64,000 nt of DNA, taken from contig JABAQJ010000002.1 in the NCBI GenBank assembly GCA_019186945.1, forward strand, positions 149,897-213,896, given 5' to 3'. The notes beneath the pieces were generated by a model. The model saw only the letters and a list, made by a program, of their open reading frames with translations. It had not been told where the DNA came from and ran no database searches. Origin of the DNA: Gemmatimonadaceae bacterium. GTDB taxonomy: Bacteria; Gemmatimonadota; Gemmatimonadetes; Gemmatimonadales; Gemmatimonadaceae. Of this stretch, positions 1 through 64,000 are shown in pieces. How positions within the stretch are numbered: position 1 is the first letter of the stretch; every line of letters starts with the position of its first letter. The position numbers and the translations under genes are program-made.

Positions 1-664
1 GGTTCAGCAACTGCCGTAGGGAGATCTCCGCCAGTTCACGGTTGCTGCGCGCCTGAAGGAGCGCGGGCTCCAGGTTCGCTCGCTCCACACGCGAACGCAG
101 GACATCGAAGCGAGCCACCCGCCCAGCGCGCTCCAACTGCTCGATCTGAGCCACCCGGTCATCGGCCAGCTTGACGCTGCGCTCCTGAATCTCGACCAAC
201 TGGCGTGCCAGCAACGCCAGCAGGTACGAACGCTGCGCGGCAACAGACAGCTGGTCGCTCACCTCACGCTCCTGAAACCGTGCGGCGCCACGCAGTTGCG
301 ACGCCGCACGCATACCCGCCACCAGACGTCCGCCCTGAAACAGCGTCTGCGAAAACACGGCACTGGACGTGTAGCTGAACGGCTGGCCGAAAATCTGGTT
401 CACGATCTCCGCACGCGCGTTCTTGATGACCTGATTGTACGACGAGTTGACACGTACCTGCGGCAGCGCCGTTGCCCGTGCAGTCGTGATCTGTGCGTCC
501 GCGACGGCAATCTGCGCCGCGGCGATGCGCGCGTTGTCGCTCGCTGTCATGGCGCGCTTCACCGCGTCGTCCAACGTCAACCGTAACGTGTCTCTCGACT
601 GTGCACTCGCGACAGGTACCGCCACAAGCGTAAGCAGTGTCAAGCGGATAAGTATGGTCTTCAT
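1..664 (-). CDS. TolC/OprM-family outer membrane efflux protein, 5' (N-terminal) part only; gene continues past the left window edge
   Basis: Hand translation of the reverse strand from ATG at 664 runs to position 1 with no stop: MKTILIRLTLLTLVAVPVASAQSRDTLRLTLDDAVKRAMTASDNARIAAAQ... This is a signal peptide followed by the canonical outer-membrane efflux protein opening. It is absent from the ORF track because no stop codon lies in the window. Confidence 0.7.
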   Translation of the reverse strand, partial: MKTILIRLTLLTLVAVPVASAQSRDTLRLTLDDAVKRAMTASDNARIAAAQIAVADAQITTARATALPQVRVNSSYNQVIKNARAEIVNQIFGQPFSYTSSAVFSQTLFQGGRLVAGMRAASQLRGAARFQEREVSDQLSVAAQRSYLLALLARQLVEIQERSVKLADDRVAQIEQLERAGRVARFDVLRSRVERANLEPALLQARSNRELAEISLRQLLN

Positions 665-865
665 GCAAGCCCGAAAAAATGCGTGACCGCCGCAACCTTG
701 GCGGTGCGACGGTCTGGAGAAGCGTCGAAACGGAGCGAAGCGGAACGACTCGCCAACCGACGATCGTGGCCGCGGGCTACGCTCGTCTACCAATACGTGG
801 CAACTGTCTCGGCCGTTCGGACCGATGCTCCTATTGCTGAAGCCTGGATGGTCAGACCTGCTCGC

Positions 866-1573
866 TCAGCGCGCTCGACTGGGATCGCCAACGGAGAAGA
901 ACCGTCGATCGACCCAGCCTTCGATGCCCCCGGCTTTCACGCGATGCCAGCCGTCTTGTACATCGCCAAGTCGGACGCGCATATCGGGCGAGATGACGGC
1001 AACTATGCCGGCCTCACGACTTGGGGCAGAGCGGACGTTCGCCCACGTGATGGCTGTGGCCGTGATCCAGCGGATCTCGGCTAAGCTCGAATCTCCGGCC
1101 GGAGCCTGGATGCCCGTATCCGCCACAGACGTCGGCGTGTCCGGGTTCGCGGCAACCGCAGGTGCAGCGGCACTGTCAGCAGCAGCATTGGTCACGCTCA
1201 ACGCTTCTCCGGCAGTCGGAATCTGCGAAACGTCGGTCGTCTGGCCAGCGGGCACGTTCTCCGTCATCGTGCTCGCGTCGGCGCGATAGCGCGCCAGTCC
1301 CCATGCACCCACCCCAACCGCAGCGGCACCTGCGATTGCGATGCCGATGATCCAGAGGAACGGCGCGAGACGAACTCCACGGGGTGCCGTCGGCCCGCAC
1401 CACCTACAGGCACCGCTCGAAGACAGGTAATAGCTGTCGCACCCACGACAGTGACTCAGCGGAACCGGATTGCCCCTGGTGTCCCTCAGGCCGAGGAGAT
1501 GTCCGCACTTCGGACACTGCGAGGCGGCCAGAAGGGCCTTCGATCCGCAGGCCTCGCATCGTACGTAGCGCAT
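866..1573 (-). CDS. zinc-ribbon / transmembrane / SH3b-domain protein
   Basis: N-terminal CxxC...CxxC pairs (RCEACG, CPKCG, CRGC, CRWC), one hydrophobic helix, and a C-terminal bacterial SH3-like segment (ITWANVRSAPSREAGIVAVISPDMRVRLGDVQDGWHRVKAGGIEGWV). Confidence 0.5.
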   Translation of the reverse strand: MRYVRCEACGSKALLAASQCPKCGHLLGLRDTRGNPVPLSHCRGCDSYYLSSSGACRWCGPTAPRGVRLAPFLWIIGIAIAGAAAVGVGAWGLARYRADASTMTENVPAGQTTDVSQIPTAGEALSVTNAAADSAAAPAVAANPDTPTSVADTGIQAPAGDSSLAEIRWITATAITWANVRSAPSREAGIVAVISPDMRVRLGDVQDGWHRVKAGGIEGWVDRRFFSVGDPSRAR

Positions 1574-1738
1574 GTCGTTACATCAGAGGGAAAAGGGCTT
1601 CCGCCGGAAAGGCGGCGGGCAGAACCCGAGCATGGCGAGCACGATGAGTTCGCAGTAGTTGGACAGACTATCGCGGAAAGTCCCGACGCACGCAGACCAG
1701 CCGCTCGAATAGGCGGCCGGCTCGCGCACTCTGACAAT

Positions 1739-3049
1739 TTACATCTGCAACAGCGGAGCGTACTGGAGGCCGAGCACCAGAACGATAGCGATGACCGTAA
1801 GTCCGCCGATGACATAGAGCCTGAAGGCTCCTCGTCCCACCACGAGCGCGATCGCACCCTTGAACACGGTGTTCGAGAGGATACCGACCACAAGGCTGCG
1901 AGCGGCCATGTCTCCGAGAGTTGATTCAGCGTCGCCGCTCGTCATGGCGATCGTTAGTGCATCCATGTTCGTAAGCCCCAGGAGGATTGCGCTGGCCGTA
2001 ACGCCGGCATTGCCGATCCAGCCACGCATGAGCGCCAGCGCGCTGATCGCGATCTGGAAGAACACAGCCATCTCGATCGCTGACCGCAATCGGAGTGGGC
2101 TTTGTTCATCCGGGATCTGAGGTGACGGCGCTCCCGGGCCGGATGGCGTACGCTTGAGGGCGAGCCAGGTCGCCAGCGCAGCGGCGACAGCCAGCGGGGC
2201 AAGGTATGGCAACAGCTGCATCGCCACTCGCGGATCCAGCATGGCGCTGACGGCAGCTACCCTGAAGGGAAGCACGGTGCAAGCGCCGACCACTCCGAGT
2301 GCCAGGGCGACGTCATGCTCCGGCTCCTCCCTGCTCTTTCGCGAGAACCGGAGGGTGACCAGCGTGGACGACACGATGCCGCCGAGTAGTCCCGTCAGGC
2401 CATACCCACGACTTGCCCCGACTGCCCGTCGAGCGAGATAGGCAGCGAAGTTGAGCCCCGAGAGCAGCAACACGAGGCTCCAGAGCAATCGCGGACGGAA
2501 CTCGAAGTAAGGGAGGAACGGCCCCTCGGGAAGTGCCGGGAGCACCACCAGTGCCAGCACGGCGAACTGCAGTCCGGCCCGCATTTCCTTCTCACCGATC
2601 CGGCGAACCAGCCAGTGCAGGCGCTGTTTCTCGCCCAGCGCGAATACGACGACAGCAACGGCACCAGCGGCCAGAGCCTGTTGTCCCAGACCTGCCAGCA
2701 TTCCCAACGCCAGTACCACCATGGCCGCCGCCTCCGTGGTGCCATCGAGCGGTGCGTCACCCCGGCGTTCGGCCATGATGTAGGCCGCCACCACCAGTGC
2801 CGCAGCACCGGCGACGAGTGCAACCGCGGCTGCCGTGTAGGACCATTCCAGCAGCAGCCCCGACGTGCCACCGACTAACCCGAGGAGGAGGAAGGTTCGC
2901 AGACCGGCGAAGCGCGCGTGAGGGCCCGAAGCGTGCCCCGACCACTCCCGTTCGATACCAACTGCGAGCCCGACCAGCGCGGCCATGGCCAGTCGTACTG
3001 CCACGGCCAGCGTTGGACCGGTATCGTCGATGGCTTGCATCTTCATCAC
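1739..3049 (-). CDS. MgtC/SapB-family plus DUF4010 integral membrane protein
   Basis: N-terminal AVGIEREW motif typical of the MgtC family, followed by many hydrophobic helices in a 436-aa ORF. Confidence 0.6.
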   Translation of the reverse strand: MMKMQAIDDTGPTLAVAVRLAMAALVGLAVGIEREWSGHASGPHARFAGLRTFLLLGLVGGTSGLLLEWSYTAAAVALVAGAAALVVAAYIMAERRGDAPLDGTTEAAAMVVLALGMLAGLGQQALAAGAVAVVVFALGEKQRLHWLVRRIGEKEMRAGLQFAVLALVVLPALPEGPFLPYFEFRPRLLWSLVLLLSGLNFAAYLARRAVGASRGYGLTGLLGGIVSSTLVTLRFSRKSREEPEHDVALALGVVGACTVLPFRVAAVSAMLDPRVAMQLLPYLAPLAVAAALATWLALKRTPSGPGAPSPQIPDEQSPLRLRSAIEMAVFFQIAISALALMRGWIGNAGVTASAILLGLTNMDALTIAMTSGDAESTLGDMAARSLVVGILSNTVFKGAIALVVGRGAFRLYVIGGLTVIAIVLVLGLQYAPLLQM

Positions 3050-3101
3050 ACCTCAGGGAACCCGCGCATCGAGCGCGGCAGGCAGCCTGCGGCCGCTTCA
3101 G

Positions 3102-4991
3102 CTAGTAGCGCCAAGTCACTGTGTCCGCGCCGGCGGGTGCCGTCTTCAACCAGTGATCTCGCATCTTCTTGAGGAAACGGGAGTGATAAGTGAGGCGGGT
3201 GAATGCATTCGCGGCCGTGGTGTCACCACTGAAACAGTGCTCGTTCTTGACCCCATAAACGATCCTGGCGTCCGACGGGGGGTTCTTGACCTTCGCCAGG
3301 AAGTCCTCCGCGAAATAGACGGCGTTCGTGAGGTAGACGTTGTCATGCGCTCCGGAATAGATCTCGATCTTGCCTCGCAGCTTGGGGCCAAGCGTTGCCC
3401 AATCGCGGCGCATGATGTTCACAAGGTCGTAGTTGTCTCGCCAGTACGCGGCAACTGTCTTGTCGATGCTACCCGTCCGCTTGTCCCAGATGCGCTTGGG
3501 ATATCCGTCGTCCCCTCGCGGGGAGAACACGGCTTCCCAGATATCGTACTGGCCTCCGGACCGTGACTTGTCGCCCAGGACCAGTTCGCGCAGGTTCGCC
3601 TGGCGCGTTGTTGCGCGTACGTGGCCGAAGTTGTCCCGATGTGCCGGGCGTTCGCTGCGACGGAACGGCCCGCCATCGTACCAGTAAGCGTTGTCGTCCT
3701 CATACAGGTTCGTCGTCAGGTAGCCGCGAAAGTCGATCGGATCCGGGCAGCTGGCGAACGCTCCGTTGTAGTTGTCGGGATAGAACACCTGAGACGCCAA
3801 CACTTCCCAACCGCCGGTCGACCCGCCGTAGAGGGCGCGGGCCCATCCCCGGCCGATCCCACGGAAAGTCCTCTCGACGTATGGTATCAGCTCGTTGTTG
3901 ATCGCGTCGCCGTAGGGTCCGAGGTTGGCGCTGTTTACGGCGTAGGAGTCGTCGTAGTACGGATTCGCGTGTTGTATCGTCAGCAGCAACACCCTCGGGA
4001 ATCCCGGTGACTGCCACTCACGGTAGAAGGCGTATTCGTATTCTGCCAGTACCCGGTCGTAGCCGAACTTCGTGCACCAGTTGCCTTCGTGGCCGTTGGC
4101 GCAGTACTTCGCGATCGAGTCGGGATCGTACGCGGGTAGCGACGGATCCGGCGGCGTGGTGCGCCAGCCATTCACCGTCGGCTGGAAATGGCCATGAAAG
4201 ACCGCCAGCGGATAGCGCGCGTCCGGGTGCGTGTCGAATCCTTCCGGCAAAACGACGATCGCGCCCAGGTACATGTCGCGCCCCCAGAACTTCGAGAGCA
4301 ACTCGCTCCTGATGCGGACGTGTTTAACATACCGGGAATCCGGAACCGGTACGACAGGTGGGTTCTTCCTCGTCATGACCACGCGCACAGTGTCGGTGCT
4401 GCCGGGATCCAGGCGGAGTTTCACCGGCTCGCTGAACAGGTTCCCCGGCGCGGTTGCCCACTGCTGTCCCTCACCGCGATCCATCGGCAGCTTCACCACC
4501 TTCCCGTCGGCACGCGTGAACGTCTCGTAGAGGTGGAGTAGCCCTTGCACCCAGTATTCGCCGGGAGGTAACTCGCCGAGCTGCTCGAGCGGGTATCCGA
4601 GCGTAGTGGCATCGATATGGACGGCAGCTCCGGCGCGCAACCCGTCCACGTCGACACCGAACATCTGCGCTGTATTGTCGAAATCGCTGGTGAGGTACCT
4701 CGGCTCCGGCATCGTGCTTGCCAGCCGGACACCGGCCGGGTCGCTCGAGAAGTGTGCGCGCCGGCCGCGCTCGTCCGCGGCGATGAACAACAGCATGCGA
4801 CCGTCGACCGGCGCGGTTCCAAGCGCGGAATCGAACGATACGGCGATGGTGAGCCTGGCGGGCGCTGACGGTGTAACGGGACTCGAGCGGGCAGCAGGCG
4901 ACGCCTGCTTGCAGCTGGCGATCAAGGCAGCTCCGACAATGACTGCCAGAGGCGTCGCGTGCGCGGCGCCCGGAACACGACGACGTGTCAT
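3102..4991 (-). CDS. esterase-family (PF00756-like, enterochelin-esterase-like) secreted lipoprotein, paralog A
   Basis: Lipoprotein signal (LIASC). Motifs YPLAVFHGHF and GGSTGGW (GxSxG) fit the putative esterase fold. Clearly paralogous to the ORF at 14022..15701, with shared blocks such as PGEYWVQ/PGTYWVQ, GEGQQW/WEGQQW, FPRVLLLT/FPRVLVVT, DDSYAVNS/DDSYVVNS and YWRDNYDL. Confidence 0.6.
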   Translation of the reverse strand: MTRRRVPGAAHATPLAVIVGAALIASCKQASPAARSSPVTPSAPARLTIAVSFDSALGTAPVDGRMLLFIAADERGRRAHFSSDPAGVRLASTMPEPRYLTSDFDNTAQMFGVDVDGLRAGAAVHIDATTLGYPLEQLGELPPGEYWVQGLLHLYETFTRADGKVVKLPMDRGEGQQWATAPGNLFSEPVKLRLDPGSTDTVRVVMTRKNPPVVPVPDSRYVKHVRIRSELLSKFWGRDMYLGAIVVLPEGFDTHPDARYPLAVFHGHFQPTVNGWRTTPPDPSLPAYDPDSIAKYCANGHEGNWCTKFGYDRVLAEYEYAFYREWQSPGFPRVLLLTIQHANPYYDDSYAVNSANLGPYGDAINNELIPYVERTFRGIGRGWARALYGGSTGGWEVLASQVFYPDNYNGAFASCPDPIDFRGYLTTNLYEDDNAYWYDGGPFRRSERPAHRDNFGHVRATTRQANLRELVLGDKSRSGGQYDIWEAVFSPRGDDGYPKRIWDKRTGSIDKTVAAYWRDNYDLVNIMRRDWATLGPKLRGKIEIYSGAHDNVYLTNAVYFAEDFLAKVKNPPSDARIVYGVKNEHCFSGDTTAANAFTRLTYHSRFLKKMRDHWLKTAPAGADTVTWRY

Positions 4992-5070
4992 CAGGTTCGC
5001 TCCGTTCGCGAGGACGAAGGCGGCTAACGATGTGCGCCGGCCGACGCGAACGGAAGACGAGTCGCCCTGC

Positions 5071-8000
5071 CTATTTCACATTCACTACGATCGTCTTCGT
5101 ATTGTTCCCGGGCTTCGACTCGGGATTGGGCGCGGCGATGCGGAGCGTCAGCGTATAGTTGCCCTTCGCGAGCGTCGTGAAGCGCATCAGGCTGAAGGTC
5201 GCGGATGAGTTCCCCGCCAGCGCTGGCCGTTGGCACGCCGTAATTCCGGAAGTCAAGGTCGCGCAACGATCGCCCTTGAATGTCGAGCGGAACTTGACGC
5301 CAGCGACCGGATCCATGGTGATGGCAAGATCTGGCGCCAGGGCCGACCCGCCATTGCGGTACGTGATCGTGAGTGTGAATTGATGGCCCGTCGGTCCACC
5401 GGTCCCCGATGTGTAGGTGATCGTGCCGAGCTGCATGTCCGTCACCGGTGGTGACGGAAGGATCGCAATATCCAGCTTCGCTTGAGGAGAGATCGCGCCC
5501 TTCCTGTCCGATGCACTGTATGTCACCGAGGCAGGGCCAGTGCCCACAGGCGTGTAGTAGATCTGGTCGTGAAAGGCCGAAGCGACGCCTTTCGACGGTG
5601 CGCCGACCGAATACAGCATGATCGAATCGCCCTCCACATCGCTGTCATTGGCGAGGACACCAACCATGATTTTCCAACCCTTCCAGGTTGTTGCGGTATC
5701 GTTGACGACGAACGGCGCGTCGTTGACCGGATAGACGGCAATCGCCACCGAGCCGCTGGCAATTCCGCCCTGACCGTCCGCCACCGTGTAGCTGAATCCA
5801 TCCGGCCCACTGTAGTTCGCCGCCGGCGTATAGGTGACCGTCGTTCCTCCACCCGTGATCGTGACGCTGCCATGCGCAGGATCGGTTAGCTGCGCGATCG
5901 TGAGCGCGTCGCCATCGATATCGCTGTCGTTGAGGAGCACGGCAATCTCCACTGGCGTATCCTCGTCGATCGTCCGGTCATCGTTCGCGACCACCGGTAC
6001 GTCATTGACCGATGTGACGGTTACCGTGACCGTACCGGTCGCTTCTCCACCCACGCCATCGGACACCACGTAACTGAACGTGTCCGTTCCGTTGAAATCC
6101 GCCTCCGGCGTGTAGTCGATGCCCGATCCGTTCTGCACAGCCGCTCCATGGATCGCGGCCGATATGGACAAGATCGTGAGGACGTCTCCATCGGCGTCGG
6201 AATCGTTGGCGAGGACCGGCACATACACGCCAACGTCCTCCGCAGTAGTGGCTGCGTCGTCGGACGCCTGCGGAGTGTCGTTGACCGGGCTCACGGTAAC
6301 CGACACGTCGGCGCTGCTCACCCCGCCCGCTGCATCGCTGACGGTGTAACTGAAGACGTCCGACCCGCTGAAATCCGCGTTCGGCACGTACGTAACCGTG
6401 GAACCGGCTCCCGTGACAGTGACCGATCCGTGTGAAGGTGTCGTGACCGCGCTGACGAAGAGCGAGTCGTTCTCGACGTCCGTGTCGTTCGCCAGAACCT
6501 GGATTTCGATCGATCCGTCCTCGAGCACGCTGGCCTGGTCCGGCAGGGCAGACGGAGGCGCGTTGTCGTTGTCGGCGATGAGCACGGTCATCGACACGGT
6601 CTGTCCGTCGAACGCGACGTCGCCACTCGCAGCCGCGTGCACCACCACGCCACTGTGCGGGCCCTCGAATGCGCCGTCATCCACCGCCTGTACGGAATAC
6701 GTCTGCGGGAGCGCGGCAGATTCCACCGTGAACACGTGGGTCGCGGGAGTTGCAGTCACTTGGCCATCCGGCACCGTAGTGATAGCCACGTCGGCAGTGG
6801 GAAACGCACCAAGGCAGACGGAATACGTGGCGGCGGCTCCGCCTTCGGCCACGCTGCCGGGAGCGCCGACGAGGTTGATCGGCGTCGTCGGGTCGTATCC
6901 CGCCAGACGCAACACGCCCGACACGAAGCCCGCGCGCCACGCACGGGCAGGCGCGATAGGCCCGTCGACCATGGCGAACATGCCGGAGGCGACCCCACCG
7001 ATCGTCAGTACGTCGATCGTCTCGCCGCAGACGCCACCAGTGAATGCCGGTGCCGTCACCACCTCCAGGACGCCATCCAGCGACGCGTCGCGCGCGATCG
7101 ACAACCGATCGTACTCCGTCGAATCGGCGATCCCGGTGACGTCCAGGCGCAACCTGCTCGTGGCATCCTGCACGAACGTACCGATCGAGAGTGCGCCGAC
7201 CGGACTCCCTGGCAGCACGAGGCCGCCCGAACTGCTTGCAACAACGTCGACAAAGCCGTCGCCCGCCAGCGTACCACCGCGCACATCGATGGTGACGTCA
7301 TTCACGACACCGGTGGCGAGGCTCGCGAACGTGACGCCCGGCGGCACGACGACCGGCAGTCCGGCCGCGCCATTGACGAGCCCCGCGTTCGTGAACTCAC
7401 CACCTGCGACATCAATGGCCAACGACGAACCCAGCGTGACGGTTCCACCGTTCTCGGCGCTCATGGATAGCTGGATCACGGACGTTCCCTCGTCACCAGC
7501 AAGGATCGTCCCGGCGTTGATCAGCGGACCGCTGCCCGTAAGCTGCAACGTATCCCCGGGAGCGGCTCGCAGGATCAGCGTTCCTGCCACCAGCGGGCTG
7601 GAGCCAAACGCGATCGAGCTGTGCGTCGCGCCCTCGTCGCCATGCAGATCGAGTGTCGTCGCCGATCCCAGGTTGCCGGTCACCGTGACCGGGAAGGCGT
7701 GGCGGGCGCCAACGGCGATAGCGGCCCCGGACGTCTGTGGGGCGCCAAGCGTCAGATTAGCCCCCGACAGCTGAAGGATCGCCGATCCCTGCGAATCGAC
7801 GCCCAGCACGCCGTCATTGTAAATCACATCGCCCGACAGAACCGTCATCCGTCCCTCGCCGTACAGCGCCCCAGCATGCCAAGTGACCGATGGCGTGCCC
7901 ACGCCGCTCGGGACAATCAGCTCTCCACCGGCGTCGATCTGCACCGCCCCCGCAGATGTATTCGTGAACGTACCGTCCGCGCCGCCGAGCGTGACCGTCG

Positions 8001-8571
8001 TCGCCACATGAACGACACCGTGATTCGCGACGCTGGCCGCGATCGCATCCAGATCGCCACAGGTCGGGCACGATCGCTCGGCGAAAATGATGCCGTCATT
8101 GTCGATGCCACCAGCGGAGCGAAGCTGAATGCCTGCATTCGGCGACGCACGCAGGCGCAATTCGCCATTCGCCCGAATGTCGATTCCGCTGGCAGCGCTC
8201 AACACGAGCGAGTTGCCACCCAATATCAGCGTCGCTCTGCCTGTCGCGGGGCCCAATTCCAAACCCGCGATCGCGACTGCCGTGGAGTCGTCGTCTCGGT
8301 TCAGCAGGATGTCGTACGTGCCATCGACGTCGACGCACACAACCGCGGTGTCCACCGGCACCTCCGGCGGCGACCAGCGCGCTGGATCGTTCCAGTCGCC
8401 CGAAACCGCGGCCAACCAGCGATGCGTACAACCGAGACCTTGAAGGCCGCTTGCACCGTGCGACGTGAACTGGACCGGATCGCGTGCGGTGTTCTCGACA
8501 GGCGTCGTGGGTTCGCTACACCCAACGACGACTGCAAGAAGCGCGATCCTGATTCTCCGCTGTTCGACCAC
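5071..8571 (-). CDS. giant repeat-rich adhesin-like surface lipoprotein (beta-helix-like repeats, four tandem cadherin-like/Ig-like repeats, C-terminal DUF11/CARDB-like domain)
   Basis: GTG start with lipobox (LAVVVGCS). The N-terminal half is full of G/T/S-rich beta-strand repeats. The middle has four ~95-aa repeats, each beginning V-N-D-x-P with ...ANDSD.DGD... and ...YTP...F.G.D.FSYTV.D. The C-terminal ~130 aa resembles a DUF11-like domain. The long plus-strand ORFs inside it are antisense artefacts. Confidence 0.7.
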   Translation of the reverse strand: MVEQRRIRIALLAVVVGCSEPTTPVENTARDPVQFTSHGASGLQGLGCTHRWLAAVSGDWNDPARWSPPEVPVDTAVVCVDVDGTYDILLNRDDDSTAVAIAGLELGPATGRATLILGGNSLVLSAASGIDIRANGELRLRASPNAGIQLRSAGGIDNDGIIFAERSCPTCGDLDAIAASVANHGVVHVATTVTLGGADGTFTNTSAGAVQIDAGGELIVPSGVGTPSVTWHAGALYGEGRMTVLSGDVIYNDGVLGVDSQGSAILQLSGANLTLGAPQTSGAAIAVGARHAFPVTVTGNLGSATTLDLHGDEGATHSSIAFGSSPLVAGTLILRAAPGDTLQLTGSGPLINAGTILAGDEGTSVIQLSMSAENGGTVTLGSSLAIDVAGGEFTNAGLVNGAAGLPVVVPPGVTFASLATGVVNDVTIDVRGGTLAGDGFVDVVASSSGGLVLPGSPVGALSIGTFVQDATSRLRLDVTGIADSTEYDRLSIARDASLDGVLEVVTAPAFTGGVCGETIDVLTIGGVASGMFAMVDGPIAPARAWRAGFVSGVLRLAGYDPTTPINLVGAPGSVAEGGAAATYSVCLGAFPTADVAITTVPDGQVTATPATHVFTVESAALPQTYSVQAVDDGAFEGPHSGVVVHAAASGDVAFDGQTVSMTVLIADNDNAPPSALPDQASVLEDGSIEIQVLANDTDVENDSLFVSAVTTPSHGSVTVTGAGSTVTYVPNADFSGSDVFSYTVSDAAGGVSSADVSVTVSPVNDTPQASDDAATTAEDVGVYVPVLANDSDADGDVLTILSISAAIHGAAVQNGSGIDYTPEADFNGTDTFSYVVSDGVGGEATGTVTVTVTSVNDVPVVANDDRTIDEDTPVEIAVLLNDSDIDGDALTIAQLTDPAHGSVTITGGGTTVTYTPAANYSGPDGFSYTVADGQGGIASGSVAIAVYPVNDAPFVVNDTATTWKGWKIMVGVLANDSDVEGDSIMLYSVGAPSKGVASAFHDQIYYTPVGTGPASVTYSASDRKGAISPQAKLDIAILPSPPVTDMQLGTITYTSGTGGPTGHQFTLTITYRNGGSALAPDLAITMDPVAGVKFRSTFKGDRCATLTSGITACQRPALAGNSSATFSLMRFTTLAKGNYTLTLRIAAPNPESKPGNNTKTIVVNVK
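5463..6600 (-). repeat. four tandem ~285-bp repeats encoding cadherin-like (VNDxP...ANDSD.DGD) domains within the adhesin gene (approximate bounds)
   Basis: The protein shows four consecutive ~95-aa units with the same motif register. Coordinates were back-calculated from residue positions about 658-1036. Confidence 0.5.
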
Positions 8572-8639
8572 AACCCCCTCCGCACCGGCGCAGAGCGGGC
8601 CTCGAACACGATTCCGCCCCCGCCACCCGAGACACTAAT

Positions 8640-8655
8640 TGTGACCCCCGTCACA
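8640..8655. promoter_or_regulatory. CRP/FNR-family-type palindrome TGTGA-N6-TCACA upstream of the adhesin gene
   Basis: Exact TGTGACCCCCGTCACA, centred about 76 nt upstream of the GTG at 8571, with an AT-rich TAATTACACT just beside it. Confidence 0.3.
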
Positions 8656-8712
8656 TAATTACACTGCGTTACAGGTCACGCAATGGGGAGTTGCGGCAGA
8701 GCTCGCTTTCGA

Positions 8713-8946
8713 TCAAGCGTTAGGCATCTTCTTTCTGACGGCGCCGATGACCACACCCGCCGCCGCCATCGCGCCCGCGACCATTCCGGCCTTGACCGCC
8801 TCTCTCCCCACCGTCGTCACTGCCTTCACATTCTTGCGCACCGTCTTTCGGCCAACGGCAGCCATCACCTGGGTCTCCGCCTTGTCCAGCGCACGACGCG
8901 CGGTTCCCTTCCCCTTCTTCGCCAGCTTCCTCATGAGTGGTGACAT
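8713..8946 (-). CDS. small basic protein with a C-terminal hydrophobic helix (hypothetical)
   Basis: 77-aa ORF with a Lys/Arg-rich N-half and a hydrophobic tail (MVAGAMAAAGVVIGAV). It could instead be noise, since an antisense ORF overlaps it. Confidence 0.3.
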   Translation of the reverse strand: MSPLMRKLAKKGKGTARRALDKAETQVMAAVGRKTVRKNVKAVTTVGREAVKAGMVAGAMAAAGVVIGAVRKKMPNA

Positions 8947-9180
8947 CGGTCAGTCCCCCTTGCTGTTGTGAAAACTCGGTTTCGTGACGAATGATGGCGA
9001 CGCCCCCGGCAGACTCGCATCCCGACCGCTAGCACGACGTCGGCGGATGCCTTGCTTCGATGGGCATCCCGCGCCTTCGGCAGATTGGCACGACTGGCCC
9101 GATCCAAACAGCGACGGCATGAACTCGCAGCGCTGCCGATCGTTCAGCGAACCAGCCCGGCTGCTGGTAACGGGCGGCGA

Positions 9181-9564
9181 CTACCTTTGCTCGACCGCAC
9201 TCGCCTTGAGCGAGCGCACGATGAAGCCCAGTCCACCGGCCATCAGGACGAGCATCACCAGCGTATCGAACAGCGAAGTTGGGCGGAAGTAGATGTTCAT
9301 GTTGGTCAGGATGCCGGCGAGAATGATCGCAGCCCCCACCAAAGTGAGCAGCCACCCACCGGTGGACCGTCCGTTGAAGAACAGCATCCCGATGCCCACC
9401 AGCAGCGGCAGCAACGAAAGGCCGAACGCACTCATGCCGAACAGCTGCCAGACCCCGCTCGCCACCGTGACGTGCGTGAGCAACAGGTAGCAGCCAACCG
9501 CAAGCATAACGAGTCCGCTCAGAAACATGCCCGCGCCGCCTGGCGTTCCGCCTGCACCTCTCAT
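9181..9564 (-). CDS. small 4-TM integral membrane protein (hypothetical)
   Basis: Strongly hydrophobic 127-aa ORF with four predicted helices and no Arg bias, unlike the overlapping spurious ORFs. The true start may be the internal M (MFLSGLV...) near 9528. Confidence 0.45.
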   Translation of the reverse strand: MRGAGGTPGGAGMFLSGLVMLAVGCYLLLTHVTVASGVWQLFGMSAFGLSLLPLLVGIGMLFFNGRSTGGWLLTLVGAAIILAGILTNMNIYFRPTSLFDTLVMLVLMAGGLGFIVRSLKASAVEQR

Positions 9565-10454
9565 GGTTGTCGCGATGGTGGAGAGTGGGTACGGGCGCTT
9601 CTGACTCCAACTGCCGCCCGATGGCAGAAGGATAACTCATCCATTCCGGTCTGGTACCTCGTCCCGAGGCGCGAGCCGAGTCGACGCGGACCGGGGGACG
9701 CCAAAGGCCGGACGCAGGATGCGGGACACAAGACGCCGGGCGCCGCAGGAGAGCGAAATTGGCCTAATCCGATTTTGGATCCAAGGGCTCATGCGGGCTG
9801 CTCCAGTGCTGGCAAACATTGGCCACCAGGGAAGCCGCAGCACGCCGCGGCCGCCTTCACCTCAGTCGGTCGGAGCCCCGATATCGTCGTCAGGCAGCAG
9901 CCCCTCGCCGCACCGCTGACGACCAATGGCGCTCTGGCCGACTTGGGCGACTCGCATGACGTCGATGTCGCGCGACCCGGCGCCAACTTCGCGTACGTGC
10001 GCGTGCGCAACCGCACGCGTCTGCAGCTCGATCAGGTCCGCGTGCGGCTCTTCCGTCTTCCGCCAGAAGCGACCCAGTCGTCCGCCTGCTGGGTCGGCTC
10101 CTTCGAAGGGGACCCGTCGCCGGGCTCAGGAGTGCCAATCGGCCCCATAGCCGCGGGGGCGCGGGCGGTCGCCGAGATCCCGATCGACATTCCCGCCGAC
10201 CCTGACACCGCGATGCCGGCGACCGGCAAGGGCGTGATGCTCCTTGCCATGGCGAACGTCAGCGATGCCGCCGGAAACGTGCTGGAGCCGTTTCCCGACA
10301 TCGCCGCCATCACCGACGTAGCGGCGTCCTGGCGGTTCTTCGCCGAGGGCCCGCTGGCGGCGAGCGCTGCCCTCCGCGGCCTTCGTTTCCGGCCGTAGCG
10401 CCCCGCATCGCGCGCTGACGATCGCTCGATTACGCCGTTGGCAAGTTTCGCAGC

Positions 10455-11510
10455 CTAACGGCGCCGGGGAAGGATGACTGGCTGCGTCCAGGCACGGGAT
10501 CCGTACGAGTCCGTGATACGTGCGCGCACATAACCCTCGTCGCCGCGGAACCGGTAGCGGGCCTCCAGGCCATCGACCGCCGCGAGGACGCGACCTCCCT
10601 TGCCGACGAACTCCGTATGGAACCGTGTGTCGTCGGAGGCATATCCCGTGCGCTGGAGGGCGATGACGATGCCGGTGTCATCGGCCTGGTAGTCCTTGAT
10701 CGAAATCCCCGTCGAGGCATAGAAGTCGCCACGCCGCAGTCCCTCGAGGATCGCCTCCGGCGTGAGCGTGTCCGCCCGCACGACCACCCAAGCCTGGCCC
10801 GGTCTCGGCTCGCGGCGATCCCATGGACGCGCGAACGTGTGTACGTCATCCGTCGCTGCCCCGAAGAGCAGCTTTCCTCGCGTGAGCAGCGAGTCCCACA
10901 GGGCATCAGTCGACGGTGAGGATCGGCCAGCGCCGTCAGCACCACCGAGATTGTTGATCCCGGGGTGTCCGTTCCACACCTCGAAGATCGTCGAGTCCGG
11001 CAGCGCCAACATGTCGTCCAGGCTGACCGACCAGCGCCAGTTGGGGTGATTCACCTGCGGAACGCCGCCCGCGGCACGGATGCGCGGCAGGTTGCGCGCA
11101 TACGTCTCCGCGATCGTCGTGCCCCCGGCCGGCCTGATGACCGTGCGCGTACCGAGCGCGTTCATGTGCGCCGCTCGACGTCCTTCCGGGTGTGAGCTGT
11201 CGGGGACCCGATCCGTGACCTCCTGGCCCGGGATCACCAGGAACATTCCCGCGGCTCCGTACAGCGCGTTGAGCGGCGTCACGTCCGTGATGAACTCATG
11301 ATCGGTAATGACCACGAACTGGTACCCGTGCTCGCGATACCACTGCGTGACGACCGACGGCGGCGAATCGCCATCGCTGTTGAGCGTGTGGGTGTGCGTA
11401 TTGCCCTTGTACCACCGCCGTCCCGCCGGCTGCTGGGCTGTGGCAGCGCCTGCCATGGCGACGGCAAGCCAGGCGCAGATGATCGTACGCGAGCGATGAA
11501 CGTTAGGCAT
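10455..11510 (-). CDS. secreted PHP-domain metal-dependent phosphoesterase
   Basis: Signal peptide followed by GNTHTHTLNSDG, the first His/Asp cluster of the PHP fold. Further His/Asp motifs follow along the 351-aa ORF. Confidence 0.75.
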   Translation of the reverse strand: MPNVHRSRTIICAWLAVAMAGAATAQQPAGRRWYKGNTHTHTLNSDGDSPPSVVTQWYREHGYQFVVITDHEFITDVTPLNALYGAAGMFLVIPGQEVTDRVPDSSHPEGRRAAHMNALGTRTVIRPAGGTTIAETYARNLPRIRAAGGVPQVNHPNWRWSVSLDDMLALPDSTIFEVWNGHPGINNLGGADGAGRSSPSTDALWDSLLTRGKLLFGAATDDVHTFARPWDRREPRPGQAWVVVRADTLTPEAILEGLRRGDFYASTGISIKDYQADDTGIVIALQRTGYASDDTRFHTEFVGKGGRVLAAVDGLEARYRFRGDEGYVRARITDSYGSRAWTQPVILPRRR

Positions 11511-12063
11511 GTGCTGGAGAATCCGGGATCGTGGGTGGAGCGGTGGCGGGGCGCGTCATCGCGTCGGAGTGCCGGTGCCGCCGGCACCACGGCGGACGAT
11601 GGCCCCGGCTCCGTGGCCTCCACAAGAATGCACGATTGATCGCCGGGGAGCGACTCCGGCAGGACGGCGAAGACGGGCTGCGAGAAGACGTTCGAGGTGC
11701 GAGCCAGCGCTACCGCCTCCGGTCGGGCGGTCGGGAAACGCTTCAGCCGTATCGAGAGCCTGCCGGAGCAGGAGTACGGCGGAGCTGCGGAGGCTGCCAC
11801 TGATGGAGCGGCAAGGTCGTCCTGACGAGCAAGCAGATGCGAGCTGTGCGGATATCGCAGAGTTGGCTGCCGCGACCGGGGCAGTTCCTTCCGAGCGAAT
11901 AGTCGTCGCACGCGTCAACGCCTGTCGCCGTTGTACCGTACAAAACACGACCTCGACCGCGGTCAACGAGCACTCGATGGCCAGACCGGTACGAATGCCA
12001 TAAGATCACTCGCACGTCAGACCATTCGTGTTCGCGATCCATCCACGTCCATCCCCTGGTGGA

Positions 12064-13962
12064 ATGCCAACGCGTCGCACCCTGCAGTGCATCGCCCCGA
12101 TAGCCGCGCTGTCTCTTGGGAACATCGCCCTCGCACAAAGACCGGCCCCGGACCCAGGTGCCGTGGCGGAGGTGCGAGCCAAGTACAGCAAACGTGAACT
12201 CTACCTCACGATGCGCGATGGCACGCGGCTCTACACCAACATCTACAGGCCGCGCGACACGACGCGCACGTACCCGATCCTCCTGATGCGAACTCCGTAC
12301 TCGATCGCGCCGTACGGAGCCGATGCGTATCCAGCGATGCTGGGACCGTGGCAAGCATTCCAGGACGACGGTTACATCTTCGTGAACCAGGACGTCCGCG
12401 GGCGCTACATGTCCGAGGGCTACTACTCGTTCATGACACCGCACATCGACCACAAGCGTGGGCCGAAGGATGTGGACGAGTCCAGCGACACCTTCGACAC
12501 GATCGACTGGATCGTCAAGAACGTCCCGGGCAACAACGGACGCGTCGGCACGTGGGGCAACTCGGCGCCGGGCTTCTTCGTAGCGGCTGGCATGATCGAC
12601 GCGCACCCAGCGCACAAGGCGGCGTATCCGTCGGCACCCATGATCGACTGGTGGATGGGCGACGACCGGCATCACAATGGCGCCTTCACGCTCGCCCAGA
12701 CAGTCAACTTCCTTGCCTCGTTCGACCAGCCGCGCGCAGGGCCCACGCAGTCTTATCCTGCACGCCCCGATCCGGGCACGCAGGATGGATACGCGTTCCA
12801 CATGATGCAGGGACCGCTGTCGAACTACGCGAAGGGATACTTCGATGGAAAGATCGCCTTCTTCGATTCGATCAGCGCGCACCCGAACTACGACAGCTAC
12901 TGGCAGCCACGAGCGATCTGGCGCCATATGAGGGACATCCGACCGCGGGTTCTCGTGGTTGGCGGGTGGTACGACGCCGAGGATCGTTACGGGCCGATCA
13001 GGGTCAAGCGCTCGCTCGACTCCATGAGCACGGCGACCAACGCGACTTTTGTGATGGGACCATGGTCGCATGGCGCCTGGAATCGCGCCGAGGGAGACAC
13101 GTTCGGTCCGCTCAGCTTCGGCACGGCGACCGGGCGCTTCTTCCGCGATTCGATCGGGTTCCCGTTCTTCAGCTGCGCCCTCAAGGATCGCTGCGACAGG
13201 ACGGCGCCCAAGGTGATGGTCTTCAACACCGGTTCGAACGCATGGCGGAGCTACGATCGCTGGCCGCCACGCGATGCGAAGGCAGTGACGTTCTACTTCC
13301 GTGAAGGCGAAGGACTCTCGCGTGAGCGCCCGGCGTCACCCAACGGAAGCGACCAGTATGTCTCCGATCCTGCCAAGCCGGTTCCCTACACACAAGCGGT
13401 ATCGTTCGGCTACTGGCGGGATTACCCCACCGAAGACCAGCGTTTCGCATCGCGGCGCCCCGACGTTCTCACATACGTGAGCGAACCGCTTGCCGAAGAC
13501 CTAACGATCGCCGGTCCCGTGGATGTATCTCTGCACATCGCAAGCACTGGCACAGATGCCGACTTCATCGTGAAGTTGATCGACGCCTACCCATTGAGTT
13601 CGCCGGCAGAGACACCCGGCGGCCCGAGGATGGACGGATACGAGCAGCTTGTGCATGGCAACGTTTTCCGGGCGCGCTGGCGCCGGAGTTTCGAACGCCC
13701 CGAACCGTTGATACCGAACCGGCCGGACTCCATCAGGTTCTCGCTCGAAGACGTGATGCACACCTTTCGGAGGGGACACAGACTCATGGTTCATGTGCAG
13801 AGCACGTGGTTCCCTCTCATCGATCGCAACCCGCAGAAGTACATCCCGAACATCTATCGCGCTGCGCCGAACGACTTCACGCGCGCGACCATGACTGTGT
13901 TCCGCAATGCCTCGCGCGCATCGGCGATCACCGTTCGGGTGATGGGAGCGCCGGAGCGCTAG
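12064..13962 (+). CDS. CocE/NonD-family (S15, X-Pro dipeptidyl-peptidase-like) hydrolase, secreted
   Basis: Signal peptide from the internal ATG, then the CocE/NonD signature RELYLTMRDGTRLYTNIYRP...YPILLMRTPY...GYIFVNQDVRG. The antisense 442-aa ORF at 11743..13071 is rejected. Confidence 0.8.
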   Translation: MPTRRTLQCIAPIAALSLGNIALAQRPAPDPGAVAEVRAKYSKRELYLTMRDGTRLYTNIYRPRDTTRTYPILLMRTPYSIAPYGADAYPAMLGPWQAFQDDGYIFVNQDVRGRYMSEGYYSFMTPHIDHKRGPKDVDESSDTFDTIDWIVKNVPGNNGRVGTWGNSAPGFFVAAGMIDAHPAHKAAYPSAPMIDWWMGDDRHHNGAFTLAQTVNFLASFDQPRAGPTQSYPARPDPGTQDGYAFHMMQGPLSNYAKGYFDGKIAFFDSISAHPNYDSYWQPRAIWRHMRDIRPRVLVVGGWYDAEDRYGPIRVKRSLDSMSTATNATFVMGPWSHGAWNRAEGDTFGPLSFGTATGRFFRDSIGFPFFSCALKDRCDRTAPKVMVFNTGSNAWRSYDRWPPRDAKAVTFYFREGEGLSRERPASPNGSDQYVSDPAKPVPYTQAVSFGYWRDYPTEDQRFASRRPDVLTYVSEPLAEDLTIAGPVDVSLHIASTGTDADFIVKLIDAYPLSSPAETPGGPRMDGYEQLVHGNVFRARWRRSFERPEPLIPNRPDSIRFSLEDVMHTFRRGHRLMVHVQSTWFPLIDRNPQKYIPNIYRAAPNDFTRATMTVFRNASRASAITVRVMGAPER

Positions 13963-14021
13963 AGCGTTTTTCATCAGCGCGGGGCGCATTCCCGCGCATC
14001 CACACTCCGACATGGGGAGTC

Positions 14022-15701
14022 ATGCGAAGACACGCATACGTCCTTCGATCGATTCTGGGACTTGTTGCAGCCGGGCTGGTGGGGATACCGTCGCTCGACG
14101 CACAGCCGGCCGGTGCCAAGGCGGCCGCGACACCCGCAGGGTGGCCCTCAGGACGCGCCAAGCTCCGCTTCGAAGTAACGATCCCAGCCACGGTGAGGAA
14201 TGAGGCGACGACAGGGCGCGTCTTCGTCATACTCTCACGCACCAACCAGCCCGAGCCTCGGCTACAGGTGGGACGCGTTGGGACGCCCTTCTTCGGGCAC
14301 GATATCGTGGGCCTGGCTCCGGGACGTCCGGCGACAGTCGATGGACGCGATCTGGGACATCCGATCTGGGATCTCGCGGACATCCCGCCTGGCACCTACT
14401 GGGTGCAGACGATGGTGAACATCTACTCCGAGTTCCGGCGCGGAGATGGAAAGGTCGTCTGGATGCACGACGACCAGTGGGAGGGTCAGCAATGGAATCG
14501 TTCGCCGGGAAACCTGTATTCCACGCCGCGCCAGATCGCGATCGATCCCATGAAGGAGAGCGTGGTGCAGCTGACGGCAGACAGGGTGATAGCGCCCATC
14601 GCAGTCCCGGCGAACACGCAATGGGTCGAACGCTTTCGCTTCGAGTCACCGACGCTGACTCGCTTCTGGGGACGACCGATTTACGTCGGCGCGACGATTC
14701 TTCTCCCGCGCGATTACCACCGCACCACCATATCGTATCCGGTGCTGTACGAGCAGGGACACTTCTCCACGGGCAACCCGATGCGTTGGTCCGAAGACAA
14801 CGAGATCGGACGCGAATGGGTGAAGGACAACTTCCCGAGAGTGCTCGTAGTGACGTTCCAGCACCCGACTCCGTACTTCGACGATTCGTATGTGGTGAAC
14901 TCCGTCAATAGCGGACCGTATGGCGATGTCGTCATGCAGGAGCTGATTCCCGAAATCGAGAAACGCTACCGCACAATCCGCGAGCCGTGGGCGCGCTGGC
15001 TGCATGGCGGCTCCACCGGCGGATGGGAAGCCCTGGCGCTGCAGATCTTCAACCCCGATTTCTTCGGTGGCACTTGGGCATACTGTCCGGACCCGGTGAC
15101 GTTCAGCGACGTGGAAGGGATCGACATCTACAAGGACGAGAACGCCTTCTACAAGCAGGTGACCGAGTGGCATCGCACGCCAACCATCAACTCACGGGAG
15201 GTCAACGGCGAGGTGCGGCAAACCTCGCAGCAGCGCAACTGGATGGAACTGGTGAACGGGACTCATGGCCGTTCAGGTCAGCAACTCGATGTGTGGTCGT
15301 CGACGTTCGGTCCGCTCGGGGACGACGGGTACTTCAAGCCGCTTTTCGACAAGCGTACGGGCGTGATCGACAGGAGCGTGGCCGAGTACTGGCGCGACAA
15401 CTACGACCTGCTGCATTACCTGCAGCGCAACTGGAGCACCGTTGGTCCCAAGCTGGTCGACAAACTGCACATCTACACCGGTGACATGGACTCCTTCTTC
15501 CTCGACCGCGCCGTGCGGGAACTGGAGGCATGGATGAAAAAGACGGAGAATCCGCACTACGAGGGGTTCTTCATGTACGGCGATCAGAAACCGCACTGCT
15601 GGAGCGGACCCGTCACGCCAGCGGAGCGGCTGAAGGAGATGTCTCAACACGGACTGCGGCACATGCCGCCCGGGACGACGACACCGTGGTGGAGCTACTA
15701 G
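14022..15701 (+). CDS. esterase-family (PF00756-like) secreted protein, paralog B of the ORF at 3102..4991
   Basis: Signal peptide from the internal start MRRHAYVLRSILGLVAAGLVG. Carries HGGSTGGWEA and is collinear with paralog A over the whole length. Confidence 0.65.
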   Translation: MRRHAYVLRSILGLVAAGLVGIPSLDAQPAGAKAAATPAGWPSGRAKLRFEVTIPATVRNEATTGRVFVILSRTNQPEPRLQVGRVGTPFFGHDIVGLAPGRPATVDGRDLGHPIWDLADIPPGTYWVQTMVNIYSEFRRGDGKVVWMHDDQWEGQQWNRSPGNLYSTPRQIAIDPMKESVVQLTADRVIAPIAVPANTQWVERFRFESPTLTRFWGRPIYVGATILLPRDYHRTTISYPVLYEQGHFSTGNPMRWSEDNEIGREWVKDNFPRVLVVTFQHPTPYFDDSYVVNSVNSGPYGDVVMQELIPEIEKRYRTIREPWARWLHGGSTGGWEALALQIFNPDFFGGTWAYCPDPVTFSDVEGIDIYKDENAFYKQVTEWHRTPTINSREVNGEVRQTSQQRNWMELVNGTHGRSGQQLDVWSSTFGPLGDDGYFKPLFDKRTGVIDRSVAEYWRDNYDLLHYLQRNWSTVGPKLVDKLHIYTGDMDSFFLDRAVRELEAWMKKTENPHYEGFFMYGDQKPHCWSGPVTPAERLKEMSQHGLRHMPPGTTTPWWSY

Positions 15702-15869
15702 CGCTCGATCTCGGGCAGTGACGTCGCCGGTAGCGCAGCGGCCAGGCAGGCTGGATCCGCAAGGGCGATCGAGCGACGGGGCGATGTAGAAAGGAGGCAT
15801 GTGTGCCGATGCCGGAACAGGTCCTCCTCTCGCCAGATTGGCAGTCGAACCCTTTGATGGAGATTACGG

Positions 15870-18839
15870 ATGCGAAGACTCTCGTCGATAGCCATCGCGT
15901 TCCTTGCGTTGTGGGGCGACCCGTTGAGGGCCCAGGCAGGATCGCGACAGATCACGGGGAGCGTCGTGGAAGAAGGAAGCAACGCACCGATCGCTTCGGC
16001 ACAGATCCAGGTTCGCGGGACGACAACAGGCGGATTGACGAGGGAGGACGGGACTTTCACGCTGCGCGTCCCCGATGGCGAGGTCACCCTGATAGTACGC
16101 CGACTGGGATATCCACCGGTGACGACTGTCGTGGGCGCCACCGAATCCAGCGTGCGCATCGTTATGCGCAAGGACGCTCTCCAGCTGGACCAGGTGGTGA
16201 TTACGGGACAGGCGACCGGAATCTCGCGCCGCAATCTTCCCAACTCGGTGGCATCGGTGAGCGCCGAACAGGTGTCCAAGGTTTCCGCTCCCGCGGTGGA
16301 CGAGGCGCTGCAGGGCAAGGTTGCCGGTGCGCTCATCTCCACCAACACCGGTGCCCCAGGTGGCGGCAACCGTGTGCGCATCCGCGGGATCTCGTCGATT
16401 CTCGGGAGTGCCCAGCCGTTGTACGTCATCGACGGCGTCATCACATCCGACATCTCCATCGGGCAGGGTACCAACCTGGTGACGCGCGCCGGTGGGAGTT
16501 CGATCTCCGAAGTATCGCAGGAAGCGCCGGTCAACCGCATCGCCGACATCAACCCTAACGACATCGAGTCCATCGAAGTCCTGAAGGGGTCGGCCGCGGC
16601 GGCCATCTACGGCTCCAAGGCATCCGGAGGTGTCATCATCATCACCACCAAGCGGGGAGCGGCTGGGCGCCCGCAGTTCAGCCTGCGTACGGGCCTCGGT
16701 ACGGGCGAACTCGCGTACCGGAACGGGCAGCGTCGGTTCAAGACGGTCGAGGATGCAACCAAGGCGTTCGGACCGCTGGCCGCCCAGTACTACGATCCGA
16801 ACCGGGTTCTCGACTACGAGGATATCGTGTACAACGCCGAGCAGCCGGTCAACCGTGAGGCGTCGCTGTCGGTGAACGGTGGGTCGCAGGACACGCGCTA
16901 CTTCGCCTCGGGCAACTTCCGCCGCGAGGAAGGGATCGTAAAGCGCACGTATTCGCAGAAGTCAGGCATTCGACTGAACCTCGATCAACGCCTCAGCGAC
17001 CGCGTGGAGTTGCAGATTGGCAGCGAAGTGCTGCGCAGCCTCGCCGATCGCGGTCTCTTCGGCAACGACAACGCCGGGAACTCGATCGCCTACACACTCA
17101 CGAAGATCCCCTCCTTCCTCGACTTGAGGAGGAAGCCCGACGGTTCGTACCCCGTCAACCCGTTCTACAACTCGAACCCGCTGCAGACCGTCGACCTCAT
17201 CAAGAACGAGGAGGCGGTGTGGCGCAACATTTCGACTGCCAGACTCACCGGAGACCTCTTTGCCAGCAACCACCACGAACTGCGTTTCGTGGGCTACGGC
17301 GGTGTCGACGTACTGAACCAGAAGAACAGCGTCTATTCGTCGCCGGTGCTGCAGTACGAGCCGCTCGACGGGCTTCCAGGTACTGCAACGGTAGGCAACG
17401 CCGTGAACGTTCAGTCGAACGTCAACCTCAACGTCGTGCACGTCTGGCGACCGATTCCGCGGTGGTCAGCAACGACGCAGTTGGGGACGCAATACGAGCG
17501 ACGTGTCTACAACGAGTCGCGCGGATCGGGCCAGAACCTGTTGGGCGGACTCGAGGTGGTGACTGCCGGGACGGTGCGCGACCTGTCGGAGAGTCGACTC
17601 ATGTCGGAGGATTTTGGCGTCTTCGGGCAGACCGAACTTCTCTACAACGACCGGCTCTTCCTGACCTTCGGCGGTCGCGCCGACCGCAGCTCCAACAACG
17701 GCGACGTGGGAAAGTTCTTCTTTTTCCCGAAGGCATCGGCGTCGTATCGCTTATCGCAGCTGATGCCTGGGGCGCTGGACGAAGTGAAGTTCCGCGTGGC
17801 ATATGGCGAGACGGGGAACCAGCCGCTCTATGGTCAGAAGTTCACCGGGCTCGTCTCCTCCAACATCGGCGGGCTGGGTGCCTTCCGCATCGGGACTGGC
17901 CTTGGTTCGGCGAACGTGCGTCCGGAGCGCCAGCGCGAGCTGGAGGCAGGAGTCGACGTGACGCTCCTGAAGAATCGCGGCACGCTCGAGCTGACGGGAT
18001 TCCAGCGCAACATCTCCGACCTCCTCATCACCCGGACGTTGCCGCCAACGTCGGGCTACTCGTCCGAGGTTTCGAATGGTGCGGAGATGAGAGTGTGGGG
18101 CGCGGAGGTCGCGGCATCGATCATTCCAGTGCAGCACGGCTCGGTCACGTGGAGTTCGCGCATCAACTGGGGGATGAATCGCAGCGAGATTACCAGCCTG
18201 CCCGTGGCACCATTCCTCCTGGGATCGTTCCAGGTTGGCGCGGTTCGCATCGAGCAGGGCAAGTCTGCGACGCAGCTCATTGGGAACGACACGCTCCCGC
18301 AGAGCCCTCGCAAGCTGTATCCCAACGGCGTGGTAATGGGCGATGGCAACCCGGCCTGGACCGGCGGCTGGTCCAACGAGGTGCGTCTTGGCCGCTTCTC
18401 CGTCTTCGCTCTCCTCGATCGCCAGCAGGGAGGGATGCTCGCGAACGGGACGTGGAGGCACTACGACCTCGGGCAAAACTCGCGCGACTTCGACGACCCG
18501 GGCCCGGGCGGACAGAAGCTGGGCGACTTCCGTCGAAGCACGTATCTGGCCGTCACGCGCATCTACTATCAGGACGCGTCGTACACCAAGCTGCGTGAGC
18601 TCACACTTGGCTACGACGTGCCGCCTCGCCTGGTGCAGAGCGTGTGGGGGCGGGCGCAGAGCGCGCGCATACAGCTTTCGGGAAGGAATCTCTACTGGTG
18701 GACCAGTTTCCGCGGTGGCGATCCGGAGGCGCAGAACTTCGGTCAGGCGAGCGTTCCCAACTCGGTGCAGCGGAATCGTGAGCTGGCGGCGTACCCTGCG
18801 TCGCGCACGTTCTGGCTCAACTTCAACGTGGAGTTCTGA
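15870..18839 (+). CDS. SusC/RagA-family TonB-dependent outer membrane receptor
   Basis: Has an N-terminal carboxypeptidase-regulatory-like domain (ITGSVVEEGSNAPIASAQIQVRG), a plug and a barrel, and a C-terminal ...FWLNFNVEF ending in Phe. Immediately followed by a SusD-like gene. Confidence 0.85.
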   Translation: MRRLSSIAIAFLALWGDPLRAQAGSRQITGSVVEEGSNAPIASAQIQVRGTTTGGLTREDGTFTLRVPDGEVTLIVRRLGYPPVTTVVGATESSVRIVMRKDALQLDQVVITGQATGISRRNLPNSVASVSAEQVSKVSAPAVDEALQGKVAGALISTNTGAPGGGNRVRIRGISSILGSAQPLYVIDGVITSDISIGQGTNLVTRAGGSSISEVSQEAPVNRIADINPNDIESIEVLKGSAAAAIYGSKASGGVIIITTKRGAAGRPQFSLRTGLGTGELAYRNGQRRFKTVEDATKAFGPLAAQYYDPNRVLDYEDIVYNAEQPVNREASLSVNGGSQDTRYFASGNFRREEGIVKRTYSQKSGIRLNLDQRLSDRVELQIGSEVLRSLADRGLFGNDNAGNSIAYTLTKIPSFLDLRRKPDGSYPVNPFYNSNPLQTVDLIKNEEAVWRNISTARLTGDLFASNHHELRFVGYGGVDVLNQKNSVYSSPVLQYEPLDGLPGTATVGNAVNVQSNVNLNVVHVWRPIPRWSATTQLGTQYERRVYNESRGSGQNLLGGLEVVTAGTVRDLSESRLMSEDFGVFGQTELLYNDRLFLTFGGRADRSSNNGDVGKFFFFPKASASYRLSQLMPGALDEVKFRVAYGETGNQPLYGQKFTGLVSSNIGGLGAFRIGTGLGSANVRPERQRELEAGVDVTLLKNRGTLELTGFQRNISDLLITRTLPPTSGYSSEVSNGAEMRVWGAEVAASIIPVQHGSVTWSSRINWGMNRSEITSLPVAPFLLGSFQVGAVRIEQGKSATQLIGNDTLPQSPRKLYPNGVVMGDGNPAWTGGWSNEVRLGRFSVFALLDRQQGGMLANGTWRHYDLGQNSRDFDDPGPGGQKLGDFRRSTYLAVTRIYYQDASYTKLRELTLGYDVPPRLVQSVWGRAQSARIQLSGRNLYWWTSFRGGDPEAQNFGQASVPNSVQRNRELAAYPASRTFWLNFNVEF

Positions 18840-18842
18840 TCC

Positions 18843-20234
18843 ATGCGCATGCTACAGACTGCTGCCTTGAGGCAGATGACGGTGGCGGCGCTCGTCAGCG
18901 GCGCCACGTTGCTCGGGGGATGCAAGGAGGTAACCGTCCCCAACTACAATGCACCTAACGTGGATGGGCTGCTCAAGAATCCCGATGCGGGCACGGTGAA
19001 CACGGCAGTCATCGGACTTCTCGTCGGCGCTCGCGCTGTGGTGGGTACCTATTCGCAGGTGCTCGGGATCTTCGGGCGCGAGATCTACAACCTGGACCAG
19101 GCGGAGCCGCGCAATTTCCTCTCCTACCTGGTGCAGCCGCTCACGCCCGGTGGTTTCGGAACGGACCTTGGGTGGACCGCCACGTATCGCCAGGTACTGC
19201 AAGCGGAGACGGTGCTTGGTGCCGTCGAAAAGGTGTCCAACTACACCGCGGCCCAGAAGGAAGGCGTCAAGGGCTTCGCCAAGACGTTCGAGGCGCTTGC
19301 GTTCCTGGAGCAACTCCGGGTGCGCGATACTTTCGGCATCGTGCTGGCGGTCGATCCGACCGCGACCAAGCTCGGGGATTTCGTCAGCAAAGATGCTGGC
19401 TACCAGCGCGCCGCGGCGCTTCTGGATGAAGCCAAGGCGCACTTGGGCAATGCGGGGGCGACTTTTGCCTTCACGCTTACCGGCGGCTTCACCGGGTTCA
19501 ACACGCCTGCCACATTCCTGCGGTTCAACCGTGCCATCAGGGCGCGCCTGGAAATCGACCGCGGTCAGTGGCAGGCAGCGCTGACTGCACTCGGTGAGTC
19601 GTTCATCGCCTCGACACCGGCCACGCCAGCCTCGCTGGCAACAGGAGTGTACCACGTCTACTCGACGGCATCGGGCGATGCCACGAATCCGATGTACGAT
19701 GCCTCGCCGCGTGCTCTGGTAGCCCATCCGTCGTTCCTTGCCGACGCTCAGAAACGCGCAGATGGTTCGCCCGACCTGCGAACATCGAAGATCGCAATCA
19801 GCACCATCACCCTGACGAGTCAAGGTGTCTCATCCAACCAGCGCCTCAACCTGGTACCGACGAACGCATCGCCATATGCGCTCATCAGGAACGAGGAACT
19901 GATTCTGATGCGCGCCGAGGCGAATGCGAACCTGGGGAATCGTGCGGCCGCGATTGCCGACCTGAACCTCGTGAGGACCGTCTCGGGTGGACTCGCGCCA
20001 CTGGAAGACGGTTACACGGGCAACCTGATAGACGAGGTACTGTATAACCGCCGCTATTCGCTCTTCGCCGAATACGGCAATCGCTGGGTCGACATGCGAC
20101 GGTATGGGCGGCTCGCACAGCTTCCCAAGTTCGACCCGACGCACCTCATCTTCCCGCTGGTCCCCCTTCCGGCAGACGAGTGCAATCAGCGTTCGCCGGA
20201 ACCCAAGGGCTGCACGCAGGTCAGCGGGATCTGA
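18843..20234 (+). CDS. SusD/RagB-family nutrient-binding outer membrane lipoprotein
   Basis: Lipoprotein signal (LLGGCKE). The 463-aa size and TPR-like helical composition fit the family, and it starts 4 nt after the SusC-like stop. Confidence 0.8.
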   Translation: MRMLQTAALRQMTVAALVSGATLLGGCKEVTVPNYNAPNVDGLLKNPDAGTVNTAVIGLLVGARAVVGTYSQVLGIFGREIYNLDQAEPRNFLSYLVQPLTPGGFGTDLGWTATYRQVLQAETVLGAVEKVSNYTAAQKEGVKGFAKTFEALAFLEQLRVRDTFGIVLAVDPTATKLGDFVSKDAGYQRAAALLDEAKAHLGNAGATFAFTLTGGFTGFNTPATFLRFNRAIRARLEIDRGQWQAALTALGESFIASTPATPASLATGVYHVYSTASGDATNPMYDASPRALVAHPSFLADAQKRADGSPDLRTSKIAISTITLTSQGVSSNQRLNLVPTNASPYALIRNEELILMRAEANANLGNRAAAIADLNLVRTVSGGLAPLEDGYTGNLIDEVLYNRRYSLFAEYGNRWVDMRRYGRLAQLPKFDPTHLIFPLVPLPADECNQRSPEPKGCTQVSGI

Positions 20235-20277
20235 CAGTCGGCGCAGCGGACCTCTTTCCCCGAGCGCTCACCGGTGA

Positions 20278-20315
20278 CATTCGCGCGACGGTCCAGCCGG
20301 ATCGTCGCGCGAATG
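20278..20315. terminator. 13-bp perfect inverted repeat hairpin between convergent genes (candidate bidirectional terminator)
   Basis: CATTCGCGCGACG (20278-20290) and CGTCGCGCGAATG (20303-20315) with a 12-nt loop. A U-rich stretch lies about 15 nt downstream on the plus strand. Confidence 0.4.
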
Positions 20316-20466
20316 CGTTGCAGCGGTCCCGGTTCATTGTGTTTCGTTGGAGCTGCTGTGCCCAGAGAGCGAGAGCTGGCCCGGAATCGCGTCCGGTACG
20401 CACCTGACGCAAGCGGACGATTAGCAACCATAGCAGTTCCGCCCCTGCGCGTCCCACGGCATGGCC

Positions 20467-23190
20467 TCAGGCGCGCACGCGCGCGCCGCGGGTGACGGCT
20501 GCAACGAGGTCATCGATGCCAAACGGCTTCTGGAGGAACTCCACAGCCGGGTCGAGCGAACGCGCCACCGCCGTGTTGCGGGCGTCATAGCCGCTGACGA
20601 CGATTACGGCGACGTCAGCATCGCACTGCCGTATTTGTCGCAACACCTCGGCGCCGTCCATCCCGGGCATCGTCATGTCGAGGACGACGGCGGACACCCG
20701 CTCACGGTTCTGCTTGAAGAGTCGCAGGCCTTCGACGCCATCGGCTGCCTCGATTACCTCATACCCCATTCGCGAGAGCACTCGATTCGCGACGGCTCGA
20801 AGCATCGGTTCGTCGTCGACGACTAGCACGCACCCTGTGGCGGCGCCCATAGCGGGATCGGAAATCGGCCCGCGACCGGCTTCGATCGGGGCCTCGGCGC
20901 TCGGGAGCAGAATCTCGAAAGTCGACCCCTGCCCTTCCACGCTGCTAACGGAGAGTCGGCCGCCAGCACTCTTGACGATGCCGAGGACCGCCGCCAGACC
21001 CAACCCGCGCCCCGAAGCCTTGGTCGTATAGAAGGGTTCGAAGATTCTCCGCTTCGTCTCCTCGGACATGCCTTTGCCCGTGTCCGAAACAGTAAAGCGG
21101 ACGTCGGTCGTTGCCCGTGAGGCATCGCCAACCGCGCCATTCTGATCGTGTGGAACGAGGGCGGTACCGATCGTCACGGTACCGACGCGATCGCCGATCG
21201 CCTCGGCGGCATTCGTGAGCAGGTTTAGCACAACCTGACTGATCTGCGCCGAGTCCGCCAGAACCCACATCGGCTGCGGACTCATGTCCATGCGCAATTC
21301 CACCTTCTTCGAAAACGTTGCCTTCGCCAACTCCAACAAGTCTCGAACACTCTCGTTGAGGTCTACGGTCCTCCGTTCCAGACTCGCCTTGCCAGCGTAC
21401 GCGAGCATTTGCCTCGTCAGCTCCGACGCACGTCTCGTCGCGACGAGGATCTGCTGGATGCTTTGCCGGACATGCCCTGGCGCCTCGGCCAGCGCCAGCT
21501 CGGCGTTCACGTGCACCGCCGCCAGAAGGTTGTTGAAGTCGTGGGCTACGCCACCAGCCAGCACCCCAAGGCTCTCCAGTTTCTGAGCGTGCTGCATCTG
21601 CAGTTCGAGCCGCCGGCGTTCCGCCTCGGCGCGCTGGCGCTCGGTGATATCGGATGCCACGATGCCGACGGCATAGGCGGCACCGTCCGCATGACGCAAG
21701 GGGAAACTCACGGACAGGAACGTTCGATCGCCATCCGGCGTCGACACGATGATTTCCGACTCGGCGACTTCCCCGCCGTTGTGTACTGCGGACACCGTCT
21801 GCCGCAGCGATTCCGCATCGCGTTCGGAAAGAACCTCCACCACGGCGCGCCCAAGGATGTCCTCCCGCCGTCGTGCGAAGAGCGACTCGAAATGACGGTT
21901 CACAAGGACGAACTGCCCGTCGAAGTCGATGACCGCTACCAGCATCGCCGAGTTGTCGACAATCCCCTGCACCAGCGCCTGATTCTCGCGCAAGGCGTCG
22001 AGTGCCGCCATGGTCGCCGCCACTTGCCCGTTCAGATCCTCCACGAGTTTCCGAAGCCTGTGCGTCATCTGATTGAACGATACCGCCAGAAAACCGACTT
22101 CGTCGCCTGTCGCGACGGTGGCCCGCACGTCGAGGTCACCCTGTGCGACGCGTTCGGCACTCCGCGCCAGAGACAGGATCGGTGAAGCCACATGCCCGGC
22201 AATGCGATGCGCCACGACAGCCATGAGCGCCACAGCACCGATGCCGATCGAGAGAATGACAGCCAGCAGGTTGCGAGCCGGCGCGAACGCCGCTGCCTGC
22301 GGCGATTCCACGATGAGCGCCAGCTCACGCTCCGGTATCCATCGATAGATGCCGATGACCGGTACACCGGCATAGTTCAGGTACAACCCCGAGCCGTCGT
22401 GTCCCGAGAGCGCGGAATCTATTCCGAGCGAATGAAGCCCCCGCCTGACGTCCACGCGCCGGAACCGATCCGCCGACACCGGATCGCTGAAGCGGTCGAC
22501 GAGGTATACCTCGATCGGCATCCTGCCGGACTTCTGCTCGACAATGTCCTCGATCTGCCGCAGGTCGAGGTGGGCAGCCAGGACGGCTACGACCGTTCCG
22601 TCAGGACTCCGCACGGGAGCCGCAGCAGTCATCGTCGGGCGTCCGAGGTGATGCGACGGATAGAAGTTCTGCGTGAACGGACCGCGCAGGCCTTCTCTGA
22701 AGTACAGGTCGTCGACATGGTACGTGCCCACCTCGCCAGGATTCGTCGACGCAAGCACACGGCCGCCACGAGCGGACATGACCGTCAGCTCCGACACAGC
22801 CACGCCAGCCCGGCGTGCCGAATCGAGGACCGCTGTCACCCGGCGCTGGACCACCGGATCGGGTCCGTTTGTTGCAGCTCGTCCTGACACGAGGAGGGGA
22901 ACACCATCGGTCATCGACGGAATGCCAGCAATGAAGCGCACCAGGTCTGACTGCTGCGTGATCCAGCGAGACACGTCGACGGCGCGACGATCGGCGACGC
23001 CGGTCAGACGCTCCGTGACCACTGACCGCAGTGCACGACGCGCACGTTCGTACGACACCCCGGAGACCAGCACGACGGTGAGCCCACCTGCGACGCCGAA
23101 GGCCACAGTCATTCGCACGCGCAGGCTCTGCCCAATGAACGACGTCGCCAACCGAACGGGCGAAAGGCGAGAACGCGACCGCTCTGTCAT
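20467..23190 (-). CDS. hybrid sensor histidine kinase (periplasmic Cache-like sensor, HAMP, PAS, HisKA, HATPase, C-terminal REC)
   Basis: H-box AHDFNNLL, N/G boxes (LLTNAAEA, DTGKGM, GRGLGL) and a C-terminal receiver (LVVDDEP...D). Its start codon overlaps the stop of the upstream binding-protein gene (ATGA). Confidence 0.85.
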   Translation of the reverse strand: MTERSRSRLSPVRLATSFIGQSLRVRMTVAFGVAGGLTVVLVSGVSYERARRALRSVVTERLTGVADRRAVDVSRWITQQSDLVRFIAGIPSMTDGVPLLVSGRAATNGPDPVVQRRVTAVLDSARRAGVAVSELTVMSARGGRVLASTNPGEVGTYHVDDLYFREGLRGPFTQNFYPSHHLGRPTMTAAAPVRSPDGTVVAVLAAHLDLRQIEDIVEQKSGRMPIEVYLVDRFSDPVSADRFRRVDVRRGLHSLGIDSALSGHDGSGLYLNYAGVPVIGIYRWIPERELALIVESPQAAAFAPARNLLAVILSIGIGAVALMAVVAHRIAGHVASPILSLARSAERVAQGDLDVRATVATGDEVGFLAVSFNQMTHRLRKLVEDLNGQVAATMAALDALRENQALVQGIVDNSAMLVAVIDFDGQFVLVNRHFESLFARRREDILGRAVVEVLSERDAESLRQTVSAVHNGGEVAESEIIVSTPDGDRTFLSVSFPLRHADGAAYAVGIVASDITERQRAEAERRRLELQMQHAQKLESLGVLAGGVAHDFNNLLAAVHVNAELALAEAPGHVRQSIQQILVATRRASELTRQMLAYAGKASLERRTVDLNESVRDLLELAKATFSKKVELRMDMSPQPMWVLADSAQISQVVLNLLTNAAEAIGDRVGTVTIGTALVPHDQNGAVGDASRATTDVRFTVSDTGKGMSEETKRRIFEPFYTTKASGRGLGLAAVLGIVKSAGGRLSVSSVEGQGSTFEILLPSAEAPIEAGRGPISDPAMGAATGCVLVVDDEPMLRAVANRVLSRMGYEVIEAADGVEGLRLFKQNRERVSAVVLDMTMPGMDGAEVLRQIRQCDADVAVIVVSGYDARNTAVARSLDPAVEFLQKPFGIDDLVAAVTRGARVRA

Positions 23191-24356
23191 CGTGCCGCGA
23201 CGACCTCGACGATCGAGTCGGACCTGCCACGAATGACGGTCAGGACCGCATTCCGCTCCGGGTCACCAGTCCCGGTGAAGCGCACCGTACCGCCGGCACC
23301 CGTGAAGGGCCCGAACCTGGCGATCGCCATCGCAACGCTTGCGCCATCGAGCGTCCCGGCCCGCCCAACTGCCATGGCGGCAATCCTGATGGCGTCGTAC
23401 GTCATGGCCGCCGTGGCACGTGGCGCCTCGCCCCACCTCGCACGGTAACGAGCGATGAACCCGGATACTTCCGCTTGCGGCATCTCCTCGTGCCACTGCC
23501 TGGCGACGATCGCACCGGTGGCCTCGGGAACAACTGACAAGCTCGGCGGATCCCATGCGTCGCTTCCAAGGAATGTCGCGGTCATGCCCAGCGAGCGCGC
23601 TTGCCGCATCTGCACCGAATCCACCAGCGCCATGTTCGGAAGGAAAAGCACATCCGGCCGGGTTGCAGCAAGGCGGCGCAGCGCGGGTCTGAACTCGACG
23701 AGTTCGTCGCTGGTGAACTCGCCGGTCACCACGCGGCCACCCAGGGCCTCGAACGACTTCCTGAACAGTGCCGCAAGATCCCGACTGTATGGATTGGCAA
23801 CATCGAACAGGACAGCGGCACGGCGTGCTTCCATTCGCTTGAACGCGTAGCGTGCGAGAATCTCCCCCTGAACCGCGTCCAGATACGCCAAACGAAAGAC
23901 GAACCGCTTTCCCTGCGTCGTCGCCGGGTTGGATGACATCGGGCTGATCATCGGCACGTGTGCTTCCTCAGCGACGCTGCTGGCGGCCACTGCATGTGGC
24001 GACAGTTGCGGACCGATCAGGACGTCGACGCTGTCGAGATTGATGAGCGCTCGTGCCTGGCTCGATGCGTCATCCGAACGGTTCTCGTAGCCGCGCTCGA
24101 TCAACCGCACGTGATGCCGGACGCCGCGAACGGCTATCCCGCCGCTTGCGTTCAGTTCCTCCACGGCCAGCCGTGCTCCGGCCAGGGACGATTGCCCCGA
24201 GATGCTCGCCCCCGGGCCATCCATGAGCCAGAGCAGCCCTAGCCGGATGTCCCTTGGGCGCTCGGACGCACAGGACGAAAGAACGGTAATGGCGATGACG
24301 CCGGCAATACGCCTGTTGTGGCTCGTTCGTGGCCGGCCTGGACAACCGAGGGGCAC
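23187..24356 (-). CDS. periplasmic substrate-binding lipoprotein of the Leu/Ile/Val-binding (Peripla_BP_6) family
   Basis: The C-terminal ~380 aa match the type I periplasmic binding fold typical of LivK-like proteins. The proposed GTG start gives the signal MPLGCPGRPRTSHNRRIAGVIAITVLSSC with an LSSC lipobox. The longer track ORF (to 25118) is an artefactual extension that overlaps the FKBP gene. Confidence 0.6.
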   Translation of the reverse strand: MPLGCPGRPRTSHNRRIAGVIAITVLSSCASERPRDIRLGLLWLMDGPGASISGQSSLAGARLAVEELNASGGIAVRGVRHHVRLIERGYENRSDDASSQARALINLDSVDVLIGPQLSPHAVAASSVAEEAHVPMISPMSSNPATTQGKRFVFRLAYLDAVQGEILARYAFKRMEARRAAVLFDVANPYSRDLAALFRKSFEALGGRVVTGEFTSDELVEFRPALRRLAATRPDVLFLPNMALVDSVQMRQARSLGMTATFLGSDAWDPPSLSVVPEATGAIVARQWHEEMPQAEVSGFIARYRARWGEAPRATAAMTYDAIRIAAMAVGRAGTLDGASVAMAIARFGPFTGAGGTVRFTGTGDPERNAVLTVIRGRSDSIVEVVAAR

Positions 24357-24566
24357 TTCGGCTACTCGCTGGCGTGAAGCAGAGACTGAGGGTCCAAAGA
24401 AGTATCGGATCGAGAACGGTGTCCGCCACATCGTACGCCAGCGCCAGACGTAATGGATACGCGCGCCGAGTCCGTGGCGTTTGGCTGAGTCATCCCGTAT
24501 CCTTGCCCCCGAGTGCTCCAGATCCGAATGGAGTACCGCGGTGTGACTCTCTCGACATGATCTGCC

Positions 24567-25103
24567 ATGCAACGACTGCATCTTCGGGCTGGTGCGTTTC
24601 TTATCCTGTTGTGGGTTCCCTTGGGCTGCGCGAGGAGCACGCGAGGATCCGCCCCGCCGCGAGTCGAAGGCAAGGAGCGAACGCAGTTCAGCATGCGATA
24701 CGTAGACATCGCCCAAGGGGCTGGCGCGCAGGCCGAGCCTGGCAAGTGCTACTATGTGCACTACACTGGGTGGCTCCCTGATGGAACGAAGTTCGATTCG
24801 TCGCGAGACACCACTCCAGAGGGGAAGCCGCGCACACCGATTGGCTTCATCCAGGGAAAGCGCGCGGTCATCGCCGGCTGGGACGCAGGCTTCGAGGGAA
24901 TGCGCGTTGGCGCCCTGCGTCGCCTGATCATCCCATATCAGCTCGGGTACGGCGTGGACGGCAGGCCACCGGTCATCCCGCCCAAATCGACACTGATCTT
25001 CGACGTCGAACTGGTGGGCGTGCGCGATGCTCCGGCAGCCACTCGTCCGCCCGAACCAGCAGCCCGGTGCGCACCGTGGGAGGCTGCTGCGCCGATGCCG
25101 TGA
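24567..25103 (+). CDS. FKBP-type peptidyl-prolyl cis-trans isomerase, secreted
   Basis: Signal peptide followed by the FKBP core (YYVHYTGWLPDGTKFDSSRD...LIIPYQLGYG...LIFDVELV). Confidence 0.8.
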   Translation: MQRLHLRAGAFLILLWVPLGCARSTRGSAPPRVEGKERTQFSMRYVDIAQGAGAQAEPGKCYYVHYTGWLPDGTKFDSSRDTTPEGKPRTPIGFIQGKRAVIAGWDAGFEGMRVGALRRLIIPYQLGYGVDGRPPVIPPKSTLIFDVELVGVRDAPAATRPPEPAARCAPWEAAAPMP

Positions 25104-25169
25104 TTCCGGGTAGCTCACGCCGCGTGGCTGCCCGACATTACCTCGTCAGGTGGCCAGGGCAGCGGGAGT

Positions 25170-27230
25170 CTACTGCACCGCGGTGCGATATCGGTCGAAC
25201 CAGCCAGCAAGTGTTGTGAGCTTCGCCGCCCCGTGGCTCGGGCGTCGGCGGATTCCATGCGGCTCCTCGGGGACGCGGACCAGTACTGTTTCGACGTTCC
25301 GCATCTTGAGCGCCTTGTAGTACTGCTCGGATTCCGACATCGGCGTTCGGAAGTCTTCCTCGCCGGTCATGATGAGCGTCGGCGTCTTGACGTTCTTCAC
25401 CACGGAGAGAAGCGATCGCTTGGCATAGTTCTCCGGAAAGTCCCAAGGCAAGCCCGGGAACCAATCATTGACCGCCGTCGGCGCCATGTCCGCCGTCAAC
25501 GCGAAACTTTCCCAGTTGATGACCGGATAGAACGCCAGAGCTGCCCGGAATCGATCCGTGTGGCCAATCATCCACGCCGTCAGCACGCCGCCCCCGCTGC
25601 CACCGGTAACGAACAGGTTCTTTTCGTCGATGTATCCTTTCGCGATCACGGCATCGACTCCCGAGTTCAAGTCATGATAGTCTTCGCCGGGGTAGGCATG
25701 GTGAATCAGGTTGCCGAACTCCTCTCCGTAGCTGGTGCTACCACGCGGATTGGTGTAGAGAACCACAAAGCCGTTGGCGGCCATGACCTGCTTCTCTTCG
25801 TCGAACCGGTCGCCATAGTTGGCGAACGGGCCGCCGTGGATCTCCAGTATCAACGGGTATTTCCTCGAAGCGTCGAAACCCGGCGGCTTGACGATCCATC
25901 CCTGGATCTTCCGCTTGTTTCTGGACGATTCGTACCAGATCTCCTCGACCGCGCCTAACGTGCGAGATGCCAGCAGGTCGGCGTTTAGCGCGGTGAGTAC
26001 CCGTGGTGCGGCGCTTGCTGCTGTCGTGACGAGGCCCACGTTCGACGGCATGGCGGGCGTGCTCATGGCGAAGGCTACGCTGCCGTCCCTGGCGACCGAA
26101 TAGCTGCCGCCGCTGTACGCCGAGGTGCCCGACCCGAGATTCGACGCCACCACCCGGAGCGCTCCGTCGAGCGTGATCAAGCCCACCTTGGTATTGCCCT
26201 TGTCATCGTACTGGACGTAGATCCCGCGCCCATCGGCGGCCCACGCTGGCGAAGATACGCTGATGTCCAGTTTCGCGGATATGGCGCGCTTTCCAGAACC
26301 ATCGCGGTTCATTACGTAGAGCAGCGTGTTCTGGAATCCCTGCTTGCGGTCGTCGTACCCCGTGTAAGCAATGAGCCGTCCGTCAGGCGAAACAGTCGGG
26401 CTCTGGTCCGGGCCGAATCGATCTGTGAGCCGTCGCATCGCCCCGTCCTTGACGGAAACGGCCCAAAGGTCGCTTTCCCGTGAGTTCCATTCCGGCCGTT
26501 CGCCGCGTCGCGCAGCAAGCACGATTTCGGTGCCGTCGGCGCCCCACGCGAGGCTCCCCCCACCCCACGGCAACCCTCCATGGTTGAAGTCGCCCTTCGT
26601 CAGCTGGCGGGCGGCCCCTCCATCCGCTCGGATCACGAAAGCATGGACGAACCCGGTGGGCACCTCTCCCACGCCATTGAAGCGGAACACCAGGGCGTCG
26701 GTGTACTTGGGCGGCGCGGACCAGGTTGCTCCCGGCGGCGGTCGCAATGGGCTTCCTATCACGAGCGGCGGCTGCGCCACCAGCTGCAGAAAGGCAATGC
26801 GCGTGCCGTCGGGCGACCATTCGGCTGCGGACGGCGGTGTCGGCGAGTTGGTGAGGACGTACGACTCGCCGGTGTCCATCCAGCGCACATACAGCTGCGT
26901 GCTCCCACCCTGGTTCGATGTGAAGGCAAGTCGTTTCCCGTCGGGCGACCAGCGCGGCGATCCGTCGGTGAACTTCCCGCTGGTGATCGGTCGATGACCG
27001 GAGCCATCGCTCCGCACGAGCCAGATGTTGCTGTACCGCCGGTCGGTCATCGGATCGCTCCACTGCCGCACGTACACGACCATCTGCCCGTCCGGAGAAA
27101 CCTGCGGCTCCGAGGCATACTCCAGCGAAAAAACATCGGCGGCCGTCAGGCGAGTCTCCTGCGCCGCGAGCGGAGCGATCGCAACTCCGACAACCACGGA
27201 AACCAAGGTCGTGAGATGGGGGATTCGCAT
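25170..27230 (-). CDS. S9-family serine peptidase with an N-terminal beta-propeller (acylaminoacyl-peptidase/DPP-like)
   Basis: Signal peptide from the internal M, then TolB/PD40-like repeats and a C-terminal alpha/beta hydrolase with GGSGGG (GxSxGG) and downstream Asp/His motifs. Confidence 0.8.
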   Translation of the reverse strand: MRIPHLTTLVSVVVGVAIAPLAAQETRLTAADVFSLEYASEPQVSPDGQMVVYVRQWSDPMTDRRYSNIWLVRSDGSGHRPITSGKFTDGSPRWSPDGKRLAFTSNQGGSTQLYVRWMDTGESYVLTNSPTPPSAAEWSPDGTRIAFLQLVAQPPLVIGSPLRPPPGATWSAPPKYTDALVFRFNGVGEVPTGFVHAFVIRADGGAARQLTKGDFNHGGLPWGGGSLAWGADGTEIVLAARRGERPEWNSRESDLWAVSVKDGAMRRLTDRFGPDQSPTVSPDGRLIAYTGYDDRKQGFQNTLLYVMNRDGSGKRAISAKLDISVSSPAWAADGRGIYVQYDDKGNTKVGLITLDGALRVVASNLGSGTSAYSGGSYSVARDGSVAFAMSTPAMPSNVGLVTTAASAAPRVLTALNADLLASRTLGAVEEIWYESSRNKRKIQGWIVKPPGFDASRKYPLILEIHGGPFANYGDRFDEEKQVMAANGFVVLYTNPRGSTSYGEEFGNLIHHAYPGEDYHDLNSGVDAVIAKGYIDEKNLFVTGGSGGGVLTAWMIGHTDRFRAALAFYPVINWESFALTADMAPTAVNDWFPGLPWDFPENYAKRSLLSVVKNVKTPTLIMTGEEDFRTPMSESEQYYKALKMRNVETVLVRVPEEPHGIRRRPSHGAAKLTTLAGWFDRYRTAVQ

Positions 27231-27496
27231 GTTCAGTCTCGTTGGGGCAATAGCCAGACGGCCGTCGATCTCACCCTGCGGACCCACTGGGAGCTGCTCA
27301 GACGAACCGGACTCTCCGGAGGCCGTTTCCGGCGATGGCCGGAGCACTACGAATGGCGACGATATTCCGTCCTCCGATCGATCGCGTCAAGCGTGCTGGT
27401 CCGTCGTGTTCGATCGATCGCGCGGTAGTGGATCGCCATTGGGCGCGTACGGCAGTCGGCGATCGCCATGGCCCGCTTTCGGAGTGCTTGAAAAGT

Positions 27497-27542
27497 CGAA
27501 CCCTCGCCGGTAGCCGCTGTTGGCGGTGTCCGGCGAGGGTTC
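27497..27542. repeat. 13-bp perfect inverted repeat (GAACCCTCGCCGG / CCGGCGAGGGTTC) with a 19-nt loop inside a ~1-kb non-coding region
   Basis: Read directly from the sequence. On the minus strand a UUUU run follows the stem within 2 nt. Confidence 0.5.
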
Positions 27543-28238
27543 TCTCGCTGGCGATTCTCACTCGTTTCGTTTCGATTGCCGAGTCTGGCGGCGTCCTTGC
27601 AGATGGCGCCTCATCGGCCAGAGTGAGTTTCTTGCCCTTCTCGTACGGGTCCGAGTCAGGTGCCCTGAACGTTCTGAGCTTCGGTTGTGACCAGCGACCC
27701 CACAACCTGTCCGGGAAGTCGAAACCTTGCCGGACTGCCTTCCGCCGGCGTCCCGTCAGAAGACCCCGTTCGCAGGCATCCCGTCCCGCGAACGCAATGT
27801 CATTATGGGACGCCGAGAGTATTCGGGCAATAGGGTTTTCGCCTACAGGACGGTCCAGCCTGGCAAAAGACTCTCGTTAGGCGCTGCCGCCCGGCCGCGG
27901 GTTCGACTCTCGATCGTCGGCTGCCCCAACCAACGTGGCCGAACACTGACTGCCCAGTTGTCGTTCTACCATGGCGCCTCTAGCTTCCGGCCGCGTGCAA
28001 CCAGGACATCCCCTCACCGTTCGGCAGTCGGAGGAGCAGTGCCCACCAAGGAAATCCATCGGGTGACAAAGCCGCGGGCGCCTGCATGGCACCGTCCCGG
28101 GATAGCCTGCCGCACAGTCGAGTGCCTGCGAACACGACCGGACTCTGCGGACCAGGCCGCAACCCCGCGCGTAGCGACCCGATACCGCACGTCGGTCGTG
28201 TAGCCGGCGTCGAACCGCGGTCCACGCCGAAAGTATCC

Positions 28239-30764
28239 GTGCCGAACACGTTCCGGTCGCTGCCTGTGCTGCTCCTGCTGGGCGCGGCCACACCCGTCTT
28301 CGCGCAGGGTCGTGGCACGAGTGGACCAGGCGTCGTTGCGCCACTGCCTGCGGCCGTGGCCACTCGGGCCGTCCAGTCTCCCATCGTCGACGGCCGCGAC
28401 ACTGACGATGTCTGGAGGGATGCGCCCGCGATCGACCAGTTCCGCCAGTTCGCACCCGCCGAGGATGGCGATCCGTCGTTTCGTACCGTGGTCCGCGTCG
28501 CTTACGACGACCGCAACCTCTACGTCCTGGTGCGCGCGTTCGATCCGCAGCCGGACTCTCTGTTAGCCATTCTCTCCCGCCGCGACGTCAAGACTCCTTC
28601 CGACCAGATCAAGATCATCATCGACGCCTATAACGACCGCCGCACCGGGGTGGAAATGGCCGTGAACCCGGCCGGTGTCAAACGGGACGCGTCGATCTAT
28701 CAGGATTACATCGAGGATCTGTCCTGGGACGGGATCTGGGACGTCGCCACCCACGTGGATTCGTCAGGCTGGATCGCCGAGTTTCGCGTGCCGTTCAGCC
28801 AACTCCGGTTCGCACCGAAGGCCGAGCACACATTCGGTTTCGGCGTGTGGCGCGATATCGCCAGACTCAACGAGCGCGTCGCATGGCCAGTCTACTCGCC
28901 CTCACGACAGGCGCTGGCATCCCAGCTCGGTCTGTTACAGGGAATTGGTGCCGTCCAACGATCCAGTCGGCTGGAATTGCTGCCGTACGTGGTCAGCCGG
29001 AATGTCACGGAACCCCGTGCCACCGGCTGGGCGCACCCACAACAGACCTCCGCCGGACTCGACGTCAAGTACGGTCTCACGCAGAACCTGACGCTCGACG
29101 CCACGTTCAATCCGGACTTCGGCCAGGTCGAGGCGGATCCCGCTGTGTTGAACCTGACGGCGTTCGAGATCCGGTTCGACGAGCGACGGCCGTTCTTCCA
29201 GGAAGGCGTCGGTCTGTTCAAGTGCCAACCCTGCCAGGGATCGTTCTACACTCGGCGCATCGGCCGCGCGCCACAGCTCCGGACATCCGATCGCGACCCG
29301 ACAGCAACCACGATCCTGGCCGCGGCCAAGCTCACCGGTCGGTTGGCCACCGGCCTTTCCATCGGCTTGGTCGATGCCCTCACCCAGCGTGAAGTGGGCG
29401 AACAGGGGACGACGATCGAGCCCCAGACCAACTACCTGGTCGGCCGCCTGCAACAGGCTTTCCGCGGCGGACGCTCCTCGTTAGGTCTGGAGGCTACCGC
29501 TGTCAATCGCTCGCTGGACCGGTGGAGCGAGCCGTACCTCCGTCGCGCCGCATACGTGGGATTCCTCGAAGGATTCCACAGGTTCGCTGGCGATCGCTAC
29601 GAGCTGGCTGGCTGGGGAGGAGGCAGTCACGTTTCCGGTTCGCGCAACGCGATCGCTCTGACGCAGTTGAGCCCGGTGCACCTCTACCAGCGCCCTGACG
29701 ACCGTGTGGAGTTCGACTCCACACGGACTACCCTCGGTGGCAGTTTCTTCACCCTCGCTCTGGCCAAGGTGGCCGGACGGCTTCAGTTCTCCACGTATCT
29801 CCGCCGAGCGTCCGTCGGCGAGGAAATCAATGATCTTGGGCTAGTGCCGGCCGTGAACGAGCAGTCGATTCGAAACTCCATCAGCTTGAGATCGTTGCGG
29901 CCAGGTTCTTTCTACCGAAAGACGAGCGGCCAGATCGACACGGAGAACCACTGGACGACGGAAGGTCTCCCGTCAGGCACCAGTGTGCAGCTCCGGACCG
30001 GCGTCGAGTTACTCAACAGCTGGAACGTGTCGGCGACGTACCGCCTGCAGAACATCGGCACGGCGTATTGCGTCCCGTGCGCGCGCGGCGGTCCCGCACT
30101 TCGGCAATCGCCACGGAACCGTTTGGAACTCCAGGTGGAGGGCGACCCGCGGCATGCACTGATTCCCGTACTCGAGGGATTCGTGGAACGTGGCGATCGA
30201 GGGGAGACGTCAGCCCGCGGCGGTAGTGTGTCGCTCGATCAGCGCTCGAACAGCAGGTTTGCCATGACCGTCGGCGTGAACGCGGAAAAGCGAATCGAGG
30301 ATCAGCAGTGGGTGGGGAACCACGGGTCCGTACTGAGCGACACAACGCACTTCACATTCGCGCGGCTCGACCAATCGACGTTCGGCATCACGGTGCGCGG
30401 CAACTGGACCGCCAGTCCCACCCTCTCGGTGCAGGTGTACGCACAGCCTTTCGTGAGCACCGGCGCATACTCGAATTGGCGCGAGATCGCGAACGCCCGT
30501 TCCGCGAATGTTGCAGATCGGTTTTCCTCATATGGTGGAGGGCTCGACCCCGATGGCTTCAACTTCAAGCAGTTCAACTCCAACGCCGTGGTGCGCTGGG
30601 AATATCGGGCTGGCTCGACCTTGTTCGTCGTGTGGCAGCAAGGCAGGTCGCAAACCGAACTGAATCCCGGCGACTTCGCGTTCGCACGCGACTATCGCGA
30701 CCTGTTTCGGGCCCATCCCATCAACACGGTGCTGGTGAAGCTGGCGCACTGGTTCAACCCCTGA
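28239..30764 (+). CDS. CBM9-like plus DUF5916 outer-membrane protein
   Basis: The proposed GTG start gives the signal VPNTFRSLPVLLLLGAATPVFAQG. The N-domain matches the family-9 carbohydrate-binding-module pattern (IVDGRDTDDVWRDAPAIDQF...YDDRNLYVLVRAFDPQPD...RRD...DQIKIIIDAY). The C-terminal ~600 aa are beta-rich. Confidence 0.6.
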   Translation: MPNTFRSLPVLLLLGAATPVFAQGRGTSGPGVVAPLPAAVATRAVQSPIVDGRDTDDVWRDAPAIDQFRQFAPAEDGDPSFRTVVRVAYDDRNLYVLVRAFDPQPDSLLAILSRRDVKTPSDQIKIIIDAYNDRRTGVEMAVNPAGVKRDASIYQDYIEDLSWDGIWDVATHVDSSGWIAEFRVPFSQLRFAPKAEHTFGFGVWRDIARLNERVAWPVYSPSRQALASQLGLLQGIGAVQRSSRLELLPYVVSRNVTEPRATGWAHPQQTSAGLDVKYGLTQNLTLDATFNPDFGQVEADPAVLNLTAFEIRFDERRPFFQEGVGLFKCQPCQGSFYTRRIGRAPQLRTSDRDPTATTILAAAKLTGRLATGLSIGLVDALTQREVGEQGTTIEPQTNYLVGRLQQAFRGGRSSLGLEATAVNRSLDRWSEPYLRRAAYVGFLEGFHRFAGDRYELAGWGGGSHVSGSRNAIALTQLSPVHLYQRPDDRVEFDSTRTTLGGSFFTLALAKVAGRLQFSTYLRRASVGEEINDLGLVPAVNEQSIRNSISLRSLRPGSFYRKTSGQIDTENHWTTEGLPSGTSVQLRTGVELLNSWNVSATYRLQNIGTAYCVPCARGGPALRQSPRNRLELQVEGDPRHALIPVLEGFVERGDRGETSARGGSVSLDQRSNSRFAMTVGVNAEKRIEDQQWVGNHGSVLSDTTHFTFARLDQSTFGITVRGNWTASPTLSVQVYAQPFVSTGAYSNWREIANARSANVADRFSSYGGGLDPDGFNFKQFNSNAVVRWEYRAGSTLFVVWQQGRSQTELNPGDFAFARDYRDLFRAHPINTVLVKLAHWFNP

Positions 30765-30875
30765 CACGAGCTACCTGGCTGTCGCGGACTCACGAGGCGG
30801 CGCGCTCGGTTGTCCATTGAAAGGCCGCACGTGCCCGCCGATCGCTACCCGTGGCAAACCGCGTCGGATCGTTCG

Positions 30876-31490
30876 TCAGCGTTCGTACGCGGCTGCCTCG
30901 CGAAGCAGTTTCTCCAGGCGCGCCCGACGTTCTTCTTCTGCCTCCCGGGCCTCGCGCTCCTTCTCCCGGCGAATCTGCTCGTGATACAGGAGCCCACCCG
31001 CCTTCCGCCAATCGAGCAGGCGGTGCAGTTCGCCGGCCTGCAGCCAGACGCCGTGTGCGCGGCAACGGTCGACGATCACTCCGCTGCGCGCCCCATAGTT
31101 CACGCGGTTCATCAGCTTTCCGCAGTCCGGGCAATGGCGGTATTGCACGATATCGGGTGAGGCAGGCGCATCGAGCCGTCCGAGCCTTGCGAAATCAACC
31201 GCGTACGAGTGGGAAACCGACGCCTCGAGCAGCGCTTCGATCTCGCCTGCGTCGAAGAACAGCCCCAGGCACCGATCGCAGCGTTCGATGAGGAAGCGCG
31301 TTTCCTGGGCATTGCCGATGTCGACCGCAGCCATCGGCTCGCGGCAATCGGGACACCTGCGCGCGAAGGCCGGAGCCTGCTCCGTGAATTCGCTCAGGCG
31401 CGCAAGATCGATGTCGTTCACAGACCCGCAGTACGAGCATGTTGCGCTCGCTTCGGGCAGCGGCGCGGCGCAGCTGTGACAGGCGGCCAT
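30876..31490 (-). CDS. zinc-ribbon domain protein (hypothetical)
   Basis: Repeated CxxC pairs (CHSC, CSYCG, CPDC, CDRC, CPDCG) and a charged, possibly coiled, C-terminus. Confidence 0.5.
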   Translation of the reverse strand: MAACHSCAAPLPEASATCSYCGSVNDIDLARLSEFTEQAPAFARRCPDCREPMAAVDIGNAQETRFLIERCDRCLGLFFDAGEIEALLEASVSHSYAVDFARLGRLDAPASPDIVQYRHCPDCGKLMNRVNYGARSGVIVDRCRAHGVWLQAGELHRLLDWRKAGGLLYHEQIRREKEREAREAEEERRARLEKLLREAAAYER

Positions 31491-31501
31491 GACGATATCG
31501 G

Positions 31502-32500
31502 TTACAGTGTCTCCAGGATCCGCTGGCGCTTCGCCTCGTATTCCTCGGTTGAGATCAGCTTCTTGTCGAGAAGCTGCTGGAGCGTGGCAAGACGCGACTC
31601 GATCGACGCCGCCGCAGACGGCGCGCTCGTGGCCACGGCGGCGAGCGACCCACCTAACGCCACACCGGCCCCTATGGCCATGCCGGCACCTGCCGCACCA
31701 CTCTGGTTTCGGGCTGCATCACGCAGCGCATCCAGCCGCTGGACGTCCGCGTAGCTCATCTCCACTACCCTGGCTTCCTGCGAGGCCGCGATCCGGTCAC
31801 CGATCTGATTGACGCGTGCCCGTGTCTCCTCATCGAATTCGGCGCCCTCGATGCGGAAGTCGAGCAATCGGATCCCGAACTTGTCGAACTCCGGCTCGAG
31901 CTTCGCCTGGATGCCGTGCGCAATGTCCTCACGTTTGGCATCGACCTCCAGGTACGGTGGCCGGGCGTCGGCGAGATAGTCGCTGATGGTCTGGACGATG
32001 CGACTGGCAAGGATGCTCCGAAGGTCCGAGACCCGATACCGGCTTTGCCCGGCGACCAGCGCCCGGAAGAAGCCCTTGGGATCTTCCAGCGCCCAACTGA
32101 AGTTTCCGTGAACCCTGAGCGCTGCCGGGAAGCCGAAACGTGGCTCTTCGTACTTGACCGGCGATGCCGTACCCCATTTCTGGTCGACGATCGCGCGCCT
32201 CGAGAAGAAGTAGATGCCGACCTTGTGTTCGCTCTCGAACGCCTGCATCAGCCGAGTGACAGTCGTCCAGAACGGGATGTTCGCTGTCGTCAGCTCCACC
32301 ATCGTTTCCTGTTCGAGCTCGGCGGCTATCCTGCCCTCGTAGACGAAAAGGCAGCCCTGGCCAGGGCCGACGATCAGCTTCGATGCATTCTTGATCTCGT
32401 CCACGTCCTCCGACCAGCGGCTGAAGAGCTCATCCGGTCCGGGATCCTTCCATTCGACTACCGATCGGAGTTGTCGCTTGAGGCCACCGATGATTCCCAT
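31502..32500 (-). CDS. SPFH (band-7-like) domain protein with a C-terminal SHOCT motif
   Basis: The C-terminus RLATLQQLLDKKLISTEEYEAKRQRIL is the short C-terminal SHOCT pattern. The N-terminal 250 aa resemble virion-core/SPFH-type proteins. Confidence 0.55.
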   Translation of the reverse strand: MGIIGGLKRQLRSVVEWKDPGPDELFSRWSEDVDEIKNASKLIVGPGQGCLFVYEGRIAAELEQETMVELTTANIPFWTTVTRLMQAFESEHKVGIYFFSRRAIVDQKWGTASPVKYEEPRFGFPAALRVHGNFSWALEDPKGFFRALVAGQSRYRVSDLRSILASRIVQTISDYLADARPPYLEVDAKREDIAHGIQAKLEPEFDKFGIRLLDFRIEGAEFDEETRARVNQIGDRIAASQEARVVEMSYADVQRLDALRDAARNQSGAAGAGMAIGAGVALGGSLAAVATSAPSAAASIESRLATLQQLLDKKLISTEEYEAKRQRILETL

Positions 32501-32707
32501 ACGTCGTTCCGCGCAGACGGTTCAGAAGGCTGGTCACCATCTGGACGCGCGGGTGTGCGAACCGTCACCCGGGGAACCGCGTTGGCCGTGCCCGACACAG
32601 CGCTCCGGGCCGTCCCCCCGGGGGCGGTTGCGATGGGGTCAACGCTTCCCGATATTTGCGCGTCCATGAAATGTTCATGATTCAGAATCCATGACGACCG
32701 GGGAACC

Positions 32708-34744
32708 GTGATCCAGCGACTGAAAATCGCCATGCTGGCGACCGTGGCATCAGCGCAAGGCATCGAGGCGCAGGCCGCGCAGGACTCGACGCGTGCCGAT
32801 TCCGCTAGGCGCCTGCAGACGGTCACTGTCAGCGCGGGGCGCACGGCCACCACGGTTGGCGGCGCCAGCGCCGTTGCAATCGATCCAGCCGAATTGCGAT
32901 CCTCACCCGCGCCAGTCCTCGATCAGGCGCTTCGCGAGTCGCCGTTCGTGCATGTCCGGCTCAATTCGCGCGGTGAGATGGAACTCTCGGTTCGGGGGTC
33001 AGACTCCCGTCAGGCTTCCATCCTGATCGACGGCGTGCCAATCACGCTCGGCTGGGATCATCGGGCGGATCCGTCGCTGATGCCGATCACGGGCGCGGAA
33101 CGGATCGTAATCGTTCGCGGGCTTGGCTCACTGCTCAACGGCCCGAACGCCTTGGGGGGCACGATCGAAGTCGCTCACGACGTGAACGCGCTCACCGCCG
33201 GCGGGAGCCTGTTTGGCGGTGCGGGTGTCGACGAGTTCGGCTCGTTCACCGGGTCGCTCGGAGCTGGCCGAGTATGGACGGGCGTCGGCAGCGGCGCGCT
33301 CTCCATTCGCGGTGGAATGGCGTATCGCCAGCGCGATGGGCTTTCCCTGCCCTCCAAGGTCAGCGATCCGACTGCCAGAGACGGTCTCCGCACCAACAGT
33401 GACCTTAGCGAGACAGATGGATTTGCGTCTTTGAGATGGGCGAACTCCGCGGGCAGATCCGTCGGCGCATCCTTCTCGGCATTCGATGCAGAAAAGGGAG
33501 TGCCGCCGGAAGAGAACGTCACCAGCCCACGCCTGTGGCGCTATCCGTATCATCGTAGAACAGTCGCCTCACTGTCCGCCAGCAGCGGAATGTTCAGGAC
33601 TCCCTTGGGCTTTGCTTCGTTGACCGTTGGCGCGGGCCGAAATGCGGGGAAGCTGAAGATCGAGTCCTTCGAAAGTCGCGAGTACCTGACGGTGGTCGAC
33701 CAGGAGCTGGGCGACGAAGTTTCCGGCACGCTACGTGCGCTCGTGACGCAGTCACTTGGACACGCTACGCTCCGTTTGGGCTGGACCCGTGCCGACGTCA
33801 GGTATACGGAGACAGTTGGCACGACGGCAGCAGCCGACTATCAGCAGATACTCAACAGCACCGGCGCCGAAATAGAGGCACCGATCGGTGACGCCACGAA
33901 CATCGCCGGTGGCTTCGTCATGGACCGTGCAAAGACCCCGCTTACGGGCGGTCGCCTGCCGGGTCAGGAGCCGCTCGACAAGGCTGGCTGGCGGCTGGGC
34001 GTGTCGCACACGCTGAACACGAACTGGGGACTTCACGCGAGCGTGAGCCAGCGATCGCGGTTTCCGGCACTCCGCGAACTCTATTCCGGCGCCTTGAACA
34101 GGTTTACACCGAATCCGGATCTCAAGCCGGAAACCCTGCTCGGCCTCGAAGCCGGCGTGACGATGAACCGTGCCTTCGGAGGCAATCGCGGAACCTTGCA
34201 ACTGACAGCCTTCAAGCACACGCTGGATGACGCTGTCGTGCGGATCAGATTGTCAAACCCGACCCGTTTCAAGCGCATCAACCGCGACCGCATCGAAAGC
34301 GGTGGTGCGGAAATCCTGGGTGGACTCGCTTTCGGAGCCAACGCAGACCGCGCTGTGACGGTCAATGCCGATGCATTGATCCAGAGCATCCGTATCTTCG
34401 ACATCACCACCGACGACACCGAGCGCCATGCAGAGAACAACCCCGAGGCCAGAGGTCGGGTTGAGCTGGGGGTACCGCTTCCCTTTCGGCTGCGCGGTTT
34501 CGCGAGTGCCCGGCACACCGGCACGCAGTACTGCTTGAATGGGGATACCGGTAACGAGGATAGGATCCAAGCCGTGACCACGATGGACCTCGGCGTGCAG
34601 AAAACAGTCTCTGTGGCCAGAGGCCCGTTCCGCTGGCTACGGACTGTTCTGTCGCTCGACAACGCCGGGGACGCCGCCGTGTTTGACCAGTGCGGGTTGC
34701 CGCAGCCTGGCCGCACGCTCCGCCTGATGATGACACTGCGATAG
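32708..34744 (+). CDS. TonB-dependent outer membrane receptor
   Basis: Signal peptide, a plug domain (...RGSDSRQASILIDGVPI...) and a long beta-barrel with regularly alternating residues. Confidence 0.75.
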   Translation: MIQRLKIAMLATVASAQGIEAQAAQDSTRADSARRLQTVTVSAGRTATTVGGASAVAIDPAELRSSPAPVLDQALRESPFVHVRLNSRGEMELSVRGSDSRQASILIDGVPITLGWDHRADPSLMPITGAERIVIVRGLGSLLNGPNALGGTIEVAHDVNALTAGGSLFGGAGVDEFGSFTGSLGAGRVWTGVGSGALSIRGGMAYRQRDGLSLPSKVSDPTARDGLRTNSDLSETDGFASLRWANSAGRSVGASFSAFDAEKGVPPEENVTSPRLWRYPYHRRTVASLSASSGMFRTPLGFASLTVGAGRNAGKLKIESFESREYLTVVDQELGDEVSGTLRALVTQSLGHATLRLGWTRADVRYTETVGTTAAADYQQILNSTGAEIEAPIGDATNIAGGFVMDRAKTPLTGGRLPGQEPLDKAGWRLGVSHTLNTNWGLHASVSQRSRFPALRELYSGALNRFTPNPDLKPETLLGLEAGVTMNRAFGGNRGTLQLTAFKHTLDDAVVRIRLSNPTRFKRINRDRIESGGAEILGGLAFGANADRAVTVNADALIQSIRIFDITTDDTERHAENNPEARGRVELGVPLPFRLRGFASARHTGTQYCLNGDTGNEDRIQAVTTMDLGVQKTVSVARGPFRWLRTVLSLDNAGDAAVFDQCGLPQPGRTLRLMMTLR

Positions 34745-34882
34745 TCGATATCCGGCCACCGCGTGTGGAGTGCGCGGTGGGATTTCGGCAGCACGCGGTG
34801 TAACGCTCGTCACGGCCGGGTCGTCGTTTCGTGAGGCATCAGCGCGCCACTCGAAATCCCTGTCAACCCGCTACCGCATCCG

Positions 34883-36943
34883 ATGCCGGACACGACGACC
34901 GCCAGTGCTCTCCCCACCGCCCCGGTGGCGGGGCGGTCCGGGCTGGTCATCGCTCTGGCGCATGCGCTGCACAAGCGCGCCATCTACCCTGTCTCCCACC
35001 CGTTGCTCGGCGCGGCAGTACAGCGGTTCGTGTCCCGCGCGATCGAGGGCCTCGACCGGGATGGTCCGATAGCGATCGGCGTCGCCCACTCGCAACTGGT
35101 GATCGATGGTGTTGCAGTCGACGGTGAGCAGAGGGTGCTTTCCGAATTGGCGTCGCATCTGCATGCGCACCAGCTTGCCGGCCTCCGCCTGCTGCCCGGT
35201 GCGACGGCGACAGAACTCGAGGATCTCGTGGCCATCCTGGCCACTCCGGCCGATCGTGTCGACAAACCGCTCGGACAACTCTCCGACGACGAGTTGCATC
35301 GCTGGCGACATGTCGCGTTGTTGCGGGCGCGGTTCGAACGGCTCGGATTGGCAGAGGATGATTCGCCGACCGCCGGCGACGAAGGCGAGCATCCGATATG
35401 GCTCGCGCTCGCACTCTCTGCGCTGGATCAGGACGAGCTCCCTCCCGACGCTGACGTCTCCACGGGGGCGATGGCGGCACGAATGGAGGCACAGGTTCAA
35501 TCCGGGGATGCCACGCAAGCTCGTCGTGCAGCTAACGCGTTGGTTCAGTTGACCGAAGGACTGGCCCAGGCAGCCAAGCGAAATGCGCTGGCTCCGGCCA
35601 TGCAGCAGCGTGCGTCGGACCTGGTGCAGGCGCTCGCGCCAGAGACACTCCGGCGACTCCTGACCATCATCGGCGAAGATACTCGTGCTCGTTTGATGAC
35701 GCAGGCCACTGACGTCTTTAACGCCAGGGCACTCATCGACATTCTCGCGGCTGGTGCGGCCGCCGGCGGTAAGCTCGTCAGCGACTCGATGATCCGCCTG
35801 TTCGGGAAGTTGGCGCGGAACAGTGAAGACCGCGGCAGACATGGCGGCCGAACGGACGCCGTTCTCCGTACACAGGTTCGCCGCCAGCTTGCCGATTGGA
35901 TGCTCGACGACCCGAACCCGGACAGGTACAGCGAACTGCTGCGCGACCTTGGGCAAGGCGAGGCTCCCGCGATCGTCGACGGCGACGGCGAGATCTCCAC
36001 GATCGAACCCGAGCGTCTGCTCGAGATCTCGTTGGAGATTGGTGCGTTGAGCCCATCAACCGAATCCGCCGTCACGCTCCTCGTCGAGCGCGATGGGCTT
36101 GCCGCACTCCTCGATCGACTCGTCGGCTACCCGTGGAGCGACACTCGCGAAGCGATCATCGACTCGCTGGTCAATGGCGTAGTCCTTCGTGAACAGCTTG
36201 CCGTCGAGCGTCCGGACATGCGTGTGCTGATACACGCCGTTGCCCGCCTCAAGTCGCGCGCAGTGGATCCGCTGCTGGACATGTTGCAGCAGCGAAACCC
36301 CGAGGAGTGTCCGTGGGTGGTCGATCTCCTGGTGCAGGTGGGCCCCGATGCGCTACCGTTCCTTGACCAAAGGATCGATTCGTTGCAGCCGGGGATGCAA
36401 CGCCTGCTCCTGTTCGTCTATGAGCGACTCGGAGGCTGGCCGGAAAAGGATCTCCTGCGGATGTTGTGTCGCCACGAGGATGCGTCGCTCCGGCGCGAAG
36501 CGTTTCGCCTTGGGGTACGTCACGCTTCGCTGCGGAACGAACTGTTGGTGGCCGGTGCTAGAGATGAGGATACCCGTATCCTGGCCCTGGTAATCGCGAA
36601 GGCCGGAAGAGCATGTGACCGCCGACTTGCCGCGGTGCTCATGGAGCGCCTTGAGCAGGATGAACGTGTGAGCGACGAGTTGCGTGCACGTGCCGTTCGC
36701 GCAATCGCCACCTGCGACGGGGAGGAAACACTGCGGTGGCTGACGCGTCGCCCGCTGACGCAGCAGTGGCTCTTCCGTTATACGAAGCTCCGCAAAGGTA
36801 CGCTCGAGATGTATGCGTGCATTGCCGCGCTGGCCACTCGGCATGCTCATGCGCCTTCAGCGAGTCTTGCATTGCTGTTGGCGCGTCGTAACCGGGACCA
36901 CGGTTACCGGCGAGCGGCAGCCGCCGAACCAGTCGTGGGATGA
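34883..36943 (+). CDS. DUF3391-like N-domain plus HEAT/armadillo-type repeat protein
   Basis: The N-terminal ~150 aa align with the N-domain of the downstream HD-GYP protein (LVIALAHALHKRAIYPVSHP... versus FLISFAQALARMSLYAEGHP...). The C-terminal half consists of helical repeats. Its stop overlaps the HD-GYP start (ATGA). Confidence 0.5.
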   Translation: MPDTTTASALPTAPVAGRSGLVIALAHALHKRAIYPVSHPLLGAAVQRFVSRAIEGLDRDGPIAIGVAHSQLVIDGVAVDGEQRVLSELASHLHAHQLAGLRLLPGATATELEDLVAILATPADRVDKPLGQLSDDELHRWRHVALLRARFERLGLAEDDSPTAGDEGEHPIWLALALSALDQDELPPDADVSTGAMAARMEAQVQSGDATQARRAANALVQLTEGLAQAAKRNALAPAMQQRASDLVQALAPETLRRLLTIIGEDTRARLMTQATDVFNARALIDILAAGAAAGGKLVSDSMIRLFGKLARNSEDRGRHGGRTDAVLRTQVRRQLADWMLDDPNPDRYSELLRDLGQGEAPAIVDGDGEISTIEPERLLEISLEIGALSPSTESAVTLLVERDGLAALLDRLVGYPWSDTREAIIDSLVNGVVLREQLAVERPDMRVLIHAVARLKSRAVDPLLDMLQQRNPEECPWVVDLLVQVGPDALPFLDQRIDSLQPGMQRLLLFVYERLGGWPEKDLLRMLCRHEDASLRREAFRLGVRHASLRNELLVAGARDEDTRILALVIAKAGRACDRRLAAVLMERLEQDERVSDELRARAVRAIATCDGEETLRWLTRRPLTQQWLFRYTKLRKGTLEMYACIAALATRHAHAPSASLALLLARRNRDHGYRRAAAAEPVVG

Positions 36944-38148
36944 CAGACGCGCATCAGTTCCTCATCTCGTTCGCACAGGCGCTGGCGCGCATGTCGCTCT
37001 ACGCCGAGGGACATCCTGCGCGTGCCGCGGCTGCAGAGGTGTCGTTTCGCCGCCTGCGAACGTTGCAGCAGGCGGATCCACGGCAGAGTTTCTCCTTCGT
37101 TGGGCGGGAGGTCATCTACGGCCAGCACGCGCTCCGCGAACTGCAGGACTGGGATTGGGCCGAACATCTTTCCGCGGCGGGCGTGCAGCGCCTCGAGTTC
37201 GATGCCGAAGTGGGGCCGGAGGAGTACCGGGAGTTCCTCGCCGAGATTCTTGGGCGACTGGGGCTTCACGCCGCGGCCGCGGCGCCACGGATGGCGCGGC
37301 CGGCGCGTCCCACACCCATCCGGTTCGGCGCGATCGGTGTGCGCGACGCTGCGTCGGAGTCGTCCATCGATGGCGAGGAAGGTACAGCGGGGAGCGGGCG
37401 ATGGGACTCGCGAATCGTCGATTTTTCCGAGGAAGCGGAAGCCGTGCAGTGGATGCACGAAGCCGTGACTTCGGGTCAACGCCTGCCGTGGTCGGAAGCG
37501 GAACTGGTCGTCGCCTCGCTATCGACGGCCATGCATAACGAGCGAGAAGTGCTTCTCCCTTTGCTGACCCTGAAGGACTTCGACCAGTACACGACGACGC
37601 ACTCCATCAACGTCTCCGTCCTGGCGATGGGGCTGGCGGAAGCGCTGGGCCTGTCGGCGCGGGAGGTTCGCGCCTATGGCGTCGCGGGCCTGCTTCATGA
37701 CCTCGGCAAGGTACGGGTTCCCGTTGATGTGCTGCGCAAGCCAGGGGCGCTCAACGAGCACGAGCGGCGGTTGCTGAATCAGCATCCGGTGGATGGGGCC
37801 CGGCTGATCCTTGCCGGCAGCCGCAAGCACGACATGTGCGCGGCCGTCGCTTTCGAGCATCATATCATGATCGATGGTGGAGGCTATCCGCAGCGGCATA
37901 CGCGCCGGGATTGTCATCATGCGTCGCTCCTGGTGCATGCTTGCGACGTCTTCGATGCTCTGCGAACGCATCGCCCCTATCGTGTTGCCTGGGGTATGGC
38001 GTCGATCCTGGCATACATCGAACGGCGGGTTGGTGCCGAGTTCCACCCCGACGTCGCGGTTCCGTTCGTACGGATGCTGCGCACGTGGGAGATGCGGCAG
38101 GCGGCTGCATCTGCATTGGAGGAAGAAGCGGTCCCGGCTGCGCTATAG
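36940..38148 (+). CDS. HD-GYP domain c-di-GMP phosphodiesterase with a DUF3391-like N-domain
   Basis: HD motif (GLLHDLGK), HH, and GGGYP in the C-terminal half. Confidence 0.85.
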   Translation: MTDAHQFLISFAQALARMSLYAEGHPARAAAAEVSFRRLRTLQQADPRQSFSFVGREVIYGQHALRELQDWDWAEHLSAAGVQRLEFDAEVGPEEYREFLAEILGRLGLHAAAAAPRMARPARPTPIRFGAIGVRDAASESSIDGEEGTAGSGRWDSRIVDFSEEAEAVQWMHEAVTSGQRLPWSEAELVVASLSTAMHNEREVLLPLLTLKDFDQYTTTHSINVSVLAMGLAEALGLSAREVRAYGVAGLLHDLGKVRVPVDVLRKPGALNEHERRLLNQHPVDGARLILAGSRKHDMCAAVAFEHHIMIDGGGYPQRHTRRDCHHASLLVHACDVFDALRTHRPYRVAWGMASILAYIERRVGAEFHPDVAVPFVRMLRTWEMRQAAASALEEEAVPAAL

Positions 38149-38301
38149 AGTTGCAGCAGCGGGCCCCGGAGTGCCTGACGGCATGAGAGAACGTGGCGTC
38201 GCCAGCCGATCGATGTCAAAGCGCTCCGAGCGGAAAGATGACAAGCGATCGTCGCCATCAGTTGTGCGCACGCGGAGCCTTCGTACAACAGCTATTCAGC
38301 G

Positions 38302-39018
38302 TTAGGCTCCGCAGGCCTTCATCTGGCCCCTACGTTGATACACGAGTTCTTCCGCAAGCCCGCCTTGCACGTGCTTCGCCTCGTCGACGTAGCTGACGAT
38401 ATCCGGAATTCCTCTTGCCACAAGCAACTCGACAACCCACTCGCCTCGCGGCCGTCGCCGCTTCCAGTCCTCAATCGGGTAATCCGAAAGCGAAAGGACA
38501 GTCTCTCGACCACGGGGGTGCGGATAGGGTTTGGTCGCACCGCTGTTCATTGGTGAGAGCAATGCTGACCTACCGTGTTTCGCTAGCAGATCGGCCGTGC
38601 GAACCTTGAGCACAAGTTGGCGCTTGGTCCGATACGCTCGCGCAGAAAGCAATCGGCTGAGTCTGGATTCCGAGGTCCAAAAGAACACGTGACGATTCAG
38701 CATCTCGTACCAGTCACGAGGCGTGAGGCCGTCCTCAAGAGCGCGCGACAGTCCCTTGTCGTCCATCGGTTTCTGATCGCGTATCACCGCTCGGCCGTGA
38801 ATAGGATGGTTGATCGTCACCGGCTTCCTTCGGTGCACCGACTCAATCGGTCCTCGGTCGTCGGCACGCACCTCGAAGAGATCAAGTAGGGCCGACGTAC
38901 TGAGAAGCCCATGCCTGACGATACTTTCCCACGATCCCGCTTCGGCCATGTGGTACACCCACGGAAACAAGCGTGCCAGTTCCTCTGCAGTCACGCCGCG
39001 GACTGACGCGTCAGTCAT
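38302..39018 (-). CDS. DarT/DUF4433-like putative ADP-ribosyltransferase (family assignment tentative)
   Basis: The N-terminal FPWVYHMAEAGSWESIVRHGLLS resembles the DarT opening (YH.T...NL.SIL..GLL). HVFFWTSE and GEWVVELLV resemble the later DarT beta strands, including the catalytic-Glu region. The start was placed at the first ATG, and the track ORF extends 3 codons further upstream to a GTG. Confidence 0.45.
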   Translation of the reverse strand: MTDASVRGVTAEELARLFPWVYHMAEAGSWESIVRHGLLSTSALLDLFEVRADDRGPIESVHRRKPVTINHPIHGRAVIRDQKPMDDKGLSRALEDGLTPRDWYEMLNRHVFFWTSESRLSRLLSARAYRTKRQLVLKVRTADLLAKHGRSALLSPMNSGATKPYPHPRGRETVLSLSDYPIEDWKRRRPRGEWVVELLVARGIPDIVSYVDEAKHVQGGLAEELVYQRRGQMKACGA

Positions 39019-39242
39019 GGTCCCCACGAACGGCGGTCGATAATACTGCGAAAGTGGAATTGCGTCGAACTGGGGGACACTGGTGCGGATGCCACTCTCT
39101 CGATCTCCTCGATAAACCCGATCGTTTCGTCGATAAGCTGCTCGAAGCGACGTGCCGCCTTGTTCTTGACCGAGACGTAGGCCGCGAAAGTGAGGGCGAA
39201 ATCGGTAGGAGCGTTGAGCGATGCAGCCTTGCGCAACAACAC
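39015..39242 (-). CDS. small ORF (75 aa) overlapping the DarT-like gene start by ATGA; function unknown, possibly its partner/antitoxin or a truncated remnant
   Basis: The stop TGA (39015-39017) overlaps the ATG (39016-39018) of the downstream gene. No motif recognised. Confidence 0.3.
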   Translation of the reverse strand: MLLRKAASLNAPTDFALTFAAYVSVKNKAARRFEQLIDETIGFIEEIERVASAPVSPSSTQFHFRSIIDRRSWGP

Positions 39243-39293
39243 CCGCTCAAACTCGCCGACCAGCCTGAGGGTTCCCCCGTCCTTTCTCCACGG

Positions 39294-39701
39294 TTAGGCA
39301 GACTGTCGGACCCAGGGTGAGGGAGAAAACGTACGGGCGTACTCGCTCGGGGTTAAGGGAGAGCAGGCTTCGTGGGGCCGTTCCACGTTGTACGCGCGTC
39401 GCCAGCGCTCGATGTGAAAGCGGGCATCCTCCAACGATAGGAAGTAGTGCTGGTTCAGGCACTCGTCGCGAAAGCGCCCGTTGAACGACTCGATATGTGC
39501 GTTCTGGATCGGCTTGCCCGACTGAATGAAGGCGAGCGCGATGCCCCGATCCGCCGCCCAGGCATCGAAGGCGCGACTGCGAGACTCGCTGCCGTTGTCG
39601 AGGGAGAGTCGCACCGGCAGGCCGCTGGGATCGGCACCATCACCGAGAAGAAGCACTGACGGGTTTGTCCAGCGGCTGCTTTGTCGTCTTGTGTGAGTCA
39701 T
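39294..39701 (-). pseudogene. IS3-family transposase (OrfB, rve integrase core) C-terminal remnant
   Basis: LSLDNGSE...FDAWAADRGIALAFIQSGKPIQNAHIESFNGRFRDECLNQHYF...RWRRAYNVERPH is the conserved end of IS3 OrfB. The N-terminal ~200 aa and OrfA are missing. Confidence 0.7.
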
Positions 39702-39734
39702 GCGGACTTCAATCCGAAAATGCGAAGTGGAGAT

Positions 39735-40952
39735 TCACGGAATCGTGAGCGAACATGCAGAGCGAGTTGAGCCTATGAACTTCTCCAGCGACCATAGTTC
39801 CGGCCGAATGTCCTCATGGTAGTTCTCGTGAATCGGCTTGGGAACAACGAGAACGACCCCCGCGGCCTTCATCTGCGCGTACTGCTTAGGTGAGACTCCT
39901 TGCTGCAGCGTCAGCAAGTGCTTGGTCGGGAGCCGCTCTGCCTCGTCGATGACTTGGCGCCATCTGTCCTTGCACGTCGTTTTCACAGCAAGCATGCGTA
40001 GACGTTCTACCGGCCACTGTCCATCCTGATACGCACTCGCCGAGGGAAAGAGGAAATCCGGCCTCTTCCCATGTTCGGATTCCTCGCCGTGTGAATACGG
40101 AACGCCCTCTTCATCGAAGATGGCTCTCGCGTGCAACTCCAGCGAGGCGCCGTGCCGTGACTTGCGACGATTCAGTACCGTACTCGCCAGGTCCGTGAAC
40201 AGCTTGACTGAAGCAAACCCCTCTTTGATTCGAGGCAAGACGACGGCACTCTCAATAGAGTAGAAGATCCCGGTCTCGCAATCGTGACGTCGAATGAGTC
40301 GTTTGTCGGGAGGGTCCTCGCTGCTCGTCGGTAACCGATCGATCGCAAGCTTGACCACTGTTGCCACGTTTGGCCATGTGTAGAACCACTCGTTAGGGAT
40401 CTGCCCCGCCGTCAGCATGCACGAGGCATCACGCGGCCTCTCCTCGGCACGTTGATCCCTCGGCAGGTACACGCCAGCTCGAAAGGTTACGCCGCGACCA
40501 GGTTCCACCGGCCCGACGCGGCCGAGGATCGCCTCCTCCTCGTCCAGGTCACGGGCGATCCAAATGCGACAAAGCTCAGCATCACTGCCTTCGTGCCGAT
40601 AAAACGCGAACACAGTGAGAGCGCCGGTGTTGTCCGGATCAAGGAGCTTTGACTTGCTGCCGCCCCAGCCGGTGAAGTGGCACTCGTTTCGCGTCTTTCT
40701 GTTGTACCAGATCATCGCTGGCTTGCCCTGATCGTCGTGCGAGTCGATCAGCGCCGTGATCGTCGCGCGCGGATTCATCAGGTCCTCGCGTACGATCGAA
40801 GGAAAAACTTCGAACGCGAAAGCTTTCGGAATGTAGGGTCCTGCTTGATGTGCTTTGGTGAGGAGCGTGTCGTTGCCGGCGAGGTATTTCACGTACCACT
40901 GCCAACCGTCGTCGGACACGAGATCAATCCACTCGTCGAGCGTGTGACTCAT
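39735..40952 (-). CDS. EcoRII-family type IIE restriction endonuclease (CCWGG-specific family)
   Basis: The 405-aa protein is collinear with recalled R.EcoRII (404 aa): LAGNDT, LFPSI, GWGGSKSKLLDPDNTGALTVFAF, NRRKSRHGASLELH, and KRPDFLFPSASAYQDGQWPVERLRMLAVKTTCKDRWRQV, which is almost identical to the EcoRII catalytic region. Confidence 0.85.
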   Translation of the reverse strand: MSHTLDEWIDLVSDDGWQWYVKYLAGNDTLLTKAHQAGPYIPKAFAFEVFPSIVREDLMNPRATITALIDSHDDQGKPAMIWYNRKTRNECHFTGWGGSKSKLLDPDNTGALTVFAFYRHEGSDAELCRIWIARDLDEEEAILGRVGPVEPGRGVTFRAGVYLPRDQRAEERPRDASCMLTAGQIPNEWFYTWPNVATVVKLAIDRLPTSSEDPPDKRLIRRHDCETGIFYSIESAVVLPRIKEGFASVKLFTDLASTVLNRRKSRHGASLELHARAIFDEEGVPYSHGEESEHGKRPDFLFPSASAYQDGQWPVERLRMLAVKTTCKDRWRQVIDEAERLPTKHLLTLQQGVSPKQYAQMKAAGVVLVVPKPIHENYHEDIRPELWSLEKFIGSTRSACSLTIP

Positions 40953-41362
40953 GCTATCGCCCGGATGCGATCCGCCAGCCTTTCAAGCGCGCGTTCGTTC
41001 CCGACCTCACATTCCCAGATCGTGATCGGCTTCCACCCGAGACCGTGAAGCTGTTGATCGATTCGCCGATCACGTTTCGCGTTACCAGTGAGCTTCTCCA
41101 TCCAGAAGCTGCGATTCGAACTTGGCATATACGCGTATCTGCACCCCCGGTGTCGGTGCCAGAAGCATCCGTGCACGTGGACGACAGCGCGGTACTTCGG
41201 AAACACCAGATCGGGCTTTCCTGGCAGGTTCCTTCCGTGCAGCCGAAACCGTAGGCCACTTCGGTGAAGAAAACTGCGCACCACCAGTTCAGGCTTCGTG
41301 TTCTTGCCCCGGATCCCCGACATCATTCGACTGCGCGTCTTTCTGTCAACGATGTCAGCCAT
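40949..41362 (-). CDS. vsr: very-short-patch-repair endonuclease Vsr
   Basis: GIRGKNTKPELVVRSFLHRSGLRFRLH...PDLVFPKYRAVVHVHGCFWHRH...W are Vsr signature blocks. Its stop overlaps the restriction endonuclease start (ATGA). Confidence 0.85.
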   Translation of the reverse strand: MADIVDRKTRSRMMSGIRGKNTKPELVVRSFLHRSGLRFRLHGRNLPGKPDLVFPKYRAVVHVHGCFWHRHRGCRYAYMPSSNRSFWMEKLTGNAKRDRRIDQQLHGLGWKPITIWECEVGNERALERLADRIRAIA

Positions 41363-41375
41363 GGTGGCGTCCGAC

Positions 41376-42656
41376 TCAGGCTGTTCTCGCGACCAGAGGA
41401 AGCGTCAGCTGGTCGGCCGCAACGGGTTCTCCCAGAATGAAAGGCCGCATGGCCCTCGCAACGGCCTCAACGACTGGCACCACAACAGAATTCCCGAACT
41501 GGCGGTAGGCCTGCGTGTCCGAGACTGGAATCTGGAAGCCCGAGTGACCCGGCTTGTCGAAACCCATGAGACGAGCGCACTCGCGAGGCGTTAGGCGCCG
41601 CGGCGGTTGCCTGTGCCCGCGCTTCACCAGGATCTCTGAACCATCCTTGTGATACCGGGCGGACAATGTGCGGGCCACGTCCTCTGGCCCGAACAAGCCG
41701 AAGCCGAACCCGTTTCCGAGGCTGCGATGCTTGGCGGCATAGTCCCGGAGGTACTGCCACAGGTGATTCGTCAGCGTGTACTTCTGTGCGACCCGACCCT
41801 TGCCGTCGGTGTAGGGCGACTCCGGCAGTTCCGTGCCATCCTCAGGATGCAGGATGGACCTCAGCCGCGGTCCGACTGAGGCTTGTGGCATGTCCAGCGC
41901 GTCCCAGGAAAACCCAGTCTCGTCGCGGAAGCCAACGATGAAGATCCGCTCTCGATGCTGCGGCACGAAACCACGGGCATCGAGGACCTTCCAGGACACG
42001 TGGTACTTGAGTTCATCGGTAAGCACGGAACGGATCGTCCGAAACGTCCGGCCGCCATCGTGGCTCGCCAGGTTCTTGACGTTCTCGAGGAGGAACGCCT
42101 TCGGACGATGGTGTCGGAGAATCCGAGCGACTTCGTAGAAGAGCGTCCCCTGTGCGTCGCACGCAAAGCCGTGCGGTCGGCCAAGTGCGTTCTTCTTCGA
42201 AACGCCGGCCAAGGAGAACGGCTGGCACGGGAAGCCGGCCAGCAGGACATCATGCGCGGGAATTGTCTCCGATGCGATCGGTATGATGTCACCGGCAACC
42301 GGATGGTCGCTGGGGAAATTCGCCTTGTACGTCAGCTGCGCGTACTTGTCGCGCTCGGACGTGAACACACACTCGCCCCCGATCGACTCGAAGCCGCGCC
42401 GAAGGCCGCCAATGCCAGCGAACAGGTCAATGAACCGGAAACGGTTCCTAGCGCGATCGGTGCTCGGCAGGCGAGCAGAGGCCAGCAGCTCGAACGCCGC
42501 ACGTCTCGGTTTGGCAGCGCCCGTCTCCCATCGATGTATCGTCTTCGAGCTATACCCAACTCGTTCTGCCACTTCGCCTTGAGAGAGACCCATGCTCTCA
42601 CGAAGGGCTCGGAACTCATCGGAAGTAACGTCTCGGAGAGCGAATGATGGGGACAT
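41376..42656 (-). CDS. Dcm/M.EcoRII-type DNA (cytosine-5)-methyltransferase with an N-terminal XRE-type HTH domain
   Basis: C5-MTase motif [17 protein letters not shown], motif [10 protein letters not shown] and ENV are present. The N-terminal ~60 aa form an HTH ([23 protein letters not shown]), as in the autoregulatory N-termini of M.SsoII/M.EcoRII. The start was set at the internal ATG preceding the HTH. Confidence 0.85.
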
Positions 42657-43071
42657 TTTGTGGACATTATGTCTGCTTGCAATAACGCACAAGGCCTTCC
42701 TGGACAGCCCGTCTCGTCGCCGCTGCACCAGAATGCACCGAAAATATACCGAAGGAGGCTGATAGGCAATCGTTTCAGGAGAGGCTGCGACGGCGAGGTG
42801 GCAACGTCGCCGGCTGCCTCGGATTCATTCGTGCCGGCTTCCGTTCGCGTTCCAGCGCTCGCCGAAGGGACCGCAGCTCCTTCCGCAACGTGCGCACTAC
42901 CTCGCCGACTGACTTTGACGTTTTCCTCTTCTTGCTCATGCACCCAGCGTATCACCGACGCGCCTAACGAGGAGACGTGGACGGTTGCCGATTTCGCCAA
43001 CGGCGCATTCCGAGCCTAACGACAACAGCCGGCTTCTTCATTGTCGTGCGTCCCTGCGAGAGACTGTGAAG

Positions 43072-43410
43072 ATGCGATTCGACGACGCGCACATCACGTA
43101 CTTTGGCCGCACAACGTTCCGGAACGCCGGAGTGCCCTTTGGCATTCGTCGGTGCGACCGACGGTATCACTTCTACGCGATCGGGAAGACGGGCATGGGC
43201 AAGTCGACGCTCCTCGCGACGATGCTGCATCAGGACGTGCTTGCTGGCGAGGGCTTCGCCTTGTTCGACCCGCACGGTAACCTCGCCGACCGGGTACTCC
43301 GATTCATCCCCAGCGCACGCCGCGCGGAGCTCATCCACCTGAACGTGCCCGACCCGGACCTAAAGTGGTCCTTCAACCCATTCGCGGGTGTTGCGGCGGA
43401 CTTTGCAAAA
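43072..43410 (+). pseudogene. N-terminal fragment (~110 aa) of a HerA/TraD/VirD4-class P-loop NTPase, truncated at the tRNA gene
   Basis: Walker A YHFYAIGKTGMGKSTLL, then DPHGNL and ...LNVPDPDLKWSFNPF typical of coupling-protein/HerA-like ATPases. The reading frame then runs straight into the tRNA-Pro sequence. Confidence 0.45.
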
Positions 43411-43484
43411 TCGGGACGGCGGGATTTGAACCCGCGACCCCCTGAACCCCATTCAGGTGCGCTACCGGACTGCGCTACGTCCCG
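43411..43484 (-). tRNA. tRNA-Pro: tRNA-Pro (anticodon GGG)
   Basis: The reverse complement CGGGACGTAGCGCAGTCCGGTAGCGCACCTGAATGGGGTTCAGGGGGTCGCGGGTTCAAATCCCGCCGTCCCGA folds as a cloverleaf. It has a 7-bp acceptor stem, a GCGC D-stem, the anticodon stem-loop CCUGA-AUGGGGU-UCAGG and a GCGGG-TTCAAAT-CCCGC T-arm. It is nearly identical to recalled E. coli proL. CCA is not encoded. Confidence 0.85.
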
Positions 43485-43618
43485 TGAAACCGGTCCCGCA
43501 ACTTCCCTCCGACAAAGTTCCGAAAAGCTCCCTGCGAGAGCCAAAACCTAATCCCGACGGCCATTCACGCGCTACAGCCCCTTGCGCATCGGATGCACGC
43601 CGCCGATGTTCACCGTCA

Positions 43619-43756
43619 ATGCTTCCGACAACCCGCGCCTTCTCGTTCTACTTTAGCAGCTTCCGCGAACCCGGGAGCTGTTGTCGCGCGCGCACCTGAA
43701 GCACTGACCGCGACGATCCCCAAGCTCCCGATGCCCTCGGGAGCTTTTTCGTTTCT
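43619..43756 (+). promoter_or_regulatory. candidate ribosome-mediated attenuator: 26-aa Phe/Tyr-rich leader peptide ORF (43619..43699) plus alternative antiterminator/terminator hairpins in the leader of the DAHP synthase operon
   Basis: The leader ORF ATG CTT CCG ACA ACC CGC GCC TTC TCG TTC TAC TTT AGC AGC TTC ... TGA encodes MLPTTRAFSFYFSSFREPGSCCRART. Segment CGGGAGCT (43672-43679) is complementary to AGCTCCCG (43723-43730), the 5' arm of the terminator. Confidence 0.5.
43724..43756 (+). terminator. intrinsic terminator hairpin GCTCCCGA-TGCCC-TCGGGAGC followed by TTTTTCGTTTCT, 30 nt upstream of the DAHP synthase start
   Basis: An 8-bp perfect stem with a 5-nt loop and an immediate U-tract on the plus strand. 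No U-tract follows on the minus strand. Confidence 0.6.
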
Positions 43757-43786
43757 ACCACTCCCTCGAACGCCTCCGCGCCCCGT

Positions 43787-44692
43787 ATGCCCGACATCCA
43801 GCCCGCCTCGAACGCCTCCTGCCCGCGTGCCACCAGCCGAGAGCGCAACACCGCCGTCCGCATCACGGACTGCCTGACGATCGGCGACGGCGACCTCACG
43901 GTGATCGCCGGACCCTGCGCCGTCGAAGGGCACGCGATGCTCCTCAGGACGGCCCGCGCTGTCCAGTCGGCAGGCGCCATCATGCTCCGCGGCGGCGTAT
44001 TCAAGCCGCGAACGTCGCCCTACTCGTTCCGCGGTCTGGGCGCCGAGGCACTGGAAATGCTCGCAGCAGCCCGCGCGGAAACAGGGCTGGCAATCGTCTG
44101 CGAAGTTATGGATGCCTCCCAGCTCCCTGCCCTCATCGACGTCGTCGATGTACTCCAGATCGGTGCGCGCAACATGCAGAATTACACGCTCCTCACGGCG
44201 GCCGGCGAATGCGGGGTGCCAGTACTGCTCAAGCGCGGCATGTCGGCCACGATCGGCGAGTTCCTCCTGGCGGCAGAGTACGTGCTCGCGCACGGCAACC
44301 CCAACGTGATCCTCTGCGAACGCGGCATCCGCACGTTCGAGACGGCCACTCGCAATACGCTCGACGTTGCGGCTGTACCAGTCCTCAAAAAGGAAACGTA
44401 CCTCCCGGTTCTCGTCGATCCCAGCCATGCCGGCGGCAGGGCCGACCTCGTTCTCCCGCTATCGCTGGCGGCGGTTGCGGCTGGGGCCGACGGACTGCTG
44501 ATCGAGGTCCACCCCGATCCGGCGACGGCGCTCTCGGACGGCCCGCAGTCGCTGACCTTCGATGCATTCGACGACCTGATGGCCCGCGTCAAACCGCTCG
44601 CCTACCTCTGCGGACGCCCCGTCGCAACCGCGACGCGTGGCCAGCGCCAGCGGCGACCGCGTCGCACGGGCGCCACCGCAATGCCGGCATGA
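43787..44692 (+). CDS. 3-deoxy-D-arabino-heptulosonate-7-phosphate (DAHP) synthase, class I-beta (KDO8PS-like)
   Basis: [27 protein letters not shown] and KRG...ILCERG are the class I-beta DAHPS motifs. Confidence 0.85.
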
Positions 44693-45117
44693 CGATGACG
44701 GCCATGCCCTCCTCCTCACGACTGGCCGCCGCACGCCGACAGCCCGCGGCCACGCCACGCTTCTGCGCACTCCGCGGCGCCACGACTGTTGCCGCCGACG
44801 AAGGCCCGATGGTGGACGACGCAGTCCGTGAACTCCTCACGGCGCTCACCTGCGCGAACGGCCTTCGCCCGGACGACATCGTCAGCGCGATCTTCTCCGC
44901 CACGCCGGACATCCACAGCCTGTATCCGGCGGCAGTCGCACGCGCGCTGGGCTGGACCGACGTGCCGATGCTGTGCGTCACGGAAATGACGACCGAGGGC
45001 GCGCCCGCCCTCTGCATCCGAGTCATGTTGCACCTGACTCTTGCATCCGGACGAACGGTGCGCCCTATCTACCTTCGCGGCGCGCGCACCCTTCGCCCCG
45101 ACCTGGTGTCGCTATGA
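44689..45117 (+). CDS. aroH: AroH-class (monofunctional, B. subtilis-type) chorismate mutase
   Basis: ALRGATTVAADEGPMVDDAVRELLTALTCANGLRPDDIVSAIFSATPDIHSLYPAAVAR...CIRVMLHLTL...RPIYLRGARTLRPDL aligns block by block with recalled B. subtilis AroH (IRGIRGATTV...SATPDL...CIRVMM...LRPDL). Its ATG overlaps the upstream stop (ATGA), and its own stop overlaps the next ATG. Confidence 0.8.
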   Translation: MTMTAMPSSSRLAAARRQPAATPRFCALRGATTVAADEGPMVDDAVRELLTALTCANGLRPDDIVSAIFSATPDIHSLYPAAVARALGWTDVPMLCVTEMTTEGAPALCIRVMLHLTLASGRTVRPIYLRGARTLRPDLVSL

Positions 45118-46028
45118 CGGTAACCGCGGCCCGCGCTCGGTCCTCCGGCGTCGCCACGCGCATCGGCATCCAGGGCGAACCGGGATCGTTCAGCGAAGAA
45201 GCCGCCCACCGCGCGACCGCCGGCGCCATCGAACCGGTACCCTTTCGCGACTTCCTCGACGTGACCCGAGCCCTGGCAAGCAGGACGATCGATATCGCCG
45301 TGCTGCCGGTCGAGAACTCGCTCGCCGGAAGCGTGGTCGCCAGCTACGACGCGATACTCGCCGAGCCTGACGTCCATGCCATCGGCGAAGTGGTGATTCC
45401 GATCCGGCACTGCCTGCTCGGCGTCAAAGGTGCAACGCTCGACGATGTGGTATCGGTCGAAAGCCACCCGATGGCACTGGCGCAATGTCGCGAGTTTCTG
45501 CGCGCGCGCCCGCAGCTCGACGTTCGCGCCAGCTACGATACCGCCGGCTCGGCGCGCGACGTCGTCCGTCGCGGTGACGCAAGGCACGCGGCTATCGCCA
45601 GTGCACGCGCCGCGGAGCGCCATGGCCTCACTGTACTTGCCCGCAATGTCGAGGATCGCACGGACAACGCGACGCGGTTCCTCATCCTCTCCACCGCCGA
45701 CATGACGCCCGATCCATCGACGCGCGTCAGGACGATTGCGGTCTACACCACGGCAAACGTCCCGGGAGCGCTCCTGCGGACGTTGGAGCCCCTGCACGCG
45801 AGGCACATGAACATGGTCGCACTCCAGGCGCGGCCAGCCGGAACGCCATGGTCATATCGCTTCATCGTGGAGTTCGAGCATACCGGCGGCCTCGGCGCGG
45901 CATCCGACGCGCTGGAGGAAATGTCGGCACACACGGAGACGCTCCATCGCATCGGCACGTTCGCGCCCCAGTCGTTCCATACGTCGAGTCGAGTGTCGGA
46001 ACCGGCACTCACTGTCAATCAGGTATAG
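45114..46028 (+). CDS. pheA: prephenate dehydratase (PDT domain plus C-terminal ACT domain)
   Basis: RIGIQGEPGSFSEEAA starts the PDT domain, and the C-terminal 80 aa are ACT-like. The start was placed at the internal ATG (MTVTAARAR...), since the track ORF carries a spurious N-extension. Confidence 0.85.
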   Translation: MTVTAARARSSGVATRIGIQGEPGSFSEEAAHRATAGAIEPVPFRDFLDVTRALASRTIDIAVLPVENSLAGSVVASYDAILAEPDVHAIGEVVIPIRHCLLGVKGATLDDVVSVESHPMALAQCREFLRARPQLDVRASYDTAGSARDVVRRGDARHAAIASARAAERHGLTVLARNVEDRTDNATRFLILSTADMTPDPSTRVRTIAVYTTANVPGALLRTLEPLHARHMNMVALQARPAGTPWSYRFIVEFEHTGGLGAASDALEEMSAHTETLHRIGTFAPQSFHTSSRVSEPALTVNQV

Positions 46029-46142
46029 CGATCTCCAGCGTCCGATCCCAGTGCCGCCTGAGGCCCTTCGAAGGGGGTTCGGCAAGCGCCAGCAGCTGTT
46101 GCGCGGCGCCTGCGCGGATTACGCCGTGGTGCCCGGCGCGCT

Positions 46143-46493
46143 TCAGACGCGCTGCCGTTGCCCGCGCATCCGATCGACGAGCCAGACGACGAGGAACACC
46201 GGCAGTGCGATGAACAGGGCGAGCTTGAGTGCCGCCAGTCCCAGTCCAACGAGTGCGCCTAGCAAGCCGAAGACCACCCCGAGCACCACGCAGACCAACA
46301 CCACCACCACGAAGATCGGGAACCCGATCAGGAACAGGACGCCCAGGACGGGAAGCGCTACCACTCCGAGGACGGCGACGATCGGCAAACCGATCAACGC
46401 CAGGATTCCGGCCGCCGGCAGCAGAACGAACATCGCCAGCAGCGCGAAAAACAGGAACTTGATCAGCGACATGAGCGTCTCCGGGTTGGTCAC
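46143..46493 (-). CDS. small multi-pass hydrophobic membrane protein (hypothetical; possibly a LrgA/holin-like target of the upstream LytTR regulator)
   Basis: A 116-aa ORF made almost entirely of Leu/Val/Ala/Gly/Phe with 3-4 predicted helices. It lies downstream of the LytTR regulator on the same strand. Confidence 0.4.
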   Translation of the reverse strand: MTNPETLMSLIKFLFFALLAMFVLLPAAGILALIGLPIVAVLGVVALPVLGVLFLIGFPIFVVVVLVCVVLGVVFGLLGALVGLGLAALKLALFIALPVFLVVWLVDRMRGQRQRV

Positions 46494-46628
46494 GATCGAG
46501 CGAGCGATGCGCGGAAGGTAACTACGGACCCTCTGCCATGCGGTTTCGCCCGGGTCCGGAGGCCAGCCGACGCCACGCCGAGCGCCGGTGCATCGGACCG
46601 GCGCCCGGGGCAGGACGCGTTCGAATAG

Positions 46629-47471
46629 TTACGGCATCCGGTGCATCCGCTGCTGAAGAGCTTCGCGATACGTGCGCGAGAGCTTCAGCTGGCGTCCGTC
46701 ACGGAGGATGACGATGTAGTCGCCGGCAAACCACGGTTGCAGCTCACGAATACGGTCCAGGTTCACGATCACGGCTCGGTGAATGCGCGCGAACTCGTTG
46801 GGGTCGAGCTGTGCCTCGATCCCGTGCATCGTCTCGCGAATGAGGTGCGAGGCGCGTCCGACGTATACCCGTACGTAGTTGCCCGAGGCCTCGAACCAGT
46901 CGACATCGGAGACCTTCACGAAGAACACGCGTCCGTCGTGCTTCACCATCAGGCGATCGAGAAAGCGCACGCGCGCTGGCGTCGCTGCGGCCGCGACAGC
47001 GCCGGCGCCATTACCGCTGGAGTTCGCGGCCAGGACTGCACCAGCTTTCGCGCCACCCAGCACCTGCTCGAGGAGCGCCGTGATCTTGCGGCCGGCATCG
47101 GCGCTGCTCACCTGCTCCAGATGCGATCTGGCGCGGAGGAACGCGGCCCTGAACCGTTCGGGGTCGAACGGCTTGAGCAGGTAATCCATGGCATGGACAT
47201 CGAAGGCACGCACCGCGTATTCGTCGTACGCCGTGACGAACACGATCGCCGGAAGACGCTCATCGCCTAACGCGGCGACTACGCCGAACCCGTCCAGGTC
47301 CGGCATCTGCACGTCGAGGAACACCAGGTCGGGCCGATGTTCCCTGATCGCGGCCACCGCTTCGCTGCCGCTGGAGCATTCTCCCACCACCTCGACGTCT
47401 TCCTCCATGCGCAGCAGTCGACGCACACGACGACGCGCGATCGGCTCATCGTCTACGATCAACACTTTCAT
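46629..47471 (-). CDS. LytR/AlgR-family response regulator (REC plus LytTR DNA-binding domain)
   Basis: MKVLIVDDEP...D (receiver) and a C-terminal LytTR (FFVKVSDVDWFEASGNYVRVY...RIHRAVIVNL). A GGAGGAG Shine-Dalgarno precedes the ATG at 47471. The 698-aa track ORF is an artefactual upstream extension overlapping the kinase gene. Confidence 0.85.
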   Translation of the reverse strand: MKVLIVDDEPIARRRVRRLLRMEEDVEVVGECSSGSEAVAAIREHRPDLVFLDVQMPDLDGFGVVAALGDERLPAIVFVTAYDEYAVRAFDVHAMDYLLKPFDPERFRAAFLRARSHLEQVSSADAGRKITALLEQVLGGAKAGAVLAANSSGNGAGAVAAAATPARVRFLDRLMVKHDGRVFFVKVSDVDWFEASGNYVRVYVGRASHLIRETMHGIEAQLDPNEFARIHRAVIVNLDRIRELQPWFAGDYIVILRDGRQLKLSRTYREALQQRMHRMP

Positions 47472-47497
47472 GGTCACAGGCTCCTCCTGGAGAACGG

Positions 47498-50026
47498 TCA
47501 GGCGGCTGCTGCCGCCACGAGTGGGGGTCCGGGCTGGCGGTCGGACGGTGGATCGGCGACGACGACGACCGCCGTCGACCGATCCGGAAACGTGACTGAA
47601 ACGAGTGGGCCGGCATCGGCGATGGCCGCTTCCGCCACGCTCTTCTTGCGCCACCAGGCATGCCTCCCACTCGAGACATCCTGCCAGGCGGCATCCCCAC
47701 GTATCCGTATGCGGGTGGCCGACGCGACGCGCTCGGCAGCCACGGAAATCGCAAGGCGCGCCTCCGGATCCGCCGTTTCGCCAGCGAGAAGGTCGTCGAC
47801 CATCGTGCAGACGAGGCGACTGGGGATTACGCTCGTCATCGAGGGTCCGTCCACCTCGACATCGAGGGCGAGATTGGGACGGATACCGATCTGGTGCGCT
47901 TCCACGCAAGCCGTCAGAAGTTGCAGCTCCGACCGCAGCGTCGTTGTTCGGTCGCGGGCGGCGTCGAGAGTACGGCGCAACACGTCGGCCAGCCGCGCGA
48001 TCAGGCGTTCCGCACGACCGACATCCCGGTGAACCAGATGCGCAAGCAGTTCCAACGTTCCGAGCAGGAACTGCGGGCGAAGCTGTACGCAGAGCGCCCG
48101 GAACCGCGAACTGGCTATCTCCGACGTCAGGCGGGCCGCCGCGACCTCGCGCGCCCGGTACCAGGCGCTGAAATCGCGCGAGTTCATCCACGCTACCAGC
48201 ATGATGTACACGAACAGATTGCCGGTGAGCGGATTGATGTTGAACGGAACGAGAATCGGCGACTGCGACAGGTCGAGGAGATTCGTCACCTCGAGATGGC
48301 CGAACGAAAGCACCACTGCGACACCAATGTGAATCGCCAGTGGTCCAACCCAGCGATTCGGCCGGATGCGAACCGCTCGCGACAGCCACAACACCAGGGG
48401 CGTCACCGCAATCCAGTACAACGACGCAACGCTCTGGAGCTTGAGCAGGTCGATCGAGAACGGCTTCCATGCCATGCCCCGGAAGGCTGCGTATACCTGC
48501 ATCTGCACCGTCCACAACAGCGCCATCAGCAGCCACAGCATGACGACGCCGATGAGGACCCGAGGGCCGAACCGGGACGGCGGCAGCGGAACGCTGGCGA
48601 CGCTCGCGGCTCCCGACCCGGCGACCGGCCTGCTGCCGGTGCACTCGTCCGCCGCCGAATCTTCCTGTGTGCTCTTCGCTGGGAGCGACACGAACTGCCC
48701 GACACTGAACTCGCCGGTCCGCCACGAATCGACATCCAGAGGATCGGAGTCCGGCGGCATATCCGGGCGAACCGCGTCGGAACTGCCGGGCAGCCGATCG
48801 TCGACCGCTGCCTTGCGATAGGGGATGTTGATCTCGACGACAGTCCCACCACCCTCCGCTTCGCGCAGCACGAGGCTCTGGTCAGCCCCGTAGAGCTGAC
48901 GGAGTCGGTCGCCGGTATTGGGCAACCCGATGCCAGTCGGGCGGCCACCTGACGACGCCGCGACTCCCACGCCGTTGTCCTGGACTTCGAGCTGGAGCCT
49001 GTTCCGCATCCGTCGGGCCCGTATCACGATGTGCCCAGAGCCAGCGCGCACCGCAAGACCGTGACGAATCGAGTTTTCGACAAGCGGCTGCAGGATCAGG
49101 TGCGGTACGAGCGCATCGCGCGCATCTTCGTCACACTGTATTGCGACGGTCAGCCAGTCGCTGAAACGCGTGCGCTGAATGTCGATGTATGGCTGAAGCG
49201 AGGACAACTCGTCGAGGAGCGGCACTTCATCGCGACCGCCGCGCGCCAGCGAAAGCCCCAGCAGCGTGCGCAGCTTGTTCAGCATTCGTTCGGCAGCGGC
49301 CGGCGCTTCGTGGGCCAACTCCTGGATCGCATTCAGCGAATTGAACAGAAAGTGCGGTTGAAGCTGGATTTCCAGGTAGTGCAGCTGCGCACGCGCCAGC
49401 TGCGTCTCCAGCACGTGCGCACGAAGAGCACGGTCCAGGTAGCGCCGGAAACCATCGGCTGCCCGGCCAATCATGACGATCGCCAGATAGGTAAAGAGAT
49501 TCACGTCAGACCAGAAGACAACCAGCTCACCAAAGGACGACACGCTCGGGAAGGCCGTACCCCACATCCAGGCGGTGACACGCAGCCGCAACGCGGTCGT
49601 TCCGATCGCCACGAGCGCGCACGCCAGAGAATGCACGGCGAGCGATGTCCGCCAACCCACTCGCGACGGTAACGCGGCTCTCGTCAGGCGGTACACCAGC
49701 GGCGTCAGAAGCGCCCAACCCCACGCGACGACCATTGCCGCCGGAATCAGCGTCCGCCACATCGCGTAACCGTCGTTCTCCGTCGCCATCCACATCAGGG
49801 CATGGATGCATCCGAAGACGGTCCATGCGCCGGCAACCAGCGCGGTAGTTCGAACGGATCGGGACGAGAGCCGACGGACACTCACGGCAGTCTGGGCGAC
49901 GGTCTCACGCACGGCCTGCACCGCCCGCAGACCGACAACTCGCCACCCGGGTCGTCGATGCAAGATGGCACGTCCGGAAATCACACACTTCGTGACCGAT
50001 GATCGCCAGATCGCGGCTACAGCCAC
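47498..50026 (-). CDS. tandem double LytS/YehU-type sensor histidine kinase (module 1 intact; module 2 degenerate, pseudokinase-like)
   Basis: Module 1 has membrane helices, then LHYLEIQLQPHFLFNSLNAIQEL (PF06580 H-region), the N box QPLVENSIRHG, DNGVGV and GIGLPN. Module 2 (about aa 480-842) repeats the architecture but reads LCVQLRPQFLLGTLELLAHL (His replaced by Gln) and lacks the N and G boxes. It is one uninterrupted 842-aa frame. Confidence 0.75.
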   Translation of the reverse strand: MAVAAIWRSSVTKCVISGRAILHRRPGWRVVGLRAVQAVRETVAQTAVSVRRLSSRSVRTTALVAGAWTVFGCIHALMWMATENDGYAMWRTLIPAAMVVAWGWALLTPLVYRLTRAALPSRVGWRTSLAVHSLACALVAIGTTALRLRVTAWMWGTAFPSVSSFGELVVFWSDVNLFTYLAIVMIGRAADGFRRYLDRALRAHVLETQLARAQLHYLEIQLQPHFLFNSLNAIQELAHEAPAAAERMLNKLRTLLGLSLARGGRDEVPLLDELSSLQPYIDIQRTRFSDWLTVAIQCDEDARDALVPHLILQPLVENSIRHGLAVRAGSGHIVIRARRMRNRLQLEVQDNGVGVAASSGGRPTGIGLPNTGDRLRQLYGADQSLVLREAEGGGTVVEINIPYRKAAVDDRLPGSSDAVRPDMPPDSDPLDVDSWRTGEFSVGQFVSLPAKSTQEDSAADECTGSRPVAGSGAASVASVPLPPSRFGPRVLIGVVMLWLLMALLWTVQMQVYAAFRGMAWKPFSIDLLKLQSVASLYWIAVTPLVLWLSRAVRIRPNRWVGPLAIHIGVAVVLSFGHLEVTNLLDLSQSPILVPFNINPLTGNLFVYIMLVAWMNSRDFSAWYRAREVAAARLTSEIASSRFRALCVQLRPQFLLGTLELLAHLVHRDVGRAERLIARLADVLRRTLDAARDRTTTLRSELQLLTACVEAHQIGIRPNLALDVEVDGPSMTSVIPSRLVCTMVDDLLAGETADPEARLAISVAAERVASATRIRIRGDAAWQDVSSGRHAWWRKKSVAEAAIADAGPLVSVTFPDRSTAVVVVADPPSDRQPGPPLVAAAAA

Positions 50027-50408
50027 GGCACCCGCGACGGATCATCCCTCGCTTCCTGTTGCGCACGCCGCATTCTCCCGAGCCAGGCGGGAGCACCTTC
50101 GGCACATCCATATCGGTCTTCTCTCCAGCCGATCGGCCTGCTGGAAGCAATCCAGGATGTCACGAAAGCGCCAACTGCGGCGTGACGGGTCGTCCGTGGG
50201 CACCCACGAGCCGAATGCTGAGCGACCTCGGGGCCTGGTTCCGACTTCGGCGCATGCGCCACCGGCCGCCCAGCGGCGTCGATGCTCTGCAACGAGGCAG
50301 GAACCTCGGCTGGTGAAGGACGGGCAGACACCAGCCGATACTCCTTCGTGGTGGCCGGTTCAAGGACTCGCCGCCAAGCAGTTGCCCGACACGATCCGGA
50401 GATAGTAC

Positions 50409-51713
50409 ATGGCGTCTCAAGGAGTCACGCAAAGCGGACTACTGGTGGGACGGGGAGGCGATGAGGAAGGCGACAACGCGAACCAGGAACCACTGGCGGT
50501 ACTGATCGCCGAACTTACGGCGGAACTGGCGCGCGCCCGAGTGGAGCTCACGCGCGAGGTTCGCAGGCGTGAGGCCAGCCAGCGTGCGCTCGAAACCAGC
50601 GAGCGGCAGCTGCGACAGATCATCGATCTGGCGCCGACGTGCATTTCCGCCAAGGACGAGGATGGGCGCTACATCCTCGCCAACGAGGCTTTGGCGCGCC
50701 TCTACCACACAACGGTCGACAACCTGATCGGGAAGACCGATGCCGATTTCGTACCCTCGCCCGAAGAAGCCAAGCGCTTTCGCGGTGGCGACTTGATGGT
50801 GCTGGAGCGCAATGCGCCCATCGACTTCTCCGAACAGCGCGCAACGACTGGCGACGGCGAGGAGCGGATCTTTCATACGACGAAGATTCCGTTCACGACC
50901 GACGGGCTGGGCAAGCGCGCTGTGCTGGGCGTTTCAACGGACGTGACCGCCCGCGTACGTGCTGAGGAGCAGCTGCAAGCGCTCAACGAAGCATTGGAGG
51001 AGCGAGTGCGGCAGCGGACCGCGGAACTCGCGGCGGCGAATCGCGAACTGGAGGCGTTTGCTTACTCGGTTTCGCACGATCTGCGCTCGCCGCTGCGGGG
51101 GATCGACGGGTGGAGCCAGGCGTTGCTCGAAGACTACGGTACCACACTGGACGAGCGAGCGACCGGGTATCTCTCACGGGTACGCGACGAGATTCAGCGC
51201 ATGGGGCGATTGATCGATGACCTGCTGTCGATCTCGCGGTTGAGCCGGACCGCGATGGCATGGGAGCGTGTCGACATCAGCGAACTGGTTCGCTGCCACG
51301 TCGCGCGTCTGCGCGAACGCGATCCCGACCGGCGCGTTACGGTGAAGACCGCGGACGCAACGTTCGTGCGTGGAGACGCGGTGCTACTCGGCGCCGTGGT
51401 GCAGAACCTGATCGAGAACGCCTGGAAATTCACCTCGCGCACGCCTGACGCGACGATCGAGTTCGGCGCGGACGCCGCCGGCACGCTCACGACATGCTGG
51501 GTGCGCGACAATGGCGCCGGATTCGACATGGCGCATGCGGGCAAGCTATTCGCACCGTTTCAGCGGCTGCATACGAGTCGGGAGTTTCCGGGGACCGGCG
51601 TCGGTCTGGCCAGCGTACAGCGCATCATCCATCGCCATGGGGGAAAGATCTGGGCCGAGGGAGCTCCGCAGCAGGGAGCGGTCTTTCGTTTCACTCTGGA
51701 GAACTGCACGTGA
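50409..51713 (+). CDS. PAS-domain sensor histidine kinase
   Basis: A PAS segment, then the HisKA H box (FAYSVSHDLRSPLRGI) and HATPase motifs (NLIENAWKF, DNGAGF, GTGVGL). Confidence 0.8.
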   Translation: MASQGVTQSGLLVGRGGDEEGDNANQEPLAVLIAELTAELARARVELTREVRRREASQRALETSERQLRQIIDLAPTCISAKDEDGRYILANEALARLYHTTVDNLIGKTDADFVPSPEEAKRFRGGDLMVLERNAPIDFSEQRATTGDGEERIFHTTKIPFTTDGLGKRAVLGVSTDVTARVRAEEQLQALNEALEERVRQRTAELAAANRELEAFAYSVSHDLRSPLRGIDGWSQALLEDYGTTLDERATGYLSRVRDEIQRMGRLIDDLLSISRLSRTAMAWERVDISELVRCHVARLRERDPDRRVTVKTADATFVRGDAVLLGAVVQNLIENAWKFTSRTPDATIEFGADAAGTLTTCWVRDNGAGFDMAHAGKLFAPFQRLHTSREFPGTGVGLASVQRIIHRHGGKIWAEGAPQQGAVFRFTLENCT

Positions 51714-52153
51714 GGGACAAGGCCATCCTCCTCGTCGAGGACAACTCGAGCGACGTCGACCTGACACGACGCGCTCTCGAAAAGCGGCGGATCGGGAACG
51801 ACCTCGTGGTCGTGGAAGACGGTCAGGAAGCGCTCGACTACCTGTTCGCGCAGGGACCGTACGCTCACAGGGATCCGACCGATCTGCCCTCGGTCGTGCT
51901 GCTGGACATCAACCTGCCCAAGGTGGACGGGCTATCCGTCCTGCGACGCATCCGCGAGAATGCACTAACGGCGCTCCTTCCGGTGATCATGTTGACGACC
52001 TCCCAAGAGGAGCAGGATCTGCTGGCCAGCTACCGCCTGCATGCCAACAGCTACATCCGCAAGCCGGTCGACTTTCTGCAGTTCGTGGACGCCGTAGGGC
52101 AGCTCGGCATGTACTGGCTGGTCCTGAACGAATCGGCGCCAGCAGCCCGTTAG
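51710..52153 (+). CDS. single-domain CheY-like response regulator
   Basis: ILLVEDNSSDVDL...VVLLDINLP...MLTTS...K is a receiver domain. The start is proposed at the GTG overlapping the upstream stop (GTGA), since the track ORF (from 51494) carries an Arg-rich extension. Confidence 0.7.
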   Translation: MRDKAILLVEDNSSDVDLTRRALEKRRIGNDLVVVEDGQEALDYLFAQGPYAHRDPTDLPSVVLLDINLPKVDGLSVLRRIRENALTALLPVIMLTTSQEEQDLLASYRLHANSYIRKPVDFLQFVDAVGQLGMYWLVLNESAPAAR

Positions 52154-52157
52154 GCTC

Positions 52158-54305
52158 ATGGCTTCGGTGGCGTCGAATGCGGCTCCGCTCCGCGTCCTCC
52201 TGGTCGAAGATTCGGAGAGCGATGCCGCTCTCCTGATCCGGCATCTGGAGCGTGGTGGATATCGCATTGCCGTCCGGCGTGTCGAAAGCGCCGAGGAGAT
52301 GCGAACCGCACTCGACGACGCCGGGTGGGACATCGTGATCTCGGATTACAATCTGCCGGCGTTCGACGCACCACGGGCGCTGGCGACGCTGCAGGCTTCC
52401 GGCAAGGACATCCCGTTCGTGGTCGTCTCCGGCAACATGGGGGAGGAGATTGCGGTCGCCATGATGCGCGACGGCGCACACGACTACCTGCTCAAGAGCG
52501 ACCTTGCACGCCTGGGACCGGCCATCCAGCGCGAAGTTCGCGAGGCGGAAGAGCGACGACGCGCCAACGAGGAGTTGCAGCTCGCGGCATCTGTATTCCA
52601 CGGCACTCGCGAGTGCCTGGCAGTGACCGACGGTCTGCGGCGAATCATTTCGGTCAACAAGGCCTTCAGCGAGTTCACCGGCTGGACGCTGGAAGACGTG
52701 ATCCATCTGCCGCCGACGTTCATGGAACGAAGCGAAACCGCGGACGGCGACATGGACGATGCCTGGATCGTGGCCGAGACCCGCGGTCACTGGCAGGGCG
52801 AGGTGTGGTACCGTGTGCGCAGCGGCGAGCTTCGACCGCACTGGCTGTCGATTTCCGCGGTGCAGGATCCCGGGAAGCGGGTTCGGCACTTCATTTGCTC
52901 GTCCAACGACGTGTCGGCGTCGAAGACCGCGGAGCAGCAGATCCAGTACCTCGCGCACTACGACGTCGTGACCGGACTCCCGAACCGCGTGCTGTTCCAG
53001 GAGCGAATCGAGCACGCTCTGGCTGCCGCACGCCGCTACAACGACGTCCTGGCCGTGATGTTCCTGGACCTGGACCGGTTCAAGAACATCAACGATACGT
53101 TAGGCCACCCGCTGGGCGATCGGCTGCTCAAGGCGGTGGCGCAGCGTCTGGCGACCTGCACGCGCACGTCGGACACCGTCGCTCGATTGGGTGGCGATGA
53201 GTTCGTGATCGTCCTGACGCGGACGTCCGTCGAAGGAGCGGCCCAGGCGGCCGAAGTCTTCCTGCGAGCGCTGGAGGAGCCGTATCAGATGGATGCGCAC
53301 GTGCTGACGGTTTCCGCGAGTATCGGAATCAGCATCTTTCCGAACGACGGTGACGACGTCGACACGCTGGTCAAACACGCCGATACCGCCCTGTACCATG
53401 CCAAGGATCGCGGGCGGAACAGTTTCGAGTTCTTCACCGCGGATCTGAATCGACGCGCCTACGAACTCGTCCGGCTGGAATCCGCGTTGCGCACTGCGGT
53501 CGAGCGAAACGAGTTCCAGTTGGAGTACCAGCCCAGGGTCGACGTCGTCTCGGGCACCATCACGGGCGCGGAGGCGCTTCTGCGATGGTATCACCCCACG
53601 ATGGGCTGCGTGATGCCGGACCGGTTCATCTGGGTCGCCGAAGACACCGGTCAGATCGAAGCGATCGGCGAGTGGGTACTGCGCGAGACCTGCCGGCAGA
53701 ACGCGCGCTGGCAGGCGGCCGGCATGCCGAAGTTCCCGATCGCCGTCAACGTCTCCGCTCACCAGTTCCGCAACCGGAACTTCGTGGCCACCGTGCAGCG
53801 CGCCCTGTCCGCCGCCGGGCTGGATCCGCATTACCTGGAACTGGAGCTGACTGAGGGCATCGTGATGCAGGACGCGGAAACGAGCATCCGCACCATGCGC
53901 GCGCTCCACGAACTCCACGTGCCCATCGCCATCGACGACTTCGGGACGGGTCATTCCTGCTTGAGCTATCTCAAACGGCTGCCACTGACGCATCTCAAGG
54001 TCGATCGCTCCTTCATGGACGGTTGCCCGGATGACGAGAGCGACTCGGCGATCGTCAAGGCCGTCATCGGACTGGCACATACGCTGCGGCTGCGCACCAT
54101 CGCCGAAGGCGTGGAACACGACGCACAGTTGGCCTTCCTGAGAGAGTACGGCTGCGACTCGTACCAGGGATACCATTTCAGCAAGCCGTTGCCGGCGGCG
54201 GTATTCGAAGCCGTCGTTCGCGACGGTCAGGTGCCGGCGGAGTACGCCGGTAGTTCCGCCGGAATCGATGCCCCGGCGATGCCCGCTGGGGCATCGGCCG
54301 AGTGA
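52158..54305 (+). CDS. REC-PAS-GGDEF-EAL multidomain c-di-GMP turnover protein
   Basis: A receiver (RVLLVEDSESD...D), a PAS domain, GGDEF (RLGGDEFVIV) and EAL (EALLRW...DDFGTG...). Confidence 0.85.
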   Translation: MASVASNAAPLRVLLVEDSESDAALLIRHLERGGYRIAVRRVESAEEMRTALDDAGWDIVISDYNLPAFDAPRALATLQASGKDIPFVVVSGNMGEEIAVAMMRDGAHDYLLKSDLARLGPAIQREVREAEERRRANEELQLAASVFHGTRECLAVTDGLRRIISVNKAFSEFTGWTLEDVIHLPPTFMERSETADGDMDDAWIVAETRGHWQGEVWYRVRSGELRPHWLSISAVQDPGKRVRHFICSSNDVSASKTAEQQIQYLAHYDVVTGLPNRVLFQERIEHALAAARRYNDVLAVMFLDLDRFKNINDTLGHPLGDRLLKAVAQRLATCTRTSDTVARLGGDEFVIVLTRTSVEGAAQAAEVFLRALEEPYQMDAHVLTVSASIGISIFPNDGDDVDTLVKHADTALYHAKDRGRNSFEFFTADLNRRAYELVRLESALRTAVERNEFQLEYQPRVDVVSGTITGAEALLRWYHPTMGCVMPDRFIWVAEDTGQIEAIGEWVLRETCRQNARWQAAGMPKFPIAVNVSAHQFRNRNFVATVQRALSAAGLDPHYLELELTEGIVMQDAETSIRTMRALHELHVPIAIDDFGTGHSCLSYLKRLPLTHLKVDRSFMDGCPDDESDSAIVKAVIGLAHTLRLRTIAEGVEHDAQLAFLREYGCDSYQGYHFSKPLPAAVFEAVVRDGQVPAEYAGSSAGIDAPAMPAGASAE

Positions 54306-54375
54306 ATGCGCATTGGCAGCGTCAACGGTAGTCAACGGTTTTCGTTGCTGCCGGCGAGCTATCCGTCTCACGCAG

Positions 54376-54855
54376 TCAGCGGCCAATGCGTTTCATGAAT
54401 GCGGCAGCCGTTGCCGGACACGCCGACTTGAACTCGAGCGTGGCCGCCACTTCCTCTGGCACCTCCCCGCGATCGATCCGCTCGAACCCGAAACGCGGGA
54501 AGTAGTGTTCGGCCGTCATGGTGAGCAGATACAACGCTCTGAGGTCGCGTGCCTCCGCGTGGCAAACGACACGACGGACCAACTCGCGCCCTAAGCCCTG
54601 GCTGCGCCACTCCGGAAGGACCGCGACAGAGCGGAGCAGCGCCGTCCCTCCGCAAACCTCCAAGCCGGCGACGCCCACCAACGTCCGTTCGGGACCGTCG
54701 ACCTCCGCAACAAAGAAGTCATCGGCATGCCCGCGAAGTATCCCGGCGACACCCATCGTCGGCAGGCCGGACTCGGCCAGGAGTCGTTCGATCGCGGCTC
54801 GATCCGCGGGAACGGCGGGACGAATCGTTGCTGCGGTTACCTGGGTTCCGGTCAT
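54376..54855 (-). CDS. GNAT-family N-acetyltransferase (ArsN-like position in the ars operon)
   Basis: Acetyl-CoA fold motifs (VGVAGLEV...LRSVAVLPEWRSQGLGRELV). The start overlaps the arsM stop (ATGA). Confidence 0.65.
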   Translation of the reverse strand: MTGTQVTAATIRPAVPADRAAIERLLAESGLPTMGVAGILRGHADDFFVAEVDGPERTLVGVAGLEVCGGTALLRSVAVLPEWRSQGLGRELVRRVVCHAEARDLRALYLLTMTAEHYFPRFGFERIDRGEVPEEVAATLEFKSACPATAAAFMKRIGR

Positions 54856-55832
54856 GCCGAACCCTCCTCGGAGCAGCAGTCTGTGGCACACCCACAGGCG
54901 CGAGGTTCGTTTACGGGAAGCCGTGTCGGCATTCCTCCCGTGGCTCGTGCTGTCGCTGGGAGCCCGGGCTTGGTGGCACGCACAAACGCGCTCATGATCC
55001 GGCCTTCCACGTCGCTCGCCAATTCCACGTCGATGCCGGTCCCAGTCAGCAGCGCGGCGGCATCTTCCTTCGTGTAGACACGCGTGGGCTCAACCGACGG
55101 GTGCTCGAACCCGACGCTCGACAGGAGGTCGAGGAACTCCTGCTCCTCCAGGGCACCCGCAACGCATCCCGTCCAGAGCGACATACTCGACCGCACGGCG
55201 TCAGGCAGTTGGCCACGCACTACCACATCGCTCACCGCGAATCGGCCGCCGGGCTTCAAGACACGAAATGCTTCCGTCAGCACCTTCCGCTTGTCACCTG
55301 AGAGGTTGATGACGCAGTTGGAGATCACGACATCCACCGTGTTGGACGGCAGAGGGATCGCCTCGATGTGGCCCTTTAGAAACTCGACGTTGGTCGCGCC
55401 AGCTCGCATCCGGTTTTCGAGCGCGAGGGCGAGCATTTCGTCCGTCATGTCGAGACCGTAGACCTTCCCCGTCGCGCCAACGCGACGCCCCGACAGCAGG
55501 ACGTCGATACCGCCACCCGAGCCCAGATCCAGTACTGTCTCTCCTTCCCGCAGGTCCGCCAGCGCGGTCGGGTTTCCGCAGCCTAACGAAGCGACGAGCG
55601 CTTCCGCCGGGAGGCCCGCGGCCTCACCCTCGCTGTACAGGTCCGCCGTGATGGGATCCCATGCCTCGCTCGTCGACCCACAGCAGCCGCTCGACCCGCA
55701 GCACTCCGACCGCGCCTCGCCAGCAGCGACGCGGCGGGCGACCGCGCCGTACCGCTCTCGCACGTCGTTCCACAGAGACTCCGGGCCTTGCGGTCCCGCT
55801 TCGGTACCCGCGGACATAACGTCCTCCGACAA
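54852..55832 (-). CDS. arsM: arsenite S-adenosylmethionine methyltransferase ArsM
   Basis: Class I SAM-binding motif VLDLGSGGGIDV. Conserved Cys pairs are present at the N-terminus (CCGSSGCC), in the middle (ISNCVIN, WTGCVAG) and at the C-terminus (CGCATDCC), as in ArsM/AS3MT. It lies directly downstream of arsR. Confidence 0.8.
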   Translation of the reverse strand: MSEDVMSAGTEAGPQGPESLWNDVRERYGAVARRVAAGEARSECCGSSGCCGSTSEAWDPITADLYSEGEAAGLPAEALVASLGCGNPTALADLREGETVLDLGSGGGIDVLLSGRRVGATGKVYGLDMTDEMLALALENRMRAGATNVEFLKGHIEAIPLPSNTVDVVISNCVINLSGDKRKVLTEAFRVLKPGGRFAVSDVVVRGQLPDAVRSSMSLWTGCVAGALEEQEFLDLLSSVGFEHPSVEPTRVYTKEDAAALLTGTGIDVELASDVEGRIMSAFVRATKPGLPATARATGGMPTRLPVNEPRACGCATDCCSEEGSA

Positions 55833-55885
55833 TCAAGAATTGTTGATGTATCAGACAGGTTGAAACGCATCCAGGTCGCCGACCC

Positions 55886-56215
55886 CTACGTGCAACAGGA
55901 CTGGCTCGAACGAACAGTCGAGTGCCGTTGCGGCGGCGCCAGTCTGGCGATGACGTCCGCCAATTCCGCGAGCGAGTCCGTGTTAAGCGAGTAGTGCACC
56001 CACCGCCCATCCTTTCGATCGACGACCAGATTGGCGTCTTTCAGAACCTTGAGGTGGAACGAGAGGCGCGACTGGGCGGCATCGAGGTCGCCCTGCAGCT
56101 CACACACGCACCGCTCTCCGTTCCGGAGCATCTCGATCACGGCCAGACGCGTCTCGTCCGAAAGGGCGTGAAAGAGCTGGGCAACTCGTTGGAGGTCGGC
56201 GGTCTCGGTCGGCAC
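55886..56215 (-). CDS. arsR: ArsR/SmtB-family metalloregulator
   Basis: HTH ...LSDETRLAVIEMLRNGERCVCEL... contains the As(III)-binding CVC motif. GTG start. Confidence 0.85.
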   Translation of the reverse strand: MPTETADLQRVAQLFHALSDETRLAVIEMLRNGERCVCELQGDLDAAQSRLSFHLKVLKDANLVVDRKDGRWVHYSLNTDSLAELADVIARLAPPQRHSTVRSSQSCCT

Positions 56216-56226
56216 GAAATGATTAT

Positions 56227-56249
56227 ATCAACATTCGTTGATTAATCAA
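56227..56249. promoter_or_regulatory. AT-rich overlapping palindromes (ATCAACATTCGTTGAT and TTGATTAATCAA) immediately upstream of arsR; candidate ArsR operator
   Basis: The only AT-rich patch in the neighbourhood, 12-34 nt upstream of the arsR GTG. It contains a perfect 12-bp palindrome. Confidence 0.35.
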
Positions 56250-56363
56250 GTCGCCGCCTCATGGCCTTTGCGCTACGAAATTCGATCCCCTTCAACAGGA
56301 CTCAGGGCATGTCAGCGAGGCGCCGCAAAGGTGCCATGTCAGGATTGCCGCCATCGCTGCGGC

Positions 56364-58088
56364 TCACGGTGCGACGGGTTCCATGGTGCGAAGGATAGGA
56401 TAGACCGCCGGCGCCGGTGTGGCGCCTAACACGGTATCCAGGATATTCCACGCCATCAGCCCGTCATCCGAACGCGGATCCATCAGCATGAACGCCAGCC
56501 GCGCCAGCGGCTGGTCCAGCGGCACGACCACGGATCCGGCGGGGATCCTTTCTTCCGCCGGCTCCCACGCTCCCTCGATCGTACGCAGTCGGTGCGTGCC
56601 CTGGAACGCGCGTTCTTCCTGTCGCGACGCCGCGATTGCGAAGCGTTCCGCCCGGATCGTTCGCTCACCCGTCGTTCGGAAGAACCGTACGCCGTGGGCG
56701 TCGAGCCGATCGACTACGCTGGCGATCATGCGCGCTGCGGCTCCTCCCATCTGGCGCGGACCCGGCCCCGCCGGCACCACCGATGCAGGGGCCGCGTCCG
56801 GCGCTGGCGCGGGAATGACGTAGGCACGCGGCGCCACCGTGGTCTCCGTCGGCTCGACGGAACCGTAGTGCGGCATCACTTCGACGCGTTCGCTCCCGTT
56901 CAACCGGCGACGCATGGGCCGATCGGGAACGTATGGATTCCGCTCCTCGACCACATCCGCCAGCACCGCCCGCGCCGGCTCCGGCAGCTTCACCAGCTTC
57001 CCTCGCACAGACTGTGGCGTGCCCACGATCGATTCCGCATCGGCAGCCGCAGTCACGCCGCGGATCGCGGTGCCGTTCTTCGCCGCGAAGTCGATGATCT
57101 CCTCGACGAACCAGTAGTCCGCCTTTATGCGATCCTCGAACGTGGCATAGGCATAGGTCTCCGACAGAATGCCTATGCGGTTCCGAATTCCGAAGTACGT
57201 GTGCGTGTAGCGCGGCTTGTAGAGGTCCAGATCTCCCGTCCAGGCGCGTTCGCCCATGAAGGACGATGCGCCACCGTAGTAGAAGAAGTCCCATCCGTGT
57301 TTCTCCTTGACGGCCTTCGTAACGGTCGGGAGCAGGTCATCGCGCAGCAGGCGCGTGATTCCGGGCGATGTGTTCGGGTTCAGCGGAATCTCGTACGTCA
57401 GGTAGAAGCCGTGATCGCTTCCGTTCGTCGTGTGCAAGTCGACCGCAACGTGCGGATCGTACTGCGTGAGGAGCCTCGCCAGGGACCGTGCTTCGGGCGT
57501 TTCCATCTTGATCGCGTCGCGATTCAGATCGAGGTCCTGCGCGTTGGGCCGCTGACCCATCCCTCCGACCGGGCCGTGCTGGCTACCGCGATTCCTGACG
57601 TTCACGCGTTCGTTTCCGTCGGCGTTGTAGATCGGCGTGAAAAGGAGCACGACATTGCGCAGCCATGCGGCGCGTTCGCCCTTCGCAATCGAACGCAGCA
57701 TCCAGAGCAGCGCCTCTTTCCCCTCGACCTCGCCCGCGTGGATGTTCCCCTGGATGAAGACCCGTGTCTTCCCCGTGGCGAGCACCGCCTCCGGCGTCGC
57801 GTTCGGGGCGCCAATGACCGCGAGCGGCATCGGCCGGCCTTCGTAGGTATAGCCGTAGGTCGTCAAGTGGATCTGCGACGACGCCGACGCCATCGCCTGC
57901 ATGAACGCAATCACGTCGGCATATCGACTCGTTTCCCGATAACCGGTCGATTCCGGGCGCGTCAACGGCCACGTCTTGGCAGCACGCTTCGGGTTTTCCT
58001 GTGCCAATGCCGGCCGTACCTGCGAGCGCGCGAACAGGACGAAAAACAGCATGCTGGCGAACGCACAGGCGCGGATGGTACGCGTCAT
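56364..58088 (-). CDS. M14-family zinc carboxypeptidase, secreted
   Basis: Signal peptide from the internal M (MTRTIRACAFASMLFFVLFA), HAGE zinc motif (HxxE), and M14-like length and composition. Confidence 0.7.
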   Translation of the reverse strand: MTRTIRACAFASMLFFVLFARSQVRPALAQENPKRAAKTWPLTRPESTGYRETSRYADVIAFMQAMASASSQIHLTTYGYTYEGRPMPLAVIGAPNATPEAVLATGKTRVFIQGNIHAGEVEGKEALLWMLRSIAKGERAAWLRNVVLLFTPIYNADGNERVNVRNRGSQHGPVGGMGQRPNAQDLDLNRDAIKMETPEARSLARLLTQYDPHVAVDLHTTNGSDHGFYLTYEIPLNPNTSPGITRLLRDDLLPTVTKAVKEKHGWDFFYYGGASSFMGERAWTGDLDLYKPRYTHTYFGIRNRIGILSETYAYATFEDRIKADYWFVEEIIDFAAKNGTAIRGVTAAADAESIVGTPQSVRGKLVKLPEPARAVLADVVEERNPYVPDRPMRRRLNGSERVEVMPHYGSVEPTETTVAPRAYVIPAPAPDAAPASVVPAGPGPRQMGGAAARMIASVVDRLDAHGVRFFRTTGERTIRAERFAIAASRQEERAFQGTHRLRTIEGAWEPAEERIPAGSVVVPLDQPLARLAFMLMDPRSDDGLMAWNILDTVLGATPAPAVYPILRTMEPVAP

Positions 58089-58274
58089 CGGAGTTACTCG
58101 GTGGCGGACACTCACAAAGCGACACAATCGCACACCGAATCGCAATCCGCGTTTGCGACATCGTCCGCCGTTCGACGGGAATCCAGGATTGGGTTTCGTG
58201 CGCTCCAAGCGGCAATTCGCGTTTTCGGCCACGCCTCGCATGTCGCCTTCGCATGGCTGCTGGCTCGTAGTCGT

Positions 58275-58650
58275 TTAGTGAAAGCGGACGTTCCGCTGGC
58301 GTGCGAGCCAGCGGTCGCCCTTCGGCTTGTGCATGCTAGAGTTGTCGAGGATGACATGGATCTCGACGCCGGGCGGGCAGTCCGCCACGACCTCGTCCTC
58401 GAACCGGAGAAATTCGCGACGCCGGCGGGCGCCAGTAGTGCCCGGCTTTCATTTGCTCGGCGGCGATATTCAGTGCGGCGAAGTGCGTGGTTGTCTCGTG
58501 TCGCGTGTAGTCGTGGGTATGGCCCGAGACAGCGCGCCCGTTGGGCCGCCACAGAAAACCCTGCGCGCGTTCCAGGGCTTGGTTATGCGCCCTCTCCTCA
58601 ATCGACAACACGATGGTGTTTGTCGGCGGATGGAGATACCGCCCTGGATG
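58275..58650 (-). pseudogene. IS630-family DDE transposase, decayed C-terminal remnant (frameshifts and a premature stop)
   Basis: Two frames together encode ...LSIEERAHNQALERAQGFLWRPNGRAVSGHTHDYTRHETTTHFAALNIAAEQ... and ...EFLRFEDEVVADCPPGVEIHVILDNSSMHKPKGDRWLARQRNVRFH*. These match the IS630 blocks DEK.QIQAL.R, THDY.RHGTT.LFAAL and EFL.FL...VH.VLDNY.THKH...WLA.HPRFH. The N-terminal half is absent, since the copB stop is at 58696. Confidence 0.6.
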
Positions 58651-58695
58651 TCTGCGACTTTCGGCACGAACTCCGGATCCGTACGGACGTTAGTG

Positions 58696-60834
58696 CTAGA
58701 GCTCAACTCGCCGCAGTAGCTGGGCATTGACCGCGACCACGATCGTGCTCAGCGACATGAGCCCGGCCCCGATCGTCGGAGAGAGCACGAACCCCGAGCT
58801 GGCCAACACACCGGCAGCCAGTGGGATGGCCACGATATTGTAGCCGGCTGCCCACCAGAGGTTCTGGACCATTTTCCGGTAGGTAGCTCTGGACAGGCGG
58901 ATGATCCGCGCTACGTCGCGCGGATCGCTTCTCACCAGCACGACGTCGCCAGCCTCCACGGCGACATCGGTCCCGGCGCCCATCGCCACGCCAACGTCCG
59001 CCGTCACCAGGGCCGGCGCATCGTTGACGCCGTCTCCCACCATGGCAACGCGCTCCCCCGATCGTTGCAGCTCCTGAATCCTCGCAGCCTTGTCTGCCGG
59101 CAGCACGCCAGCGAACACGGTATCGATCCCGAGGTCGCCCGCTACGGCGAGTGCAACGGCGCCGGCATCGCCGGTCATCATTACCACCGCCACGCCGTCG
59201 GCGTGGAGCGCATCGATCGCCTCTCGAGACTCCGGGCGAATCATGTCGGCAACCACGAAGGTGGCCAGCACCGCGTGCTCGTGAGGCCGCCGCTCGATGA
59301 GGAAGACGGTGCCTTCCCCGCGTCCGCCAGCCTCAGCCACGACGCGTTCGAGCGCATCGGGGAGCGTCGCCTGAAGCCAGGCGAGCAGCGTCGGTCCGCC
59401 CACGTAGAGATCCCGCTCCTCGATCCGCCCTCGCACGCCGCGACCGGTGTACGCCTCGAACCATGCGACCGGAGGAAGGGCGAGTCCACGTCCGCGGGCG
59501 GCGCGCACGATGGCGCGTGCGATCGGATGCTCGGAATCGCTTTCGATGGCTGCCGCCAGCCGCAGAACGTCGTCAGCTGCCAAGCCGTCAGAAGGCGTCA
59601 AACCCACCATGCCAACTTCTCCCCTGGTCAACGTGCCAGTCTTGTCGAACACCACGGTGGTCACGTTTCGCGCCTCTTCGAGGCCGCGGCGATCGCGCAC
59701 GAGGAGGCCCGCCTCCGCACCCCGCGTGGTCGAAATCGCCACCACGAGCGGAATCGCCAGCCCCAACGCATGCGGGCAGGCAATCACCAGGACGGTCACC
59801 ACACGCTCGACCGCGTAGGCGACCGTTTGACCCGCGGTCATCCAGCCCAGGAACGTCAGCGCGCCGGACCCGAGGGCGATCCATGTCAGCCAAAACGCGG
59901 CTCGATCGGCAAGTGCCTGAGCGCGAGACCGCGTTGCCTGAGCCTGCGCGACCAGCCTGATGATGCCGGCCAGGGACGTTCGATCCCCTGTCCCCATCAC
60001 TTCGATCCGCATGGAGCCCGAACCGTTCACGGTTCCCGCTATCACCCGGTCGCCGACATCCTTGCGGACGGGCACTGACTCGCCAGTGATCGCCGACTCG
60101 TTGACATCGCTGACGCCAGCACGAACGATCCCGTCAGCTGGCACACCCTGACCGGGCCGCACCAGCAGGATGTCTCCCTCTCTCACCGCCGATATCGGAA
60201 CCGCTTCCGTGAGTTCGCTCAGATCCTGCGCGCCAGCAACAACCCGCGTTGCAACGTTCGGCAGCAGCCGGGCAAGTGCCCCAAGCGCACCCTGCGCCTG
60301 CGAGATCGCGCGCATCTCCAGCCAGTGACCAAGGAGCATGATCGTGACGAGGGATGCCAGTTCCTCCCACAGGGGCATCCCGGGATAGCCGGACGCGACG
60401 GCAGCACTGAACGCGAACGCCACGACGATGGCGAGTGCAATGAGCGTCATCATTCCTGGTGCGCGGTTCCGGAGCTCACGAACGGCGCCCTGCAGGAACG
60501 GCCAACCCCCGTAGGCGAATACCGCCGTGCCGCAGATGGCGGGTATCCACCAGCTACCGGGAAACATGGGCGCCCGATAGTCGAGGACACTCTGCATCAT
60601 GTGACCCCAAACCAGCGCCGGCAGCGTGAGGAACAACGTCAGCCAGAACTTGTCGCGGAACATCGCCACGCTGTGGCCTGCGTGCGCATCGTGTCCCGCG
60701 TGCCCCTCCTGGTCGCCGTCAGCAGCGTGTAGCACAGATGTATCGCCCGCAGGGTGCACCGGCTGTCCTGACTGCGAGTCGTGTCCGTGGTGTTGGTGCT
60801 CGTGTTCGGCCATCTGTTCTCCATGCGCCAGCAA
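58696..60834 (-). CDS. copB: CopB-type (P1B-3) copper-translocating P-type ATPase with a His-rich N-terminus
   Basis: The N-terminus EHEHQHHGHD...HAGHDAHAGH is histidine-rich. Also present are the TM6 CPH motif (ACPHALGLA), DKTGTLT, MTGDA and VGDGVNDAP. Confidence 0.85.
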   Translation of the reverse strand: MLAHGEQMAEHEHQHHGHDSQSGQPVHPAGDTSVLHAADGDQEGHAGHDAHAGHSVAMFRDKFWLTLFLTLPALVWGHMMQSVLDYRAPMFPGSWWIPAICGTAVFAYGGWPFLQGAVRELRNRAPGMMTLIALAIVVAFAFSAAVASGYPGMPLWEELASLVTIMLLGHWLEMRAISQAQGALGALARLLPNVATRVVAGAQDLSELTEAVPISAVREGDILLVRPGQGVPADGIVRAGVSDVNESAITGESVPVRKDVGDRVIAGTVNGSGSMRIEVMGTGDRTSLAGIIRLVAQAQATRSRAQALADRAAFWLTWIALGSGALTFLGWMTAGQTVAYAVERVVTVLVIACPHALGLAIPLVVAISTTRGAEAGLLVRDRRGLEEARNVTTVVFDKTGTLTRGEVGMVGLTPSDGLAADDVLRLAAAIESDSEHPIARAIVRAARGRGLALPPVAWFEAYTGRGVRGRIEERDLYVGGPTLLAWLQATLPDALERVVAEAGGRGEGTVFLIERRPHEHAVLATFVVADMIRPESREAIDALHADGVAVVMMTGDAGAVALAVAGDLGIDTVFAGVLPADKAARIQELQRSGERVAMVGDGVNDAPALVTADVGVAMGAGTDVAVEAGDVVLVRSDPRDVARIIRLSRATYRKMVQNLWWAAGYNIVAIPLAAGVLASSGFVLSPTIGAGLMSLSTIVVAVNAQLLRRVEL

Positions 60835-60870
60835 GCCACCCCGCGCCAGGAGGCGGCAGCAACATGCCCA

Positions 60871-63800
60871 TCAGGTGCCGCCGGCACCGGTTCGGATCGC
60901 GCGTGCTGGCTCCACTGCACCCCCCGCGAGCGATCGTGAAGCACGCGTGAGCTGCCACTCCCGCCAGAGCGAGTAGAATGCCGGGATGACGACGAGCGTC
61001 AACACGGTGCTGGACACCATGCCCCCGATCATCGGTGCCGCGATACGCTTCATCACACTCGCGCCGGTCCCGTTCCCCCAGAGAATCGGGAGCAGACCAG
61101 CCATGATGGCCGCGACGGTCATCATTTTGGGACGCACACGTTCGACCGCGCCCTCCATCACGGCCTCGTAAACATCGCGAGTCGCGAGCTGCACCCCTTC
61201 TGCCTCGCGTCGAGTCCGGCGATCCCGCCAGGCATGATCCAGATAGATCAGCATGACGACGCCCGTCTCGGCGGCCACCCCGGCGAGGGCAATAAATCCG
61301 ATCGCCACCGCCACCGACCAGTTGTAGCCGAGTAGCGACACTAGCCAGACGCCACCGACGAGCGCAAACGGCAACGAAGTCATCACGATCAGCGTCTCCG
61401 GAACATTCCTGAAGTTGAGATACAGAAGCAGGAAGATGATTGCCAGCGTTGCCGGGATGACCAGTTGCAACTTCTCCTTGGCGCGCTCCATGTACTCGTA
61501 CTGGCCGCTCCAGACGATACTATAGCCGGTCGGCAGGGTCACCATGTCGTCCACCATGCGCTTGGCGTCGTGCACATAACCGCCGATGTCGCGATCCGCG
61601 ACGTCGACATACACCCACGCCGTCGGCATCGCTCCTTCCGTCCGCACCACCATCGGCCCGGCCACCTGTCTGATCGTGGCGAGCTGGCCTAACGGTATCT
61701 GGGCAACGCCTAACGCCATCGCCGAGCCCGCCGTCGTCGGTCCCATGCTCGACGCGCCCATGCCGGCGCTGGCGGAAACGCTGGCCCCCTCGTGGCTCAT
61801 CGGCACCAGCACGGACGCCAGGCGCTCGGGCGTGTCCCGCAACTCCGCGGGGTATCGCACACGCACGCCGTAACGCTCGCGACCCTCAACCGTCTGCGTG
61901 ATCGTCATGCCACCGATGGCGGTAGCAATCACGGTCTGGACGTCGGCCACGTTCACACCGTGACGCGCGGCCGCCGCCCGATCGATGTCGATGTCCAGAT
62001 AGTAGCCGCTCACGGCACGCTCGGCGAACGCGCTACGCGTGCCCGGAACCATCTGTACGGCACGCTCGATCTCCTTCCCGATGCGCTCCAATTCCGACAG
62101 ATCCGGGCCGAAGACCTTGACGCCAACGGGCGTCCGGATACCGGTGGCGAGCATGTCGATCCGCCCCTTGATCGGCATCGTCCACGCATTCGTGACGCCC
62201 GGCATCCGGACCGCGGAATCCATCTGCGCGACCAAACCGTCGTACGTGAGGCCGGGACGCCAGCGCGATTGCGGCTGCAACGAAATGGTGGTCTCGATCA
62301 TGTCGAACCCGGCAGGATCTGTCGCCGTGTTCGCACGGCCAGCCTTGCCCCACACGCGCTCGACTTCGGGGAAGGACTTCAGAATGGAATCCTGCTGTCT
62401 GAGGATCTCGCTGGCACGTGCGACAGGTACGCCCGGCAGCAGCGTCGGCATGTACAGAATCGTCCCTTCGTCCACCGGCGGCATGAATTCGCTGCCGATG
62501 CGCGTCCAGGGGATCCAGGTGCCGACCAGCGCCAGCGCGGCAACGAGGATCGTCGGTCCGCGGTACGTCAGGACCAGGTCGATGACCGGTCGATACAGCC
62601 AGATCATGACGCGATTGAGCGGATTCGCCCGTTCGCGATAGATCCGCCCGCGTACGAAGAGGCTCATTCCCACCGGCACGAGCGTGATCGACAGCAGGCT
62701 CGCGGCCGCCATCGCGAACGTCTTCGTGAACGCCAGTGGCTTGAACAGCCGGCCTTCCTGGCCCTCGAGCGAGAAGACAGGCAGGAATGACACGGTGATG
62801 ATCAGCAACGAGAAGAACAGCGCGGGCCCGACTTCCTGGGCACTCTCGATCACGATCCGTCGCCGGTCGGCAGCGCTCAGGTGACGCGTCGTGAAGTAGC
62901 GACGATCCGTCCCGGACTCGTCAGGCGGCGCCGCGCGCTCCAGGTGTTTGTGCAGATTCTCGGTCATCACTATCGCGGCGTCGATCATCGCGCCAATCGC
63001 GATCGCAATACCGCCGAGTGACATGATGTCGGCGCCTGTACCCACCAGCCGCATGGCGATGAAGGCCATGAGGATGCCGATCGGAAGCGTGAGCACCACG
63101 ACCAATGCCGAACTGGCATGCAGCAGGAACACCACGCAGACCACGGCCACGATGAGCGATTCCTCGAGCAGCTTTCCCTTCAACGTCTCGATCGCCCGCT
63201 CGATCAGCGCGCTGCGGTCGTAGACGGTCCTGACGACGACGCCGGACGGGAGGCCCTTCTGCACTTCCGCCAGCTTCGCCTTGACGGCTTCGATCGTCGT
63301 AAGCGCGTTCTGGCCCGACCGCATGACGACGATGCCACCGACGGCGTCGCCACGTCCATCCAGGTCGGCGATCCCTCGACGCCCGGCTGGTCCAACGCTC
63401 ACGCGGCCCAGTTCGGCCACGCGGATCGGCGTGCCAGTCGCGGTCGCCCCCACGACCACATTCTCGATGTCGCGCACGTTCTTGAGATACCCGAGGCCTC
63501 GCACCATGTACTCGCGCTCGGACAATTCCATGGTCATCGCGCCCACGTCGTTGTTGGCGCTCTGGATGGCGCTCATGACGCGTGTGACAGGGATGCCGTA
63601 CGCCAGTAGCCGAGCCGGATCGAGGTCCACCTGGTACTGCTTCTCGAATCCGCCCACGCTCGCCACTTCCGAGACGCCCGGGACCGCGGTGAGTGCGTAT
63701 CTCAAGTACCAGTCCTGCAGGCTGCGGAGTTCCGCCAGGTTCAATCGCCCGGTAGTGTCCTCGATCGCGTACTGGAACACCCAACCCAGCCCCGTGGCGT

Positions 63801-64000
63801 CCGGTCCCAGCGTCGGCGTGACGTTCGCCGGAAGCTTGCCCTTGATGCCGCTCAGATTTTCCAGCACCCTGGAGCGGGCCCAATATGGATCCGTACCGTC
63901 CTCGAAGATGATGTAGACGAAGGAGACGCCGAAGAACGAGTAGCCGCGTACCACGTGGGCCCCCGGCACCTTCAACATCTCGGACGCGATCGGATACGTG
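60871..64000 (-). CDS. cusA: CusA/CzcA-family heavy-metal efflux RND transporter; N-terminal ~90 aa lie beyond the right window edge
   Basis: [84 protein letters not shown]... is nearly colinear with recalled E. coli CusA from residue ~95 ([35 protein letters not shown]...). The track start at 63978 is an internal Met. Confidence 0.9.
   Translation of the reverse strand, partial: [1042 protein letters not shown]

Follow-up and report, generated by a model that had tools for sequence, protein, structure and literature searches.

Parts of the locus described here resemble DarTG, the M78 peptidase systems IrrE/PprI-DdrO and CapP-CapH, the Lmac_3114 family of ADP-ribosyltransferases (ARTs) and enzymes of the adenylosuccinate synthase (AdSS) group, namely PurA, archaeal AdSS and PurZ. 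The catalytic Glu of Thermus DarT is E160, and the C-terminal domain of IrrE is a sensor. It was shown previously that SCO6735 reverses the thymidine-ADP-ribosylation introduced by DarT (PMC9411070). In AdSS enzymes, Asp13 is conserved in 99% of PurA sequences, whereas all phage PurZ (100%) have Ser at this position (PMC12884076). The Lmac_3114 family is DarT-like, bears the motifs Hxx/FFW/xxE and in 60% of cases lies beside an AdSS gene; it was assigned to the H-Y-E clade, where DarT and Tpt1 stand closest to it, an AAA/kinase domain was noted, and docking of NAD+ into Lmac_3114 was found to be atypical (PMC12522546). Our literature search found no paper on DUF7002 and no experimental paper on an ART-AdSS association, the 2025 survey of Legionella ARTs being the only publication on the subject that it returned.

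Here, we report on an ART gene of the DUF7002 family and on the small ORF preceding it, both located in the window, i.e. the whole 64,000-nucleotide stretch of Gemmatimonadaceae DNA that was analysed. The explanation that we consider quite probable as a whole is that these ORFs belong to the relic of an operon, that the intact operon of the relatives is a DarTG-like system, and that the copy present in the window has been inactivated.

Results

The intact ART gene (38302..39018, minus strand) starts with the ATG at 39018, encodes a protein of 238 aa and was the last gene of the ancestral operon; an alternative upstream GTG at 39027 would give a product of 241 aa. An earlier note on this DNA gave accurately the coordinates and sequences of this ORF (minus strand, 39018..38302) and of the small upstream one (39242..39015), and proposed a DarT/DUF4433-like enzyme on the basis of the blocks VYHMAEAGSWESIVRHGLLS, HVFFW and GEWVVELLV, all of which are indeed present in the 238-aa protein. 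The Pfam search advised there gave a match to PF22531 (DUF7002) over the whole profile, with 228.7 bits against a Pfam cut-off of 27 (residues 20-211, profile positions 2-195 of 195), as befits a genuine gene; apart from a chance DUF723 match, nothing else was returned by hmmscan at E<=1. More than 2,100 homologues were found, with PF22531 in all close ones. The conserved motifs of DUF7002 are H23-M-A, F112-F113-W114 and V-V-E197, and the family-invariant residues H23, F112/F113/W114 and E197 are sited within the blocks mentioned above. Both H23 and E197 lie on strands and are invariant in 80/80 relatives, and the ART of the window keeps every family-invariant residue.

The comparison of structures, also suggested in the earlier note, revealed that the predicted fold of the 238-aa protein is that of an ADP-ribosyltransferase, with DarT structures as the nearest solved neighbours. 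On the other hand, DarT models (DUF4433, PF14487) did not match this protein in Pfam, NCBIfam or PADLOC at E<=1, PADLOC models gave nothing for the ART, and the DUF7002 family profile found no DarT chain at E<=10 among all PDB sequences. These Pfam, NCBIfam, PADLOC and PDB profile searches rule out membership of the DarT family by sequence, and because of them we hold the DarT assignment to the level of fold: the ART part of the former proposal stands, while DUF4433 has to be replaced by DUF7002. The gene is thus predicted to encode an intact DUF7002 protein with a DarT-like ART fold.

The 75-aa ORF (39242..39015, minus strand, GTG start) was supposed to be coupled to the ART gene by ATGA, and this coupling is real, as the plus strand reads TCAT at 39015-39018 and the minus-strand ATG (39018-39016) overlaps TGA (39017-39015). 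Its interpretation as an antitoxin or partner gene does not hold. The ORF gave no Pfam match, and its homologues carry the name adenylosuccinate synthase. When the 534-aa protein encoded by the second gene of a related locus, L001, was used in tblastn, its residues 454-534 matched 39266..39024 with 83% identity, and the rest of the protein was absent from the window. The ORF is therefore held within a 3' stub of a kinase-AdSS-like gene (39015..39266, minus strand), which corresponds to residues 454-534 of the relatives' 534-aa protein, aligns at the DNA level to L001 5760-5983 and matches positions 264-334 of 337 of NCBIfam PRK04293. A complete AdSS domain (PF00709) is not present in the window, which has the last 81 residues alone. 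Since the L001 protein reads ...EWVLLRKAASLNAPTD..., the GTG 'start' of the 75-aa ORF is an internal Val codon, and no clear Shine-Dalgarno sequence was found before it. We rejected a type II toxin-antitoxin (TA) antitoxin gene as a candidate on the grounds of this Val codon and of collinearity with residues 454-534 of the 534-aa enzyme. Every match obtained with the 75-aa ORF in a word-indexed search, which was skewed towards short proteins, was a C-terminal piece of AdSS, 65-132 aa long, and the three 114-aa pieces that we examined sit in disrupted or contig-truncated AdSS genes. A sigma70-like site inside the stub was discarded as a lone consensus match created by the codons S-I-I and not kept in L001. 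Judging by these alignments, the 75-aa ORF is the leftover 3' end of a neighbouring enzyme gene and not an independent gene or antitoxin; the ATGA overlap is the ancestral junction between genes 2 and 3.

In intact relatives, a compact operon consists of genes for an M78 peptidase-macrodomain protein (M78-macro, gene 1), the kinase-AdSS fusion (gene 2) and, in the last position, the DUF7002 ART (gene 3). All three genes were found in 40 of the 74 informative genome loci, kinase-AdSS and DUF7002 in 13, and DUF7002 alone in 21, so kinase-AdSS is located directly upstream of DUF7002 in 53/74 loci (72%); no other neighbour is conserved across the 74 loci. The three-gene form is represented, for example, by Gemmatimonadaceae JBJMNO010000001.1 (locus L005) and Roseomonas vinacea (L024), and the two-gene form by Aminobacter sp. 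UC22_36 (L066). All full-length kinase-AdSS fusions found on plasmids (11/11) adjoin DUF7002, and a 4-nt overlap between the stop of gene 2 and the start of gene 3 occurs at 27 of 50 junctions. The solo DUF7002 genes, including those of Acetobacteraceae, group together in one coherent clade, and their putative catalytic residues are intact. No AdSS remnant was detected by tblastn in the solo loci (n=21), and clustering of the neighbouring ORFs, which could have indicated a conserved partner, gave shadow ORFs only. The abundance of solo loci (21/74), together with the 13 loci devoid of the macrodomain, argues against a simple logic of lethal toxin and macrodomain antitoxin. The loci L094 and L095 led us to consider whether the AdSS gene contains a programmed invertible switch, which we rejected as a general mechanism: flipping puts the frame back in order, yet the junctions are devoid of inverted repeats, and the other 114-aa AdSS pieces arose from a deletion or a frameshift.

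Gene 2 of the relatives encodes a 534-aa protein composed of a P-loop nucleotide-kinase domain and an archaeal-type AdSS (PF00709 at 5e-55, 187 bits against a cut-off of 27). Its best solved relatives are the AdSS of P. horikoshii (8e-78) and then PurZ of phiVC8 (1.5e-51), and it remains below the cut-offs of NF038379 (PurZ; 214.7 bits against 300) and of PRK04293 (269 bits against 368). The P-loop of the AdSS part is GSEGKG in 49/50 sequences, which represents the Asp13-to-Ser substitution; this concerns the enzyme of the relatives, the stub of the window being devoid of the P-loop. Residues N38, H41, K16, T129 and Q224 are retained in the relatives. PADLOC gave only weak matches of the kinase domain, including one to the kinase-fused defensive dCTP deaminase ('dCTPase', E 6e-5).

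Gene 1 encodes an IrrE/CapP-like M78 zinc peptidase (N-terminus matching IrrE at E 2.5e-11 and CapP at 1.4e-8, with HExxH invariant) that is joined to an ALC1-like macrodomain, a class to which SCO6735, BT1257, TARG1 and DarG belong. The profile of this macrodomain family matched 2afc/2fg1 at E 3e-47, SCO6735 (5e3b) at 3e-43, ALC1 at 1e-20 and TARG1 at 4e-11. Residues V25, N27, Q85, G87, G126 and G128 of SCO6735 align with V310, N311, Q370, G372, G410 and G412, which are invariant or nearly so. The column to which His24 aligns (H308 in L001) is His in most members, is substituted in some and does not count as conserved. The relatives' gene 1 thus has both the profile and the catalytic set of ALC1-like hydrolases, a domain absent from the window. 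For gene 1, PADLOC gave only CapP and DarG-like matches, and a search of plasmids that started from the macrodomain yielded stand-alone SCO6735-like macrodomains only and no DarG/DarT pairs. An HTH repressor gene was found beside the M78 gene in only 4/40 loci, i.e. it is not conserved.

Remains of gene 1 can be recognized in the window as well. The AdSS stub is abutted by the end (…CCCTCA) of an IS3-family fragment (39260..39643, minus strand), comprising only the C-terminal ~110 codons of the integrase core of the transposase, with the stop at 39294; the boundaries of the fragment were set at the points where homology to the relatives' operon ends. On its other side lies the 5' end of the M78-peptidase-macrodomain gene (39644..39701, minus strand; first ~20-25 codons, ATG at 39701), which continues in-frame into the IS3 fragment, and both together make a chimeric ORF of 135 aa (39701..39294, minus strand). 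Residues 53-118 of its product match the integrase-core domain rve_3 at E 3.7e-25, which identifies an IS3-type remnant and agrees with the earlier note, where such a remnant was placed beside the ORF pair. The peptide RWTNPSVLLLGDGADP of the 135-aa ORF matches RWTNPSVLLLAGSGDP of L001 and the family-invariant W13, S17 and P27, and the DNA at 39680-39644 is identical to L001 2963-2999 at 31/37 positions, which is where this part of the gene should lie. No second IS3 copy or left end was found within the window, nor was a complete IS3 transposase (orfA/orfB) with terminal inverted repeats, the C-terminal rve_3 part being the only one present. The remainder of the AdSS or M78-macro genes was not found elsewhere in the window, and tblastn of the 64-kb window with the macrodomain region of the relatives' M78-macro (ALC1-like) protein gave nothing above chance, in accordance with the absence of a macrodomain gene pointed out previously.

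These alignments show that an IS3-family element and a ~2.8-kb deletion removed the operon from codon ~20-25 of gene 1 through codon 453 of gene 2, and that the arrangement in the window may be written as gene1(5' end)::IS3 fragment::gene2(last 81 codons)-ART, in which the ART gene is the only survivor of the three-gene operon. The macrodomain partner 'missing' from the window thus exists in the relatives; its absence is due to the IS3-associated deletion, as intact relatives encode one two genes upstream of the ART. The possibility of a disrupted pair, mentioned in the earlier note as a fallback, was therefore the correct one, with the operon broken by this deletion.

The genes for Dcm, Vsr and EcoRII, the chimeric ORF, the stub and the ART gene are all co-directional and separated by very small gaps. 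Across this run of genes, a terminator-like hairpin with a T-rich tail was seen only after the ART gene (38244..38256, minus strand), 46 nt past its stop; it is a weak consensus match, and the number of such sites, 1 found against 1.3 expected from shuffles, is not significant alone. At about 38.2 kb the G+C content drops from 0.64-0.66 to 0.58-0.60, which fits the island edge assumed formerly. The ART is carried by 14 contigs, and the six that were compared, which come from separate runs within one sequencing series, have the same arrangement and are 100% identical over 1,560 bp, which makes them uninformative on selection. The ART of the window groups with the three-gene clade, not with the solo clade.

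Discussion

The result obtained for the window is a correction: what looked like a pair of genes is the remnant of an operon that has decayed, and the ORF taken for an antitoxin is a fragment of a gene. The copy in the window is a relic of a system that, in its intact form, is an uncharacterised variant related to DarTG. This relic points to the translational coupling, in most genomes, of DUF7002 with a kinase-AdSS that has the PurZ-hallmark substitution, often preceded by the peptidase-macrodomain fusion.

A plausible mechanism of the intact system, based on analogy, would be that the ART transfers ADP-ribose from NAD+ to a base of a nucleic acid, probably of ssDNA as with DarT, and that the macrodomain undoes this modification, like DarG and SCO6735. 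The M78 peptidase and the kinase-AdSS might be responsible for sensing of infection or damage, or might add another activity directed at nucleotides, with a guanine or inosine nucleotide as the target. In the window such a system would be inactivated, and the orphan ART could be either silent or tolerated alone, the latter being the situation of the solo DUF7002 lineage in nature. Any transcription of it would probably stem from read-through of the EcoRII R-M genes, which have the same direction. A separate matter is that NAD+ use, target and toxicity are all properties that we infer for DUF7002 proteins.

One may also propose, tentatively, that the intact relatives constitute a widespread mobile conflict system of three components, distributed over many soil-bacterial phyla and plasmids, in which the DarT-like ART, the protease-fused macrodomain of the DarG class and the kinase-fused PurZ-type AdSS act jointly, e.g. 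by linking the reversible ADP-ribosylation of nucleic acids to guanine-nucleotide chemistry (succinylation, depletion or an unusual nucleotide) in phage infection; the bacterial PurZ-like enzyme could then be a link between archaeal PurA and phage PurZ. We regard this proposal as possible, with less than even prospects. If this is an anti-phage system, it would tie nucleotide-pool chemistry to nucleic-acid ADP-ribosylation and include a bacterial relative of the phage enzyme for 2-aminoadenine DNA. The three-gene, two-gene, solo and IS-truncated forms are natural genetic controls for distinguishing the toxic component from the protective one.

An alternative to the silent relic is that the orphan ART still works alone, as solo DUF7002 of Acetobacteraceae, in defence or regulation, being expressed from the EcoRII R-M operon. 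All family-invariant residues are kept in the window ART, the solo clade is coherent, with putative catalytic residues intact and no conserved neighbour, the genes from Dcm to the ART are co-directional with tiny gaps and a terminator-like hairpin after the ART only, and the arrangement recurs in 14 contigs. Nevertheless, we find such activity somewhat unlikely, as the ART of the window is a member of the three-gene clade and not of the solo one, the 100% identity of the six compared contigs gives no sign of selection, and the intact ART sequence could merely reflect a recent deletion.

Another alternative concerns the roles of the components in the intact system. The kinase-AdSS, as a PurZ-like enzyme, could be an effector acting on the guanine/inosine pool, while the ART and the macrodomain would reversibly ADP-ribosylate the AdSS or a small nucleotide, as control or as a signal for the macrodomain-peptidase; the ART would then not be a DarT-like DNA toxin. 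Indeed, kinase-AdSS fusions were never seen without DUF7002 (11/11 on plasmids), yet DUF7002 occurs solo, and the AdSS gene is the part repeatedly broken, although the sampling of broken AdSS genes was biased. The similarity of the kinase domain to that of the kinase-fused defensive dCTP deaminase, weak as it is (E 6e-5), the Asp13-to-Ser substitution, which points to a non-IMP substrate, e.g. (d)GMP, the position of the macrodomain, which is that of the C-terminal sensor domain in IrrE, and the atypical published docking of NAD+ into Lmac_3114 would all agree with this assumption. However, the nearest structural neighbours of the ART are the DNA-modifying DarTs, and the activity unifying the macrodomain class, whose catalytic residues are kept, is the reversal of thymidine-linked DNA ADP-ribosylation, so that we judge this alternative rather improbable.

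A functional, non-canonical two-gene TA or defence pair consisting of the 75-aa ORF and the ART, in which the C-terminal piece of AdSS neutralises the ART via translational coupling, is very improbable. In its favour, the ATGA overlap is intact in the window, in many metagenomic loci a short ORF for the C-terminus of AdSS, frequently of precisely 114 aa, directly precedes an intact DUF7002 gene with the remaining AdSS inverted, deleted or frameshifted, and six contigs that were compared, of the 14 with the stub and the ART, show this arrangement with 100% identity. Against it, the stub matches the inside of an AdSS fold that forms one single domain, a portion of the nucleotide and aspartate site among it, and is therefore unlikely to fold alone, its sole start is the internal Val (GTG) lacking a clear Shine-Dalgarno sequence, its retention is expected without selection because a deletion sparing the ART start must spare the adjoining 3' end of AdSS, the AdSS disruptions differ in kind between loci, as in decay rather than design, 21 solo loci have no AdSS remnant, and the word-indexed search favoured short proteins.

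Returning to the relic of a DarTG-like operon, its similarity to DarTG consists in the DarT structures being the nearest solved neighbours of the ART, in the invariant His and Glu of a putative H-Y-E-type site, and in the macrodomain of DarG's ALC1-like class encoded by the operon of intact relatives. The differences are that the ART family is DUF7002, with no HMM match to DarT and with FFW, not Y-x-x, as the middle motif; that the relatives' macrodomain is of the SCO6735 type (Gln for the catalytic Lys) and has as its fusion partner an IrrE/CapP-like M78 peptidase instead of DarG's C-terminal DarT-binding domain; that a kinase-AdSS gene, translationally coupled to the ART gene, lies between the macrodomain and ART genes; and that many loci are devoid of the macrodomain or of both partners, the copy in the window having lost both.

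The Lmac_3114 family shares with DUF7002 the motifs Hxx/FFW/xxE, the AdSS neighbour (about 60% there, 72% here), of which the window has a remnant, and overlapping host taxa (Rhizobium, Burkholderia, Ralstonia, Acidobacteria, PVC). We infer that both names refer to the same family, on the basis of motifs, taxa and neighbourhood and not of direct sequence comparison. The paper on Lmac_3114 (BMC Genomics 2025, PMC12522546) mentions neither the solo clade nor the partner that combines M78 peptidase and macrodomain, nor the PurZ-type signature Asp13-to-Ser, and it reads the AdSS link as purine/NAD+ regulation.

Similarly to PurZ and archaeal AdSS, the relatives' enzyme is of the short archaeal type and has Ser in place of the catalytic Asp13, the hallmark of PurZ. 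It differs in falling below both curated NCBIfam cut-offs and in its N-terminal P-loop kinase fusion and, from PurZ, in being bacterial, chromosomal or plasmid-borne, and linked to an ART, not to DatZ/MazZ/DpoZ; from PurA it differs in having T-F-x-D instead of T-K-L-D, with Asp kept at the guanine-specificity position. Finally, gene 1 of the relatives shares with IrrE/PprI-DdrO and CapP-CapH the M78 domain with the invariant HExxH and profile matches to IrrE and CapP. Unlike in those systems, no HTH repressor gene is conserved beside it, and the C-terminal sensor is replaced by a macrodomain that looks catalytically competent.

Results

The 238-aa ORF (39018, ATG, to 38302, minus strand, with an in-frame GTG at 39027) was proposed in the earlier note to encode a DarT/DUF4433-like ADP-ribosyltransferase (ART) without a DarG partner, coupled by ATGA to a 75-aa ORF. 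Coordinates and overlap were as written there: positions 39015-39018 read TCAT on the plus strand, so that the minus-strand ATG of the 238-aa ORF overlaps, as ATGA, the TGA of the 75-aa ORF (39242, GTG, to 39015, minus strand). The DarT-like fold was also upheld. An AlphaFold2 model built on a 42-sequence alignment was confident (mean pLDDT 91.8, pTM 0.88), Foldseek ranked 8baq first (E 4e-5), and in comparison with solved structures DarT was nearest, followed by OspC3 (7.9), Tpt1 (7.7) and cholera/pertussis-type toxins (about 6.5). Judged by this model, the product is thus an ART-fold protein, nearest to DarT. Positions invariant in the alignment include H23, S40/T41, R55, R63, R80-D81-Q82, W103-Y104, N108, F113-W114, R119, Y129, N158, G160, R169 and E197.

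Membership of DUF4433 was rejected, because no DarT model or DarT chain matched the protein by sequence; its match is to Pfam PF22531 (DUF7002), over the full length of the profile (E 5.9e-68; 228.7 bits, cut-off 27), and PADLOC and NCBIfam searches gave no match. Homologues of about the same length numbered more than 2,100 among the candidates scored, most of them originating in soil metagenomes and in Gemmatimonadota, Myxococcota, Acidobacteriota, Verrucomicrobiota, Planctomycetota and Alphaproteobacteria, and DUF7002 is also plasmid-borne in Rhizobium, Agrobacterium, Ralstonia and Burkholderia.

The 75-aa ORF, regarded earlier as a possible antitoxin, proved on sequence comparison to be a gene stub. 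It had no Pfam match; in PRK04293, the archaeal-type model of adenylosuccinate synthetase (AdSS), it corresponds to positions 264-334 of 337, at the C-terminal end, and its database homologues are named 'adenylosuccinate synthase'. The closest relative of the ART (P0001, 73% identity) sits directly after a 534-aa protein with AAA_18/AAA_33 kinase and Adenylsucc_synt domains, whose C-terminal end is ...GEFEWVLLRKAASLNAPTDIALTFADYISVKNK...FHFRSIIDRRAW. The 75-aa ORF is collinear with the last residues of this protein, its 'start' GTG being the Val of EW-V-LLRK. By tblastn, residues 454-534 map to 39266..39024 with 83% identity, no other part of the protein being found across the 64-kb window, and window DNA 39259-39036 aligns with positions 5760-5983 of L001, an intact three-gene locus; the stub occupies 39266-39015 (minus strand). 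Of 50 AdSS/ART junctions in relatives, 27 have a 4-nt overlap of stop and start, and the ATGA of the window therefore represents the ancestral junction. Inside the stub, 22 nt 5' of the ART start codon, lies a sigma70-like site, TCGACG-17-TATTAT (39040-39068, minus strand). Its -10 element consists of codons for S-I-I, for which L001 uses AGC ATC ATC and so lacks the site. In the window it is probably a chance match, though it could supply the orphan ART with a promoter.

The 135-aa ORF (39701..39294, minus strand), previously described as an IS3 remnant, deserves this name only in part. It is a chimera, in which residues 53-118 are an rve_3 integrase-core domain, while the N-terminus, MTHTRRQSSRWTNPSVLLLGDGADP, matches that of the M78 peptidase-macrodomain protein (L001 ...SSGRWTNPSVLLLAGSGDP), including the family-invariant W13, S17 and P27. 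Window DNA 39680-39644 agrees with L001 2963-2999 at 31/37 positions, at the place expected in the gene. These alignments give the minus-strand order of M78-macrodomain 5' end (39701 to about 39644), IS3 fragment (about 39644 to about 39260, ending ...CCCTCA), AdSS stub and ART. Approximately 2.8 kb of the operon (L001 3000-5759) and the left part of the IS are missing; no second IS copy was found in the window. The alternative of a disrupted pair, which the earlier note had allowed, is therefore the correct one. Fourteen contigs, obtained in a series of sequencing runs, carry the ART; the six examined show the same arrangement and match the window at 100% identity across 1,560 bp.

Directly upstream of the relic, and co-directional with it, lies a complete EcoRII-type restriction-modification (R-M) module (39735-42728, minus strand), in which domain search identified an EcoRII-N/EcoRII-C endonuclease (39735-40952), a Vsr mismatch endonuclease (40949-41362) and an HTH-fused C5 cytosine methyltransferase (Dcm, 41376-42728). 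Read-through transcription of the ART from these genes is possible, and a terminator-like hairpin is located 3' of it. The ART relic, IS3 fragment and R-M genes occupy an islet of about 5 kb (approximately 38200-43200) with G+C of 0.58-0.60 versus 0.64-0.70 on both flanks, which suggests horizontal acquisition. Converging on the ART gene is a pair conserved in all contigs of the population (34883-38148), consisting of a 686-aa ORF with no Pfam match (34883-36943, plus strand) and, overlapping it by 4 nt, an HD_5/HD-GYP-like gene (36940-38148, plus strand).

Among 80 DUF7002-encoding genome loci, whose ORFs were searched for both upstream proteins of L001, 40 had the M78-protein gene, kinase-AdSS and DUF7002, 13 had kinase-AdSS and DUF7002, and 21 had DUF7002 alone; in the remaining 6 the upstream DNA was too short to judge. 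No further conserved neighbour was found at these loci, an HTH gene occurring at only 4/40. The window ART groups with the three-gene clade, beside a Gemmatimonadaceae locus. The solo genes (L013, L018, L027, L030, L031, L036, L038, L040, L041, L046-L048, L051, L052, L054, L060, L063, L070, L071, L081, L084) form essentially one clade, mostly of Acetobacteraceae, and keep every catalytic residue; neither an AdSS remnant nor a conserved neighbour was found beside them. On plasmids, all full-length kinase-AdSS fusions (11/11) adjoin DUF7002, and 2 of 13 DUF7002 genes lack the fusion. Short kinase-less archaeal-type AdSS paralogues on Rhizobium and Sinorhizobium plasmids (hits H38-H48; 31-37% identity to the AdSS domain over residues 187-532) do not adjoin DUF7002. 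Intact systems were seen amid defence or mobile-element genes, for example a ThiF-E1/multi-ubiquitin (Bil-like) cluster with an XRE HTH (L001 1-2606) and GmrSD with a Ser/Thr kinase (L003 9122-12627). On a plasmid of Burkholderia thailandensis the neighbours include an integrase, a PDDEXK nuclease and a DDE-type transposase, the last adjoined by a gene for an ATP-binding protein (L087 1-5103, 8044-12274).

The first gene of the relatives' operon supplies the macrodomain 'missing' from the window. When a profile built from 30 of its proteins was compared with solved structures, the last ~160 residues matched the macrodomains of BT1257 (2afc/2fg1, E 3e-47), SCO6735 of S. coelicolor (5e3b, E 3e-43), ALC1 (E 1e-20) and TARG1 (E 4e-11), and the N-terminal part, with an invariant HExxH, matched IrrE (2.5e-11) and CapP (1.4e-8). 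SCO6735 was shown to reverse the thymidine-linked DNA ADP-ribosylation by DarT (PMC9411070). Its catalytic residues, with Gly87 and Gly126, align by HMM to H308, V310, N311, Q370, G372, G410 and G412; the last six are invariant or nearly so, and the H308 column is predominantly His, replaced in some members. From this class match and these residues, the protein is plausibly an active hydrolase of DarG type, joined to a metallopeptidase of regulatory type.

The second gene begins with a P-loop nucleotide kinase domain (Walker A in 46/50 sequences), weakly resembling that of the kinase-fused defensive dCTP deaminase (PADLOC label 'dCTPase'). For its AdSS part the best match is the short enzyme of the archaeon Pyrococcus horikoshii (E 8e-78), followed by phage phiVC8 PurZ (1.5e-51) and ordinary PurA enzymes. 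In NCBIfam, neither the archaeal PurA model nor the PurZ model scores it above the curated cut-off. Aligned with E. coli PurA it retains K16, N38, H41, T129, Q224 and the T300/T301 region; the roles of aligned residues, catalytic Asp13 among them, we take to be those of E. coli AdSS. The P-loop reads G-S-E-G-K-G in 49/50 sequences, which puts Ser at the place of Asp13. This Asp is conserved to 99% in PurA, and 100% of phage PurZ have Ser there (PMC12884076); S23 of S-2L PurZ is one PurZ-specific substrate-contacting residue (PMC8342488). The PurZ-like replacement suggests that the enzyme acts on something other than IMP, perhaps on a guanine nucleotide.

AdSS was broken beside an intact ART by inversion (L094/L095), internal deletion (L096) and frameshifts (L033, L080, L097), a biased sample, as short proteins were favoured when the 75-aa stub served as search query. 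Over its first ~1.25 kb, kinase-AdSS of L094 (3600-5350) and L095 (400-2150) is inverted relative to the last 114 codons and the ART; were L094 3729-4976 flipped, the gene would again be in frame and would have a Shine-Dalgarno/start arrangement behind the macrodomain stop. The segment lacks flanking inverted repeats, and the macrodomain gene is reduced to its last ~80 codons. Dozens of distinct metagenomic ORFs (P0122-P0240) are exactly 114 aa long and equal the C-terminus of AdSS, beginning at the conserved 'SGPM' Met. The cases examined have differing disruptions (in L096 an internal deletion of residues ~239-390, in L097 a frameshift) with intact DUF7002 downstream; the AdSS partner may have been inactivated repeatedly, or the pattern may be due to ascertainment bias.

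Discussion

The feature in the window is a relic of an ART-AdSS system, and we regard its anatomy, that of a three-gene operon reduced to an IS3 chimera, a stub and the intact ART, as well supported. The ART-AdSS association was already noted bioinformatically in 2025. A survey of ART families (PMC12522546) described Lmac_3114 as distantly homologous to DarT, with the motifs Hxx, FFW and xxE, DNA as predicted target, atypical NAD+ docking, and an AdSS gene nearby in 60% of cases. The DUF7002 counterparts of these motifs are H23, F112-F113-W114 and E197; from their agreement in motifs, taxa and neighbourhood, the two are taken to be one family. Literature searches found no paper naming DUF7002, no experiments on a system of this type, and no mention of the macrodomain-peptidase partner or the PurZ-type signature.

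How the intact system works is a more tentative matter. The most economical model, which we would hold with rather less than even confidence, is a DarTG-like module: an NAD+-dependent DarT-like ART would modify a nucleic-acid base, and a DarG-class macrodomain would remove the modification. To this core would be added an IrrE/CapP-type peptidase and a PurZ-type AdSS homologue, the latter fused to a kinase and coupled in translation to the ART. A simple lethal-toxin/antitoxin logic is disfavoured by several observations: the macrodomain is missing from many loci, and both partners from some; no kinase-AdSS fusion was encountered apart from the ART; and AdSS is broken in several loci where the ART stays intact. 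Alternatively, the AdSS enzyme might be the costly effector and the ART its controller. An antitoxin role for the retained AdSS tail is unlikely, as the tail comes from inside a single-domain fold and has no start signal of its own, and adjacency to the ART suffices to explain its retention.

Follow-up and report, generated by a model that had tools for sequence, protein, structure and literature searches.

The leader of an aromatic amino acid operon from a Gemmatimonadaceae bacterium is very probably a ribosome-mediated leader-peptide transcription attenuator, which would set the expression of the operon according to how much charged tRNA-Phe and, less strongly, charged tRNA-Tyr is available. 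The leader contains a run of end-product codons, an intrinsic terminator, an antiterminator (segments 2 and 3) that excludes the terminator, and a hairpin (segments 1 and 2) with one arm on the regulatory codons. Mutually exclusive antiterminator and terminator structures, governed by ribosome stalling, were proposed when this DNA was initially read from its letters and open reading frames (hereafter the sequence-only reading), and this interpretation is supported by the conserved segments, the alternative pairings and the way in which the codons track the regulated gene.

The operon and its leader

The window, which is the whole stretch of 64,000 nucleotides analysed, contains the following three genes downstream of the leader.

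43787..44692, + strand: DAHP synthase, 301 aa (PF00793, E=1.4e-79)
44689..45117, + strand: AroH-type chorismate mutase, 142-aa gene (PF07736, E=3.8e-36)
45114..46028, + strand: prephenate dehydratase (PF00800, E=2e-57)

The Pfam matches agree with the gene identities assigned by the sequence-only reading. The genes are also chained by ATGA overlaps, as described there, with one overlap at 44689-44692 (DAHP synthase/chorismate mutase) and the other at 45114-45117 (chorismate mutase/prephenate dehydratase). The ACT-domain match of the prephenate dehydratase is weak (PF01842, 21.1 bits, below the Pfam cut-off of 27). The N-terminal regulatory domains of related DAHP synthases are thought to confer feedback inhibition. 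The DAHP synthase of the window gives no Pfam match to the ferredoxin-like (FXD) domain, and therefore transcriptional attenuation may be the main control of this enzyme, as a possible substitute for feedback control. A protein named for a Gemmatimonadaceae MAG shares 100% identity with the DAHP synthase of the window. A divergent tRNA-Pro gene is located on the opposite strand at 43411-43484, upstream of the leader. A second copy of the attenuator is not found in the 64-kb window by searches with the segment pattern and the covariance model R1 (see below).

The features of the leader are as follows.

43582..43587, + strand: putative -35 hexamer TTGCGC (positional conservation across the family)
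43605..43610, + strand: putative -10 hexamer GATGTT (17 nt after the -35 hexamer, 8 nt before the ATG)
43619..43699, + strand: leader peptide ORF of 26 codons, MLPTTRAFSFYFSSFREPGSCCRART, with the stop codon at 43697 (homologous ORFs in related loci)
43640..43663, + strand: regulatory codon run F8, F10, Y11, F12, F15 (shuffles and family comparison)
43654..43665, + strand: segment 1, 5' arm of the 1:2 anti-antiterminator hairpin (minimum-energy fold)
43672..43688, + strand: segment 2, with the core CGGGAGCU at 43672-43679 (pairs with segment 1 or segment 3)
43709..43731, + strand: segment 3, 3' arm of the antiterminator and 5' arm of the terminator, with the core AGCUCCCG at 43723-43730
43722..43756, + strand: intrinsic terminator with the loop UGCCC and a T-rich tail to 43756 (scan and folding)

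The translation agrees with the initial description of a 26-codon ORF at 43619-43699 that carries four Phe codons and one Tyr codon within eight codons. An ATG ORF with at least five aromatic codons in eight is obtained with P=0.0004 in 5000 dinucleotide shuffles of 43485-43786, and the leader ORF is the only one with this aromatic density among the 373 short ATG ORFs (12-60 codons) of the 64-kb window. The run, initially described as that of a Phe attenuator, mixes Phe and Tyr codons.

The terminator scan gives one site, at 43722-43746, with an energy of -16.4 kcal/mol. The presence of the terminator, its 5-nt loop and the distance of 30 nt between the end of the T-run and the ATG of the DAHP synthase gene at 43787 are as initially described, but the stem consists of 10 bp (43722-43731/43737-43746, AAGCUCCCGA/UCGGGAGCUU, with the tail UUUCGUUUCU), not 8 bp. 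The perfect complementarity claimed between the core of segment 2 and that of segment 3 is verified over 8 bp. In addition, the minimum-energy fold contains a 12-bp 1:2 hairpin (43654-43665/43672-43683; z = -4.4 relative to shuffles), which had been missed by the sequence-only reading. This hairpin has an energy of -17.1 kcal/mol, contains F15 and touches F12; segment 1 overlaps codons F12-R16. With segment 1 masked and before segment 4 is transcribed, the 2:3 structure is predicted at -27.9 kcal/mol. After segment 4 emerges, the two states are nearly equal in energy (-32.2 vs -33.7 kcal/mol). This comparison of the alternative structures had been recommended at the outset, and the calculated energetics fit a kinetic switch.

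A promoter-like motif, consisting of TTG-N3, a spacer of 16-19 nt and NANNNT, is found with its end 6-9 nt upstream of the leader start codon in 35 of the 51 cluster representatives of the family described below. The same motif is found 6-9 nt before the start codon in 70 of 99 non-redundant leaders, and is nearly missing at other offsets from this codon. In the hydroxylase group, the distance from the end of the conserved -35/-10 site to the AUG or GUG start is 11-12 nt. The hexamers of the window are weak on their own, with three of six positions matching in each, and a consensus scan of 42500-47500 gives no sigma-70-type site. The promoter is therefore proposed on the basis of positional conservation across the family and not on that of the window's own hexamers. 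A Shine-Dalgarno sequence is not found before the leader ORF in the window, and the geometry between the -10 hexamer and the ATG leaves no room for it. Transcription most likely starts at approximately 43617-43619, as judged from the promoter geometry, and the leader ORF is probably translated in a leaderless manner, without a 5' UTR or a Shine-Dalgarno sequence. The leader had been considered to be 300 nt long. However, the tRNA-Pro gene occupies 43411-43484 and the promoter-like site is located at 43582-43610, so that the transcribed leader would be approximately 170 nt long.

The following order of events, from the start of transcription through translation of the ORF and stalling to the response to amino acids, is what we infer for this leader. 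Transcription from the promoter at 43582-43610 would start at approximately 43617-43619, so that the 5' end of the RNA coincides with the leader AUG or lies no more than 2 nt from it, and the ORF would be translated as a leaderless one. With an ample supply of Phe and Tyr, the ribosome would pass the aromatic codons and reach the stop codon at 43697, and segment 1 (43654-43665) would pair with segment 2 (43672-43683) behind it. Segment 3 would then pair with segment 4 to form the terminator at 43722-43746, followed by the U-run, and transcription would stop before 43787. At low levels of charged tRNA-Phe or tRNA-Tyr, the ribosome would stall on F10-F15 and cover segment 1. Segment 2 would then be free to pair with the newly made segment 3 (43672-43688 with 43709-43730), the terminator would not be formed, and RNA polymerase would enter the operon. 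A point against this scheme is that stalling at F15, the last Phe codon, would bring the ribosome over the first 2-3 nt of segment 2.

Conservation of the leader in related loci

Related DAHP synthase loci were chosen through the protein alone, at 65-77% identity. The attenuator architecture, in which an aromatic-rich short ORF is followed by a terminator, is found in nine of the ten loci with readable upstream DNA (the window, or WIN, L038, L040, L041, L043, L045, L047, L168 and L171). The first seven of these have the CCGGGRGC / GCUCCCG..CGGGRGC sequences, and the segment 2 core CCGGGRGC is thus present in seven of the ten protein-anchored loci with DNA. In L168 and L171, variants of the segments are found. 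At the tenth locus (L169), the promoter and hairpin are kept, but there is no aromatic run and the leader is lacking. A contig search with the DAHP synthase protein gives only distant relatives with 45-58% identity (Chloroflexota, Acidobacteria, Omnitrophota and others). None of these relatives has the leader, and their loci serve as negative controls.

Metagenomes were scanned with a pattern of segments 2, 3 and 4 only, which specifies neither codons nor a gene. This structure-only pattern gives 120 loci, of which approximately 110 are family members. These members carry aromatic-rich ORFs, have unrelated upstream neighbours, and are followed, where the downstream gene is identified, only by genes for DAHP synthase, prephenate dehydratase, type II chorismate mutase or phenylalanine-4-hydroxylase. 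Leader ORFs homologous to that of the window are found in L038, L040, L041, L043, L045, L047 and approximately 100 metagenome loci. The sequence-only reading would have been contradicted by homologous leaders in which the complementary segments or the Phe codons are missing; the loci chosen through the protein, except L169, retain segment 2, the terminator and a short ORF rich in aromatic codons, and this outcome favours an attenuator.

The covariance model R1 was built from 51 representatives, including the window sequence. It separates members (at least 49.6 bits) cleanly from chance matches (at most 37 bits) and can be used to annotate these leaders in MAGs. The window matches R1 at 43619-43754 with 94.4 bits (E=3.9e-21, model positions 1-147), a score that is partly a matter of construction because the window is among the 51 training sequences. 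The independent members L168 and L171 match R1 with 46-55 bits.

Helix 1:2 lies outside the search pattern. RNAalifold recovers the terminator alone from the MAFFT alignment, and helix 1:2 was therefore specified by hand and then tested with controls. On alignment A1, 79% of its cells are paired, as compared with 40-54% when the partners are slid, and compensatory changes are found at columns 58:97, 60:95 and 61:94. The helix forms in 96% of the real leaders, but in 50% of those with a shuffled upstream part, and the energies of the hairpin are -14.2 and -9.7 kcal/mol respectively, although these shuffle statistics overstate independence because of the common descent of the sequences. In 85 of 93 leaders, the helix overlaps with one to three aromatic codons. 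Nearly all members of the family have the terminator, the flanks of which covary at columns 159:184 (G-C 22 vs A-U 20) and 167:176 (A-U 38 vs G-C 9). The compensatory changes in the stems that had been anticipated are therefore found in helix 1:2 and the terminator flanks, but there is very little variation in the cores of segments 2, 3 and 4. These segments are nearly invariant and represent the most conserved nucleotides of the sampled leaders, with their cores fixed by design in the pattern-based set. The antiterminator thus rests on conserved complementarity and not on covariation. Its extension beyond the core of 7-8 bp is no more stable than that with shuffled spacers (median z = -0.68) and was dropped as a conserved feature. 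An outer helix between alignment columns 31-35 and 102-106, which is 64% paired, is not claimed.

Codon content and alternative explanations

The 99 non-redundant leaders were grouped by their first gene, and the mean numbers of aromatic codons per leader are as follows.

Prephenate dehydratase leaders: Phe 4.5, Tyr 0.3, Trp 0.1
Phenylalanine hydroxylase leaders: Phe 0, Tyr 3.0, Trp marked not relevant
Type II chorismate mutase leaders: Phe 2.9, Tyr 1.3, Trp 0
DAHP synthase leaders: Phe 2.1, Tyr 3.0, Trp 0.9

As their codon set, the leaders of prephenate dehydratase genes thus use Phe alone, those of phenylalanine hydroxylase genes Tyr alone, those of chorismate mutase genes Phe and Tyr, and those of most DAHP synthase genes Phe, Tyr and Trp. 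The match of these four sets to the respective genes supports the stalling model, and the codon mix, which follows the pathway step, makes the window copy a Phe-biased member of a family of aromatic attenuators. TTT and TTC, as well as TAT and TAC, alternate freely across the family, while the amino acids are kept.

It is improbable that the leader instead binds a ligand, a protein or a tRNA (a riboswitch-like RNA, a T-box, a TRAP-like or another factor) and senses aromatic compounds without translation, the ORF being incidental. The near-invariance of segments 2, 3 and 4, by which the most conserved nucleotides are structural, and the missing Shine-Dalgarno sequence would be expected of such an RNA. 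The reading frame points in the same direction. Most of the chorismate mutase group reads the same CCGGGAGC in the other frame (PRER vs PGS), with PRERRARAC as the tail, and segment 2 is therefore conserved at the RNA level, so that the RNA itself is under selection. However, the identity of the in-frame aromatic codons is the only part of the leader that changes systematically with the regulated gene, and the free exchange of synonymous codons with retention of the amino acids likewise argues for translation. Moreover, an in-frame start codon is located at a fixed distance from the -10 hexamer, an in-frame stop codon is always located between segments 2 and 3, no conserved unpaired core resembling a ligand pocket is present outside the helices, and no Rfam match, including T-box, is obtained (E up to 10 for the window leader and up to 1 for seven other members).

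Leaderless initiation responds to global physiology. Translation of the leader might therefore report general translation capacity or ribosome availability and not the supply of Phe and Tyr specifically, especially because the three-segment geometry would answer any stall or failed initiation. An aromatic run would be needless for such a sensor, and its re-coding according to the enzyme (Phe, Tyr, Phe and Tyr, or Phe, Tyr and Trp) would not be expected, which leaves this explanation little likelihood.

A functional micro-peptide that regulates by itself, independently of the position of the ribosome, is suggested by the C-terminal half of the leader peptide, which looks conserved in many members (GSCRRAR-like, with the tail G-S-x-R-R-A-R). 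However, the nucleotides that encode this tail are those of segment 2 and the following GC-rich stretch, and they are read in the other frame in most of the chorismate mutase group, so that this explanation is very improbable. Long spurious ORFs are common in a high-GC genome and the promoter match of the window is weak, but a chance ORF in front of a hairpin that ends an upstream transcript, or that serves as an ordinary terminator or as an insulator separating the operon from the tRNA-Pro gene, is hardly credible. The aromatic run is rare in shuffles, the tRNA gene is on the opposite strand, and the architecture is kept in approximately 110 loci with unrelated upstream neighbours; these comparative data effectively refute this explanation.

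With attenuation by a stalled ribosome as the preferred explanation, it is slightly favoured that a single leaderless scaffold has been copied along the aromatic pathway of the whole phylum and re-coded for DAHP synthase, chorismate mutase, prephenate dehydratase and phenylalanine-4-hydroxylase with the codon sets given above. If this is the case, Gemmatimonadota would control much of their aromatic amino acid synthesis by one RNA design, and Tyr starvation would switch on phenylalanine hydroxylase through its Tyr-only leader as a biosynthetic route to tyrosine. A Tyr-specific leader suggests a biosynthetic role for this enzyme. One scaffold with four codon sets, each matched to a different pathway step, amounts to a natural experiment in attenuator design, and these sets are ready-made specificity variants.

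Comparison with known attenuators

All 4227 families of Rfam 15, including Phe_leader, other curated leaders and T-box, were searched against 42500-44500 with cmscan at E up to 10, and only tRNA is found. Seven other members of the family give nothing at E up to 1, T-box included. In the literature searched, there is neither a paper on attenuators of Gemmatimonadota nor a Tyr leader upstream of phenylalanine hydroxylase. Judged from these comparisons, the leader would represent a new family with an already known mechanism, with no match in Rfam or the searched literature, and the first regulatory RNA family found, within Rfam 15 and that literature, for Gemmatimonadota, an abundant but barely studied soil phylum.

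The E. coli pheL-pheA and pheM-pheST leaders (Rfam Phe_leader; PMC3082878, PMC11802643) resemble that of the window in the run of Phe codons in a short ORF, the 1:2, 2:3 and 3:4 pairings and the intrinsic terminator, and pheL-pheA also controls prephenate dehydratase. In contrast to these leaders, with which it shares neither sequence nor structure homology (no Rfam match at E up to 10), the window leader has its stop codon after segment 2, not before it, and regulates DAHP synthase as the first gene. Attenuation of this arrangement of genes (aroG-aroH-pheA) had been thought possibly undescribed. This holds for the phylum in the literature searched, but attenuation of a DAHP synthase gene is not without precedent, because such a gene is attenuated by aroR in Corynebacterium glutamicum. 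The aroR leader peptide (F-Y-F) attenuates aroF, which encodes DAHP synthase (Neshat et al. 2014, as summarised in PMC11802643; PMC4046766), its read-through is reported to rise under Phe limitation, and a ribosome-binding site is not always needed for the synthesis of leader peptides in corynebacteria (Morbach 2000, cited in PMC4046766). By this description, aroR is similar to the window leader in being a leader-peptide attenuator with a mixed Phe/Tyr motif before a DAHP synthase gene. It differs in that it belongs to Actinomycetota and concerns one locus, not several genes each with a re-coded leader, and in that the leaders of Gemmatimonadota carry three to seven aromatic codons, often including Trp.

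Fourteen leaderless leader peptides have been predicted in Deinococcus deserti (PMC4007540), and polycysteine leaderless uORFs of mycobacteria have been described as attenuators of operonic gene expression (bioRxiv 10.1101/834739). As is predicted for the leaders described here, these are short ORFs (AUG or GUG) at the 5' end of the transcript, without a Shine-Dalgarno sequence and with codons for the amino acid to which the downstream genes relate. They belong to other phyla and pathways, and their start was mapped experimentally, whereas it is deduced here from promoter geometry. Gemmatimonadota would thus be the third lineage with leaderless leader peptides, after Actinomycetota and Deinococcota, which suggests that leaderless attenuation may be widespread.

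The leader and its predicted alternative RNA structures

The putative attenuator, in DNA of a Gemmatimonadaceae MAG, lies between a tRNA gene and the three structural genes. The features of this region are as follows.

39735-40952, minus strand: EcoRII-type endonuclease
41376-42728, minus strand: C5 cytosine methylase with HTH domain
42985-43410: truncated ORF with weak matches to DUF87 and TrwB (type IV secretion coupling protein)
43411-43484, minus strand: tRNA-Pro(GGG)
43582-43610: putative promoter, TTGCGC (43582-43587), 17 nt, GATGTT (43605-43610), then 8 nt to the ATG
43619-43699: leader ORF, reading MLPTTRAFSFYFSSFREPGSCCRART and a stop codon
43722-43746: terminator, AAGCUCCCGA-UGCCC-UCGGGAGCUU, then UUUCGUUUCU
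43787 (start): DAHP synthase (PF00793, without FXD domain match)
44689 (start): AroH chorismate mutase (PF07736), second gene of the operon
45114 (start): prephenate dehydratase (PF00800; weak ACT match PF01842 below Pfam's cut-off), third gene of the operon

The leader ORF contains four Phe codons and one Tyr codon within eight codons (F8, F10, Y11, F12 and F15), as the sequence-only reading had noticed. An ATG ORF with at least five aromatic codons in eight appears with a frequency of 0.0004 in 5000 dinucleotide-preserving shuffles of 43485-43786, and among the 373 short ATG ORFs found when both strands of the 64-kb window are considered, the leader ORF alone reaches that aromatic density. 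The intrinsic terminator claimed between this ORF and the first structural gene is found at 43722-43746, and is the single terminator-like site in 42500-47500.

The fold of 43600-43760 has an energy of -58.1 kcal/mol (z = -4.4). Its minimum-energy structure includes the terminator and a 12-bp hairpin, overlooked by the sequence-only reading, in which 43654-43665 (segment 1, inside codons F12-R16) pairs with 43672-43683 (segment 2). The latter had already been recognised as complementary to the 5' arm of the terminator. Because segment 2 pairs either with segment 1 or with this arm, the locus has the complete layout of anti-antiterminator (1:2), antiterminator (2:3) and terminator (3:4). The predicted energies are -17.1 kcal/mol for the 1:2 hairpin, -16.4 kcal/mol for the terminator and -27.9 kcal/mol for the antiterminator (43672-43688 with 43709-43730) when segment 1 is masked and the RNA ends before segment 4. 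After segment 4 emerges, the antiterminator and terminator states, whose comparison had been proposed with the original claim, are predicted to be nearly equal (-32.2 versus -33.7 kcal/mol), which is a requirement of a kinetically decided attenuator.

The three structural genes are chained by ATGA overlaps, as claimed, at 44689 and 45114. The operon consists of these three genes, since the next ORF is convergent and on the minus strand. The DAHP synthase has a 100% identical counterpart in GCA_021463025.1 (contig JAJTYF010000022.1). No recognisable Shine-Dalgarno sequence is present at the start of the window gene at 43787 (CCTCCGCGCCCCGTATG), and clear ones are present in several homologous loci, for example GAGGAGAATTTCCATG in L038, a related locus; either the start is mis-set or initiation is atypical. 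Just downstream and convergent with the operon, a LytTR-type response regulator (PF00072 and PF04397) and a histidine kinase are encoded at 46629-50026 on the minus strand, with no link noticed to the attenuator. On the 3' side of the tRNA-Pro(GGG), several mobile-element-like genes are present, and the span 39735-43484 resembles what is left of a mobile island that inserted at this tRNA gene and carries a restriction-modification system.

Conservation of the leader

Homologous loci were chosen through the DAHP synthase protein only (closest ones 65-77% identical), and their contigs were compared upstream. The architecture is present in nine of the ten loci with DNA (the window, L038, L040, L041, L043, L045, L047, L168 and L171). 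In all nine, a run of aromatic codons lies in a short ORF (for example VKTIGRATYFYYFSFPGSGSCRRARI, MINLGRTSAFYFGSYRITGSRRSARM, MANLACAAVFFFSSFWSSGSDRRAHI or MQIARAAAFFFYFSYRTPGSYRRVRIAE), which is followed by CCGGGRGC or a near variant and then by the terminator GCUCCCG..CGGGRGC and a U-run; in L171, segments 3 and 4 are GCCCCCG and CGGGGGC. Thus, the aromatic run and the complementary segments, on whose conservation the original claim had been staked, are kept. The upstream neighbours of the nine loci are all different, so that the element travels with the operon. L169, a related DAHP synthase (FXD) locus, keeps a TTGACA-17-CATCCT-7-ATG site and the family terminator hairpin at 1381-1483, where the aromatic codon run and segments 1 and 2 are absent; this may be an attenuator that has decayed, or else a 5' hairpin under different control.

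A pattern that specifies neither codons nor a gene (CCGGGRGC-N35-65-GCTCCCG-N4-12-CGGGRGC-NN-TTT) matches at least 120 loci in the metagenome collection. R1, a covariance model built from 51 representatives, gives 49.6-122 bits for true members and at most 37 bits for six chance matches among the matches listed, and has no match in 32 DAHP synthase loci from other phyla. Approximately 100 of the matches listed have an aromatic-rich short ORF ending between segments 2 and 3. Where the downstream gene is identifiable in these matches, the first one always encodes an aromatic-pathway enzyme: DAHP synthase (with or without FXD), prephenate dehydratase, type II chorismate mutase (PF01817) or a biopterin-dependent hydroxylase (PF00351) that carries the annotation phenylalanine-4-hydroxylase. 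L168 belongs to a Longimicrobium MAG (GCA_036280135.1), and named cluster members elsewhere are from Gemmatimonadales, Gemmatimonadaceae or Gemmatimonadota, so that the family appears to span the phylum Gemmatimonadota. L168 has two tandem attenuator copies (1006-1149 and 1307-1455), both Tyr-rich (MSICARTGYRGYRYYG... and MSIHARASYYRGYRYYR...), before a DAHP synthase (FXD) and type II chorismate mutase pair. At least the second copy has its own promoter-like site; transcripts starting at the first promoter would carry the second ORF internally.

Helices were counted on A1, the alignment of leaders, and support is given for positions outside the fixed pattern. Pairing in helix 1:2 (columns 57-69 with 86-98) reaches 79%, versus 40-54% with slid partners, and the helix changes on both sides at three pairs: 58:97 (AU 11, UA 9, UG 7, GC 4, CG 3), 60:95 (CG 31, UA 9) and 61:94 (AU 25, CG 7, GC 3). 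The terminator covaries outside its fixed core (159:184, GC 22 versus AU 20; 167:176, AU 38 versus GC 9). The segment-2 core has an upstream partner in 96% of the representatives, versus 50% after shuffling of the upstream part, with median hairpin energies of -14.2 versus -9.7 kcal/mol; in 85 of 93 leaders this partner overlaps one to three aromatic codons. There is hardly any variation in the cores of segments 2, 3 and 4, and the support for the antiterminator is therefore conserved complementarity; its extension does not exceed what shuffles give. A candidate outer helix on A1 is unconvincing.

Aromatic codons and the downstream enzyme

Codon means per leader, from 99 non-redundant leaders among the matches listed, differ with the first gene.

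Mean aromatic codons per leader by first gene
Prephenate dehydratase (n=13): Phe 4.5, Tyr 0.3, Trp 0.1; at least three Phe and at most one Tyr in 12/13
Phenylalanine hydroxylase (n=8): Phe 0, Tyr 3.0, Trp -; at least two Tyr and no Phe in 8/8
Type II chorismate mutase (n=12): Phe 2.9, Tyr 1.3, Trp 0; Trp in none
DAHP synthase (n=58): Phe 2.1, Tyr 3.0, Trp 0.9; Trp in 50/58

Such a distribution would be predicted for leaders that each respond to the end products of the enzymatic step under their control. With four Phe codons, one Tyr codon and no Trp codon, the leader of the window falls at the Phe-biased end, and its DAHP synthase, AroH and prephenate dehydratase are a purely Phe-directed set, in an order found in this operon only among the loci sampled. 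TTT/TTC and TAT/TAC synonyms interchange freely among homologues. In most of the chorismate mutase group, a different reading frame turns the conserved CCGGGAGC into PRER instead of PGS, which indicates that the conserved peptide tail reflects RNA constraints, not peptide function. TTT accounts for 61% of the Phe codons in the leader runs of L038-L167 (147 TTT versus 94 TTC), and the three structural genes of the window have 2 TTT versus 15 TTC. A use of rare codons in the leaders could make stalling sharper; the comparison of leaders with structural genes is uncontrolled and spans different genomes.

Tyr-only leaders such as MTHTLRTASYYRSYW... precede phenylalanine-4-hydroxylase (PF00351) in L080, L082, L092, L098, L111, L143, L146 and other loci. 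Such a leader would place the enzyme under induction by tyrosine starvation, which implies a biosynthetic, not a catabolic, role. Prephenate dehydrogenase is encoded in the attenuated operon of at least one Gemmatimonadota locus (L171), so that both Tyr routes are present in the phylum.

Proposed mechanism and known systems

Classical ribosome-mediated attenuation is the best-supported model of the locus on sequence grounds; the conserved leaders, the match between codons and enzymes and the support for helix 1:2 all favour this reading, as first proposed. When charged tRNA is ample, the ribosome would clear the aromatic codons and 1:2 would form behind it, so that segment 3 would pair with segment 4 and transcription would terminate. 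When Phe-tRNA or Tyr-tRNA is scarce, the ribosome would stall on F10-F15 and cover segment 1, 2:3 would form first, and the operon would be transcribed. A ribosome halted at the final aromatic codon would reach the 5'-most nucleotides of segment 2.

A Shine-Dalgarno sequence is absent before the leader AUG. In 35 of 51 representatives and 70 of 99 leaders, a site made up of TTG-N3, a 16-19 nt spacer and NANNNT ends 6-9 nt ahead of the start codon; at other offsets the same site occurs in at most three representatives (11-12 nt, the distance in the hydroxylase group), otherwise in zero or one. The hexamers vary by lineage (-35, TTGACA or TTGCGC; -10, TAAGGT, CATGAT, GATCTT or TAGACT). Those of the window are weak, and a consensus scan made no call there. 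Their spacing would set the transcription start at approximately 43617-43619, and the leader, claimed to be 300 nt long, would be approximately 170 nt instead. Because the tRNA-Pro(GGG) gene is divergent, the first 100 nt of the interval originally assigned to the leader are divergent intergenic spacer and not necessarily leader transcript. Judged from promoter geometry only, translation of the leader peptide probably takes place on an mRNA that is leaderless or nearly so. Leaderless leader peptides have been reported in Deinococcus deserti (PMC4007540) and mycobacteria (10.1101/834739), and for C. glutamicum ilvB as cited in PMC4046766.

No Rfam 15 family matches the window leader or seven other members, which rules out Phe_leader or T-box membership. 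Literature searches on Gemmatimonadota attenuators and on a Tyr leader on phenylalanine hydroxylase gave no result, and in Actinobacteria a survey of 2005 detected RNA elements on neither Phe nor Tyr operons (PMC1262725). In the literature searched, the original suggestion that attenuation of this gene arrangement may be undescribed in this taxonomic background holds, but attenuation of a DAHP synthase gene is not unprecedented. In function, the nearest known case is aroR of Corynebacterium glutamicum, described in PMC11802643 and PMC4046766 as an F-Y-F leader peptide attenuating the DAHP synthase gene aroF. Unlike in the E. coli trp leader, the stop codon of the leader ORF lies after segment 2. 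While the mechanism belongs to a known kind, the novelty lies in the family, which appears to be phylum-wide and leaderless, is re-coded step by step along the aromatic pathway and is absent from Rfam. The family cleanly extends the catalogue of attenuators and introduces no new principle.
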